IMG/VR virus record: IMGVR_UViG_3300009702_000017
Span: 1-36,314 of that record
Direction: 5' to 3' (one strand)
Length of the DNA stretch: 36,314 nt
Origin: a virus
Shown here: positions 1 through 36,314 of the stretch, piece by piece
Position numbering within the stretch: position 1 is the first letter of the stretch
How the letters are laid out: the number at the start of each line of letters is the position of its first letter
Translations under genes and position numbers: made by a program
The notes under the pieces: generated by a model
Told to the model about the DNA's origin: nothing
Database searches by the model: none
Seen by the model: only the letters and a program-made list of their open reading frames with translations

Positions 1-498
1 CCTAAGAATGGCTCCCTTCAGATTGGCATACCTAAGAATGGCTCCCTTCAGATAGGCACCAACCAGATAGGCATAAGTCAGATCGGTATTGGCCAGATTG
101 GCATTCTTCAGATTGGCACCACCCAGATTGGCATTCTTCAGATCGGCAGCTCCCAGATTGGCATTCTTCAGATCGGCAGCTCCCAGATTGGCATTCTTCA
201 GATCGGCAGCTCCCAGATTGGCATTCTTCAGATCGGCAACTCCCAGATTGGCATACTTCAGATTGGCACCACCCAGATTGGCATTCTTCAGATTGGCACC
301 ACTCAGAATAGCGTTAGCCAGATAGGCACCCTTCAGAATGGCACCCTTCAGAATGGCCCCCTTCAGATCGGCACCTTCCAGATTGGCACCCTCAAAAGAA
401 ACCCCCCTCTTGACTCCCTCCTCGAGAGCCTTCCTGATGTTGGTAGCTGCGTGGCTGGTATAGATTTCGGTTCCGTTGATGTGGTGTATGACAATCAT
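1..498 (-). CDS. Pentapeptide-repeat protein, copy A (3' end runs off the window)
   Basis: Absent from the ORF track because there is no stop in the window. ATG at 498 follows AAGGAACAAAA. Translates [52 protein letters not shown]..., then A(N/D)Lxx repeats to base 1. Confidence 0.92.
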   Translation of the reverse strand, partial: MIVIHHINGTEIYTSHAATNIRKALEEGVKRGVSFEGANLEGADLKGAILKGAILKGAYLANAILSGANLKNANLGGANLKYANLGVADLKNANLGAADLKNANLGAADLKNANLGAADLKNANLGGANLKNANLANTDLTYAYLVGAYLKGAILRYANLKGAILR

Positions 499-509
499 TT
501 TTGTTCCTT
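452..509 (-). repeat. 58-bp exact dispersed repeat, inverted relative to 28302..28359
   Basis: AAGGAACAAAAATGATTGTCATACACCACATCAACGGAACCGAAATCTATACCAGCCA (RBS plus first codons) is identical at both loci; similarity continues with scattered substitutions. Confidence 0.95.
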
Positions 510-594
510 TGGTTTTAAAAAGTGGAAACAAAATTCCTGATGGATGCGTGTTTTTCCTAGCTAACCGCAAGAATACGGGTTGTCCTACTTATAC

Positions 595-607
595 TACAGC
601 GAGAAAA
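595..607 (-). promoter_or_regulatory. Accessory-gene upstream motif TTTTCTCGCTGTA
   Basis: Identical 13-mer at 12621..12633 (-) and 12-mer at 29469..29480 (+); followed by a -10-like TAGTAT/TATAAG; upstream of pentapeptide gene A. Confidence 0.6.
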
Positions 608-668
608 GAACCTCAAAAACTTTCGCGGCCTCTACCGTATCATACTCCTGATAAGTAGTAGTCTGACA

Positions 669-935
669 TCACCAATCGTAGGGGTAAGGGACTATGGCAT
701 CACCAATAATCTCACATGCCTCATCGTCGTAAGTCCGGGTAGCCTCTTCTCGCGCCTGTGCGATACGCTCCTCACGCTCGGTAATGAAGTCGGCAAGTGC
801 GGCCACGTCGCCCTCGGGGGCCACATACCATTCCCCCGTTCCACGGTCCCTGTAGACAAGCTTGTCGTTGACGCGGAGAATGTTGTAGTTGTAGAGGGAC
901 ATCATCGCCGTCTGGATCTGAAGTCCCGTAGCCAT
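669..935 (-). CDS. Hypothetical protein (88 aa)
   Basis: AGGAG RBS before the ATG and a sigma70-like promoter upstream. Confidence 0.75.
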   Translation of the reverse strand: MATGLQIQTAMMSLYNYNILRVNDKLVYRDRGTGEWYVAPEGDVAALADFITEREERIAQAREEATRTYDDEACEIIGDAIVPYPYDW

Positions 936-979
936 TGCTTTTCTCCTTAGTCGTTGTTCGTGTTCGTCATCATGGATAC

Positions 980-1008
980 AATGTACTTCATTTTGAGATA
1001 GGTGTCAA
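980..1008 (-). promoter_or_regulatory. Sigma70-type promoter
   Basis: TTGACA-17 nt-TACATT on the - strand, divergent from the tail operon. Confidence 0.7.
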
Positions 1009-1024
1009 GGTATTTTTACAGCCA

Positions 1025-1032
1025 CAATCTAT
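1025..1032 (+). promoter_or_regulatory. Putative late-promoter motif CAATCTAT
   Basis: Heads the tail operon; the same motif precedes most structural transcription units. Confidence 0.65.
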
Positions 1033-1064
1033 AGAAGTGGCGAATGAACGCCAGAGGAGCAAAT

Positions 1065-1475
1065 ATGGGCAGTATGACAAATACGGTAGAGTTCACTATT
1101 ACCGAGGTGGGTGAACGTACCGGAGAAACCTTCGCAGGCACATTCACTACCAAGGTTTTCCTCAGTTTTGATGAAGAAATGACCCAAGACCGCCTTCGCC
1201 GCCAGTTCCTAGGGGAGAACGCCATTGACGCTACCCCAAGGGCGGCTGACCAAGCCATGGTCTTCTCCGAGTTAGCTGTCCGATTGGTAGATGCACCGGC
1301 ATGGTGGGAAGATAGTCGTAATGGCAGAGGGTTATTTGACGACAATGTAGTCAAGGCCGTCTACGACGCAGCAATGAAGCCAGAAGCCGACCGGCTTGCA
1401 GAGGCAGAGAAGAAGGCGAAGGAGGCAAAGGATGCGTTGCGAAAGGAAGCCAAGGAAGTAGCCGCAGCTGATTAG
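1065..1475 (+). CDS. Putative tail assembly chaperone
   Basis: AGAGGAG RBS favours ATG 1065 over 1044. Acidic ~136-aa protein two genes upstream of the tape measure; ...LAVRLVDAPAWW... resembles myovirus chaperones. Function is positional inference. Confidence 0.6.
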   Translation: MGSMTNTVEFTITEVGERTGETFAGTFTTKVFLSFDEEMTQDRLRRQFLGENAIDATPRAADQAMVFSELAVRLVDAPAWWEDSRNGRGLFDDNVVKAVYDAAMKPEADRLAEAEKKAKEAKDALRKEAKEVAAAD

Positions 1476-1483
1476 GCGTAGTC

Positions 1484-1957
1484 GTGACATACCTGGAGTC
1501 CATTCGATTGCTGGCCTACTGGTCAGTAACCCACCCCGACCGCGACTATCATATCCGCCGGGTACATCGGTGGTACTCCAAGACTTTCTCTACTCCTCTT
1601 CACGAGGTCTACCAGCTTCCTCTTGATGATGTTTTGCGAGTGTACTTTGAGGAACTCTACGAGAGCATGGATGATCCTCAACGGGAAGAGGAGCTTGGAG
1701 TGCTAGCCGAGAGTGAAGCAGAGAAGGTCGCACGTTTGAAGAGGGAGTCCGCAGAAGAAGCAGCGGACTACGACTTCTGGAAGCTTGCAGAGGAAGAAGC
1801 AAAGGCAGAGGAGGAAGAGGAAGAAACCGTGCGACCCCAAAAACCACGGTGGCTAGAAGACGAGGTAGTGCAACCTGACGTTCAGTTCGAATTTCAGGAT
1901 CCAACAGGATCCATGATTCCTAAGATTAGATCGTTGGGTAGCTTTGATGAAGGGTAA
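1484..1957 (+). CDS. Putative second tail assembly chaperone
   Basis: Acidic 157-aa ORF (WYSKTFSTPLHEVYQL) directly before the tape measure gene. Confidence 0.5.
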   Translation: MTYLESIRLLAYWSVTHPDRDYHIRRVHRWYSKTFSTPLHEVYQLPLDDVLRVYFEELYESMDDPQREEELGVLAESEAEKVARLKRESAEEAADYDFWKLAEEEAKAEEEEEETVRPQKPRWLEDEVVQPDVQFEFQDPTGSMIPKIRSLGSFDEG

Positions 1958-1959
1958 AG

Positions 1960-4518
1960 ATGCCATTAGGTAGTGGACCAAGTGAGAAGCAGCTACGGTT
2001 TGTGATGTACGTAGACGAGCAGTCTGTGCACAAGGCCAGACGGCTCGTCAAGGATCTCACAGATGACGTGCGCAAACTTGTTGAAACTACTCAACGAGTC
2101 AACCTTGGTGGATTTGGTGGTGTTGGTGGCGGAGGTGGCTTCCGTGGCAATACCACAGTGACCAGTGGACCCGCAGCTGCTTCTAATGCAGCGGGTACAG
2201 CAACAAACAATGCCACCGACAATCTCATACAGACTCTCACAAAGCACAAGGAGGTGTTCCGAAGCATCGCCACCGGATCCAAGGATGCGATGAAGGTTAT
2301 GGATGATGCCATGCGCTCATCCGTTCAAGACCAGAAGCAGCAGATCAGGGATCTCCAGAACTCCATCAAGTCCCTGTCACAGTCGTATAAAGACCTCGGG
2401 CAGTTCTCCAAGTCTCTCGAAGGTATTCCTGGTCAAGAAGGTGTGCAGCGTAGACTGCACCAGGACCGACAGGGAATGCTCAACCAGATTGCCGAACAGA
2501 TGGTCAGCAGGTCGAAGGGAGAGCAGAACCTTGCTACCCTCCGCTCTATTGGCATCCAGCAGATTGCTGGTCGCTCTGGCCAGAACTTCGTCAATCCAAA
2601 GCTAGGTCTCTTCCAGCGTGCGTTTGGTATGCGTCAGACAAACTTGGCGACAGGGCAGACAAGTGGTGGAGTTGGAGACTTCATGCGTAGGCGGCGCAGG
2701 TTGCCCTTTTCCTTCGGTGCGGGGGTTGTGGGTGCAACGGGGCTGTGGGCACTCCATACGGGTGTAGCCGAAGAGCTTCGTGAGCCTACCGACATCTTGC
2801 GTCAACACCAAACGCTGGCTGGATTTGGTAGCGCAGCAGTTGCTACTCGTGCGGGTGACTACACTACTGAATGGACTCTCTCACATATGGATCAAGCCGA
2901 TATGGCAGGGCTGAAGCGCATCCTAGGAGGTGGTCAGAAGTTTGCGCGATACATAAAAGCTATCGAAGCGAGTCCTGGTAATTGGGCGGCTAACCTCATG
3001 GACTTGCCAGCGCAGCAAAAGGCAGCTGCGATGAAGTACATTACGGGGTTGAAGGCAAAGCACCCTCTTACGATGCAGCGACTTCGTGAAGCTAGCCAGA
3101 CTGCCGAAGGGCGTGTAGCGGAGATGCGTGCAACTGGCCTTGGTGATAGCTATGATAAAGTCGGTAACTTCATGGGCAATGCGTCTAACAAGTTTGTGGA
3201 TAAGCTCACTACCAATGGCGCTTATACCAGAGGCCAAGTGTTAGCTGCCTTCAGACAAGAGGCGGCGGCGGGTGGCCGTGGAACAGCGCAACATCAACTC
3301 GGTGGTGCACTCTATGCTCAGGCTGGAGGATTCCACAACGCAGGCGGCTTCGCCGGTATCATGGCAATGGGTGGCCTCTCTCCTGATGAGGCATTGAATC
3401 GGATGGGGTCTATTACGGGCCCTCGAAAGAATGGTGGCGTCGATGTTGAAGCTGTCAACAAGATGGGCGACGTGATCATGCAACAGATGCTCAACGGTAC
3501 ACCCGTCACTACCGGTACTGGCATGATGGGTATGTTCGGTGGCCGTGCATGGCAGGGTGGTAACGCCGCCCAAGACATGAAGTACGCCCGATTCGCCCAG
3601 CAGGGAATGGACACAGGAACCCAATTCCTCAAGGGTGGACCAGATGCCTATCAGCATGGATTGAACCTACTACTGGCAATCAAGCATGGTAAGGGATTGG
3701 GTATTTATGCGCAGAACTATCTCGCTGGTCACCTCAACATGAACCTAATAGCACAGGCTATGTCTGGGGGTAAGTTGCCCGCCGAGATGGCGGCCAGAGG
3801 CATCACCCGTGGCATGATTAGTGGGATGGGACGAGATGTACTGAGCAGCTTCATGATGCGTCGGCTACATGATGGCGATCCACGTAACAAGCTGATGAAC
3901 ACCATCCAAAAGGATTTTGGTGGAGATGTCGTACGCTTCCTCCACTCGAAGCATGGCAAGGAGCTAAACCAAGACATCGTAAGCCTTGGTACTGCATTCC
4001 ATGACACAATGGGAATGGGAACCGAAATGGGCGACGAGAACATGATGCGGATGCTCGCCACTATAGGTGACTATAGCCATTCTCGTAAGTGGTCTCACAA
4101 GCATGGCCGTGGGTTCTATGATCCCTCAAGTGGAAGCGCCTCGGCCAGCGCTGCCAAGCAACACGCAAGAGCACAGCAAGATCTAGACGTATGGATGGAT
4201 CACTTCAAGGGCTCTGTTAAGACTATGACAACCGGCGCAGATACGGTTGCGGAAAAGCTCAATGACGTAGCCTCGGATCTCTCGATCACCGCTGGACAGC
4301 TAACAGATAGTTTGGTTGGAATCACGGCCGCATTTAAAGAAGCCAGAAGTGCATTGGAATCTGGAAAGAGCGAATCACAAAGCGAATTCCATAAGAATGT
4401 CGAAGTGCGCATCCACGCTGCAAACAGCGCAAGAGTAACGGCCAAGGCAAACGCAAAGCTTCATTCAGCTTTGGTTCCTGCGGTAAATGGAATCGATCCT
4501 TCCTCTAGGATACGGTAA
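1960..4518 (+). CDS. Tape measure protein-like
   Basis: 852 aa, Gly/Ala/Met-rich with coiled-coil-like stretches; lies between chaperones and baseplate genes; TAATG coupling to the next gene. Confidence 0.7.
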   Translation: MPLGSGPSEKQLRFVMYVDEQSVHKARRLVKDLTDDVRKLVETTQRVNLGGFGGVGGGGGFRGNTTVTSGPAAASNAAGTATNNATDNLIQTLTKHKEVFRSIATGSKDAMKVMDDAMRSSVQDQKQQIRDLQNSIKSLSQSYKDLGQFSKSLEGIPGQEGVQRRLHQDRQGMLNQIAEQMVSRSKGEQNLATLRSIGIQQIAGRSGQNFVNPKLGLFQRAFGMRQTNLATGQTSGGVGDFMRRRRRLPFSFGAGVVGATGLWALHTGVAEELREPTDILRQHQTLAGFGSAAVATRAGDYTTEWTLSHMDQADMAGLKRILGGGQKFARYIKAIEASPGNWAANLMDLPAQQKAAAMKYITGLKAKHPLTMQRLREASQTAEGRVAEMRATGLGDSYDKVGNFMGNASNKFVDKLTTNGAYTRGQVLAAFRQEAAAGGRGTAQHQLGGALYAQAGGFHNAGGFAGIMAMGGLSPDEALNRMGSITGPRKNGGVDVEAVNKMGDVIMQQMLNGTPVTTGTGMMGMFGGRAWQGGNAAQDMKYARFAQQGMDTGTQFLKGGPDAYQHGLNLLLAIKHGKGLGIYAQNYLAGHLNMNLIAQAMSGGKLPAEMAARGITRGMISGMGRDVLSSFMMRRLHDGDPRNKLMNTIQKDFGGDVVRFLHSKHGKELNQDIVSLGTAFHDTMGMGTEMGDENMMRMLATIGDYSHSRKWSHKHGRGFYDPSSGSASASAAKQHARAQQDLDVWMDHFKGSVKTMTTGADTVAEKLNDVASDLSITAGQLTDSLVGITAAFKEARSALESGKSESQSEFHKNVEVRIHAANSARVTAKANAKLHSALVPAVNGIDPSSRIR

Positions 4519-6512
4519 TGATTACCATCAACAGATACAAGCTCATTGAAGACTTCAAGGCGAAGGATGAGACATACATCAGTCTCGATCCCTACTTCGT
4601 CATGGCCGTCGTGCAGTTTAAGCGTAGGACCACGTTCTCTCGCAGCAAGCTTGCCAGCTTCAGCGAGAACGCTAGCGATGGCATCGAAGTGGTATCCACT
4701 CCACTCATCATCGTAAACGATGTCGTGAACTACACCATCACTCATGGGAAGTCATCCCATGTCTCTTCGATGCAAGTAAGACTGAAGCACAGTGACTTCA
4801 ACTACGCTGCCAACGTTGGTAAGGGAGACTGGGCATGGGGATGGGTAGTCAATAGCAGAGAAAAGGCACAGAACATCATAAGTCGTATTAAGAAGAATGA
4901 GCCATGCAACAACTTTGACGATGGACTGAAGTTCATGGGACGCATCCAGTCAACGTTTGAGTCGGGTATGATCAACCCGGAGAACGGTATCTCTACCGTC
5001 GAGTACACTATCCATGCGAATGGCTTCACGGAGCTAAACGCCAAGACCTTCTACGACCCTTACCTCGTTCACAAGGACATGACCATGAACGACTGGGCGG
5101 CCAGGATTGGGATCGAGGATGGCATCAACGCGCTTATTGAAAAGCCCTCGAAGGAAAAGGGCGGGGTAGCTGCTATCACAATCAACAAGGTCATCCCCAA
5201 GCTATTGAGCATCCTAGTGGGCAAGGGAATCTCCCAGCAGTTCTCCAACCTCGCGGGTGAGTCCCCACTCCAATCTGTCACTGGTCTGGAGAGTTCAAAG
5301 GAAGCTCCCTACGCCTACATCGTGCCAAAGGAAGTGGGCAAGATGATCGGCAAGACAAACCCAAGTAAGAGCAGTAACATGCTTGCGTACTCGGATCTCC
5401 TAGAGCTTAACATGGGGCTGCATCGTTACACCGAGAACACTCACGCCGCAGATAGGTATCGAATCTTCATCCCCGATGGATTGCGTGAAGAAGAGCATAA
5501 CCACAAGTTTACCCACAAGCCTTTGATGGGGCTGTTCACACCCACTATCCCAAGCTTCACAAACCAGACGGTATGGGGAATTCTCTCGCAGTTCCTCAAC
5601 CCTCATGTCAACGAGATGTACACGGCCATGAGGGTCAACAACAAGGGCAAGATCGTACCTACGTTGATGGTAAGGCAGCTACCGTTTTCCACCGAAGAGA
5701 TGCTAAATCTGTCTGAGTCATCTGGCGTTGGAGGAACGATTTCAGAAATTCGAAACCAACGAGCTAGCAGTAACATCAATACCAACGTCACCAAGAACGT
5801 ACACCTGAAGCGGCAGGGCAACAGACGCACGCCCACTACTGACTACAGCACCTCTATATTGGATCTTGGCAGTTCGCCTAACGACATCCCCCCTGTCACC
5901 CCCTATCTAGAGCTACCGAGATGGCAGCTACACAATACGATGGTAAAGTCATGGCATGTGGGAAGTAGTAATACATTGCGAATCAACTTCCTGCATGTCT
6001 ATGGGCAGTCGGTACAGGGATCGCAGCAGGATAACCCCACCAACCAGCTTGTCCGAAACCCTCCTATCAGAGACGAGATGGACATCAAGTCACAGGGCCT
6101 CTCGCCCTACATGGGAGTCGTCGCAGTCAGTCCGCTGGAGTCCATGGTGCATGGACCAAAGAAGTGGATGGAGGTAATGAGCGATTGGATGATGGGGCTT
6201 CAGAACTCCCTCACAGGCACAATCAATCTCTTGCCTATCCAGTCGCCTATCGTGCCTGGAGACAATGTGGAATGGAATGGTGTGGTGTATCACATCGAGG
6301 ACGTAACGTTCACTGGAACAATCAATCCAGAGAATGGCACCAAGAAGTTTGGGACAATGCTTCAAGTGAGCCATGGAATGCGGTCCAACTCCGATCCCAA
6401 GTATGTGGGCATGCCTACTGGCAACGAGCCCAATGAGACAATCTACGCTAACATCTACGACGACGATACAGTTGGACCTCTTCTCGGCTTGACTACCAAT
6501 GAGGATATGTAA
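4518..6512 (+). CDS. Baseplate hub-like protein
   Basis: 664 aa after the TMP; C-terminal LTGTINL..PIVPGDNVEW..VYHIEDVTF resembles T4 gp27/gpD-type hub barrels; TAATG overlaps at both ends. Confidence 0.6.
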   Translation: MITINRYKLIEDFKAKDETYISLDPYFVMAVVQFKRRTTFSRSKLASFSENASDGIEVVSTPLIIVNDVVNYTITHGKSSHVSSMQVRLKHSDFNYAANVGKGDWAWGWVVNSREKAQNIISRIKKNEPCNNFDDGLKFMGRIQSTFESGMINPENGISTVEYTIHANGFTELNAKTFYDPYLVHKDMTMNDWAARIGIEDGINALIEKPSKEKGGVAAITINKVIPKLLSILVGKGISQQFSNLAGESPLQSVTGLESSKEAPYAYIVPKEVGKMIGKTNPSKSSNMLAYSDLLELNMGLHRYTENTHAADRYRIFIPDGLREEEHNHKFTHKPLMGLFTPTIPSFTNQTVWGILSQFLNPHVNEMYTAMRVNNKGKIVPTLMVRQLPFSTEEMLNLSESSGVGGTISEIRNQRASSNINTNVTKNVHLKRQGNRRTPTTDYSTSILDLGSSPNDIPPVTPYLELPRWQLHNTMVKSWHVGSSNTLRINFLHVYGQSVQGSQQDNPTNQLVRNPPIRDEMDIKSQGLSPYMGVVAVSPLESMVHGPKKWMEVMSDWMMGLQNSLTGTINLLPIQSPIVPGDNVEWNGVVYHIEDVTFTGTINPENGTKKFGTMLQVSHGMRSNSDPKYVGMPTGNEPNETIYANIYDDDTVGPLLGLTTNEDM

Positions 6513-7599
6513 TGGCTACGGTTCTTGCAGATGGGACAGTCATTCCCAGCTACCTTGACGTGGAAGACACTTCTTACGGCTCGCCAGATCCGAACTACGG
6601 CAACATTGCTTTGCGTCTCGGTGAAGTCGTCAAGGTGATCTATCCAACTGACTCTCGCAGTCGTTCTAAGAAGATTATCGAGTACGACGTTGCTACCGAT
6701 GGGGTCACGTCCACAGATGGTAGCTTGGGTGGACACATCAAGAGGTACCTCAACTGCGTTATGAACAACCCCTTCGGTGGGCTTGCAGACAAGCTGGTAT
6801 GGACAGCAAGGGCGCAACCAAGTGACAACCCCAATGACAAGGCGATTGGTATTGGGCTAGGTAGCAAGGTGATCTTGCTGTGTGTTGATGGAGAGACCAA
6901 TCGAGGCATCATTATTGGTGGTGTTAGAGATGTTCACGATACTGGCGATGTAGAGAAGGACGGGCACCATCTTCACTTCGCCTTCAACGGTCTCAACGCC
7001 ATTGTGAATGATGATGGTGAGCTTACAGCTACCTTCAATGGAAAGACAAAGGCCAACGGCAAATTGGATGACAACGCAGACAAGGACTCTTCTGGTACCT
7101 ACTTGAAGATGGACAAGACAGGCGCATTCAAAGTGGCCTCCAAGAAGGACAAAGACTTCTTCCTGTTGGATCGCAAGAACAAGCTTTTGCATCTAAAGTC
7201 ATCGGGGAAGTACCATCTAGAAGCAGCAGACGATGTTACAGTTGATGGTGACAAAACCATCTATCTGAAGGGGACGAAGGGGTTGCGTGTAGGAGCCGCC
7301 ACCGACAGCATGCTGAAGGGAACGACATACCGAAATGCTGAATCAAATTTCCACCAAAGCCTGCTCACAGACCTAACGTCTCTCACTACTCAAATTGGAA
7401 TAGCCGCAGCGGCCCTTGCCGGGTCAACTGCTCCTCTGTCCGTACCCGTTGTTGGGGGTTCGCTCGCGGCACCTTTCATCGTCACAGCTAGCAAGCGTTA
7501 GTACAAGCTACCAAGACGCTTGTACAGGTGGCGAAAGACCTAGGCTCATTCGAGGCCAAGTCATCTACCTTCCTGTCGACTCTCAACAAGGCAGACTAA
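6512..7599 (+). CDS. Baseplate central spike (gpV/gp138-like); probable -1 frameshift at ~7492
   Basis: N-terminal OB-fold-like region (LRLGEVVKVIYP...GSKVILLCVDGETNRGIIIGG) followed by beta-repeat sequence. The ORF stops at 7501, but the -1 frame reads QALVQATKTLVQVAKDLGSFEAKSSTFLSTLNKAD* to 7599 and restores the TAATG overlap. Confidence 0.65.
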
Positions 7600-8153
7600 T
7601 GGTTGCAACACTCACAGATCCAGCCAACGATGTCATTGAAGACGTAGACTCACAGCTTGATGATGTCTTTGCTAATGGAGTTTCGGTGAATGGTTCTACG
7701 GTCGGGCCGTTTCCAAGCTACAACGAGAGCTTTCTGACAAAGGCCAACAAGTCCCTCATTCGGGATACGTATCGACTCGCATTGGCAGGTCTGTTGAAGT
7801 CACTTGGTAAGCTACGACCAAGGTGGATTGCGCTAAACACTCTCAATGGATGGACTGTCAAAAACTACATCTTATACGAACTACCGTCTTACTCCGTGGA
7901 CGTATTCGGAAGAGTTAGGATGCGCGGCAGGATTCAAGGGACAAGTACCAATGTCCCCGTCGTTGTATTGCCATCTGGCGCTCGTCCGCAAAAAGAGCAC
8001 GCTTTCGTTGTTGCTTCCGACCCTACAGGCAGCGCAAGTGGGAGTGGGTCTGCTACCATAAAGGTGCTATCAAATGGACAGGTGGTTGTGACTCGAATGC
8101 CAAAGACACCAGACTGGATCTCACTTGATACAGTCTCATTTGATGCAATCTAG
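7599..8153 (+). CDS. Minor tail / fibre-associated protein
   Basis: Start reassigned to ATG 7599 (TAATG overlap). C-terminal W..L.NGW...GRVRMRGRI...LPSGARP...WISLDTVSF beta-domain is typical of tail-fibre C-termini. Confidence 0.65.
   Translation: MVATLTDPANDVIEDVDSQLDDVFANGVSVNGSTVGPFPSYNESFLTKANKSLIRDTYRLALAGLLKSLGKLRPRWIALNTLNGWTVKNYILYELPSYSVDVFGRVRMRGRIQGTSTNVPVVVLPSGARPQKEHAFVVASDPTGSASGSGSATIKVLSNGQVVVTRMPKTPDWISLDTVSFDAI
8146..8153 (+). promoter_or_regulatory. Putative late-promoter motif CAATCTAG (leaderless spacing)
   Basis: The C lies 13 nt before ATG 8159; no SD sequence. Confidence 0.6.
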
Positions 8154-8158
8154 AACAC

Positions 8159-10630
8159 ATGGTAGCCAACACCTCCCTTGACTTCGGGTTGCATGGTAAA
8201 GCCCAGGACAACCGTTTCCCAATCTCACAAGAGACGGATGGAAGTAGTTGGGAGGCTACGCCTACCTACATTAGCAAGGATTGGGCCTTCGCTGGTATCA
8301 ACAAGCTTCACTGGGACCAATATCATCCGTACCAACTGCTTGTCATTGATTACTCTACCGGTTCCCCACAGGTAGACAACAAGTGGGAGTTCACTCTTCC
8401 AATCAGCCCAAGCGATTTGCGCACTACGCTGCCCTTCGCTATCAGAACTACGATTACGCAAGGTGGTGTAGTAGAGCAACACAATGGAGTACGGGCCATG
8501 CCAATCGTGTTCAGCGGTACATTTGGCACAATGCTAGATCGTCCTACTAGTGGCTACTTCGAGCCCTTCAGTAATGGTAGAGCTATCTTTGCTGGTGTTG
8601 TTACGGGATTCTCGCGTGCTAATGCAGCAGCCGACACACAAGTCACCAAGAAGCTGCAAGAAGCGGCTATGGTCTCTGACACAGACATCAGCAGTAAGGA
8701 TGCTGGCAAGACCACAGGGTATTATCAAGCCAGAATGATGAGCCAGTTCCTTGAATCCTACGCGGCAATGAAGCAGACGGAAGAAGGAAGAAACCGGGTA
8801 CTTGCGCTTGCTATATGGAAGGATGAGGCCGTGTACCTTGGCACCCCAGTCCAGTACATCTCACATCGAAGCGCAAACGATCCATTCGGCTATAGCTATA
8901 CCTTCGCTTTCAAAGCGTGGAAGCGCGTTGACCTGAAGGAACCAAAGTTCCATACGAGTGCAAAACCTTCTCTAACAGCGGACAAGGACACCTACCACAA
9001 GATCCTCGACAAAGTAATCCAAGCCAGAAAGGTATTGCAGAATCTCGCCTCTGGCATTAGCTCAATGCGCTCTGACCTTCAATACGCTGTGCTAGATAGT
9101 CTTCGTCAAGTCAACCTCTTCACCAAAGATGTATTGGGTGTGCCTCTGGCTATTGCCGACTTGCCAGCAAACATCATCAAAGACATGTATGAGCCTGCAA
9201 TGCAGACCGTAGCAGCTACCAAGAGAAATGTCTCTGGCATTGGGCAAGCGTCAGATCTACTTACCTCCAACATTGACAATGACGCTCAATACCTCATCAA
9301 CCAGCTTACAGCAGCCGGCGTTATTGAAGGCGCTGTGTCTACTGGTCGGGCGCAGTCAAGCGGAGCGAAGCCAAACCTATCTCTGCCAGCACGTAACATC
9401 TTCAATAACCCTAACCGCTACTACAGTGTCCTATCTCAAATCCAGCCTGGGCGGCTCAACCTACCTCCCCACCTGAAGGACTTCATCAATAGAGAGCGAG
9501 CGAAGACACAGAAGATGACCACCAAGGACTTCCGTGCTCTCCGTGACACCATCGAGACTGCGGCTGAAACGCTTGCAGAAGCGGTTGGGGCGGTTAGCTC
9601 GCCCGCTACTAGTAAGAGCCCCACGGACAATGACTACTCTGTGCTATGGGCTCTCAACGACGTATCTATGGCGCTGTCGAAGCTTGCTCTGGCGCCACCA
9701 CCCTCGGTAACTACCAACCCACTCGATTACGTGGCAGGGCTAGCTAGCCAGAGTGGCATTGCGTTCAAGGTACCTGTATCCAAGTATGCTGTACCATTCC
9801 CATACGGTGCCTCGCTAGAGTCGTTGGCTGCGAAGTATCTTGGCGACCCTCAACGGTGGCATGAGATTTCCTCGCTAAACGTCCTGGAAGATCCATACGT
9901 GGACGAAACGGGGTTCAGCTATCCCCTATTGAGTAATCCTACCAAAAACACTGTCGTAGTAGCTAGCGCGACTAATATGTACGTGGGGCAGCAAGCGTGG
10001 CTTGGCTCTTCTACTGTACCGGCGTTTACACGTCGCGTCCTGGACATCAAAGTAGTAGATGCGACGCAAACTCTTATTGAAGTAGATGGTGACGAACTCA
10101 CGGGCCTCAACACACTCAACAGTGCCTACATCAAAGCATACCTACCAAACACGATCAACTCGGGTATGGTACTCTACATCCCTAGCGACAAGCCGCCTAT
10201 CGATGGGGACACGTTCGTCACCACACACATTCCAACTGTGGATGAATACGACCCCATGCTCCATGTGGGTGGTATTGACCTGATGCTAACGGCTGAAGGG
10301 GACTTGGCTATCACTGATACTGGCAACTGCCAGCTTGCGTATGGGATGGCGAACCTGATTCAGCGTGTGAAGATTGCGGTTGGTACTCCCAAGGGCTCCA
10401 TGCTACTACATCCAGACTTTGGGATTGGTGTGCGCATTGGTTCTAACACAGCAGACGTGAACGCACACGACATCCTCAGTCAAGCAAAGCGCATGCTCTC
10501 GAACGATCCAGCGTTCTCTGGTGTGCTTGGTGCAGCCGTAAACAAGAACGGCCCTAGCCTCTCCATTGCGCTCGAAGTGGGAGTAGCCAGGACCGACAAG
10601 ATCCTACCCATTGTTGTGGATCTTCGGTAA
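8159..10630 (+). CDS. Baseplate fusion protein: tube-initiator-like N-terminus, LysM-like segment, gp25/GPW-like C-terminus
   Basis: FTLPISPS..R.TITQGG N-terminus; GASLESLAAKYLGDPQRWHEISSLN (LysM/gpX-like); GIDLML...NLIQRVKIAVGTPKGSMLLHPDFG (gp25-like). Confidence 0.7.
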   Translation: MVANTSLDFGLHGKAQDNRFPISQETDGSSWEATPTYISKDWAFAGINKLHWDQYHPYQLLVIDYSTGSPQVDNKWEFTLPISPSDLRTTLPFAIRTTITQGGVVEQHNGVRAMPIVFSGTFGTMLDRPTSGYFEPFSNGRAIFAGVVTGFSRANAAADTQVTKKLQEAAMVSDTDISSKDAGKTTGYYQARMMSQFLESYAAMKQTEEGRNRVLALAIWKDEAVYLGTPVQYISHRSANDPFGYSYTFAFKAWKRVDLKEPKFHTSAKPSLTADKDTYHKILDKVIQARKVLQNLASGISSMRSDLQYAVLDSLRQVNLFTKDVLGVPLAIADLPANIIKDMYEPAMQTVAATKRNVSGIGQASDLLTSNIDNDAQYLINQLTAAGVIEGAVSTGRAQSSGAKPNLSLPARNIFNNPNRYYSVLSQIQPGRLNLPPHLKDFINRERAKTQKMTTKDFRALRDTIETAAETLAEAVGAVSSPATSKSPTDNDYSVLWALNDVSMALSKLALAPPPSVTTNPLDYVAGLASQSGIAFKVPVSKYAVPFPYGASLESLAAKYLGDPQRWHEISSLNVLEDPYVDETGFSYPLLSNPTKNTVVVASATNMYVGQQAWLGSSTVPAFTRRVLDIKVVDATQTLIEVDGDELTGLNTLNSAYIKAYLPNTINSGMVLYIPSDKPPIDGDTFVTTHIPTVDEYDPMLHVGGIDLMLTAEGDLAITDTGNCQLAYGMANLIQRVKIAVGTPKGSMLLHPDFGIGVRIGSNTADVNAHDILSQAKRMLSNDPAFSGVLGAAVNKNGPSLSIALEVGVARTDKILPIVVDLR

Positions 10631-11565
10631 CTATCCTTCCGCCTTAGTATGGGATCGTGGTACGCGCTCTATAACGTGATAAGGGTCCACGTCTCCTTGG
10701 TACAGGCGGTAGAAGCTTCCATCTGAACAATGCTCAATGTACCAACTTCTGAACGGACACTTATCCTCATGAGCATCCCGTAGATTCTTGAGACCAATAA
10801 ATACAGCACCACACCACTTACACTTGTACTCGGTATTTCTGTCCAGTTCCGGCTCTCTGGTAGTGATTGCAGATGGATACGCAACCCCTAGGCGCAGGTT
10901 GGGATAAGGCCCAATCCAAGTGTTCTTGTACTCGTCGGCATTGGTTTCTTCTTCTTCAAGAGGAACGGCTCTGTGCATAATGGACTTATGTATGTTGTAG
11001 GATAGTTCGGTAGAGAACTTCTGATTACAGTATTCGCATGAGAATGGATAATCTACCTTCTGGCCCGAGTGCGGATCGGACTCCACCTTCCGGCGGATCC
11101 TCAGAGAAAAGGAGGTATTTGTGCCCTCAAGGAATGAGCGCACCTCGACAGGCACATTCATCTTCGAGGACTCCTTGATACCTTCTGTCATTCCCTTGGA
11201 GATTCCTCTGTCCACATAGACTACGACAAGATCACACACCTTGCGAAACTCGGTACCAGCGGCAATGCCTTGGCACGCTCCTCTGATACAGTGTCATCAA
11301 GAACACCTTCCTGTGTGTACAGGCCATGGCTAGCATACGGCGCCTCTCCGCGTTTTAAGCAATCGACCATGCACCTGCGTAGGTACTTTAGATTCTCCTC
11401 TACGAGCGTGTGGATACAATACGCTTCGATGAGATATTTGGGCACCAGCAAAACCGAATTGATCGCCCGTCGAATCAACGTAGAAACGGTGATTCCCAAT
11501 TCAAATTCGATTGAACCAATGGCTTTGGCCATTGATCTTGGTAGAGAATAGTTCGCCGCCCCCAT
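10631..11565 (-). pseudogene. Frameshifted DUF7768/nucleoside-deoxyribosyltransferase-like protein with C-terminal zinc fingers
   Basis: ORFs 11221..11565 and 10631..11239 join across a 1-bp gap at ~11268: ...DCLKRGEAPYASHGLYTQEGVLDDTVSEERAK|GIAAGTEFRKVCDLVVVYVDRGISKGM...; then CEYC-x12-H-x4-H and CKWC...H..C fingers. Start uncertain. Confidence 0.7.
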
Positions 11566-11666
11566 AGCGTAGATAGAGGTCTTTTTGCCGAGGGATCTAC
11601 AGCCATATCCCGTGCGAATGCTCTGGCTAGCTTCTTACTGAACATCTGTGTTCCCCGGAAAACTTC

Positions 11667-11768
11667 TCATTCTGCATCGTCCGAATAGTACCAAGGAAAT
11701 CCATACCCAACAGCAAAGGAACCAAGGCTAATGAGTATACATCCACCTACCACAAGACTGACAATCAC
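11667..11768 (-). CDS. Small membrane protein (33 aa)
   Basis: GTG start after GAGGAGG; MIVSLVVGGCILISLGSFAVGYGFPWYYSDDAE. Confidence 0.45.
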   Translation of the reverse strand: MIVSLVVGGCILISLGSFAVGYGFPWYYSDDAE

Positions 11769-11880
11769 CTTTCCTCCTCTTCCATTTTCATGAGCTTCTT
11801 GACTACCAGCTGTCCTACAACGAGCCCTAGGCCCCATGACAATGCGATGCCCCCACAATCCATCCAAGAAACACACTCAT
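11765..11880 (-). pseudogene. Frameshifted small membrane protein
   Basis: Adding one G to the G5 run (11850..11854) gives MSVFLGWIVGGIALSWGLGLVVGQLVVKKLMKMEEEER*, with 4-bp start/stop overlaps at both ends. Confidence 0.45.
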
Positions 11881-12164
11881 AGTGGCTCCTTTCCGTCGTT
11901 TCGAAATTGAGTAAGAATCAGCTTGGCCTCAATTGGCATAGCACTCCAACTAGCGGGACAGTCCTGGCACTCGAAGATGACCCGAGTAATAGGAGGACCA
12001 TATCGGGTTGGGTCAGGATCCTCTCGGCTTGAGAAGTCTACCAGACCATCTTTCACGCCATATTTGGCCGAGATAGTACGAGACATATTTGCCTTCAGTC
12101 GCCTACTACCACATTGCCAACATGCCAAAGGCACATACGTAGCGTTTACGCTATTCATTCTCAA
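11877..12164 (-). CDS. Zinc-ribbon protein
   Basis: CWQC...CQDC pair; packed in the operon. Confidence 0.65.
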   Translation of the reverse strand: MRMNSVNATYVPLACWQCGSRRLKANMSRTISAKYGVKDGLVDFSSREDPDPTRYGPPITRVIFECQDCPASWSAMPIEAKLILTQFRNDGKEPL

Positions 12165-12561
12165 ACTCCCTTAGGCGTTCAGTCCAGTAGCCTCGAAGGT
12201 CGTCGGCTGTCTTCTCTTTCTCTAGGTCTCGCTCATTCCTTTTCTTGTCCATCTCTGTAACGAGCTTCACCAACACTGCCTTGACGTACTCTTCCCAAGG
12301 TCCATGGAAAAGGAAATGGTCTTTGGCGTACACTTCCACGTACGACACCACCGTTGCGTCTCGCGAGGGTTCCACGTAGATATGGGTAGAAAGCATAGTG
12401 TGGTTGTACAAAATACGAACCCCATTTGCTCGATAGGAATTGGTTTTCTGCATACCCACAATACCCTCCTGGTGGGCCTCTCGCAATACCGAACCCATCC
12501 GCGTAGGATACTCCAGCGCTTCTGCTGCTTGTGCTTCGGCTTCTTCTTTGGTCAATGCCAT
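12151..12561 (-). CDS. Hypothetical protein (136 aa)
   Basis: GAGGGA RBS and the accessory motif upstream. Confidence 0.75.
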   Translation of the reverse strand: MALTKEEAEAQAAEALEYPTRMGSVLREAHQEGIVGMQKTNSYRANGVRILYNHTMLSTHIYVEPSRDATVVSYVEVYAKDHFLFHGPWEEYVKAVLVKLVTEMDKKRNERDLEKEKTADDLRGYWTERLREFENE

Positions 12562-12620
12562 TTCTATCCCTCTCGCTTAATAGGTAAGCCCAAGTCTACG
12601 ATGTTGTTTCCTACTCTACT

Positions 12621-12633
12621 TACAGCGAGAAAA
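12621..12633 (-). promoter_or_regulatory. Accessory-gene upstream motif TTTTCTCGCTGTA
   Basis: Intergenic; identical to 595..607; flanked by TTAACA and TAGAGT. Confidence 0.6.
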
Positions 12634-12749
12634 CATTGTTAAGCCCTAGTGCAGGACTACGGCATTCAGACAGAGGGCAGTGAGAGGAGGTCCGGACTTG
12701 CTTATCAGACGATCGTAGATGCCATTCTCTGTATCCTTCTTGCCCATGT

Positions 12750-13130
12750 TCACTCCCTTTTGCATCCATCAGGGGTACAGCTTACAACGTAAGGTGATTT
12801 GTTGTACCCCAGAGGAGTTACGACACATTCCTCTGCGACATGATAGAATTCGTATCTGCACTGATCCGAGCTACCTCCTCCGCTGTATGCTACAAAGTGA
12901 CGCATTTGCCAGATGATGTGAGCGGCCCGTGTTTCGTTGGGAGTGTTTATCACCTTGGCGACACAAGATCCAATATCCATAAAAAGGAGGGAGAGTAGGA
13001 CAACCTAGAAGGAAAGTGTGGCAACAGTACCCACTAACCCCAACTAGCTTCGCGTTGTATATCTACATCGGAATCTTTTGTGGCCTTTTCTACTTCTTCG
13101 TCGTACCTGCTTCTACGTGTATAGGTATCC
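12750..13130 (-). pseudogene. Interrupted membrane protein
   Basis: ORF 12750..12980 extends upstream in frame as GLVGTVATLSF*VVLLSLLF (TAG at 13005..13007) and probably across a G-run shift near 13040. Start uncertain. Confidence 0.4.
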
Positions 13131-13143
13131 CATACTTGTCACA

Positions 13144-13476
13144 TCATCCCTCCACCCGTAGAATCACAAAATGCAATTCGGTTTTGTTTTTTGTCTTGGA
13201 TACAAGGATTGAGCGCGAATGTGTTGCGCAAAAAATATTTGGCCATGGGTGCCGCGTTGACTCAGGGCTGTTCGACCACATCCATTTGTAGGCAAGAGCA
13301 GCAAGCTCGCCCTTGCGCAGATACCCATCCTCGTTGCCATCCTCGATTTCGACTGGCCAGAAGTCCCCCTTATAGCCATATTCAAAGCAAACTACGAATT
13401 TATCAATCACTTCTGGAAGGTACAGGCGACAGGGCTTGTCGTCTACGAACTCCACGTAACCAATTGTTCTACTCAT
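13144..13476 (-). CDS. Hypothetical protein (110 aa)
   Basis: AGGAG RBS; overlaps the end of the upstream SLOG gene. Confidence 0.6.
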   Translation of the reverse strand: MSRTIGYVEFVDDKPCRLYLPEVIDKFVVCFEYGYKGDFWPVEIEDGNEDGYLRKGELAALAYKWMWSNSPESTRHPWPNIFCATHSRSILVSKTKNKTELHFVILRVEG

Positions 13477-13870
13477 TCGTGTCTCCTAGCATGAATTCTG
13501 GTATAGGTGGTAGCTCGCTATCAGGTCGCACAACGTCAACATGTAGGCCAGCCTTTCTGGCCCTCCTAATGGTGTTTAGCGTTCCCTTACTCACCTTCGC
13601 CAATCCATCCCAGAACGCCACCACCCAATCGGCCTTGGCAATGATATCCGCATTGCGGAACATTCCAGCGGCAACAGCCCAGCGATCCCAGTTTGCCTCA
13701 AGCTCCTGTGTGGCTAGGGCACGTTCCTTCGCAAGTGCTATTGCAAGGGTGTCAACTCCCCTAGCACCACCAGAAACGACGCCTACGCCTTCAGGCAACG
13801 ACTCTACAAAAACCGTGACCTTATCCAAGGGGCCGTACTCGCGGCCACCGACAATCGCTACCTACTTCAT
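13469..13870 (-). pseudogene. SLOG-family (YspA/DUF2493-like) protein with in-frame TAG at codon 3
   Basis: MK*VAIVGGREY...VVSGGARGVDTLA...AAGMFRNADIIAKADWVVAFWDG..SKGT.NTI is the SLOG signature; TAG at 13862..13864. Confidence 0.8.
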
Positions 13871-13873
13871 ACT

Positions 13874-14132
13874 CTATATACAGCGTAAAACAAAAGCGAT
13901 CCACGTTGAGTATCCGAATTCGCCCACGCCCAGGCAACCATCATCAACGCACCACCTAGAGGAGTCATCCCACATGCCAATGCGAGAGTAGATATGCTCG
14001 GCCATAGCCACTTCATGTCTACGCCCAACGTACTCCCACCCCATGCTGCTCCTGATGGCCTTCCATTGGAACTGCGGAAGCTCTTTTTTTGAGAAACGCT
14101 ATCGTAGGACGGATGAGAATGGGATCGGTCAT
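13874..14132 (-). pseudogene. Frameshifted hypothetical protein
   Basis: Removing one A from the A7 run (14084..14090) gives an 85-aa ORF, MTDPILIRPTIAFLKKELPQFQWKAIRSSMGWEYVG..., that fills the gap between neighbours. Confidence 0.5.
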
Positions 14133-14133
14133 A

Positions 14134-14457
14134 TTACCCCTTGTGATCTGGCTTTACGAGAGCGAAGTATTGTGGTATGGGACGGTCTTTCAAGACCGAC
14201 GCGAGGCTGTCCTGATCCTTGTTCCGTTGAGCTTTCGCGCCATCAAGAAACCCCTGCCAATAAAGCGCACGCATGCGCATGTCCATAGCCTTGTTCGAAA
14301 GTGCCTTTGCCTGTGCCAGGACATGGGGCACAGGGGGTCTTGGGACTGGCTTCAGATCCACGTAGAGGGTACCCGAAACAAAAGCTATACAGGAGAGTGC
14401 GAGGGCAACAGCAAGCCCCCATACCCATCGAACAGACCCGTCGTCGTAGTTCATCAT
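14134..14457 (-). CDS. Membrane-anchored hypothetical protein
   Basis: N-terminal TM segment WVWGLAVALALSCIAFVSG; ATGA coupling. Confidence 0.65.
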   Translation of the reverse strand: MMNYDDGSVRWVWGLAVALALSCIAFVSGTLYVDLKPVPRPPVPHVLAQAKALSNKAMDMRMRALYWQGFLDGAKAQRNKDQDSLASVLKDRPIPQYFALVKPDHKG

Positions 14458-14666
14458 GCTACCTCAGACAGACCAAGCATGCTCTTGCACTTTGAGCATG
14501 TGAGCATCACATGAGCGACGCCATTGCCCGCGTACACATTCCAAACTGTACCAGAGGCACCGCACATAGGTTCAAGGGGAACGTTTAGCCGAATACCATT
14601 GGGATCAGCGACATGCCACTGACCGTCAGCAGGCACATACACGCATACATCGACATCGCTCTTCAT
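14454..14666 (-). CDS. Small Cys/His-containing hypothetical protein
   Basis: AGGAG RBS; WH...CG...TCSKC pattern. Confidence 0.65.
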   Translation of the reverse strand: MKSDVDVCVYVPADGQWHVADPNGIRLNVPLEPMCGASGTVWNVYAGNGVAHVMLTCSKCKSMLGLSEVA

Positions 14667-14697
14667 GCTGTTCTCCTGGTTGAGGGGGATCGAAATC

Positions 14698-15150
14698 CTA
14701 CTCTGATGGTATCAGCTTGTCAACCTTCTCCACCATCAACTTCACCTTCTGCAACACATCCCGTGTCTCTAGCTCAGTCTTCAGAGCAACCGCAAGTGTC
14801 TTCTTCGACCTAGCTCTATCTCGCTCCTCTTGTCGATTTTGAGCCATCATGATTAGTGGCGCTTGAATCGCCGAAAGACATGACAAAGCCAAGTTGAGCA
14901 AGATGAACGGGTACGGATCGAAAGCTCGTGATAGGATGAAGCCAAGATTAAGCGACATCCAAAACACGATTGCCGCAAGGAAGAGCAGAATGAACTTACC
15001 CGAACCAAGAAACGCAACGGTGCGGTCAATGAAACGCTGTACGATCCCACCATCTTCCTCCGGCTCATTAATCTCTGCTAGAAGCTCGCTCCTCGCATTG
15101 TCCCGTTCCTCCAAGGGCCGGATGAGGCTCTTGCGTTTCGTGGTTGGCAT
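14698..15150 (-). CDS. DUF1003-family membrane protein
   Basis: FDPYPFILLNLALSCLSAIQAPLIMMAQNRQEERDR is the DUF1003 signature. Start placed at ATG 15150, 13 nt after a CAATCTAT motif (15156..15163). Confidence 0.85.
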   Translation of the reverse strand: MPTTKRKSLIRPLEERDNARSELLAEINEPEEDGGIVQRFIDRTVAFLGSGKFILLFLAAIVFWMSLNLGFILSRAFDPYPFILLNLALSCLSAIQAPLIMMAQNRQEERDRARSKKTLAVALKTELETRDVLQKVKLMVEKVDKLIPSE

Positions 15151-15361
15151 GCTGAATAGATTGCGTCTGCGCATTAGCACTGAAATAGTCATCTACAGAG
15201 TTACAGATAGCCGCCATCCAAAAGAAGCACATCAAGATGACCACCCAAGTGAGGTAGATACTCCTACGGTTCCGCGTCCTCGCTTCCTTCCGAAGCGCCT
15301 AGGCCTGCTTGTTATCGTGCTCTAGCTTTTCGACAAACTGTTCCAGATTAAATTGAGTCGT

Positions 15362-15652
15362 CTACACATCTACCGTCTCGTCATTAGGAAGAGTGGTGTC
15401 GTTGTAGAGAACCTTGCAGCACGTCCTGCAAAGATCGGTTTCTTCGTCAAGCCAGTTGCGTAAATCCCTCCCATAGTAAAAGTAGATGTGTTGAAGAGAA
15501 CTGGATACGTACCCTTCTACACCGCACATAAGATACAGACCACATTGAGAGTACATAGTAGATGGCACGCCATCGTCGTTAACTCCAACTGCGATGGCGT
15601 GCAACTTCTTTCCGTACTCGTTTCATCCAATCAGCATATTCAGCCTACTCAT
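15362..15652 (-). pseudogene. Cys-containing hypothetical protein with in-frame TGA
   Basis: MSRLNMLIG*NEYGKKLHAIAVG...CG...CRTC; TGA at 15623..15625 is in frame with ORF 15362..15604. Confidence 0.5.
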
Positions 15653-15821
15653 TATCATTCTCTTTGTCATGATCTTCTGGAAGATGACCCACGTAGTCAC
15701 CATCGTCAAGTCCCCGTGGGTGCTCTGCGCAGATAAGCTCCCCGCATCCATTACAGAAGTCGTCTACATCTACTGGGTTTCCACACAGGTAACACAGGGC
15801 TGCGTCGTCGTACTTGTTCAT
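15645..15821 (-). CDS. Small zinc-finger protein (58 aa, below the ORF-track cutoff)
   Basis: MNKYDDAALCYLCGNPVDVDDFCNGCGELICAEH...; ATGA overlap with the kinase stop. Confidence 0.65.
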   Translation of the reverse strand: MNKYDDAALCYLCGNPVDVDDFCNGCGELICAEHPRGLDDGDYVGHLPEDHDKENDNE

Positions 15822-16582
15822 CCGTTCCTCACAGCATTGGCAAGGTTAGCTACCTTGATCTTGAAGTCCGATAGAGTTCCGTTGTTGTTGATGTCCAGCG
15901 TAACCAACTCGTCCATGAGTGGGTCATTCTGCTCTACTTCGCTGGAATGCTTGGCTACGTCTCCACTCAAGCCAGCGCCGTTGCGATTGATGCGCCATAC
16001 CTCACCGCCAGCCTTTTGGATCGCCTTGGCCTCGTTGAGGTAACGGCAGTCCGAGATTACTACTACACCATAGCCATCTTGCTGTAAGCTCTTCGCTCTA
16101 TTCAAAGCAATCTTGAGCCAGAAGTTCTCATTCACATGCAAACGTACCCATTCCCCCAAATGCTGTAGCGCAAAGCGAGCACTGATTTGGGGCTGTGTCA
16201 AAATTTCGTCCAACCAACCCCCATGTTTGATCTGGAGAGCATTCGATGAAACCTTGTCGATCTCGTACTTATTGCACCAATCGGAAAACCAAATGATACG
16301 ATTGGTGCGAGTGTCGATGCGTGTCTGCACATGCTTCGGTACCTTTCGATAGTGCTTGTCTAGGAACCGCTCCTTTGGTAGGTACCGCTGGTCCACTCGA
16401 TTGCGGTACTGACTTGGGCCATAGAGGGTCTTGTGGCTGAACCCAAAGACATGGCCAACCAGATCCTTTAGCGGCTCTGCGAACCCGATCTTCTTACCGA
16501 AGGTCTGCTTCACAATCACGTCAGCCGCAGTGTCCTTTCCAGACCCAGCATGTCCCATCAACCCAATCAGTCTCGTTCTCAT
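15818..16582 (-). CDS. Deoxynucleoside monophosphate kinase (T4 gp1-like)
   Basis: LIGLMGHAGSGKDTAA P-loop, FAEPLKD, R..LQ.LG, VVISDCRYLNE and HSSE motifs. Confidence 0.9.
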   Translation of the reverse strand: MRTRLIGLMGHAGSGKDTAADVIVKQTFGKKIGFAEPLKDLVGHVFGFSHKTLYGPSQYRNRVDQRYLPKERFLDKHYRKVPKHVQTRIDTRTNRIIWFSDWCNKYEIDKVSSNALQIKHGGWLDEILTQPQISARFALQHLGEWVRLHVNENFWLKIALNRAKSLQQDGYGVVVISDCRYLNEAKAIQKAGGEVWRINRNGAGLSGDVAKHSSEVEQNDPLMDELVTLDINNNGTLSDFKIKVANLANAVRNG

Positions 16583-16722
16583 CGTTCCTCCCGAATGTAC
16601 TTCTTGATCTTCTCCAAGTCGGCAATCACAGCATCGATGGCCTTCAAGATGAGTAGCCTCTTGATGCTCTGGGAGCTAACCTGCTTGTTAGGCCCTGCGT
16701 GAGAATTGTCTCTTTCTGTCAT
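16579..16722 (-). CDS. Small hypothetical protein (47 aa)
   Basis: GAGGA RBS; MTERDNSHAG...KKYIREER; ATGA overlap with the kinase. Confidence 0.55.
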   Translation of the reverse strand: MTERDNSHAGPNKQVSSQSIKRLLILKAIDAVIADLEKIKKYIREER

Positions 16723-16773
16723 TTGAAATCCTCTTGTCACCTAGTTGAACCCCATACCAAGTATACAGCGTAG

Positions 16774-16808
16774 AAAAACAAAAAGGCCGCCGACTTTCGT
16801 CAGCGGCC
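16774..16808 (-). terminator. Rho-independent terminator after the tail tube gene
   Basis: GGCCGCTGAC-GAAA-GTCGGCGGCC followed by TTTTTGTTTTT on the - strand. Confidence 0.85.
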
Positions 16809-16845
16809 CGGAACGGCGCCTCCACCATGGAGGCTTTATCCGGCC

Positions 16846-17337
16846 TTATGCCGGAAGAGTTGCGGCGTCAGACGCCTCTGCGTTGGCATTTCCACCACCG
16901 CTAGACGATTCGTCGTCTTCTAGGATGCCCATGTAGGGTAGCTGCATCTTCGTTAGCTGACCGGCAGTGAAGCCTGTGCTGAAGCCAAGTGGACGTACAC
17001 TATGGATGACGGCCACCGCTTCGCCGCTCTGTCGATCGATCACGCTAATGTCAATCGGCTCATGCTTCATCAAATCCTGAAGCTTCGGGACGGAGGCAGC
17101 AACCCGCGCGCCGTGACCAACGATGCGCCAGCCACTAGCTGAAATGTGCACCGGCTCGTAGCTCAAATAGTCGATCGACTGTGCGCTGTAGGCGCCCAGA
17201 ATCTTGGTAGCCGCGGCTCCATACACGACGCTGTAGTCAAAGTTGTCGAAGATTCCGATCAACCTTGTCTTACCGCCAGTATTTGGGTCGGTGAAGTAGA
17301 CCTTCGCCCGAGCGCCGTTCATCATCTTTGCTGCCAT
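16846..17337 (-). CDS. Tail tube protein
   Basis: 163 aa, beta-rich, immediately after the sheath; AAAGGAG RBS. Confidence 0.8.
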   Translation of the reverse strand: MAAKMMNGARAKVYFTDPNTGGKTRLIGIFDNFDYSVVYGAAATKILGAYSAQSIDYLSYEPVHISASGWRIVGHGARVAASVPKLQDLMKHEPIDISVIDRQSGEAVAVIHSVRPLGFSTGFTAGQLTKMQLPYMGILEDDESSSGGGNANAEASDAATLPA

Positions 17338-17356
17338 GTTACGTCTCCTTTAGAGG

Positions 17357-19870
17357 TTATGCTGTTTGCTGGACCGGAGAAACGGTGATACCCACAGGAA
17401 CGAAGTAGATGGCGCCGGCCTGCTTCACTTCTGCGTTCACAACAACTCCCCCACCGGTCAAAACGGCGGTGGCGTTTCTGTATCCACGTGGGGCAGTATC
17501 ATCAGCGACAATGAACTTTGCCTTGAGCAAATTGCCCATGATCTGTCGGAAATCCGAGAGGGCAACTGGTGCGCTCACCTTTGAATTCGGGCGCCCCACA
17601 ATCGCATTGTCCATGCCATCGAGAACAGTCAGGGCGATGATGTTGGCCACATACACAGCCTGCAAACTGTTGTACAAGAAGTTGCTGTCCTTGCTATACG
17701 TAGTCTGGTCAGACACCCAGTGGTAGCCGCCCGTCTTGACTCTCTTGGCCACAAGGAGACCAGCCTTCAGCGCTTCCTCGACCTGGGTATCGTCCTGGTC
17801 ATTGAAATCTCCAGCAGCCTGGAGTACCCCAACGGTGTTGATGTACTTGTGAATTATTGGCTCTACACCACCGGCCAACTGCATTGCCGCTGCATCCACC
17901 GCAGTCATCCAAGGATGGAACGTCTTAACGCTTCCAGTAGAATCGGTAGCCTTGAAGTCCTGGAAAGCCATAGCCATTGTGAAGTCTGCCATGTTGGCAG
18001 CCGCATCGAGAGCATCATTGAAGGTCCCACGGTACGATGCGATACCCTGGCGATTGCGACGACGCTTGATAGTGCTCATTGTATCGACGTGAGTCTTCAG
18101 GTTACTGTTGACTGCCGCAATGGTGTAGGTCGAAGCGCCATCGGTGAGCCCATCGGTGATGTCCGCAGTCGCATCCCGAGAGAAAAGGGTAACAACCATG
18201 TTCCCATCGACCTTCTCTAGTGCTGCGAGAGCACCTAGAACGTCTCCATCGGAAGTACCACCCTTTGTCCCACCAGAAAGGAAGGCTGTAGTAGCTACAT
18301 CAGGAAGACCAGCTGCCGCACGAGCCGGGGTAGCACCAAGCTGCACAAGCTGGGTATCTGCCACTGCATTGTAGAAGCGATAGGCATCGAGCTTGACGCG
18401 ACCGGTGTTGACACCATTTACAGTGACGCAACCGACAGTCACTTGATCGAGAGCGCTACTTGGAAGCTGACCAAGAGTAGCCGTTCCTGCGCTAGCAGTC
18501 CAACCAGTCAATGTGTTGATGTAGGCCACCAAGTCTGCGATGGTGGGATAGTCTGCGAAGGCGAGTTCGCCAGAAGAGGGGAAGGATGCGCCTGTGCCAC
18601 CAGTAGCTGTACCGGTAACACCAGTCGTACTGACAGTAACAGAAGCGGTTGTTCCGACGTAGCCAATAGTGAGACCAACGTCTCCACCTGCGATGAAGGA
18701 CTCTACAATGCCATCCTTCTTGCGACCATCGGTAAGCTTTACCTTGTACTCGGCAGAACTTGTGAGCACATACGGAGTAGTGGATGTTGAAATCCAGGTA
18801 ACAGGAGTCGTATCCAGCTGGAACACATAGCTATTGAACGTATCCGTACCGGTTCCTGTGTCAGCGATCTCAAGCGAAAGCCCCTGCCCGCTCACAGGCG
18901 TAGCAACCGATGAAGAAACAGTGATTGGTGAATACACGTCAATGTCGGTTGCCGCAGCAACGGCGGCTGACGCCACATTAGCAGGGGCAGTGATTGTCCC
19001 AGCTACAGCACTTCCGCTTCCACCATCGGAAAGCTTAGTAGCAGTGATACTCGCAGAAGTAGCGGCGGTGACAACGTAACCACCTACATTCTCGCCACTC
19101 GCGCCGGCAACGACAGATCCAATCGGGATCACAAGGGTATCGCCTACCGTTGGGGTAACACCAAAGGTTCCGTCGTAGTCAACACGCACGGTGTTGCCAG
19201 AGACAACAGTGAGGGTCAGGTGATTGGTAGCGAGAGTCAATGCAAGCGCACGAAGCGCACCTCCAGTTACGGTGGTATCAACAGTAGCCAATGCCGTTGC
19301 AACGTCCGAAGGGACAGAACCAGCTGGGAAGAGGCCACTTGCCGTGGTCACGTCTCCATTGGCAATGATCTTGTATCCAACGGTCCCAACGTTTGGGATC
19401 CAAGTGAACTGACCAGTAGTAGGAACAACCTGGGCCTGATACTGGGATACGTCGAAGTAGATTAGGTTGCCAAGTTTACCATATGACTTGTCGTCAAGGG
19501 TAGCGTATGTACCACCGCCAATAGCCGGCAGGTTTGCAGAAGCCTTGGTTCCCGCATTTGTCTTGGCCAGGACGATCGTAGCTGGGGCACCTGTGATAAT
19601 GTTGTCACTACCGGGCTGGACGGCCTTCAGGAAGGCATCTACCAGAGGTCCAGAGCCATACTTCGCCAACACAGCCGCAGCTGAAGTAGGACCAAATACG
19701 TTCTTCGAAAGGTCATCCTCAAGAGTGTAGTCTTCGCCAGCGTCCGCTTCGCCAACCAACATCAAAACGCCAGTTGTTGCCACGCCCGCAGGCTGAGGCT
19801 TGACGGTCGTCTTTACGTATGCCCCTGGGATATATACGGTCCCACCGCTAGTCAAAATGCTTTGTGCCAT
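17357..19870 (-). CDS. Contractile tail sheath protein
   Basis: YIPGAYV N-terminus, MLVGEADAGE, AAAVLAKYGSGPLVDA and DQTTY...N motifs of SPO1/Twort-type sheaths; 837 aa with Thr/Ala/Gly-rich insertions. Confidence 0.9.
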   Translation of the reverse strand: MAQSILTSGGTVYIPGAYVKTTVKPQPAGVATTGVLMLVGEADAGEDYTLEDDLSKNVFGPTSAAAVLAKYGSGPLVDAFLKAVQPGSDNIITGAPATIVLAKTNAGTKASANLPAIGGGTYATLDDKSYGKLGNLIYFDVSQYQAQVVPTTGQFTWIPNVGTVGYKIIANGDVTTASGLFPAGSVPSDVATALATVDTTVTGGALRALALTLATNHLTLTVVSGNTVRVDYDGTFGVTPTVGDTLVIPIGSVVAGASGENVGGYVVTAATSASITATKLSDGGSGSAVAGTITAPANVASAAVAAATDIDVYSPITVSSSVATPVSGQGLSLEIADTGTGTDTFNSYVFQLDTTPVTWISTSTTPYVLTSSAEYKVKLTDGRKKDGIVESFIAGGDVGLTIGYVGTTASVTVSTTGVTGTATGGTGASFPSSGELAFADYPTIADLVAYINTLTGWTASAGTATLGQLPSSALDQVTVGCVTVNGVNTGRVKLDAYRFYNAVADTQLVQLGATPARAAAGLPDVATTAFLSGGTKGGTSDGDVLGALAALEKVDGNMVVTLFSRDATADITDGLTDGASTYTIAAVNSNLKTHVDTMSTIKRRRNRQGIASYRGTFNDALDAAANMADFTMAMAFQDFKATDSTGSVKTFHPWMTAVDAAAMQLAGGVEPIIHKYINTVGVLQAAGDFNDQDDTQVEEALKAGLLVAKRVKTGGYHWVSDQTTYSKDSNFLYNSLQAVYVANIIALTVLDGMDNAIVGRPNSKVSAPVALSDFRQIMGNLLKAKFIVADDTAPRGYRNATAVLTGGGVVVNAEVKQAGAIYFVPVGITVSPVQQTA

Positions 19871-19887
19871 GTTCTATCTCCAGTCGT

Positions 19888-19895
19888 ATAGATTG
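19888..19895 (-). promoter_or_regulatory. Putative late-promoter motif CAATCTAT
   Basis: Intergenic; 25 nt before the sheath ATG with a GGAG SD in between. Confidence 0.65.
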
Positions 19896-19909
19896 CGACC
19901 ACCGTTGTT

Positions 19910-21487
19910 TTACTTGTGCTCTCCGGCCTCGGACTTCTTCGCGTCCTCCAGGGCCTTGACGTGGCGCGGATGGACGCCGTGGATCACCGACCGATCCCCC
20001 TTCCACAGGATCCTGTGTTCGGGGTCGGCATCATTGCCTTCGGACTTGTTTGTGGGAGCACCACTACGAAGAGCCGAACGGAAGCGACCAATGAGAGAGG
20101 ACTTTCCAGGAGCCGCGCCGGCTGCCCCTGCCAGCGTAGGTGGCTTAGGTGGGCGCAGAGGTGGGTTCATACCAGCGAACTTGTCCTTGGCGGGAGCCGG
20201 AGGTGCGCCAAACTTGGCACCGTTCGCAGCGTTTACGTCACTCATGTCATAGTGACTAGCGGCACGCGGTTGAGCCGGGGCCGCTGGAGTTGCCTCCGCT
20301 CCCCCCATGCTTGTTGAACGGGCGTGAGCAGCTTCCGCGCCCGCATTCGCGGAATTGCGGAACGGTAGATGGGCCTTATGCAAACTTCCGCTCTTCTCCA
20401 AAGCACACTTGCGAATCTCCGCAACCGACTTCGTAAGACCACCCACACTTGGAGATCCAACCTTAGAGGTCGGGACCTTATCGGTAACGCCAGTTGGAGG
20501 CTTTGCCATTGGGGGCTCTGCTTTGGAAATCGCATCGGTCATGAACGTATCGTTGGTCTTGTTGCCCATTGGGGGCACACGGCGACCAGCGGGAGCACGA
20601 GTTTCACCACCATTACCGGGTGACTGCTTGGTCTGGGTGGCACCGGGAGGCATCGAGCCACCAAGTTCTGGGCGATTCACTACACCACCACCACGCTTAC
20701 CCATGCCAAGTACATCTTGTGCATTCACATTGCTAGAGGTGTGCTTGGGTGTCCCTGGCTTGGTCCCCTTTGGAGTACCCCTCTTCTCTTCACCACCGTT
20801 TGAGCCATCAGATTTATCTTCGGCTGCGCCAGCCTTCTGGGTTCCACCCTTGCCTTCAGCAGCAGGCCCTTGCTTCTTGCCCTTGCCAGCCTTGGACTTG
20901 ATGGAATCAGAAGTCGGTCCACCGCCCTTAGCCTTCTTTTTCTTCTCCTTCTTTCCTACCTTCTTACCCTTCTTGATCTGCCCGCCAGAACCTTCACCTT
21001 CAGGGCGCTCTTCCGATGCCTTGTCTTCCGGCGTCACCCCGTCCTTCTGAATGGTCTTGATTCGCTTGCCATAGGTATTTTCGTTTTCTAGGTCAATGAC
21101 CTCTTCGGTCTTGCCAAGGTGCTCTAGCCGAATCTCTGACTTGGCGAGCGTAGAATAGCAACCGCAGGGAAACTCAGACCGTCCGCAAATGACACACGCA
21201 TTTTTGTGCTTTGCAAGCTTGTTGACCTCTCGCTCCCGCATCTTCTGGAGATTATCTTTGTACTTCTCGATGCCGTCCTTCAACACCTCCAAAATAGGAT
21301 AGCGAAGATCATAGGCGTCGTAATCTTCCGACTTCTCGACATCCTTACCACCGGAATGATGCTTCATACGCTTGAAAATGGACATGACATACTTCCAGTC
21401 CTTGGCGTGACCCTCCTTTTCTGCCTGGGCCTTTGCATTCTTCCAATATCTCTCGTCTGCTGGTGTCTTCACTACGGTACTTGGCAT
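19910..21487 (-). CDS. Low-complexity putative head-internal/scaffold-like protein with many K-S/A motifs
   Basis: Start ATG 21487 (GAAGGAG SD; TAATCTAT at 21505..21512). N-terminal MPSTVVKTPADERYWKNAKAQAEKEGHAKDWKYVMSIFKRM helical module, CxxC-x6-CxC, Lys/Gly/Pro-rich disorder. Confidence 0.7.
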   Translation of the reverse strand: MPSTVVKTPADERYWKNAKAQAEKEGHAKDWKYVMSIFKRMKHHSGGKDVEKSEDYDAYDLRYPILEVLKDGIEKYKDNLQKMREREVNKLAKHKNACVICGRSEFPCGCYSTLAKSEIRLEHLGKTEEVIDLENENTYGKRIKTIQKDGVTPEDKASEERPEGEGSGGQIKKGKKVGKKEKKKKAKGGGPTSDSIKSKAGKGKKQGPAAEGKGGTQKAGAAEDKSDGSNGGEEKRGTPKGTKPGTPKHTSSNVNAQDVLGMGKRGGGVVNRPELGGSMPPGATQTKQSPGNGGETRAPAGRRVPPMGNKTNDTFMTDAISKAEPPMAKPPTGVTDKVPTSKVGSPSVGGLTKSVAEIRKCALEKSGSLHKAHLPFRNSANAGAEAAHARSTSMGGAEATPAAPAQPRAASHYDMSDVNAANGAKFGAPPAPAKDKFAGMNPPLRPPKPPTLAGAAGAAPGKSSLIGRFRSALRSGAPTNKSEGNDADPEHRILWKGDRSVIHGVHPRHVKALEDAKKSEAGEHK

Positions 21488-21522
21488 GCGAACTCCTTCA
21501 CACAATAGATTACGACTGATAG

Positions 21523-22497
21523 TTAACTACCTAGGGTAAGTGCATCTTTCTCGCCTACCCAAATGGAATTACTTGCTTCATGACCAGCGGGAAGATGGTC
21601 CCCTCCGATCATCTTGATTTGTGTTTCAGCACCCTGGAGCTTATCCGAGATGTGTTTTGGCCATGTGTGCTCGGATACGCCCTTCAGTGTGATGTAGCGG
21701 CTGTAGGCTTGCTGTGGGGAGATGTCTTGCTCTGGGGCAAACTGTGAGCTACTTATGGACGTTACCTGTAGCCCCCTGTCCTCAAAGTACGCCTCCCTGT
21801 ATCGAAGTAGGATGAACATCACAATCGAGTGAAGGTAAATGGCCTCCAACTGGTCATTGGCTACATGGCACCCAATCTGGTAGTTGTCAGAGGTGCGAGT
21901 TGACTCAATCTCCATGGTCTGCGGAGGCTTGGCGCTTTTGATAACGCACATACCAAAGTCCGCAATTGTTCCTACGGGCACTTTCACCTGAGTCCTAGAC
22001 AGTACTTCTTCGATGGGCACCTGATTGCCTACGCTATCTACAATAACCTGTCCTGGAAAGATCAAGAGGCTATCTGCAATGGCAGTTGGAATTACAAGCA
22101 AGCCAGTAGAGGCATCGTATGATACAGGAGTGAATTTGTCACTCAGCGTTGGCCAACTGATTTCAATGTCCTCGCCAGATACATAGTGAATGTCTCCTAG
22201 CGTCTTATAGGACTCTTGGTTTGGCTGAATCGACAAGGTGATCGCTGGGAGGTCTGATATCTCGATGAGGTCCGCCATCTTCACTTTGATGTCAGTTGCC
22301 AGAAACCACTTCTTGGCCGAATCGATAGAAGCCTGACCATAGTTTTTGGTGGTCATGGGGTCTGCATTGAGAGAAGCAAAACAGAAATCCAGGAGATAGG
22401 CGTTCCTACGCAAATCGTTCAAGCCAGCCACCAACCCGCTTCGCAAGATGATGTCTGGTTGAAAGATGCCCAGTACCTCTTTGGAGCCATACGCCAT
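21523..22497 (-). CDS. Neck / tail-completion-like virion protein
   Basis: Position upstream of the sheath; LPAITLSI...E and YSRYITL strands resemble tail-terminator proteins. Start ATG 22497 is 13 nt from CAATCTTT. Confidence 0.6.
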   Translation of the reverse strand: MAYGSKEVLGIFQPDIILRSGLVAGLNDLRRNAYLLDFCFASLNADPMTTKNYGQASIDSAKKWFLATDIKVKMADLIEISDLPAITLSIQPNQESYKTLGDIHYVSGEDIEISWPTLSDKFTPVSYDASTGLLVIPTAIADSLLIFPGQVIVDSVGNQVPIEEVLSRTQVKVPVGTIADFGMCVIKSAKPPQTMEIESTRTSDNYQIGCHVANDQLEAIYLHSIVMFILLRYREAYFEDRGLQVTSISSSQFAPEQDISPQQAYSRYITLKGVSEHTWPKHISDKLQGAETQIKMIGGDHLPAGHEASNSIWVGEKDALTLGS

Positions 22498-22502
22498 ACC
22501 CC

Positions 22503-22528
22503 AAAGATTGTGGCTGAACACAATCTAG
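22503..22528. promoter_or_regulatory. Back-to-back pair of putative late-promoter motifs
   Basis: AGATTGTG-gctgaa-CACAATCT inverted repeat; each CAATCT is 13 nt from a divergent ATG (22497 -, 22534 +). Confidence 0.7.
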
Positions 22529-22533
22529 CTTGT

Positions 22534-22845
22534 ATGGACAGACAACAGGCAGAGTGGGCCGCAAACATCATCAGACAGGTGGTACAGCGACGCAAGGAGA
22601 AGTTCGAAACCGCCAATATTCTACGTACCCAAATGGTACGTCAAATCAATGCCGGACAGAAGCCAACTGGCTATCGTGCACATTGGCACTACGAATCAGC
22701 CAAGGAACTCAGAGACAAGCTCGTTGAGATTGCCACGCGCTTCAACGCAGAGCATCCCTACGATGTAGCTACTATCACAGACCTGATTGACATCCTCCAT
22801 ACGACTGCCGGGCAATTCAAGCAGGCAATCCAGGGAACGGACTAG
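22534..22845 (+). CDS. Hypothetical protein antisense within the structural block (103 aa)
   Basis: Fills the gap exactly; shares a CTAG stop overlap with 22842..23669. Confidence 0.7.
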   Translation: MDRQQAEWAANIIRQVVQRRKEKFETANILRTQMVRQINAGQKPTGYRAHWHYESAKELRDKLVEIATRFNAEHPYDVATITDLIDILHTTAGQFKQAIQGTD

Positions 22846-23669
22846 ACCCACTGGATCACATAGTCAAGGACCATGGGGGCGATTTTGTCTTCCCATTCCT
22901 TGAGCGCCCACTCGGCTCCCTCGTCAAGAAAATTCTTGGGCTCTAGTCCGGGGTGAACCCACTTGCCGGTTCCCTTCTGCTTGCTGGATGCGACCCTGAA
23001 GGTCATGATAGACCGTTGTACATGGGGCTTGCCCTGCTTGTCATTGGTCATGCGCTGATAGACCGAGATACCCTGTAGAAAAGGTGTACCTGTCCAACCC
23101 TGCTTCACATCCCCGATTGACCCTCGACCTTGGCCCGGTCCCTCACGGGTCTTCTTGGGCTGATTCATGATGTTGAAGGTGTGCAGCTTCCCGAGCATGG
23201 GCTTGCCGTTCTCCCCCCTTTCAATTGTACCAAACGGAATCCCCGCCTTCTTGAACGCAGCCTTGATGGTGCTGGTTAGATCCTGCTGTGCTGGCGTAGA
23301 GTTCGTGGGGCCAAGTCCAGGTCCATGTCTGAATGGCACGACAATGTACTTGCTACCATCTTTTGCGGTCTTTGCCTTTGGAGACTTCAGTAGATCGTCC
23401 AACATCTCATGCTCTGGCATACCATCTTCAATCCACCTGGCAGAAGCATCGAGCGTGATCATCCACACACCATCTACCTCCTTCATGTGCAGGGACTCCA
23501 GGTACTTCTCTCTTCTGCTGTGGAGAGACTGCTGTACCTTCTCAAGGATGTGCCCGTACGTCGCAGCGGTAAGCTGTTGAACGGCTGTGTCCATGGCTTT
23601 CTCCGCTGCGTCTGGAAGCCTGTCTGTAAACTGCTCTAACTCACTAAAATCTACGTTGATGTGAAACAT
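22842..23669 (-). CDS. Neck / virion morphogenesis protein (gp10-like)
   Basis: ARWIEDG, DGSKYIVVPFRH, IMTFRVASSK and WVHPGLEPKNF motifs seen in large-myovirus neck proteins. Confidence 0.65.
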   Translation of the reverse strand: MFHINVDFSELEQFTDRLPDAAEKAMDTAVQQLTAATYGHILEKVQQSLHSRREKYLESLHMKEVDGVWMITLDASARWIEDGMPEHEMLDDLLKSPKAKTAKDGSKYIVVPFRHGPGLGPTNSTPAQQDLTSTIKAAFKKAGIPFGTIERGENGKPMLGKLHTFNIMNQPKKTREGPGQGRGSIGDVKQGWTGTPFLQGISVYQRMTNDKQGKPHVQRSIMTFRVASSKQKGTGKWVHPGLEPKNFLDEGAEWALKEWEDKIAPMVLDYVIQWV

Positions 23670-23670
23670 G

Positions 23671-26229
23671 TTACCTACCGTTCGGGTTACGTGAAGAGAT
23701 TGGGTGGCCTTCCTGCGACATTATCATTCCATCTCGTACCTGCACCCACGAAACAGTGCCGTCCGAATGCTCTACTTTGATCTGCCCAACCTTCCTAGTA
23801 CCACCTGGGCCCGCATCCTTCACGCTTCCCACTGGTAGATTCAAGTGATGGTGCGCTGGCGCTCCTGGCATCGGCAGATTACCAATACCTGACTTATCGA
23901 GACCTTGTTCTGACGAGTGAGAATGTACATCATACTTCCCTGGCTCAACAATATGCTCTCGTTCCTCCCTGAAGGGGTTTGAGCCAGCCCCCGAGGCATT
24001 CCCATACATGTGCGGAATGCTCACAATACTAGACTGAGGAATCCAAGCGCCAAGGAACTCCGACTTACTATCTGGATCCCAAAAGTTCTCGTTAACGTAC
24101 TTGCTATCGGGGGACCATGAGCTACGGCTTGGAATCGATACCTTTCCAGGAGCGGATTCGAAATCTACATCATATGGGTGTGCCGCTCTCCACATCAAAA
24201 ACTCCCGTTCGTTTGTAGTTGGATTCATCCGAACATCAGTGAGCCCATGAAGACGATGCAACCCGCGCTTCAAAAGGTTCTGCTCATCTTCACCATCTTC
24301 ATCCATCCTTGGAATTTCTTCTTTAGCAGATTCACCGTTATGTTGCCAAAACTCAATCTCGGATCTTGGCTCTACGGAACTTGGGGTTGCAGGCGCAAGT
24401 CTCTTCATCGCACCATCAGCCTTGTCCAACGACTCCTCTGACTTTAAGGTGTACTCGTAAGGCCCGTATGCATCGTCATACGCCTCGGGAGGCATACCGG
24501 GCTCCGTACCCTGTCCGATCTTCCTCTTGTTGATTCTCGGTGTTTCCAAGTACTCTAGTCCATGCTTCCTTGCCAATGATTCATGAACTCGTTGTGCCAT
24601 GGAAGAATGGGTGTCGCCAATAACGTACCTTGCACCGTGCTTGTGATAAGCATGAGCGTAAACGGCCTCGTATAGCGGATTCCCGAGACCCTTACCATGA
24701 AGGGCTGGGGGGAGCTGTACATAGTCTACAGACAGACTTGGCGCATCATCTTCTGCATCATCATCAAGGTAAGCACTCAAGTTATGGTATGGGTCGATGG
24801 CCATATCCTTGAAATACAAATTGCTTCTAAGTCCATGTCCATCGTCACTAACATACAGCTTGTAGCCTTCCGCCCTACGCTCTGGGGGCAATAGATGTGA
24901 GTAGTCGTAGCGCTTATTTCTTCGACCTGGGTAAGCTCCATCAATCTTTCCCGCTGGAATATCTGCGATAGCCATTTTTTCAAGTGACTCTTCTGACTTC
25001 TGAAACCGTGTGAACGCTTCTGTTACGAACTTGTGAGTACGGTAGTAATCGGGATCCTCTTTCAGATGCGCCCAAGCAATCTTGCCAGTCTTGAGGGGAT
25101 CAAAGTTGGCGATATTGGTCTGTGGATCCTCGCTATGCTCTACCTCAACCGCCATTCCAAGATGAAAGTCGTTGAGAGTGAACTGCTCATTATCGAAGTC
25201 AATACCGAGGGCTCTAGCTGTCTCGTCAGCCTCTTTCGAAGACACACCGTCCCTAAGGTTCACTGCATTGTCATGGACCTGTGCAGGTTGTCCACCAAAC
25301 TCGCCATTCTCCTCTTGAGGCGCACCAGTAGGATCGCCTGCACCCTCAACAGGATCTCCCATGTCCGCCTTATCAAGTGGCTCTGGAACTGACCCTAGCG
25401 ATCCTTCAACACGCTCAATGCGAAACTTACCGGACTCTGAAGCCCGACCCCTTTCCCTGGAATGTTTCTTGAGGGAGCGTGCCATGTCAATGACCGAATG
25501 AGTCATCATCATAAGCGTATTGTAAGCATCCGGGTCTGTCTGCTTTAGCTGCCCTAGCTGGGGGGCCTTTGCTTTGATCTGCTTCAACGCATCTACGACA
25601 CGTTGCTTGGCCATCTCAAGCGTCTGGTCATCTACGGCTGTGTTGGTCGCCTCCTTCTCATGCGTGGCCTGCGCAAGCTCGTGTAGCCGGTCATGGAAGT
25701 CCTTCGCCGCATCACCATGGTCTTCAGGTCGTTCGTCTTCTGACTTTCCAATGGGATCATCCGTAAAGGCTTTTTGCTCGGGAAGTTCCTTTAGATACTC
25801 ATCTCCGATCTTGTCTAGCTCGCCCTGACTCTTGTACTTCTCCTGGGCGCGTTGATACTCTTCGGCTGCCTCGTCGGTCCACAGAACGATGCGATTGCCA
25901 CCCCGTAGCTTGGCGACCATAAGGGCTTTGTCCCCTTCGGAGAGCTTGTAGCCAATGCCTACAGACAGGGTAGCGCCTACAGCCTTCTGGTACTTGCGCT
26001 GGACCTCTGGTAGATTTGCCACTTTGGCAGCAGGTACTCGCACCCGGGCTTCATCTCCCCCATAGGAGATCACCGTACCTCCAGATGAACGAACCCAATC
26101 GGCCACCACCTCATTGCCATGCTCGATTGCACGGCTGATTCGACGCAGCCCAGCTTCATCGTCGTTATGAGCAGCCCGCCCCACACGACTACCGATTTTA
26201 TCGCCGTCCACCGCTACATATAGGTCCAT
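23671..26229 (-). CDS. Polyvalent protein: mCpol-like + DUF5661 + GNAT + ADP-ribosyltransferase-like domains
   Basis: aa1-117 YVAVDGDKIG..SYGGDE..TLSVGIG..ALMVAK; aa~328-398 GMAVEVEH..KIAWAHLKEDPDYY; aa~419-595 LPPALHGKGLGNPLY; aa~604-770 WR..SSWS..EEREHIV. Confidence 0.8.
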   Translation of the reverse strand: MDLYVAVDGDKIGSRVGRAAHNDDEAGLRRISRAIEHGNEVVADWVRSSGGTVISYGGDEARVRVPAAKVANLPEVQRKYQKAVGATLSVGIGYKLSEGDKALMVAKLRGGNRIVLWTDEAAEEYQRAQEKYKSQGELDKIGDEYLKELPEQKAFTDDPIGKSEDERPEDHGDAAKDFHDRLHELAQATHEKEATNTAVDDQTLEMAKQRVVDALKQIKAKAPQLGQLKQTDPDAYNTLMMMTHSVIDMARSLKKHSRERGRASESGKFRIERVEGSLGSVPEPLDKADMGDPVEGAGDPTGAPQEENGEFGGQPAQVHDNAVNLRDGVSSKEADETARALGIDFDNEQFTLNDFHLGMAVEVEHSEDPQTNIANFDPLKTGKIAWAHLKEDPDYYRTHKFVTEAFTRFQKSEESLEKMAIADIPAGKIDGAYPGRRNKRYDYSHLLPPERRAEGYKLYVSDDGHGLRSNLYFKDMAIDPYHNLSAYLDDDAEDDAPSLSVDYVQLPPALHGKGLGNPLYEAVYAHAYHKHGARYVIGDTHSSMAQRVHESLARKHGLEYLETPRINKRKIGQGTEPGMPPEAYDDAYGPYEYTLKSEESLDKADGAMKRLAPATPSSVEPRSEIEFWQHNGESAKEEIPRMDEDGEDEQNLLKRGLHRLHGLTDVRMNPTTNEREFLMWRAAHPYDVDFESAPGKVSIPSRSSWSPDSKYVNENFWDPDSKSEFLGAWIPQSSIVSIPHMYGNASGAGSNPFREEREHIVEPGKYDVHSHSSEQGLDKSGIGNLPMPGAPAHHHLNLPVGSVKDAGPGGTRKVGQIKVEHSDGTVSWVQVRDGMIMSQEGHPISSRNPNGR

Positions 26230-26234
26230 GCCTC

Positions 26235-26242
26235 AAAGATTG
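26235..26242 (-). promoter_or_regulatory. Putative late-promoter motif CAATCTTT (leaderless spacing)
   Basis: 13 nt before ATG 26229. Confidence 0.6.
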
Positions 26243-26296
26243 CTGCGTAGGCTTGAAAAAGCGGTTTCTGTGCTGTATCTGTATCTTGAGGGAACT

Positions 26297-26553
26297 ATGA
26301 CTACCATGCACGTCGTCCCCAAGACCCTAGACCTCCTGACGATCCAGCGGACCAATGACACGGATCTGTACCCCTATTGTGGCGAACAGCTCGAAACCGA
26401 GGACCTGTTGTTGCAGGATGGATTGATCACGAAGATCCCACTTTACATGGGTGGGATTACACTGCGCGCCTATGGATTCACAATCACCCCAAGGGTCGGG
26501 ATTTGCTGAAGAAGTGGCTCAGGATGCTCATAAACGACATCAAATCTACTTGA
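26297..26553 (+). pseudogene. Frameshifted small protein (winged-helix-like end)
   Basis: ATG 26297 after GAGGGA. Adding one C to the C4 run (26487..26490) gives ...FTITPKGRDLLKKWLRMLINDIKST*. Confidence 0.5.
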
Positions 26554-26593
26554 CCCGTTTGTTTTGAACACTAATCTAGCTGTATACATATTG

Positions 26594-26776
26594 ATGAGAA
26601 AGGTTAGAGACATGGCCACGCGAATCAAGAACTGGATAGATTGTCTACTCACCGGACATACGTACCGGATACACTTTTTCCACGGATCCATGGCGAGAAC
26701 CCCCCGCAAGCTCAACGCCTACTACGTCTGCGAGCATTGTGGACGCACAGAAGGTGTTGACAACCGTCTCAAGTAG
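26594..26776 (+). CDS. Small C..GH...CxxCG protein (DUF1660-like)
   Basis: DCLLTGHTY...YVCEHCGRTE pattern. Confidence 0.6.
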   Translation: MRKVRDMATRIKNWIDCLLTGHTYRIHFFHGSMARTPRKLNAYYVCEHCGRTEGVDNRLK

Positions 26777-26792
26777 TATTATGGTACAGACA

Positions 26793-26951
26793 ATGGCACG
26801 CGAGAAGGGCCTTGACCCTAACCGTCCTACCAGGGACATGAACATCGCCGCACTCATCAACGGTGCTACGAAGAGCGGCGTCCACAAGGATCGTCGCAAG
26901 GAAGCTAACCGGCGTGCTTGCCGAGGCCGGTGGCATGACAACTATCGGTAA
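26793..26951 (+). CDS. Small basic protein
   Basis: MAREKGLDPNRP...KSGVHKDRRKEANRRACRGRW; start uncertain. Confidence 0.55.
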   Translation: MAREKGLDPNRPTRDMNIAALINGATKSGVHKDRRKEANRRACRGRWHDNYR

Positions 26952-26971
26952 ACTCAAACCAGGAGAAAAGC

Positions 26972-27358
26972 ATGCGAATTTCGCGAGAAGAGACCAAGAA
27001 GCGTGAAGCAATCGTCCGTAACCTGTTCCGGGATAACCCGGCCCTGAGTGGCCCCGCTGCCAATCAGGCCCTCTACGAGACAGTGGGGGCGAAGATGAAC
27101 ACGAGGCGGTTGTACGAGCTGCGGACGGAGGTCCGCAAGGACTTGGCTCTGGCCAGTGTCAAGGGGCAGGACATCCCCTTCGATGCCCCCGAGACCCCTG
27201 TGACGAAGACCAACGAGACCCCTGTGACGGAGACCGCTGGTCCCGTGGCGGCTGCCGCTGCCGGTGTCACCGGCCTGGGTGCTCCCGCTGCCAGTGTGGA
27301 CGACGACGAGGAGATCCCTCAGCTGAGCCTGCCTGTGCGCGAGGCTGGCCGACTCTGA
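26972..27358 (+). CDS. Hypothetical protein with helical N-terminus and acidic low-complexity tail
   Basis: AGGAG RBS; strongly G/C-ending codons; internal repeat CGAGACCCCTGTGACG x2. Confidence 0.75.
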   Translation: MRISREETKKREAIVRNLFRDNPALSGPAANQALYETVGAKMNTRRLYELRTEVRKDLALASVKGQDIPFDAPETPVTKTNETPVTETAGPVAAAAAGVTGLGAPAASVDDDEEIPQLSLPVREAGRL

Positions 27359-27451
27359 ACCGCCATCGAGGCCGCCCAGCATGCCCGGGCCAAGCTGGAG
27401 ACCATTCTGTCCATCGAGTTCTAGTAGTTAGACCGGTGGGGGCCGGGCCGG

Positions 27452-27491
27452 AACCGGGGACTGGGCTCATTCGGCCCTTTCCCCGGTTTTT
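27452..27491 (+). terminator. Probable rho-independent terminator
   Basis: AACCGGGGA...TCCCCGGTT stem with inner GGGC/GCCC pairing, followed by a T run. Confidence 0.7.
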
Positions 27492-27494
27492 CTA

Positions 27495-27523
27495 TTGACA
27501 CCACGTTTACTTTGATGTAGGAT
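27495..27523 (+). promoter_or_regulatory. Sigma70-type promoter for the tRNA cluster
   Basis: TTGACA-17 nt-TAGGAT. Confidence 0.8.
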
Positions 27524-27699
27524 GCTCCCATGTTTGAGATCACTCCACCAGAAAGCACCCTAAGCCTGGACCTGCTGTCGGAGCGGCAATGAAGTACCTC
27601 CAGGAGCTTCTGAACAAGCACAAATCTATCTCCAAGCACAGGTTGCTGAATCTTGGGGTTGCATTGGCAGGGAAGTTCAAGTAGAATAGCAGTACCAGT

Positions 27700-27783
27700 G
27701 GCCTTCTGGTGGAATTTGGTAGACACACCTGATTCAAAATCAGGCGCCCCTAGGGCATCCCGGTTCGATCCCGGGGAGGGCCA
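27700..27783 (+). tRNA. trnL: tRNA-Leu(CAA)
   Basis: GGCCTTC/GAGGGCC acceptor, CCTGA-TTCAAAA-TCAGG anticodon arm, long variable arm, TTCGATC T-loop, A73; CCA not encoded. Confidence 0.93.
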
Positions 27784-27784
27784 A

Positions 27785-27862
27785 TCCCCTGTAGCAGAAT
27801 TGGCATATGCGCTGGACTTAAAATCCGGGTCATTGTGGGTTCGAATCCCATCAGGGGTACCA
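27785..27862 (+). tRNA. trnL: tRNA-Leu(TAA), short variable loop
   Basis: CTGGA-CTTAAAA-TCCGG anticodon arm, GTGGG-TTCGAAT-CCCAT T arm, A73 plus encoded CCA; T1:T72 mismatch. Confidence 0.88.
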
Positions 27863-27872
27863 ATCGAATAAC

Positions 27873-27957
27873 GGGAGCGTGGCGAAACTTGGTAGACGCA
27901 CCAGACTTAGGATCTGGTGGCCGAAAGGTCGTGGGGGTTCGAGCCCCCCCGCTCCTA
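27873..27957 (+). tRNA. trnL: tRNA-Leu(TAG)
   Basis: GGGAGCG/CGCTCCT acceptor, CCAGA-CTTAGGA-TCTGG anticodon arm, GGCC-GAAA-GGTC variable arm, A73; CCA not encoded. Confidence 0.93.
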
Positions 27958-27979
27958 CTCACAAACACAGGAGAGAGCA

Positions 27980-28213
27980 ATGAAGGGTACAGTGATCATT
28001 AACAGAGGCTCAGACGAAAAATCCATATGCGTGTTCGCAGGGATGGACCATATTGGCAAGCAGCGAATCCATAGGGTGTTCACGTTCCACCAAGAGGATG
28101 AATACCCGATCGAACAGTTCGTTCCAGGCGCCATCGCTCCATATCCAGAGTGGGAATTCCATCTCAATGACTTTCACAACCCCATCGTAGAAGTCGCAAT
28201 GGGAACACAGTGA
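27980..28213 (+). CDS. Hypothetical protein (77 aa)
   Basis: ATG 27980 after AGGAG; the longer ORF-track start falls inside the tRNA. Confidence 0.7.
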   Translation: MKGTVIINRGSDEKSICVFAGMDHIGKQRIHRVFTFHQEDEYPIEQFVPGAIAPYPEWEFHLNDFHNPIVEVAMGTQ

Positions 28214-28301
28214 CCTATCGAGTAGGTGCCTGGAAGTGGGTAGATTTCAATAGTGAAGAGGGCTGGAAGTACCGGGAAGAGAGGGGTATCGAGTGATGAA
28301 C

Positions 28302-28359
28302 AAGGAACAAAAATGATTGTCATACACCACATCAACGGAACCGAAATCTATACCAGCCA
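28302..28359 (+). repeat. 58-bp exact dispersed repeat, partner of 452..509
   Basis: Direct sequence comparison. Confidence 0.95.
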
Positions 28360-29353
28360 AGCAACTACTAACGTCAAGAAGGCTCTTGAGGAGGGAGTCA
28401 AGAAGGGAGTTCCTTTCGAGGGTGCCAATCTGGAAGGTACCTATCTGGCTGGTGCCAATCTGACTGATGCCAATCTGACTAATGCCAATCTGGCCAGTGC
28501 CAATCTGGTTGGTGCCAATCTGACTGGTGCCGATCTGACTGGTGCCGATCTGAAGTATGCCAATCTGGAGGGTGCCTATCTGGCTGGTGCCAATCTGGCC
28601 AGTGCCAATCTGGTTGGTGCCAATCTGAAGAATGTCGATCTGGAAGCTGCCTATCTGAAGGGCACCAATCTGACTGGTGCCGATCTGACTGGTGCCGATC
28701 TGAAGTATGCCAATCTGGAGGGTGCCTATCTGGCTGGTGCCAATCTGGCTAGTGCCAATCTGGAAGGTGCCGATCTGAAGAATGTCAATCTGGCCAGTGT
28801 CGATCTGGCCAGTGCCGATCTGACTGGGGCCTATCTGGTTGGTGCCAATCTGAAGAATGCCAATCTGGAAGCTGCCTATCTGAAGGGTGCCGATCTGAAG
28901 TATGCCAATCTGAAGTATGCCAATCTAAAGGGTGCCGATCTGGATGGTGCCAATCTGAAGGGTATCAATCTGGAAGGTGCCGATCTGATTGGTACCGATC
29001 TGGCCGGCACCAATCTGACTAACGCTATTCTGATTGGTGCCGATCTGGATGGTGCCAATCTGAAGAATGCCAATCTGGCCGGTGCCGATCTGGAAGGTGC
29101 CAATCTGGTCAGTGCCGATCTGACTGGTGCCTATCTGAAGAATGTCGATCTGGGTGGTGCCAATCTGAAGGGGGGCTATCTGGCTGGTGCCTATCTGGCT
29201 GGTGCCTATCTGGCTGGTGCCAATCTGGCTAGTGCCAATCTGGAAGGTGCCGATCTGAAGGGCGCCGATCTGACTGGTGCCAATCTGAAGAATGCCAATC
29301 TGACTGGTGCCGATCTGAAGAATGCCAATCTGGAAGGGTGCCTGCCTGCTTGA
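28313..29353 (+). CDS. Pentapeptide-repeat protein, copy B (346 aa)
   Basis: Start fixed by identity with copy A; about 60 A(N/D/Y)Lxx repeats encoded by a 15-bp unit resembling GGTGCCAATCTGNNN. Confidence 0.95.
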
Positions 29354-29468
29354 CTGATACCTGTCTGGACAGCCACCCGTCCCCTGTGGGAAGATGCCAA
29401 TCAACACCTTGGAGAAGTTGCTGAACATCAAGAGCATTCGTTTAGTTGAATCTGGACTACCGGAATGA

Positions 29469-29484
29469 TTTCTCGCTGTATACT
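29469..29484 (+). promoter_or_regulatory. Accessory-gene motif TTTCTCGCTG-TATACT
   Basis: Intergenic, upstream of the ACP-like gene; TATACT is -10-like. Confidence 0.6.
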
Positions 29485-29517
29485 AGTTAGAAGACAACCC
29501 CTCTGTAGGAGAACCAT

Positions 29518-29991
29518 ATGAAGAAGACTGGATTGTACATTGCCCTTTTCATAACCGTCGCTGGTATCTTGACGGCACTCACCGTGGCTGCCGGCATTGT
29601 CTGGCGGCCCCTCGCATTCATTGTGCTTGGGCTTACGAGCTTGCCAACTGTGCTGTGGGGTACTAACCAGATTGACACCAAGGTCTTTGGTGCCAACACG
29701 GCAGACCTTCCGACCACCACGCTGTTCCGAGATACCAAGGATCTTGTAGCCAACGCCCGCTTTGACGTGGAGCACACCGTCAAGGACATCGTTGGCGAGA
29801 TTGCTGGCCTACATGCCAGCGAAGTGCACCTAGAGCATACCCTGGCAACCGATCTGAAGCTCGGAGAGAAGGACATCCACGAAGTCCTGTTTACTGTCGA
29901 AGCAGAGCTTCGGGTTGAGGCGACCACCATCGACAAGGCAACCGTGAAGACAGTCGGAGACCTCGTGAACTGGGTAAAGACTCACATCTAA
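29518..29991 (+). CDS. Membrane-anchored acyl-carrier-protein-like protein lacking the DSL serine
   Basis: Two N-terminal hydrophobic helices. The C-terminal ~75 aa align by eye to AcpP (VKDIVGE..EV..E..L..DL...E...VE.E......KTVGDLVNWV), but DLGADSLD is replaced by DLKLGEKD. Confidence 0.75.
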   Translation: MKKTGLYIALFITVAGILTALTVAAGIVWRPLAFIVLGLTSLPTVLWGTNQIDTKVFGANTADLPTTTLFRDTKDLVANARFDVEHTVKDIVGEIAGLHASEVHLEHTLATDLKLGEKDIHEVLFTVEAELRVEATTIDKATVKTVGDLVNWVKTHI

Positions 29992-30012
29992 CAACCAAAA
30001 AGGACAAACCCA

Positions 30013-30046
30013 CCCACCTAGAGCATTCATTGTCTAGGTGGGTTTT
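30013..30046 (+). terminator. Probable terminator
   Basis: CCCACCTAGA-10 nt-TCTAGGTGGG-TTTT. Confidence 0.7.
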
Positions 30047-30076
30047 CATATCAGGAGAACGCAACGAAGAAGACAG

Positions 30077-30340
30077 TCTACAGGTATGGGTTACTTCTTG
30101 AAACTCACTGAAAGCTGTGGTGCGTTGGCCCTCCGTTCTTTTTCTGACGGCACCATCGGCGCAGGTGCAGCAAAAAAGATCCTACGTGCTCTACAAAGCA
30201 ACAAGCCCGTCTTCGAGCTTGGAACAGCGGAAGCTACTCGCTTCCTGGATGTGGAACAGACTCGGGCGAAGATCCGTGAGATTCGCCAGAATGCTCCTGA
30301 GCGTCCGCAATTGCAAATGCATCCCCATGATGAGGCTTGA
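30077..30340 (+). CDS. Hypothetical protein
   Basis: MGYFLKLTES...; its 3' end overlaps the convergent gene by ~107 bp, so boundaries are uncertain. Confidence 0.4.
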   Translation, partial: STGMGYFLKLTESCGALALRSFSDGTIGAGAAKKILRALQSNKPVFELGTAEATRFLDVEQTRAKIREIRQNAPERPQLQMHPHDEA

Positions 30341-30689
30341 ACCTATAAAGCTTCATAGGCTCCTCCTCAACGTGATTCATGACCGCTGGTGGTACAGGTC
30401 CATGTGGATCCATCCCAAGTGCCTTGAGATGTAGCTCGTACATGACGTGGTGCTTGCGTGCAGAATCCATGTCCCCCACTGAAAGTGCAGCCTTGTTCCC
30501 CCGATAGTGATGACTCGCGGCTGCGATGCGCTTGTTTCGAACGTAGTCCTCGTAAGCCTTTTCCTCTGCCTTGTCTCGGGGCATCTTGTGCCCAAACTCA
30601 TTCAAGGCAGCGTCACGTTCAAGTCCGTGAATGTGGTCCTGGTCTAGAATATCACGACCAAGCCATTGTCCTGGTACTAGCTTCTTCAT
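30234..30689 (-). CDS. Hypothetical head-module protein
   Basis: Coupled to the upstream gene; LERDAALNEF..KMPRDKAEEKAY helical motif. Confidence 0.7.
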   Translation of the reverse strand: MKKLVPGQWLGRDILDQDHIHGLERDAALNEFGHKMPRDKAEEKAYEDYVRNKRIAAASHHYRGNKAALSVGDMDSARKHHVMYELHLKALGMDPHGPVPPAVMNHVEEEPMKLYRFKPHHGDAFAIADAQEHSGESHGSSPESVPHPGSE

Positions 30690-31516
30690 TCACCCAACCC
30701 TACCGCTTCCATGAGTGTCTGTAGTGATTCTGTGTCCCACTTTTTACCAAAGCTCAACTGAACGCCCCCTTCCGTCTTCGTCAGCTTCACATCATCGGCA
30801 AGGTCACGGAAACAATAACATCCAACGAACTCACCCTTGCGAAACTGGGTAGAGCCACAGACTTCACATTCCACACTCATCCGTTCTTCGGATAGATTCA
30901 ATTTTGGAATGTGTGGCGTAACTGTTGGCTTTGGAGGCGCCTTTACACCAGCTGGCTTCGGTTGCGGGGGCTTCGGTTCCACGCCCTGCTTCTGTGGTGC
31001 CCATGGCTTCTCGGGTTCGGTGGGAGCCCTAGGGGCAGCCGCTTGACCCGGGAGATCCATCTTCTCTAGCTCGTCATCCTCTTCATCCTCTTTCTGGGTC
31101 TTCAGGACTTCGGCAAGGACATTAGTCTTCACCAGCAGGTCAATACTCTTTCCCAACTTGACTAAATCAACGTCCTTTACCGATCGGTCAAGTCGCTCAT
31201 GGCCATAGCCAATGCCAACAGCAACCACAGAAGCAACGTGTGCTAGACTGGCATCTGAGAACCGATAGAGGTCGTCGCCAATGGTAATCATGCCATCGTA
31301 CCCTGCTTCCGACTTCTTGAACTGAAGGAAGGTCTTTGATACTCCTGGAATCTGTCCCTCGAATGGGTGTAGCGCAGCTAGCTTCGTCCAGGACCAAACA
31401 ACACGGGGAAGAATAGCGTCGGCAAGCTCTGGCCTTGCGTCCAACGACTTGCGCAAAGCATTTGCCCCAGATTGGCCTACCGTGGCCAGCAAGAACTGAT
31501 ACTTAAGATCGTCCAT
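30686..31516 (-). CDS. Head-module protein with K-S/T/M motifs and a C-terminal Cys cluster
   Basis: LRKS, FKKS, LGKS, LVKT, LEKM, LTKT; CEVC-x11-CYC; CAATCTAT motif at 31526..31533 upstream. Confidence 0.75.
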   Translation of the reverse strand: MDDLKYQFLLATVGQSGANALRKSLDARPELADAILPRVVWSWTKLAALHPFEGQIPGVSKTFLQFKKSEAGYDGMITIGDDLYRFSDASLAHVASVVAVGIGYGHERLDRSVKDVDLVKLGKSIDLLVKTNVLAEVLKTQKEDEEDDELEKMDLPGQAAAPRAPTEPEKPWAPQKQGVEPKPPQPKPAGVKAPPKPTVTPHIPKLNLSEERMSVECEVCGSTQFRKGEFVGCYCFRDLADDVKLTKTEGGVQLSFGKKWDTESLQTLMEAVGLGE

Positions 31517-31533
31517 CCTTTCCCCATAGATTG

Positions 31534-32388
31534 CTAGCGTGGACCAAACGAACCATCGGGAGGTGCTTCAACGGCTCTTAGGTCTGTGGTGTTACTTCCA
31601 TCGGTCTTTCGATCGGCTGTCTCAAATACGTATTCACGCTGAATGATCATGCTCTGGGGAAAACGTTCCAGATGATCGGGAGCATCGCTATAGTGGTCCT
31701 TCACTCTTGCGACACGGATCTCGTGTAGTAAGTACTTCACGTAGAAGTAGGGACGATATAAGTACCTGATAGCATAGACACGACCTCTATTGTAGTCTGG
31801 ATCGATACCTGGATTATCCTTCCCGTCCCAGTGAATCATTCCGTCTTTGATACTAAAGTCTTGTCGTGAATACCTAACCCCCCTATTGTCTACAATGTCC
31901 TGAACTTCCACAACTGGGAACTTGAGCCTATCGTATCCAGATGGATTGTGCTCCACCAAATGCCATGTAGGCACTACAATGGACTCGTCTTTGAGATACA
32001 GCCGATCGAACGGAGCAATGTAGATGAAGTCTTCAGTACCCTCATAAGTACGAGGTATATTCAGCTGTGCCGAGTCCCCGTAGAGGAGTCCAATATCTAC
32101 AAGCTCCGCAAGCTTGTTGTTTCCACTCATGTACCCAATGACAGTTCCAGCGTTCGTATACATAAACCCATTGGAACAGTTCTCGTGACCCTCGTGCCCT
32201 TCTGGGCGTCTGAACTCATCCTTGTCGATGATGCCGATAGGACAACGCATCGCCTTCCAGTGAACGAACTCAATACCCTGCGCTTTAATAAAGTCATCAA
32301 AGGCATGCGGATCCATGTCAATGGATTCACCTCGGGGAAACTGAGTGTTGACAGAGTTTCCAGATGGCCTGTAGGCGCGAGGGGACAT
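31534..32388 (-). CDS. Head-closure / neck-like virion protein
   Basis: FDDFIKAQG.EFVHWKAMRCP...C.NGF, FDRLYL and YAIRYLYRP.F.V..L.HEIR motifs resemble SPO1/Twort-type neck proteins. Confidence 0.65.
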   Translation of the reverse strand: MSPRAYRPSGNSVNTQFPRGESIDMDPHAFDDFIKAQGIEFVHWKAMRCPIGIIDKDEFRRPEGHEGHENCSNGFMYTNAGTVIGYMSGNNKLAELVDIGLLYGDSAQLNIPRTYEGTEDFIYIAPFDRLYLKDESIVVPTWHLVEHNPSGYDRLKFPVVEVQDIVDNRGVRYSRQDFSIKDGMIHWDGKDNPGIDPDYNRGRVYAIRYLYRPYFYVKYLLHEIRVARVKDHYSDAPDHLERFPQSMIIQREYVFETADRKTDGSNTTDLRAVEAPPDGSFGPR

Positions 32389-32693
32389 TATTTACTCCGT
32401 TGACGCATGAGATCCGTGAGCATGGTATACTGGGGAATCAGCGGCTTGATGATCTCAAAGGGAACGAAGTCGCTCTTCTCCAGGTCATCAAACTCCAGGT
32501 CCGGATCCTTCTTCTCTGCGATGTATCGACTGATGGCTCGATGAGGCCCTGTACCCAGGATCTCAACCTTCCCCTTGTCTGACTTGGCAACCATGTATAA
32601 ACCACCTGTGGTGGCGATCTCGTATACAGGGGTGCCCTTGGAGTTACCTACTTGCTTCTTGTACCTGATAAGTGCCTTGTTCGCGAGGTCCAT
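32388..32693 (-). CDS. Hypothetical head-module protein (101 aa)
   Basis: TAATG coupling; DLEKSD motif; CAATCTAT at 32714..32721 upstream. Confidence 0.75.
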   Translation of the reverse strand: MDLANKALIRYKKQVGNSKGTPVYEIATTGGLYMVAKSDKGKVEILGTGPHRAISRYIAEKKDPDLEFDDLEKSDFVPFEIIKPLIPQYTMLTDLMRQRSK

Positions 32694-32797
32694 GCTGCCG
32701 CCTTTCTCCCCCTATAGATTGTGTACCCGACACATGTGGAGAATCCCTACCTTGCCTAAAAACACCCACAAGTGCTTACCTTGCGATCGGGGGAAAC

Positions 32798-33022
32798 ATG
32801 GACAAGACTGCTAGAACCGAAGAAGCTCAACAGGCTTGGAGAGAGGCGCAGCGACAAGCGTACCAATGTACGCTGGCAATCGTGACCGCCAAGACCCGCG
32901 ACGAAGAACTGGAGGCGCGTGAGCGCTACGACAAGTCCCTACACGACCTTTCGGTCACCAAGAGCTTGTTCGATTCCTCGCGGACCCGTGACAAGGCTTT
33001 AGGCCACCCCATGGAAGCCTAG
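32798..33022 (+). CDS. Small helical protein antisense within the head block
   Basis: ATG after GGGGG; shares a CTAG stop overlap with 33019..34377. Confidence 0.6.
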   Translation: MDKTARTEEAQQAWREAQRQAYQCTLAIVTAKTRDEELEARERYDKSLHDLSVTKSLFDSSRTRDKALGHPMEA

Positions 33023-34377
33023 AAGCCGGCCCAGAGGGCATTGATCACTTTGTCCACGGGTCTGGTCTTCGCAAGCCCTTGGATGCGCTCAAGACGCGCT
33101 ACGCTCGAAGAGGGATTGATCCCATACGAGCGAAGCTCCTCTCCGAGTTCAATGCCAGACAGGGAATCCACCCATGCCTTCAAGGTGTCTCTCGCGGACT
33201 GTGAGACGGTGGGTAGGTACTGTAGCTTCTCCTTTGGAGGAAGCTTGTGGAATTCCTTTGGCGCGGCGTAGCGTAGGTAGTACGGTACAAAGCTAAGTTT
33301 GTCCCGACCGGGGTTGAAGCCTGGACCTGCAAAGGCAGAGCCATGGTCAATAAGTCGTACCGTGAGTGATTCTGGATCTACCATGAGGTTCTGGGCATGG
33401 CCATCGGGGTTGCCACACACATAGTCCAATACGGCCCATTTGTGAAGTGTCCCATCGAGATACGGCTGAAACACCCTCGACGCGAAACCAGGGTCATTCT
33501 CATAACGATAGATAGTCTGGAACTTCCACGGAAGCAACCGGATGGCAGCAAACTCCTTGCCGTTTAGGAGCAGGAGGTTCGCCTCCGGTACCCAATCGCC
33601 TAGTCCCCATCGGTCAGCCACAGCTGAAAATGCCGCCTCTCTAACCGGCTGTGAGGCTTGTTCCTCGCCCACACCTGCCGCCGGAGAGACGGCACCCCAG
33701 TCCGGCTTCAAAAGATAGCTATGTCCCTCGGGGTCCTTAGCGAGCAGTGATCCTGTCGAGTGCTTGCCCGGCAATGTGACAGGCTGAGCAACCCCCTCTT
33801 CGAAGGAGCGGGAGACACCGATGGCAGCCTCTTGGTCACGCGGGGCAACCGCCTCTACCACCACACGCTCTGGTACTCCAGCTGACCTACCCAGAGCCTT
33901 GTTGAGGTCTGCTACGGCATCCAACGCGCTCAAGTGCTCTTCGGATGGATCTAGACCATAGGCTCGTAGTGCCGCAGAACGAATGTCGCCCCCCTCATGA
34001 TAGAGAGCATGCCTCATCGACTCTAGGTTGAGCGTATGCCTAGAGCCCGTCAAGAACTTGGCAGCTGCAAACGCATCGTAGAGGTGAGGAACGAATCCGT
34101 GCATATCGCGGAGAGTCCGGTTGGTACTTGCCTTTAGATTATCACTCTTAGCCAAGGCGCCTTCCCACTCCGCAGACGAATCCGACCCGACGATCCGAAT
34201 ACTCACAGCCTGCATACGATCCAAAGCGTCGATTAGTTCTTCGAGGGACCAATGGTACGCCTCAGCCTGCTCCTTGAACCATGGGAACTTCTGTAGGAGA
34301 GCCGCCTCCAACTGGGCTGGCGTACCAGCCATCGGTTCGTTCTCTCCTAGGTAATGGTGGTCAATCTCGATCTTCAT
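33019..34377 (-). CDS. PI3/4-kinase/HipA-like atypical kinase with N-terminal extension
   Basis: YLLKP, REAA, LDYVCGNPDGHAQNLMV and LIDHG motifs; LAKS and LNKA linkers upstream of the domain. Confidence 0.8.
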   Translation of the reverse strand: MKIEIDHHYLGENEPMAGTPAQLEAALLQKFPWFKEQAEAYHWSLEELIDALDRMQAVSIRIVGSDSSAEWEGALAKSDNLKASTNRTLRDMHGFVPHLYDAFAAAKFLTGSRHTLNLESMRHALYHEGGDIRSAALRAYGLDPSEEHLSALDAVADLNKALGRSAGVPERVVVEAVAPRDQEAAIGVSRSFEEGVAQPVTLPGKHSTGSLLAKDPEGHSYLLKPDWGAVSPAAGVGEEQASQPVREAAFSAVADRWGLGDWVPEANLLLLNGKEFAAIRLLPWKFQTIYRYENDPGFASRVFQPYLDGTLHKWAVLDYVCGNPDGHAQNLMVDPESLTVRLIDHGSAFAGPGFNPGRDKLSFVPYYLRYAAPKEFHKLPPKEKLQYLPTVSQSARDTLKAWVDSLSGIELGEELRSYGINPSSSVARLERIQGLAKTRPVDKVINALWAGF

Positions 34378-34378
34378 G

Positions 34379-36314
34379 CTACCATCCGTTCTCTGCCCTT
34401 ATGCGCGCGTACTCTTCCTCCTCTTCCTCCTCTGGGGTCTTTTCTCCAGGTGAGTAGATAGGGATCGCAGTATTATGCCAGCCTGTGCCGAAGTTGTCAA
34501 GTCCAAGGTCGTGCATCTGATCGAGTAGATCCGCGCGGGTGTTGAAGTTGCGTCGCAGATGCGCCTGTGCATCGGGGTCCTTGATGAGTTGTAGCCTGCT
34601 CTCGAATGCCTTGCGGACATCTGGCCCAACCTGCCCCCACCAATCTATGATCGGTTCGTAGCGATGCAAGCGATCCATGTCGTAGTTGTAATTGGTCTTG
34701 TCCCGCACGTCGATGTAGTTGTTGAAGGGATCTACAGCACTGATGCCACCTTGTAGATAGCCCCTCGGCATATCCTCCAAGTAACCTCCGTTCTCTCGCC
34801 TGAAATCCCTCACCTGTGTCTTGTTAGCACCGAACAACGCAGCGGGAATGCCATACTGGTACGAGAGCGAATGATCGATAGCAATAGGATCACCACGCTT
34901 ATTAATGAGAAGGTTGCCTGAGTGACGATCGGTGTTATGAGACAGGAAGTCCATCAACGCAATCTTGCGAACGTTCTTCCGCGCGTCCTTGTTTGGCTTG
35001 TTTCTGCCGTAAAAAACAGGATGGGCGTTGTCTTCCATATGTACAACCAACATCGGAATGGTATTGCCATCTGGTGCGGTCTGATTAGCTACGTGTACGG
35101 CCTGATGTAAATGCGGAATTCCCGCTGCCTTGTAAAGCTCTTGGTTCGTCATCTCGGCCCAACCGCCCAGAGGGTAATGAGTAAGCAAATTACGGAACTC
35201 AGACGGGAACTTCTCATGGTACGGCTTAATGAGATACTTGTCTCCGTTATCATTCTGAAACACACGCTTGCGAGTGTAACCCCCTACATCTTCGTGGTCA
35301 GGCTGCCACGACTTCTTGGATGTCTGCATATCCTTGAAGCGCGCCAAGGAGCCTTCGTGGTTGTGCGGCACAACCTCAAGCTCTGGTGCAACGTCTACGA
35401 CATCGTTTGCCTTTGTATCAGTCGCCTGAGCGATTCCTTTGAAGTGACGAGGATGAAATGTCTTCCGCAGATTTCGAAGATATTGCGCTAGATCCCCCTC
35501 GAACTTGTGAAGGGTATCCTTCCAAGTAGGCTCGCCTCGGATCGCCTTTCGCTTCGCCAAGTCTTCATCAGTCACGATACTACTTCGCTGACCATTCCCT
35601 TCGGGAGCCCAAAGCAACTTGGGATAAGTCGCATTCTCATTCTTGGGATGTAACTCCCAATCGTAGATCGGTAGATTGAATTTCTTAAGTGCTTCGATGT
35701 GCTCTGCACTCTTACCGGAAGGCCCTAAATGTATCGCCTGTACATCTCTAGGCAGATAGATGCCTCCGTGGATCTGCGCTTCCATGTAGTCTATAGCGTT
35801 GTTCCTCGGATAATAACCGTGTTTCCCAACAATACTCTTTAGGTACCTGACCCTCTCTAATCTATGGGGCCCCAAGTGCCCAACGCGATAGTCAGGTCTA
35901 CTTCCCACCTTCTTAATTGGATTGTGAGCGAACACATACGGAACCACAGGATCCGTCGCAAGATAAGTATCCCGATGCGGATTAGGGTTGAAAGATGACA
36001 AAGACGAATCCGAATACGTTACAGTAGACCTTAGTTTTACTTCTGGCTTCAACTCCAACCAACTGTGACCATACGCCCTAGCTGCCCCAAGCCCTTTGTT
36101 GTCAGCGTTGTAACCCCAGTGAAGCGCACCGTACAGAGGCCGCTCGTGCGCCGGAACAGTACGATCAAGACCAAGCGCTTGATATTCCCAACGCATTCTG
36201 GTGTTAGGTTCCCTCTCGCCTATACCATGCCCTGTTTCAAGGAGGTTCATCATACGCCCATTTTCAAGCATTCCCTCTATAGCACGGATCGGAAAATGTA
36301 TCACAAGTGGAGCG
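34379..36314 (-). CDS. DUF3626-like domain + PI3/4K/HipA-like kinase polyprotein (5' end outside the window)
   Basis: Frame is open to the edge (APLVIHFP..). ERPLYGAL..YG....LK...RSTVT.SDS..YMEAQIHGG..L..DV (DUF3626), then YLIKP, MDFLSHNTDRHSGNLLI, IAIDHS. Confidence 0.85.
   Translation of the reverse strand, partial: APLVIHFPIRAIEGMLENGRMMNLLETGHGIGEREPNTRMRWEYQALGLDRTVPAHERPLYGALHWGYNADNKGLGAARAYGHSWLELKPEVKLRSTVTYSDSSLSSFNPNPHRDTYLATDPVVPYVFAHNPIKKVGSRPDYRVGHLGPHRLERVRYLKSIVGKHGYYPRNNAIDYMEAQIHGGIYLPRDVQAIHLGPSGKSAEHIEALKKFNLPIYDWELHPKNENATYPKLLWAPEGNGQRSSIVTDEDLAKRKAIRGEPTWKDTLHKFEGDLAQYLRNLRKTFHPRHFKGIAQATDTKANDVVDVAPELEVVPHNHEGSLARFKDMQTSKKSWQPDHEDVGGYTRKRVFQNDNGDKYLIKPYHEKFPSEFRNLLTHYPLGGWAEMTNQELYKAAGIPHLHQAVHVANQTAPDGNTIPMLVVHMEDNAHPVFYGRNKPNKDARKNVRKIALMDFLSHNTDRHSGNLLINKRGDPIAIDHSLSYQYGIPAALFGANKTQVRDFRRENGGYLEDMPRGYLQGGISAVDPFNNYIDVRDKTNYNYDMDRLHRYEPIIDWWGQVGPDVRKAFESRLQLIKDPDAQAHLRRNFNTRADLLDQMHDLGLDNFGTGWHNTAIPIYSPGEKTPEEEEEEEYARIRAENGW

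Follow-up and report, generated by a model that had tools for sequence, protein, structure and literature searches.

The open reading frame described here runs from 23671 to 26229 on the minus strand of the window, the whole stretch of 36,314 nucleotides that was analysed, which makes up positions 1 to 36,314 of a 121-kb virus record. Its translation of 852 amino acids (P0001) has an mCpol domain at the front and is apparently a polyvalent late protein, the full-length relatives of which share its N-terminal, middle and C-terminal parts. The earlier note had placed mCpol at 25879–26229, at the start of a putative virion protein. Read on the minus strand, this span is residues 1–117 of the ORF (the plus-strand translation is full of stops), and the domain, at residues 4–115 of 852, indeed opens a long late protein of the phage, whose gene lies amid those of the particle: on the 121-kb record the gene lies between the head and the tail genes. 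The record is only ∼74% complete, which limits the whole-record negative results given below. Other genes of polyvalent type are found on it, namely NUDIX-DUF3626-kinase, ART-PolyVal, GGDEF and Clp-type protease genes. Two further ORFs of 852 amino acids, 1960–4518 (tape-measure-like) and 34379–36937, were considered as duplicates of the mCpol ORF and rejected, as the sequences are unrelated.

The mCpol palm domain (25885–26220, minus strand), with the catalytic residues D8/D10 and G57-G58-D59-E60, is identified by Pfam PF18182, an AF2 model, Foldseek and residue conservation. All four motifs quoted in the earlier note are found, YVAVDGDKIG at residues 4–13, VISYGGDE at 53–60, TLSVGIG at 87–93 and ALMVAKLRGGNRI at 102–114, and the motif set of this region is far beyond chance. 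The match to PF18182 covers residues 4–115 and profile positions 1–112 of 114, with an E-value of 1.1e-14 and a score of 55.2 bits (cut-off 26.4); in a six-frame search of the record the mCpol score was 60 bits. In Panoptes, constant mCpol output keeps a toxic effector silent; type I systems are OptS-OptE and type II systems mCpol-CARF-TM, and they are often found beside CBASS. A phmmer search of the PDB returned the Panoptes OptS/mCpol entries (9mnr, 9pd0 and 9nwn) with an E-value of 1.2e-5 and a gap-free alignment over residues 3–119. The AF2 model of the domain (pLDDT 97.6) has the element order E-H-H-E-E-H-E-H-E, that is five strands and four helices in a minimal palm (RRM-like) fold that can be superposed on OptS. 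According to Foldseek, the model is most similar to KpOptS from Klebsiella (9pd0_C; E-value 4.4e-9, TM 0.82/0.87, r.m.s.d. 1.9 Å), and the top six matches are all OptS/mCpol (TM 0.80–0.87, r.m.s.d. about 2 Å), whereas GGDEF structures align worse (TM 0.55–0.71). The profile and structure comparison for which the earlier note had called thus gives a palm fold with OptS as the best match, and disposes of the possibility that the fold is not a palm.

Neither of the two related families describes the domain as well. Among the Pfam matches of the protein at E ≤ 1, PF00990 (GGDEF) is absent and only PF24898 (GGDEF_GdpP) appears, with 15.5 bits against a cut-off of 30. Cas10, the large subunit of type III CRISPR, has two palm domains with HD, Zn-ribbon and D4 and works in a Csm or Cmr complex; the phage protein has a single palm, which scores 23 bits against Cas10-Cmr2_palm2 (cut-off 27) and matches PADLOC Cas10 with an E-value of 0.009 over one palm. 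Phage-borne palm cyclases as such are known: the GGDEF cyclases of Bacillus phage G (Gp350) and phage SP-15 are structural neighbours in BFVD, but these are full GGDEF domains of about 170 residues with extra helices and belong to a different family. A GGDEF cyclase gene is also present in the head module of the same 121-kb record.

Catalysis and metal binding in KpOptS depend on D6 and D57 (PMC12657218). The gap-free alignment places these on D8 and D59 of the phage domain, so that both acidic motifs of the mCpol are intact, as the earlier note had it, and the base-contacting S30 of KpOptS falls on S32. The residue of KpOptS that faces the adenine N6, N34, corresponds to E36 here and to Asp, Glu or Asn across the family; substrate choice can therefore not be read off. 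A homodimer model of the domain has an ipSAE of 0.66 against 0.01 for the best control, a score that may reflect the likeness to OptS, the complex of which has been solved; of the proteins solved as one-chain pairs 20 of 30 reach the ipSAE mark, and of those solved as single chains one of 23 does. Between three homodimer runs the contacts are in full agreement (100%), with a partner pLDDT of 92, and the predicted interface includes the GGDE hairpin (residues 54–60) and the S32 helix (residues 28–35).

Behind mCpol, comparison with the relatives points to a fixed three-part frame, in which the N-terminal mCpol, a helical middle and a C-terminal β module of ∼60 residues enclose interchangeable enzyme cargo. 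The helical region (residues 119–260; 25450–25875, minus strand), defined from relatives and the model, carries the motif E-x-x-K-[LI]-x-D-E-Y-L, in which K140 is invariant and E137 and Y145 are near-invariant; its helices at 174–260 are modelled with pLDDT 81–95, and residues 130–330 are matched by 130 of 150 family members. The C-terminal module (residues 795–852; 23674–23847, minus strand), likewise defined, ends in ISSRNPNGR, has invariant P, G and S-R-N-P positions and a pLDDT of 81–93, and residues 780–852 are matched by 124 of 150 members; a profile of it gave nothing meaningful against the PDB. The cargo of the present protein consists of a DUF5661 module, a GNAT module and a possible ADP-ribosyltransferase. 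DUF5661 (residues 334–397; 25039–25230, minus strand) matches Pfam PF18905 with an E-value of 8.3e-10 and 39.3 bits (cut-off 27). The GNAT-type acetyltransferase module (about residues 437–565; 24535–24921, minus strand; pLDDT 80–92) has no direct Pfam match, but homologous segments of the relatives P0104 and P0012 match Pfam Acetyltransf_1, a profile of 16 such segments matches acetyltransferases in the PDB (3owc, E-value 8e-4; 6yug, 4e-3) and residues ∼437–565 have GNAT fold matches in BFVD. The third module, tentatively an R-S-E ADP-ribosyltransferase (ART; about residues 614–775; 23905–24390, minus strand), shares R681, S-W-S and E-R-E with its one homologue, P0069, and the Atlas's own model resembles DraT (TM 0.52) and the MuF-DRAT/ADPrib_exo_Tox clusters (TM 0.48). 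It has no Pfam or PDB sequence match, a PDB profile search included, and the full-length AF2 model leaves residues 600–790 unfolded, as it does the DUF5661 region, so that the ART reading rests on the Atlas lead and the motif. Among 71 relatives the cargo includes GNAT in at least nine, DUF5661 in six, and ART-PolyVal and a PI3/PI4-kinase in one each.

The modules are joined by linkers that share a short motif. L285-D-K-A (25366–25377), where the pLDDT is under 50, may be a head-protease site, L416-E-K-M (24973–24984) lies in the low-confidence linker 416–435, L601-D-K-A (24418–24429) in the low-confidence linker 587–622, and L777-D-K-S (23890–23901) directly precedes the C-terminal module (all on the minus strand). 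All four L-[DE]-K-[A/S/M] sites of the protein are thus in low-confidence linkers at module borders. Across the family L[DE]K[SA] is found 64 times against ten expected, a sixfold enrichment, and L-x-K-[ASG] precedes the C-terminal module in most members. Pfam recognizes no MuF or other known capsid-targeting domain in the 852-residue protein.

An exhaustive HMMER search of a library clustered at 50% identity found 888 cluster representatives (E ≤ 1e-3) of the mCpol-headed family, mostly from metagenomic phage and ranging in length from 135 to 1297 residues. The family is visible only by such a search: a word-index protein search gave one or two relatives, PHROGs has no family for the 852-residue protein, blastn against 50,697 phage records found no close relative of the gene, and tblastn against phage records found Mx1 alone plus one match to DUF5661 only. 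No close relative was found among viral contigs searched with six peptide patterns, and a search of genome contigs with two patterns, derived from 12 aligned close members, found nothing. The N-terminal extensions of five members in which mCpol starts at about residue 85–140 have no Pfam match. A literature search found no paper that describes an mCpol-headed phage family; Burroughs et al. 2015, reportedly the paper that defined mCpol, lay outside this search.

D59 and E60 are kept in all 151 members compared, G58 in 150, D10 in 149 and D8 in 145 (96%), with D8 replaced in four; G57-G58 and K107 are nearly invariant. The acidic residues are thus conserved among the phage homologues, a point on which the earlier note had staked its reading, and the pattern indicates strong purifying selection on the catalytic residues of mCpol across the family. 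Variation among the 151 members centres on the two base-specificity positions, 32 and 36, and variation at specificity positions of the same kind is seen in active Panoptes mCpols (PMC12657218).

One base separates the stop codon of the ORF from the ATG of the next gene (22842–23669, minus strand), which encodes 275 residues and is probably an HK97-gp10-like neck or tail-completion protein: it matches phrog_16819 with an E-value of 8e-20, and the Atlas leads are HK97-gp10_like and Phage_tail_S. A gene of 273–300 residues follows the mCpol gene in Myxococcus phage Mx1 and in the relatives L003 and L011; in L004 and L013 a gene of 290 residues lies further downstream, past inserted opposite-strand genes. 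The order mCpol gene, ∼275, ∼100, ∼330 and ∼530–1100 residues, sheath, tube is found here, in Mx1 and in L011, and L004 keeps the order from mCpol to tube with opposite-strand genes inserted and no ∼100-residue gene called. Upstream, the motif CAATCT-N7-ATG, which ends in the start codon (26227–26242, minus strand), reads as a shared late-gene leader or promoter-like signal. It occurs six times in the window against 0.46 expected, a count reached in none of 100 shuffles, and the other matches are at the starts of tail or neck genes.

The Mx1 protein (WNM70340.1; OR576727.2, 33963–35369) has the orthologous frame in the same genome place, with the same neighbours to the tail sheath. It is 28% identical to the 852-residue protein over 276 residues and 36% over 103 residues, shares the helical region and the C-terminal module, and has 468 residues without cargo inserts. 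Its active site has been lost (D8, D59 and E60), with SWSIDH in place of VDGDK and LGAV in place of GGDE, and it scores 24.4 bits against Pfam mCpol, below the cut-off. As Mx1 keeps the frame without these residues, the conserved role of the frame needs no catalysis.

To our knowledge, studies of mCpol have so far dealt only with its place in the Panoptes guard, as the bacterial half. With Panoptes OptS (KpOptS and VnOptS; PMC12657218, PMC12657230) the phage domain has in common a palm of about 115 residues, the catalytic Asp pair, the base-recognition Ser and the absence of a sensor domain; a symmetric dimer like that of OptS is predicted for it. Unlike OptS, it is encoded by a phage on a virus record and not in a bacterial chromosomal defence island, and, where OptS is a free protein of 14 kDa, it is followed in the same chain by about 730 residues of further modules. 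It has the canonical GGDE against AAD in OptS and is about 26% identical; at this distance a recent capture of a host optS is not what the phage clade represents. No S-2TMβ/Cap15-type (OptE) or CARF-TM effector gene lies beside mCpol, and scans of the ORFs on either side with Pfam and PHROGs bear out the remark in the earlier note that mCpol has no CARF, SAVED or 2TM partner next to it. Over the whole 121-kb record, searches for SAVED, PADLOC CARF_HEPN_mCpol and Cap15_CD_rec returned only mCpol itself, and no Tad2 sponge or 2H phosphodiesterase was found. With no receptor, sponge or phosphodiesterase found in the record, nothing in the genome points to one pathway.

The overall architecture is that of the polyvalent proteins, for which Iyer et al. 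(2017; PMC5512222) proposed delivery at invasion and, through their GGDEF domains, a possible disturbance of nucleotide signalling in the host. As in those proteins, several unrelated enzyme domains are found on one polypeptide (mCpol, DUF5661, GNAT and the possible ART, where two or more define the class), modules are shuffled between orthologues (GNAT, ART-PolyVal, kinase), with frame constant and cargo variable over the length range of the family, and a cyclic-nucleotide-generating domain is included, GGDEF there and mCpol here. Unlike them, the phage protein lacks a MuF, SNF2 or methylase core, and has instead a family-specific frame with a fixed place by the neck genes. The term mCpol has no occurrence in that paper (PMC5512222).

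We favour, with moderate confidence in the explanation as a whole, the reading that the 852-residue protein belongs to a large late-protein family found in large myoviruses like Mx1: a polyvalent protein that is probably packaged in the virion and includes a constitutive nucleotide cyclase. By analogy with OptS, the mCpol domains would pair with the triphosphate and metals held on one protomer and the base (at S32 and E36) on the other. With no sensor domain, the enzyme would constitutively convert NTPs into a cyclic di- or oligonucleotide that probably includes adenine. Gene position, polyvalent architecture and linker motifs suggest that the protein is a late product that is taken up into the particle and enters the host along with the DNA, and a head protease may cut it into modules at the L-[DE]-K-[A/S/M] motifs. 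The delivered cyclase would then act from the first moments of infection, perturbing host nucleotide signalling or immunity. The literature search turned up no virion proteome for any Mx1-like phage.

The cyclase may instead be active but unpackaged, made late and acting in the infected cell, for example in a c-di-NMP reset, a superinfection block or the timing of lysis, with the position in the neck module reflecting co-regulation only. This is improbable, although the conserved catalytic residues and the late-type leader motif speak for it, no capsid-targeting domain is recognized, a GGDEF cyclase is present on the same genome and in several relatives the gene opens its own transcription unit after opposite-strand genes. 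A polyvalent architecture with ART-PolyVal, GNAT and kinase modules is, however, usual for proteins that enter the cell at invasion (PMC5512222). That the terminal modules are conserved and the linker motif is enriched is suggestive of assembly and processing, and co-regulation alone needs no strict synteny with the neck genes across distant relatives. A structural role, in which the mCpol fold is a dimerization or assembly module of a neck-associated scaffold and a signalling nucleotide is irrelevant, appears unlikely to us. The earlier note had allowed for such a co-opted domain, and for the Mx1 copy, a whole frame with a dead active site, the idea holds; for the 852-residue copy, with its residues intact, it is unlikely. 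The replacement of D8 in a few relatives, the joint conservation of the N-terminal, middle and C-terminal modules, as in a structural protein, and the predicted symmetric dimer fit the structural role, but the metal ligands are too strongly held across the 151 members for a purely structural one, and the variation centred on positions 32 and 36 is that of active Panoptes mCpols (PMC12657218).

The most doubtful of these alternatives is the most specific: that an injected, active mCpol counters decoy-guard immunity by supplying the inhibitory nucleotide (2′,3′-c-di-AMP, cA3 or similar) that holds Panoptes-type effectors off, so that the phage could turn sponges or nucleases on CBASS or type III CRISPR while the guard stays untriggered, or by flooding CARF, SAVED or Cap15 receptors with a non-activating analogue that blocks them. 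The enzyme family is that of OptS, the adenine-type Ser is kept at the specificity position, the lack of a sensor should make the output constitutive, and the authors of the Panoptes work expect a phage counter-move, not yet found (PMC12657218); our literature search found no report of one. Against this, the record yielded no Tad2 sponge or 2H phosphodiesterase, the phage clade is distant from OptS, and a single injected copy may be too few to matter.

Taken at the level of sequence, the viral mCpol lineage is very large (888 clusters at 50% identity), catalytically conserved and built into multi-enzyme late proteins by the neck genes. Were the domain inactive or purely structural, what is left of the finding would be a further family of polyvalent proteins. 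The family also provides a ready catalogue of exchangeable effector modules of phages, with a possible protease code framing them. If the guard-nucleotide reading were true, this would be the first known phage counter-measure in which an immune second messenger is synthesized and not removed. Should the domain be both active and delivered, phages would make immune nucleotides and not only degrade or sequester them, which would amount to a new class of counter-defence or host takeover, and the predicted phage answer to Panoptes would become directly testable.

The target, an 852-aa ORF at 23671-26229 on the minus strand, begins with an mCpol domain. The stretch at 25879-26229 translates as its residues 1-117; on the plus strand this stretch has stops throughout, and the motifs quoted in the earlier note are all found in the minus-strand translation. 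Pfam mCpol (PF18182) covers aa 4-115 as a full-length domain with 55.2 bits (cut-off 26.4), the Cas10 palm and GGDEF-type Pfam models score under their thresholds on the target, and in PADLOC the mCpol end of CARF_HEPN_mCpol ranks first. The best sequence matches in the PDB are OptS, the mCpol synthase of the bacterial Panoptes anti-phage guard, and an mCpol structure (9mnr, 9pd0 and 9nwn), which align to aa 3-119 with no gap. AlphaFold2 modelling of aa 1-128 from an alignment of 74 relatives gave a pLDDT of 97.6. According to Foldseek, its top six matches are OptS/mCpol chains only (TM 0.80-0.87, r.m.s.d. ~2 Å), followed by GGDEF, Cas10 and class III cyclases; the Pfam match and the OptS-like fold confirm the palm-domain assignment made earlier. 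In Klebsiella OptS (KpOptS), D6 and D57 hold metal and are required for activity, and S30 and N34 point towards the base of the substrate that the adjacent protomer binds (Sullivan et al., PMC12657218). The gap-free alignment places D8, D59, S32 and E36 of the target at these positions. Prediction of a two-copy complex gave an ipSAE of 0.66 (best control 0.01), which points to an OptS-like symmetric dimer; among proteins solved as one-chain pairs, 20 of 30 reach this mark, as does one of 23 solved as single chains. The contacts agree 100% across runs, the partner has a pLDDT of 92 and the predicted interface comprises the GGDE hairpin (54-60) and the S32 helix. The target would thus dimerize in the manner of OptS, although, as OptS had already been solved, the prediction expresses likeness to OptS and is not independent proof.

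Word-index and pattern searches for relatives gave almost no matches; with HMMER, an exhaustive comparison of aa 1-125 against 1.84 billion cluster representatives found 888 proteins at E ≤ 1e-3, of which 627 had E ≤ 1e-10. Among the best 150 members, mCpol begins at residue 1 in nearly all and is followed by 200-1200 more residues, with a helical middle in 130 and a C-terminal module of ~60 aa, ending SSRNPGG(K/R), in 124. Other segments are sporadic in these 150: GNAT-like in 24, DUF5661 in four and aa 600-780 in two. When 71 members were scanned with Pfam, at least nine had GNAT families, six had DUF5661, and ART-PolyVal and PI3/PI4-kinase occurred in one each. This frame with variable cargo is the pattern of polyvalent proteins in the sense of Iyer et al. 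(PMC5512222), who recorded GGDEF domains in such proteins and proposed interference with host nucleotide signals; mCpol is nowhere mentioned in that paper. In a set of 151 members, each representing one cluster of a library built at 50% identity, D59 and E60 are each kept in 151, G58 in 150, D10 and K107 in 149 each and D8 in 145. Variation is seen at the two base-facing residues, with S at position 32 in 101 members, D there in 29 and A in 11, and with D, E or N at position 36.

Confidence in the full-length model is high for mCpol, for helices 174-260 and for aa 437-565 and aa 800-852, with disorder between these four regions. Pfam places DUF5661 at aa 334-397. The aa 437-565 region is a GNAT domain: a profile of 16 homologous segments matches acetyltransferases in the PDB, the corresponding segments of two family proteins (P0104 and P0012) match Pfam Acetyltransf_1 and the fold matches in BFVD, a structure-model collection, are GNAT. 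Aa 614-775 may be an R-S-E ADP-ribosyltransferase, as the Atlas's own model resembles the DraT and MuF-ART clusters and an Arg, an S-W-S/T and an E-x-E are conserved with the single homologue of this segment (P0069); the reading is tentative because sequence-profile searches of the segment gave it no support. Four L-[DE]-K-[A/S/M] motifs (residues 285, 416, 601 and 777) all lie exactly within the disordered linkers. In the family, L[DE]K[SA] occurs ~6-fold more often than expected (64 seen, 10 expected), and an L-x-K-[ASG] motif stands ahead of the C-terminal module in most members.

A 121-kb IMG/VR record, estimated to be 74% complete, supplies the window as its first 36 kb; contigs of relatives reach 179 kb, the size class of Myxococcus phage Mx1. 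A 275-aa gene (phrog_16819) starts one base after the target and is tentatively related to HK97-gp10-like and Phage_tail_S neck proteins; 332-aa and 531-aa genes follow it, and then the tail sheath and tube. This downstream synteny recurs in Mx1 and on another contig (L011); a further locus (L004) keeps this gene order, but opposite-strand genes interrupt it and a ~100-aa gene is not called there. The motif CAATCT-N7-ATG ends in the start codon of the target and occurs six times in the window (0.46 expected), at 8146, 15163, 22510, 22521, 26242 and 31474, each match ending in a plausible late-gene start codon. It is also found at tail and neck gene starts, which suggests a shared promoter or leader, and it leaves almost no space for a normally spaced ribosome-binding site. 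For several listed ORF starts (e.g. 22521, 15192 and 31516) the true start is probably a downstream ATG.

Genes upstream on the same strand encode a virion structural protein (phrog_1004), two PI3/PI4-kinase-like proteins and a NUDIX-DUF3626-kinase protein. The last of these is a second polyvalent-type protein of 852 aa, at 34379-36937 on the minus strand (in the window to 36314), with NUDIX (E = 2.8e-21), DUF3626 (E = 1e-15) and a PI3/PI4-kinase-like C-terminus. A 452-aa kinase-like protein (33019-34377) follows it, and the corresponding position in Mx1 is taken by a 1480-aa 'NUDIX hydrolase' and a 'kinase'. In one relative (P0003, 816 aa; L003 7376-9826, on a GCA_034680565.1 contig) an intact mCpol is fused directly to a PI3/PI4-kinase-like domain; as the kinases are separate upstream genes in the window, this shows that the same modules move between neighbouring late proteins. 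Duplication of the three 852-aa ORFs (1960-4518, tape-measure-like; 23671-26229, mCpol; 34379-36937, NUDIX) was rejected, as they have no sequence similarity, and their identical length is apparently a coincidence. A small insert separating head-side from neck-side late genes encodes, on the opposite strand, a 366-aa protein (28253-29353, +) built almost wholly from pentapeptide repeats (Pfam Pentapeptide, E = 1.5e-96). DNA mimicry is known from pentapeptide proteins (for example Qnr and MfpA), so by analogy an anti-restriction or gyrase-directed role is conceivable. The adjoining 157-aa ORF (29518-29991, +) weakly matches an acyl carrier protein PHROG (phrog_5934, E = 1.2e-5). Of the 54 Pfam families with matches in the rest of the record (36315-121050, L005-L009), the first 25 include GGDEF, ART-PolyVal and a Clp-type protease. 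Kelch-repeat proteins, Cpn60 chaperonin, peptide deformylase, an RF-1 domain protein, DNA polymerase III alpha, ribonucleotide reductase and thymidylate synthase are also among these 25.

The earlier note had proposed that the protein tops up or jams Panoptes-type guards, a phage counter-move foreseen by the Panoptes authors (PMC12657218). We consider this improbable: nothing in the genome points to such a role, the record shows no sponge or nuclease whose action it would cover, and the viral mCpol clade is distant from OptS (~26% identity, with GGDE in the target where OptS has AAD). Searches of the ~74% complete record detected no CARF, SAVED, Cap15-type receptor, Tad2 or 2H phosphodiesterase. 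Structural co-option of the mCpol fold is shown to be possible by Mx1, the only cultured relative, in which the orthologous gene occupies the equivalent genome position. The Mx1 copy retains the helical middle and the C-terminal module, with SWSIDH replacing VDGDK and LGAV replacing GGDE, and scores under the Pfam cut-off. The family has lost catalysis on at least a few occasions. Conserved catalytic residues with variable base-facing positions are expected of an enzyme with constant chemistry and a drifting substrate or product, and for the target we give co-option only a slim chance. That the target is a late enzyme that stays out of the particle is unlikely.

Both mCpol enzymes and phage polyvalent proteins are already known; the literature searched contained no report of a phage mCpol or an anti-Panoptes factor and no description of this family. 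What is new is that the two are combined, on this scale and in a fixed neck-module frame. That Mx1 keeps the frame with the active site lost argues that the frame has a role without need for catalysis. The best-supported reading of the target is a late, probably particle-associated polyvalent protein, which would be packaged, cut and delivered, and whose lead module would be a catalytically active, constitutive nucleotide cyclase.
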